Source: Paramicrosporidium saccamoebae KSL3 (lineage: Eukaryota > Fungi > Cryptomycota). From it: a stretch of 5,239 nt of DNA. Below, one piece after another: positions 1 to 5,239 of this stretch. The notes beneath the pieces are model-generated. The model saw only the letters and a list, made by a program, of their open reading frames with translations, searched no databases and was not told where the DNA came from. Location: NCBI GenBank assembly GCA_002794465.1, contig MTSL01000056.1, forward strand, positions 1 through 5,239, written 5' to 3'. Position 1 is the stretch's first letter. The number at the start of each line of letters is the position of its first letter. The position numbers were made by a program, and so were the translations under genes.

Positions 1-1931
1 GATGCGGTGGATGTACTTAATGCAGTGGATGTAGTAGATATCGCCGTCTCAGAGCTCCCACTACTTGACTCTTGTACTGAGGATACAGTGGATGTAATGG
101 ATAGCGCTGTTTCAGAGCTCATACTGCTTGATTCCTGTTCCGAGGATGAGTCCGATGCACGAGATGTACTGGACACATCGGATTCAGTCGAGGTAGTGGA
201 GGGAATCTCTTCAGAGGTACTGACGTTTACTGGATCAATCGTCAAAGTGGTGGATGGCGTAGTAGTTTGTGCCACAGAGCTGCTATGACTTGATGACGGA
301 TTGGAAGTAGTAGGCGTCGTCTCAGGAGTAGTAGGCGGTGTAGTAGTGGGAGTAGTCGTAAATGTAGTAGATGCTCCTGCAGAGCTACTACTGCTCGTTG
401 ATGGATCGGAAGAAGTAGTAGGCGTTGTCATGGGAGTGGTAGTAGATGCCCCTTCAGAGCTACTACTGTTCGATGACGAAATAGTGGTAGTAGGCGTCGT
501 CATAGGAGTAGTGGTCGGAGTAGTCGTTGATGTGGTAGGTGCTTCTCCAGAGGTACTACTATTTGACGGTGGATCTGAAGAAGTAGTAGGTGTTGTTACA
601 GGAGTGGTAGAAGGTGTAGTAGACGGCACTACTGAAGAACTACCACTGCTTGATGGCTGATCCGAAGACGTAGTAGGTGTTGTGATTGGTGTAGTAGTCG
701 ATGTAGTAGCAGGAGTGGTAGTCAATGTAGTAGTAAGAGTGGTAATCGTTACGGTGGAACTACCATCGCTCAATGACTGTGAGGAGGAAGTAGTCGGAGT
801 AGTGATGGGAGTCGTCGTCGGTGTGGTAGCGGGAGTGGTAGTCAATGTAGTAATAGCGGTGGTAGGTGCTACACTGGAACTACCATCACTCGATGACTGT
901 GATGGCGAGGTAGTCGGTGTAGTGGTAGCCGGAGTGGTGGTAAGAGTCACAGTAGAGCTACCGCCGCTTGATGACTGTAATGACGAAGTAGTCGGAGTAG
1001 TGATGGGAGTTGTCGTCAGTGTGGTGAGGGGAGTAGTCGTCGGTGTGGTGATGGGAGTAGTCGTCGGTGTGGTGGTGGGAGTAGTCGTTATTGTGGTGGT
1101 AGGAGTGGTAGTCGGTGTAGTGGTGGGAGTGGTAGTCAATGTAGTAGAAGTGGTAGGTGTTGCACTGGAACTATCATCGTTCGATGACTGTGATGAAGAA
1201 GTAGGTGTAGTAACCGGCGTAGTGGTGAGAGCGGTAGTAGGGGTTACAGTAGGACTACCACTGCCTGATGACTGTAATGACGAAGTAGTCGGAGTAGTAA
1301 TCGGCGTGGTGGTGGGCGTAGTGGCTGGAGTGGTACTAGACGTCCCACTAGGACTACCACCGCTCGAAGGCTGCGATGACATAGTAGTCGGGGTAGTGAT
1401 GGGAGTAGTAATTGGTGTAGTAGTGGGCGTTGTTGTAGGCGTGGTAGTTTGTGCAGTAGTGGCTGGAGTGGTACTAGGCGTCACACTAGGACTACCACTG
1501 CCTGAAGACTGTGATGACGTAGTAGTCGGTGTAGTGATGGGAGTGGTCCTCGGTGTAGTAGTGGGGGTTGAAGTAGGTGGGGTAGTTCGCACAGTAGTGG
1601 TTGGAGTGGTACTAGGTGTTACATTAGGACTGCCACTGCTTGAAGACTGTGATGCTAAAGTAGTGGGAGTCGTCGTCGCCGGTGTAGTGGATAGCACAGC
1701 CTGGGGAGCACTGCTGCTTGAGGACGGAGTGACGACAGCTAAATGATTGTCCAGGATCAGCTCAACCAGATCTACAACCGGGCCGATAATATTCTCCATT
1801 GTTCGTGGTCCAGCATCCCTCAAAGTTTGCTCTTCGCGTGACACCTTGCCATTGCCTCGAGAGCTCTGCACCTGGCGTCCCTCGATAGGGATGGCAGCCA
1901 GCAAAAGTAGCAAGATAGAAATAAAGCGCAT
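1..1931 (-). CDS. Secreted Thr/Pro/Ser-rich mucin-like (probably O-glycosylated) surface or wall protein, 3'-partial (>643 aa)
   Basis: Manual translation: ATG at 1931-1929, with an in-frame TGA just upstream (1940-1938) and no stop down to the window edge. It begins MRFISILLLLLAAIPIEG-RQVQSSRGNGKVSREEQTLRDAGPRTMENIIGPVVDLVELILDNHLAVVTPSSSSAPQAVLSTTPATTTPTT, continues as (TTP)n/SSQSSSGSS repeats, and ends in-window with SSETAISTTSTALSTSTA. There is a hydrophobic signal peptide and a TATAAA 53 nt upstream. Not in the ORF track. Confidence 0.92.
   Translation of the reverse strand, partial: MRFISILLLLLAAIPIEGRQVQSSRGNGKVSREEQTLRDAGPRTMENIIGPVVDLVELILDNHLAVVTPSSSSSAPQAVLSTTPATTTPTTLASQSSSSGSPNVTPSTTPTTTVRTTPPTSTPTTTPRTTPITTPTTTSSQSSGSGSPSVTPSTTPATTAQTTTPTTTPTTTPITTPITTPTTMSSQPSSGGSPSGTSSTTPATTPTTTPITTPTTSSLQSSGSGSPTVTPTTALTTTPVTTPTSSSQSSNDDSSSATPTTSTTLTTTPTTTPTTTPTTTITTTPTTTPTTTPITTPTTTPLTTLTTTPITTPTTSSLQSSSGGSSTVTLTTTPATTTPTTSPSQSSSDGSSSVAPTTAITTLTTTPATTPTTTPITTPTTSSSQSLSDGSSTVTITTLTTTLTTTPATTSTTTPITTPTTSSDQPSSSGSSSVVPSTTPSTTPVTTPTTSSDPPSNSSTSGEAPTTSTTTPTTTPMTTPTTTISSSNSSSSEGASTTTPMTTPTTSSDPSTSSSSSAGASTTFTTTPTTTPPTTPETTPTTSNPSSSHSSSVAQTTTPSTTLTIDPVNVSTSEEIPSTTSTESDVSSTSRASDSSSEQESSSMSSETALSITSTVSSVQESSSGSSETAISTTSTALSTSTA
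23..142 (-). repeat. Second coding repeat class, 63-bp (21-aa) unit, two copies: QESSSxSSETAxSxTST
   Basis: cagtggatgta occurs at 23 and 86, and tcagagctc at 49 and 112. Translation: QESSSMSSETALSITSTVSSV / QESSSGSSETAISTTSTALST. Confidence 0.8.
250..1700 (-). repeat. Degenerate coding tandem repeat, about 13 units of (TTP)n Thr/Pro tract plus Ser-rich linker (TTSSxQSSSGSSSV-like)
   Basis: The anchor gactgt or a variant recurs at about 1645, 1507, 1369, 1270, 1186, 973, 895, 775, 655, 565, 475, 400 and 295. Spacings (138, 138, 99, 84, 213, 78, 120, 120, 90, 90, 75, 105) are all multiples of 3. Confidence 0.85.
1878..1931 (-). other. Predicted signal peptide of the mucin-like protein (aa 1-18)
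   Basis: MRFISILLLLLAAIPIEG has a basic n-region, a Leu-rich h-region and a small residue (G) at the likely -1 position. The cleavage site was estimated by eye. Confidence 0.85.
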
Positions 1932-1983
1932 GTGCGATCAAACTACACGTCACTGTGTCGGGTGACTTGCAGCTGACCGTCTG

Positions 1984-1989
1984 TTTATA
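1984..1989 (-). promoter_or_regulatory. Candidate TATA box of the mucin-like gene
   Basis: TATAAA on the minus strand, about 53 nt upstream of the ATG. Confidence 0.55.
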
Positions 1990-2012
1990 ACGCCAGTTCC
2001 CAAGTCCAAACG

Positions 2013-2096
2013 GCCAATCAATGTGCCCAGATTGATGAATTTAATCATTAACATCATTCGCCAGATAGTAATGAAATTCCTCTATACATGATTGGC
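2013..2096. promoter_or_regulatory. Inverted pair of CCAAT boxes (NF-Y/HAP-type GCCAATCA)
   Basis: GCCAATCA at 2013-2020 (+) and TGATTGGC at 2089-2096 (GCCAATCA on -), both upstream of the TATA. A third, ACCAATCA, lies at 2285-2292. Confidence 0.5.
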
Positions 2097-2198
2097 TGGG
2101 CCGCTTAGGGGAGAGGAGGTCACTACGGACCTGGTTCCCGTTATTTACTTGGCGAGGTAGGGAACCCTTAACAATTGATTACACTCTAGATTCTTGGC

Positions 2199-2243
2199 AA
2201 TTTATCACTTTCACACCCATAAAAATCTATCACTTTCACACTC
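2199..2243. repeat. Direct repeat, 14-bp perfect core TATCACTTTCACAC x2, 25-bp period
   Basis: Cores at 2203-2216 and 2228-2241. The match extends to AAT(T/C)TATCACTTTCACAC(C/T)C at 2199-2218 and 2224-2243. Confidence 0.85.
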
Positions 2244-2359
2244 TTAACAATCGACCGCCCTTCACATTCATAACAACCCCCCACACCAATCAACCCACCA
2301 TTACACACACAGAGTCCTTCTTTAGCGATTGCAATAAATAAAGTGTATTGGGTGCAGAG

Positions 2360-3340
2360 TTAGTGGGTTTCGTGTTCAGCAAGAAAGTGCTCACAGTCAA
2401 GGGCAGCCATACATCCAGTACCGGCTGCAGTGATGGCCTGTCGATAACGCTTATCTTGCACATCGCCGGCCGCAAATACACCAGGAACACTAGTAACAGT
2501 GGTGCCGGGCTGAGTTAAAACATATCCAGTCTCGTCCGTCTTCAACTGATTGCTAAGGAACTTTGTGTTGGGCTCGTGTCCAATTGCAAAGAACAATCCA
2601 CCGGCCTCCATGATCCGTGTCTCGCCAGTCTTCAAGTCCTTGACGTGACAATTGGTAAGAATTTTGCCATCGCCATCGGCCTTTTCAACTACGTGTGAGT
2701 AAAGAAATTCAATCTTGGGATTGTTCTTGGCACGCTCCTGCATAACCTTGGAGGCTCGCAGCTCGTCTCGGCGGTGGACAATATACACTTTGGAAGCAAA
2801 CTTTGTCAAATATGTGGCCTCCTCCATGGCAGAGTCACCACCACCAATTACAAAGAGAAACTTGTCGCGAAAGATTGGCAGTGCTCCGTCACACACTGCA
2901 CAGGCACTCACCCCGCGTTGCCAGTACTCATTCTCTCCAGTTCCGGGAATCTTCATGCGCTTTGCGGTAGCACCGGTAGCAATGATCAGAGTCTCAGCCT
3001 TCATTGCGCCAACAGACGAATTCACCGTAAAGGGACGTTCAGAGAGGTCAACTGAATCAACCGTCTCTGAGATAATGGTAGTGCCACATCGGACGCTCTG
3101 AGCCCGACATCTATCCATAAGCTCTGGTCCCATGACACCATCAGGGAAGCCAGGAAAGTTCTCTACATCAGTAGTAGTGGTAAGTTGTCCTCCAGCTGCC
3201 ACTCCACCGGCCAAGAAGCCCTCAAAGAGCACAGGACGGAGATTGGCACGGGCAGCGTATATGGCGGCGGTGTGAGCTGCGGGACCACTGCCAATAATAA
3301 CGACAGGATGGATAGTGGGCACGTTGTTTTCAAGGGCCAT
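2360..3340 (-). CDS. TRR1: NADPH-dependent thioredoxin reductase, low-molecular-weight (fungal/plant NTR type), 326 aa
   Basis: FAD motif [22 protein letters not shown], redox-active CAVC (C147/C150, nt 2891-2902) followed by [13 protein letters not shown] motif [19 protein letters not shown], and [24 protein letters not shown]. It is colinear with yeast Trr1 as I recall that sequence. Kozak context ACC-ATG-G; no introns evident. Confidence 0.97.
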
Positions 3341-3425
3341 GGTACTGAAGGGAGTAGAGAGAAATGCAACTCGGGGTGCAAATTTGAAGAGACTGCGACG
3401 GAAAATCGAAGCCAGCTTATGGCAA

Positions 3426-3433
3426 TTTATATA
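3426..3433 (-). promoter_or_regulatory. Candidate TATA box of TRR1
   Basis: TATATAAA on the minus strand, about 85 nt upstream of the ATG. Confidence 0.55.
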
Positions 3434-3436
3434 ATC

Positions 3437-3460
3437 TTAGCTCTTCATATAGGAGGCCAT
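3437..3460 (-). other. Short upstream ORF (MASYMKS*) in frame with TRR1
   Basis: ATG GCC TCC TAT ATG AAG AGC TAA. The ATG is 120 nt upstream of the TRR1 ATG and in the same frame. Transcription of this segment is not shown. Confidence 0.35.
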
Positions 3461-3470
3461 GGGCTAAGGC

Positions 3471-3613
3471 CCTCAATAAATGGTCTACCATGGCTACACA
3501 ATGGGCACAAGTCCCCAGTAAATGGTCCATCACGGATGCAGTTCCCTAATAAAGGATCTTTATTACAAATATCACGAGTATATCTACGGATCAAAGGCCC
3601 CAATAAATAGTCC
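3471..3613. repeat. Three dispersed copies of the 16-mer CCYCARTAAATRGTCY
   Basis: CCTCAATAAATGGTCT (3471-3486), CCCCAGTAAATGGTCC (3513-3528) and CCCCAATAAATAGTCC (3598-3613). Confidence 0.7.
3547..3565. terminator. Inverted repeat carrying AATAAA on both strands; candidate poly(A) signal for the 3626 gene
   Basis: TAATAAAG-GAT-CTTTATTA (8-bp arms). The minus-strand AATAAA at 3559-3564 lies about 60 nt after the stop at 3626. Confidence 0.45.
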
Positions 3614-3625
3614 TTGCCACATACC

Positions 3626-5239
3626 TTACACTACTATTAAGCAAAGCATGACAAAGAGGGGAATGCATAATAGTGCCAATGGATTCGGGCCAGCCAACGC
3701 AAAGGACGCTTGTTTCTGAACAGGCACGCAGTGCTGCTCATAATCTGCCTTGGCAGCTCCCTTCAATTTTTTTATGTGTGCTTTCTGAATACCGACACAC
3801 GGGTGCATCTTGATAGAATCGGGCCATGTCCGTCCCAAATCTCCAAAATGCCGAAACTCTCCAAAGTAATCAGAAGGCAAAGCCTCCACTTGCAATTTCC
3901 CAATGTTGTGTCGCCAGGCATCGACCGAGATTTGCTGGAACTGCGGGTAGGAAAGCTCGGAAAAATTCTCGACTCGGATGAGGCCAAGACATTCTCCCGA
4001 AAGCTTGGCGATGGGCAGGGAGGGTATTTGGGTAGTCGTAAAGCCCGAGCAGGTAGACCCATTCACACCAACAGAAAACTGCTCCCACTGCTTATCTGTG
4101 ATGGCAGCAATTGCTTTGGTGGATAGAGCGGTAGCTTGCCGACTCTGGAGTTTCTTAAATGCATGGCTGGGGAACAACTCGATCTGGGCGGGAGTCCAAG
4201 ACTGGACCACTGATGGATTTAATTGGGAGTAGCACTCTGCTGACAGTAGTGTCAACTGTGCATAATCCAACTCGGAGAAGGACTTTGCTGTATGATTTGC
4301 ACAACTCTGACCATGCAGAATCTTGCTCTTTTGGTGCTCAACTTGAACATCGAGCCGGTGTTTTTGCTCGAGATCCAACTTTCCGTAGGCCGAGCTGGGT
4401 ATCAGGGACACTTCATGTTTGGTCAGCTTGTCAAAATGAGGAAGAGCCGAAAAACATTCAGCACTCATTCCCCGCCAGAACTCGTTCGCCTTATTTCTTC
4501 CAGTGTGCACCTCAATGTCCTGCCATTGCAGAGAGGCACAGGGATGGACGCCACCCCGAACATTTGCCGAGAGCTGCCGCCACTGTTGGAAACTCAGCAA
4601 ATCGCCATACTGTCCAATCCAGGAGCTCTTTCCGAGTTGGACGTCGGTAAATTCGGCAAGCGCATCCTCCCTAAGCTTCATTCCGTTACGCAGTCCTTCT
4701 ATAAATGTTGCAACTGGTATCGCCGCTAAAAGATTAGGCCTCAGTAAAACAGATGCGCCGCTTTGTGCAATTGCAAGCATCTGATCAGGCAGCATTTGCT
4801 GCACCGCCTCAGTTTTTAAATGCGTCATCTGCCTATCACTAATGCCAAGCAATGCATCAGCAGGGATCATTGAAAATCGCTCCGGGGTGATTACGTGTTC
4901 CAGAATCTCATCGTGCATTTTCCTGATGGCACCCTGCGGCATATCCTCATAGCTTTTCGGATCCAACAATCCAAAGCACTGTGGGGGCATTTTTGGATAA
5001 GAAGTAACCGTTTGCTGGCCAATCTGGCCCCATGAAACGTAGACGCTGCGGCATGGATGGACTATCTCGTCATCCACGGCCGTACCAAATACTTCCATCT
5101 GACGCGGTGACATTTTCTCCAATATTGAAGCCATCACCTCATCGTTACCTTCTTTATCTCGCGAAGAGGCAGTAATTTTCTTGAATATTTCAGGCTTTAA
5201 CCGCCCCATCCCATCGCGTGAGATGCCCATCAGGGATAC
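3626..5239 (-). CDS. Probable GPI-anchored surface protein with 8-residue helical repeats and paired cysteines, 5'-partial (>537 aa)
   Basis: The frame is open to the window edge (V-S-L precede the Met at 5230) and there is no signal peptide at that Met, so the true start is probably upstream. Octad periodicity, five Cys pairs, sequons NHT, NGS and NFS, and a C-terminal small residue-spacer-hydrophobic tail (QASFALAGPNPLALLCIPLFVMLCLIVV*) ending at TAA 3628-3626. Confidence 0.85.
   Translation of the reverse strand, partial: VSLMGISRDGMGRLKPEIFKKITASSRDKEGNDEVMASILEKMSPRQMEVFGTAVDDEIVHPCRSVYVSWGQIGQQTVTSYPKMPPQCFGLLDPKSYEDMPQGAIRKMHDEILEHVITPERFSMIPADALLGISDRQMTHLKTEAVQQMLPDQMLAIAQSGASVLLRPNLLAAIPVATFIEGLRNGMKLREDALAEFTDVQLGKSSWIGQYGDLLSFQQWRQLSANVRGGVHPCASLQWQDIEVHTGRNKANEFWRGMSAECFSALPHFDKLTKHEVSLIPSSAYGKLDLEQKHRLDVQVEHQKSKILHGQSCANHTAKSFSELDYAQLTLLSAECYSQLNPSVVQSWTPAQIELFPSHAFKKLQSRQATALSTKAIAAITDKQWEQFSVGVNGSTCSGFTTTQIPSLPIAKLSGECLGLIRVENFSELSYPQFQQISVDAWRHNIGKLQVEALPSDYFGEFRHFGDLGRTWPDSIKMHPCVGIQKAHIKKLKGAAKADYEQHCVPVQKQASFALAGPNPLALLCIPLFVMLCLIVV
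3629..3709 (-). other. Predicted GPI-attachment signal (omega site near A508/S509 of the 534-aa ORF)
   Basis: Small residues A-S, a spacer of about 8-9 aa, then 17 uncharged, largely hydrophobic residues reaching the stop with no cytosolic tail. Confidence 0.65.

Follow-up and report, generated by a model that had tools for sequence, protein, structure and literature searches.

Our analysis indicates that the thioredoxin reductase gene (TRR) of Paramicrosporidium saccamoebae is probably read from two in-frame starts, a CUG and a downstream AUG, and that it would in this way supply both a mitochondrial and a cytosolic enzyme. The gene lies on the minus strand of the window, by which we mean the whole stretch of 5,239 nt that was analysed. 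The first-pass annotation had proposed that one gene gives both isoforms through a non-AUG start, and this interpretation is supported by the relatives, with mitochondrial import as a predicted step. The N-terminal extension itself is very probably translated from a conserved CUG, because conservation begins at the CTG, codons 2–7 vary synonymously, the spacing between the two starts is in frame, and in-frame stops lie close upstream.

The body of TRR (2360–3337, minus strand) ends with a TAA stop at 2362–2360, and the product has 326 amino acids including the Met. The canonical ATG at 3338–3340 (context agtaccATGg) would open this short, presumably cytosolic isoform. The translation contains GSGPAA, which corresponds to the GxGxxA motif for FAD, the redox-active CAVC (CxxC) of the NADPH domain, and GGGDSA and HRRDELRAS (HRRxxxR) for NADPH. 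The Pfam domain Pyr_redox_2 matches residues 37–334 of the long form (E = 5.7e-51), and the thioredoxin reductase structures of barley, Arabidopsis and yeast (2whd, 1vdc, 3itj and 3d8x) match residues 11–322 with E values of about 1e-125 to 1e-130. These matches identify the ORF as a low-Mr NADPH thioredoxin reductase of the TrxB or fungal–plant NTR type, in which the pyridine nucleotide-disulphide oxidoreductase fold spans the entire protein and a C-terminal Sec or Cys extension is lacking. A look-up of the exact 326-aa product in the databases returned no record, and no publication that treats this enzyme in Paramicrosporidium turned up in a literature search. The eLife 2017 genome paper on P. 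saccamoebae mentions a transcriptome, and nothing on thioredoxin, TRR or introns was found in the paper and its supplements.

Upstream of the ATG the frame stays open for 32 codons without an in-frame ATG, GTG or TTG. In the order of the minus strand, an in-frame TAA (3439–3437) is followed by seven codons (DYINCHK), the CTG (3415–3413), the 24 codons of the extension proper (3412–3341) and the ATG (3340–3338). The CTG, which we propose as the initiation codon of the long isoform, has A at −3 and G at +4 (cataagCTGg), and the 25 codons counted from it encode four basic residues (R, R, K and R) and no D or E. The open frame without Met, the balance of basic and acidic residues and the strong context of the CTG had all been described before from the letters of this stretch, and translation of the frame bears out each of them. 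An open frame of 32 codons has a probability of (61/64)^32, approximately 0.22. In mononucleotide shuffles of the 75 nt of P. saccamoebae alone, a stop was absent with a probability of 0.53, D and E with 0.58 and ATG, whatever the frame, with 0.55; the joint probability of the three was 0.16. The extension in the single P. saccamoebae sequence is therefore at about chance level and gains significance only through its relatives.

A protein search placed a tight environmental group, at 74–95% amino acid identity, ahead of many myxobacterial TrxB sequences at about 74–75%. The DNA of twelve environmental TRR sequences was taken and the frame 5′ of each ATG was read. A scan of metagenome contigs gave bacterial TrxB loci only, with identities of at most 67%, and none of the close relatives. 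Ten further distinct TRR loci have an in-frame extension of 24–40 codons before a retained ATG, free of stops, acidic residues and ATG, so that with P. saccamoebae the extension-bearing lineages number eleven. The earlier reading had named stops or frameshifts in close relatives as a sign against it, and the opposite was found; conservation of the frame and of the amino acids is present, beginning at the CTG and continuing through synonymous codons. The ten extensions are visibly homologous or analogous. That of L001, the relative at 95% identity, has 25 residues before the Met. The others, each followed directly by the Met, are LASIFRRLSSRTLPVVSFSIPFRRN in L003/4/5, LASIFRRGILQLAPRAALFSTTRN in L086, LASIFRRLSQTGLPRIALASTSSGYFFSSPGTQR in L090, LAPFSRRLLAFFPRLLPLVSLSSSASSLSSRRR in L091, LASFGRRLFPCSRLFSLASLVSSSSASLPLLAKRQ in L087, LSFIRRALFRFGPRPFISTAAIATAGATVHSATYP in L088 (stretch beginning LSFIRRALFRFGPRPF), LASLFSKVFRISRISAAIPLSLNSNNRSFTTRTTQN in L089 (stretch beginning LASLFSKVFRISRISAAIP), MSLFNNLLNHGTKSTFRLLASRAAILFTTQHQRT in L002 and TTSSFAGWKKFLTGRVSRISLPFIFNHQRRQSFSSPHLST in L094 (stretch beginning TTSSFAGWKKFLTGRVSRISLPF). 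An in-frame stop lies 2–4 codons 5′ of the start in L086, L090, L091 and L002, where only RFII, FV, NFVI and FI, respectively, stand between the two; in L001, L003/4/5, L087, L088, L089 and L094 it lies further upstream. The motif is absent from one more distant relative, L092/L093 (76% identity, GC-rich), which has a long open upstream frame with acidic residues, and the feature therefore has a clade boundary.

Similarity among the lineages starts exactly at the CTG position, and no relationship is seen among the residues that precede it in the various lineages. Codons 2–7 (ASIFRR) occur in synonymous variants (GCT/GCG/GCA, TCG/TCA/TCC, ATT/ATA/ATC, TTC/TTT and CGT/CGA/CGC/CGG), and over the 75 nt P. 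saccamoebae and L003 have 39% nucleotide identity and differ synonymously at 8 codons. Seven spacings separate the upstream start from the ATG in the various lineages (24, 25, 33, 34, 35, 36 or 40 codons), all in frame, and each of the several indels in the extension is a multiple of 3. The 346 extension residues of the 11 lineages include 50 K or R and no D or E; stops are absent, as is ATG in all three frames. By shuffles in ten independent lineages, the probability is about 1.6e-4 for no stop and likewise about 1.6e-4 for no D or E, and the joint probability for the lack of ATG in any frame between the starts is about 4e-4; with the near-duplicate L001 left out, the three together come to about 10^-11.5. 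The equal-length stretch in the same frame just 5′ of the start contains stops in 11/11 lineages. The canonical Met is kept in all eleven despite variable neighbours and mostly in good context, which fits its use as a second start. The extension is thus under protein-coding constraint across the whole clade, with the constraint starting at the CUG.

The comparison with the closest relative has a different character. Differences between P. saccamoebae and L001 at codon positions 1, 2 and 3 number 1, 3 and 4 in the extension and 12, 6 and 120 in the CDS; at third positions these are 4/25 against 120/326, and the extension is less conserved at positions 1 and 2. The pattern suggests an additional nucleotide-level constraint around the start, which at the short distance of L001 would be inseparable from coding constraint. 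If the stretch were an untranslated leader, with a frame open by chance and conservation due to promoter elements, 5′-UTR elements or RNA structure, the conservation seen against L001, at the level of nucleotides rather than codons, would agree with it, as would the chance-level value of P. saccamoebae alone (P of about 0.16). We regard such a leader as extremely improbable: LASIFRR is kept through synonymous changes while the nucleotides diverge, down to that 39% identity to L003, the indels always preserve the frame, and stops are frequent in the other frames and just upstream. RNAalifold gave no consensus pair around the CTG and the single-sequence folds were no more stable than shuffles (z −1.3 to +1.9), and an explanation by RNA structure was rejected for lack of a consensus structure and because the folds are shuffle-like. 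A Kozak-type downstream hairpin was also unsupported, there being just a small, non-conserved local stem from +3. A scan for bacterial-type promoters and terminators, which is not applicable to a eukaryote, gave nothing.

At the start position nine lineages have CTG, L002 has ATG and L094 has ACG-ACG, and the departures from AUG are of one step only. All 9 lineages with Leu at this position use CTG without synonymous variation, while among Leu codons CTG accounts for 16% in the CDSs of TRR and, elsewhere inside the extensions, for 1 of 39. The CTG site has a purine at −3 in 9/9 and G at +4 in 8/9. The position thus tolerates AUG-like codons only, and we infer that initiation occurs at the CUG itself and not at another near-cognate codon.

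The deposited model PJF19501.1, 'Thioredoxin reductase [Paramicrosporidium saccamoebae]', is an 895-aa protein on the same 5239-nt contig. It joins an upstream 534-aa ORF, a 19-residue mini-exon and LASIFRR...TRR by two predicted introns, the second of which has as its acceptor the AG that adjoins the CTG; the extension is therefore already translated in it, though within a fusion. PJF19501.1 is an artefactual fusion of two genes, because the ORF 5′ of TRR is a distinct gene with conservation of its own, the upstream neighbour in L089 is inverted, and the splice sites are not conserved. A 767-aa ORF lies beside the TRR of L001, and its 534 C-terminal residues share 74% identity with the upstream ORF; the two ORFs end at the same position, each with its own stop. 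The identity of the upstream ORF to a 1045-aa ORF 5′ of the TRR of L003 is 38%, over an alignment of residues 31–501 only. In L089 the upstream neighbour of TRR is on the opposite strand.

The same model raises the possibility that an ATG is spliced onto the extension, with the mini-exon ending in HCVAM (ATG/GTAGAC near 3490) joined to the AG acceptor before the CTG. The GenBank model does exactly so, and P. saccamoebae has ataAG/CTG with an ATG/GT about 74 nt upstream. The acceptor AG is not conserved, however, being replaced by AAA in L001 and GGG in L003, and in L087, L091 and L002 the interval from the in-frame stop to the start is devoid of AG, which precludes the splicing of an upstream ATG exon in these lineages. 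The donor, GTAGAC, is weak and lies where P. saccamoebae cannot be aligned with L001, and both the separate stop of the upstream gene in P. saccamoebae and L001 and the inverted neighbour in L089 speak against a shared transcript of this kind. A spliced-in ATG is very unlikely. The public annotation is corrected in two respects: PJF19501.1 fuses two genes in one model, and the metagenome gene calls all begin at the ATG, with the extension missed.

In the mechanism that we propose, a minority of scanning 40S subunits would initiate with Met-tRNAi at the CUG at 3415–3413, in its strong context. The product would be a 351-aa precursor whose first 25 residues form a positive presequence that has no acidic residue and abounds in Ser, Thr, Phe, Leu and Arg, and this presequence would take the enzyme to the mitochondrion and be removed there. 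The remaining subunits would scan across 72 nt without AUG in any frame and begin at the strong-context AUG at 3340, giving the 326-aa cytosolic enzyme. An AUG-free stretch between the two starts, as found in the 11 lineages, is what leaky scanning requires, and leaky scanning rather than a pair of transcripts would be the source of the two forms.

The DNA immediately 5′ of the CTG also bears on the choice between one transcript and two. A 19-nt block of the GATTATATAAATTGCCATAAG type (3416–3434, minus strand) is identical at 17/19 positions in L001, with nothing alignable further upstream, and is a probable core-promoter or short-leader element. It includes AAATTG at 3428–3423 and TATAAA at 3431–3426, the latter 16 nt 5′ of the CTG and conserved in L001. 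AT-rich motifs resembling AATTG[CT]C are found 7–22 nt 5′ of the start in L001, L088, L094 and L003. A conserved element of the TATAAATTG type lies 8–16 nt 5′ of the CUG. If TATAAA acts at the usual TATA-to-TSS spacing of 25–35 nt, transcripts would begin inside the extension and lack the CUG. The CUG could then still be translated, with the isoform chosen by the transcription start site: a longer mRNA would contain the CUG, and a shorter one from TATAAA would give the AUG form only. Alternative transcription starts are a classical route to dual targeting, as in yeast HTS1 and VAS1, and in the neighbouring mucin-like gene a TATAAA precedes the ATG by 58 nt. A pure switch of start sites, however, needs no ATG-free interval, and the stretch between the starts is free of ATG in three frames in 11 lineages (P of about 4e-4); moreover, the TATA-like elements of the other lineages are at no fixed place. 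The TATAAATTG element might equally serve a very short leader, of the kind known from microsporidia (PMC2803860), with the CUG in it. Choice of isoform by two transcripts is therefore unlikely in our judgement, and leaky scanning from a single transcript is the reading that we prefer.

In microsporidia, AAATTT-like or A-rich signals stand 10–20 nt from the start and leaders are shorter than 7 nt (PMC2803860). A very short leader bearing the CUG would itself promote leakiness. We tentatively raise the possibility that in the whole Paramicrosporidium-like rozellid clade, where TRR would be a sole gene, the mitochondrial isoform has come to depend on a fixed, obligatory CUG start, retained over a divergence that saturates synonymous sites, with the CUG carried on an ultra-short leader of the microsporidian style; we see this as a speculative extension of the two-start proposal, more doubtful than not.

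The first-pass annotation had described the residues after the CTG as typical of a mitochondrial presequence, and this description fits the eleven extensions, which are acid-free and net positive and have no long hydrophobic core. Each has 24–40 residues, a net charge of +3 to +6 and 17–31% Ser plus Thr, and pooled they contain 14% K/R and about 25% S/T. The N-termini of the AUG forms have a net charge of −1. The 11-residue hydrophobic moment of the extensions is 0.5–0.8 (0.52–0.79), with modest z values against shuffles (−0.5 to +1.9), and the longest uninterrupted hydrophobic run is at most 5. The TOM20 motif phi-x-x-phi-phi occurs in all lineages, the motif being a permissive one. In composition, which is a descriptive measure, the extensions have the properties of matrix presequences. 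Signal peptides or membrane anchors were rejected since no hydrophobic core exceeds 5 residues, and a PTS2 was rejected since the R/K-L-x5-H/Q-L pattern is absent. In L003, L086, L087, L091 and L002 an Arg stands at −2 relative to the canonical Met, which fits cleavage by the mitochondrial processing peptidase (MPP). P. saccamoebae has no Arg at −2 or −3; in this species and in L001 the nearest Arg is at −11, and RVA/FLSTPFST/M only approximates the R-10/Oct1 pattern. The mitochondrial matrix is the predicted destination, and the presequence would be cleaved.

The modest amphipathicity z-scores would also suit an extension that is translated but serves another end, such as the intermembrane space, a membrane surface, or a regulatory or degron N-terminus, or a long form that is the sole product. 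The non-AUG extension of yeast Gpx3 leads to the intermembrane space (PMC5368413). These outcomes appear improbable to us. The absence of acidic residues among 346, the 14% K/R and roughly one-quarter S/T and the lack of a core longer than 5 are presequence-like, the Arg at −2 in five lineages agrees with MPP processing, and the canonical ATG, present in 11/11 and usually in good context, argues for a second start. A matrix presequence on the CUG form remains our preferred interpretation.

P. saccamoebae, an amoeba parasite, is a rozellid and sister to Microsporidia, whose mitochondrial genome is canonical and whose oxidative phosphorylation is complete (PMC5701793). Since its mitochondrion is a canonical respiring one, this species may plausibly have a mitochondrial thioredoxin system, and the mitosomal destination that had been considered as an option is for the same reason unnecessary (PMC5701793). 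Among the best 120 of 8000 matches in the protein search, the TRR gene is the sole entry from P. saccamoebae.

Yeast has a dedicated mitochondrial paralogue, TRR2, beside Trr1. TRR2 of S. cerevisiae is a separate gene with an AUG start and encodes a mitochondrial low-Mr thioredoxin reductase. It is like the proposed long form of P. saccamoebae in being a low-Mr enzyme with an N-terminal presequence, which in P. saccamoebae is a predicted one, and differs in having its own gene and an AUG start. Yeast Trr1 is closer in its mode of initiation. In the genome-wide yeast survey of Monteuuis et al. (2019, PMC6582344), Trr1 is among the proteins that gain a mitochondrial targeting sequence by non-AUG N-terminal extension ('MT-NTE') and is found in mitochondrial fractions. 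The two cases share the enzyme family and an upstream in-frame near-cognate codon predicted to add a targeting sequence. They differ in that the yeast pool is cryptic and minor, beside TRR2, whereas both the extension and the CUG are conserved throughout the clade of P. saccamoebae relatives; this conservation implies a selected function.

The first-pass annotation had invoked yeast GRS1 and ALA1 as precedents, and the non-AUG mitochondrial isoforms of both are established (PMC5368413, PMC7049704). ALA1 (ACG-ACG) and GRS1 (UUG) are the classical examples (PMC5368413, PMC7049704; Chang & Wang 2004, cited in PMC5368413). Fungal tRNA synthetases exchange weak AUG and near-cognate starts, as the 'DualAUG/DualNCC' genes of Cryptococcus and Neurospora do (Wallace et al. 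2020, PMC7049704). TRR shares with ALA1, GRS1 and the DualNCC synthetases a weak or near-cognate start, a mitochondrial targeting sequence, here a predicted one, a strong in-frame AUG and leaky scanning as the presumed mode of initiation. Several features of 'DualNCC' genes are present in TRR, namely an in-frame near-cognate codon in favourable context, 25 open codons, no intervening AUG, and conservation of both the extension and the start. As in the DualNCC synthetases, the start codons interchange between species, with nine CTG, one ATG and one ACG-ACG in TRR. The synthetases differ in being tRNA synthetases and not a redox enzyme, and the dual start of TRR is a prediction from sequence.

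Among thiol-redox enzymes, yeast Gpx3 has a mitochondrial form made by an 18-residue non-AUG extension (Kritsiligkou et al. 2017, PMC5368413). The likeness is that such an enzyme gains mitochondrial targeting, predicted in the case of TRR, through a short non-AUG extension; the difference is in the compartment, which is the intermembrane space for Gpx3 and, judged by composition, is assumed to be the matrix for P. saccamoebae TRR. Other thioredoxin reductases also have isoforms with different N-termini from one gene. The single TrxR gene of Plasmodium falciparum achieves dual targeting by alternative AUG initiation (PMC3009606), Drosophila Trxr-1 encodes both variants according to a reference given in PMC3009606, and mouse TXNRD3/TGR uses a CUG start according to Gerashchenko 2010 as cited in PMC9352919. 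Mouse TGR thus has a CUG start, as is proposed for TRR. All three differ in being high-Mr enzymes. The isoforms of Plasmodium and Drosophila arise via AUGs or alternative exons, and the CUG isoforms of mouse TGR are not described, in the citing passage, as a route to mitochondria. The finding is not a new principle, since non-AUG mitochondrial isoforms, that of yeast Trr1 included, have already been described.

Our study indicates how one gene could provide the mitochondria with thioredoxin reductase in a fungal parasite that respires, diverged early and has a compact genome. For comparative work it also offers an example of unusual clarity, a conserved CUG start at which CTG, ATG and ACG interchange. 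TRR may serve as a test system for start-codon stringency in the Rozellomycota–Microsporidia lineage, which is known for its atypical leaders and initiation factors. If the CUG does stand on an ultra-short leader, the ratio of cytosolic to mitochondrial enzyme would be set jointly by near-cognate decoding and cap-proximal leakiness, and the locus would report naturally on how stringently start codons are chosen in the lineage that leads to Microsporidia.

The deposited model PJF19501.1 (895 aa, 'thioredoxin reductase') joins two genes. Through two predicted introns it connects the low-Mr thioredoxin reductase gene (TRR) to a 534-aa ORF at window positions 3626-5230 on the minus strand, and this fusion is an annotation artefact. 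The 534-aa ORF encodes a hydrophobic C-terminal tail and has no Pfam match. It shares 74% identity with a 767-aa ORF of L001 (the relative's locus with 95% amino-acid identity), over the C-terminal part of that ORF, and 38% with one of 1045 aa in L003, another environmental relative. From these matches, the window's copy is 5'-truncated by the contig end. In relatives, the gene order is conserved as a large unknown ORF, TRR, an oppositely oriented HAD hydrolase, SF1/BBP and WAPL (L003 12349-12732, L089 4454-5077, L092 4317-5444 and L087 3893-5984).

The window differs from this order in that a mucin-like gene lies downstream of TRR instead (1-1931, minus strand, ATG 1931-1929), with TATAAA at 1989-1984, 58 nt upstream of the ATG. 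Its product appears to be secreted: the N-terminus resembles a signal peptide (MRFISILLLLLAAIPIEG), and after it come long tandem repeats rich in Ser, Thr and Pro (TTPTTTPITTPTT...), with periods of 24-138 nt. The repeats continue past the contig start. The protein is likely a parasite glycoprotein of the surface or spore wall.

Between the upstream gene and TRR, a unit of 20-40 nt, which resembles GACCATTTAYTGRGGRC when read on the gene strand, occurs in three copies at 3459-3612, spaced by about 42 and 85 nt. These units are absent from the aligned region of L001 and could be repeated promoter elements. The motif TAAAGATCCTTTATT is common to both genomes (window about 3551-3565, L001 about 2388-2402) and lies in each a short distance 3' of the stop of the upstream gene; L086 has two copies of ATAAAGATTTAT. 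TAAAGATCCTTTATT probably serves as a signal for polyadenylation or termination.

An AT-rich motif resembling (A/T)AATTG(C/T)C is present at window 3416-3434 and L001 2713-2731, and also in L088, L094 and L003. In several lineages it precedes the non-AUG start proposed for the TRR extension by 7-22 nt. It is similar to the AAATTT-like signal of Microsporidia, which sits just 5' of start codons; leaders in Microsporidia are <7 nt. In L087 (861-899), the conserved CTG is preceded at a distance of 12 codons by an in-frame ATG, whose context is weak, with C at both -3 and +4. The L087 lineage may use this weak AUG, either besides the CUG or in place of it.

In the protein search (best 120 of 8000 matches), TrxB proteins of Kofleriaceae (Myxococcota) were the next-best matches to TRR after the rozellid-like clade, with about 74-75% amino-acid identity among the matches listed. 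Such identity is unusually high between a eukaryote and a bacterium, and it suggests gene transfer between eukaryote and bacterium, in either direction, for the fungal/plant-type NTR lineage.
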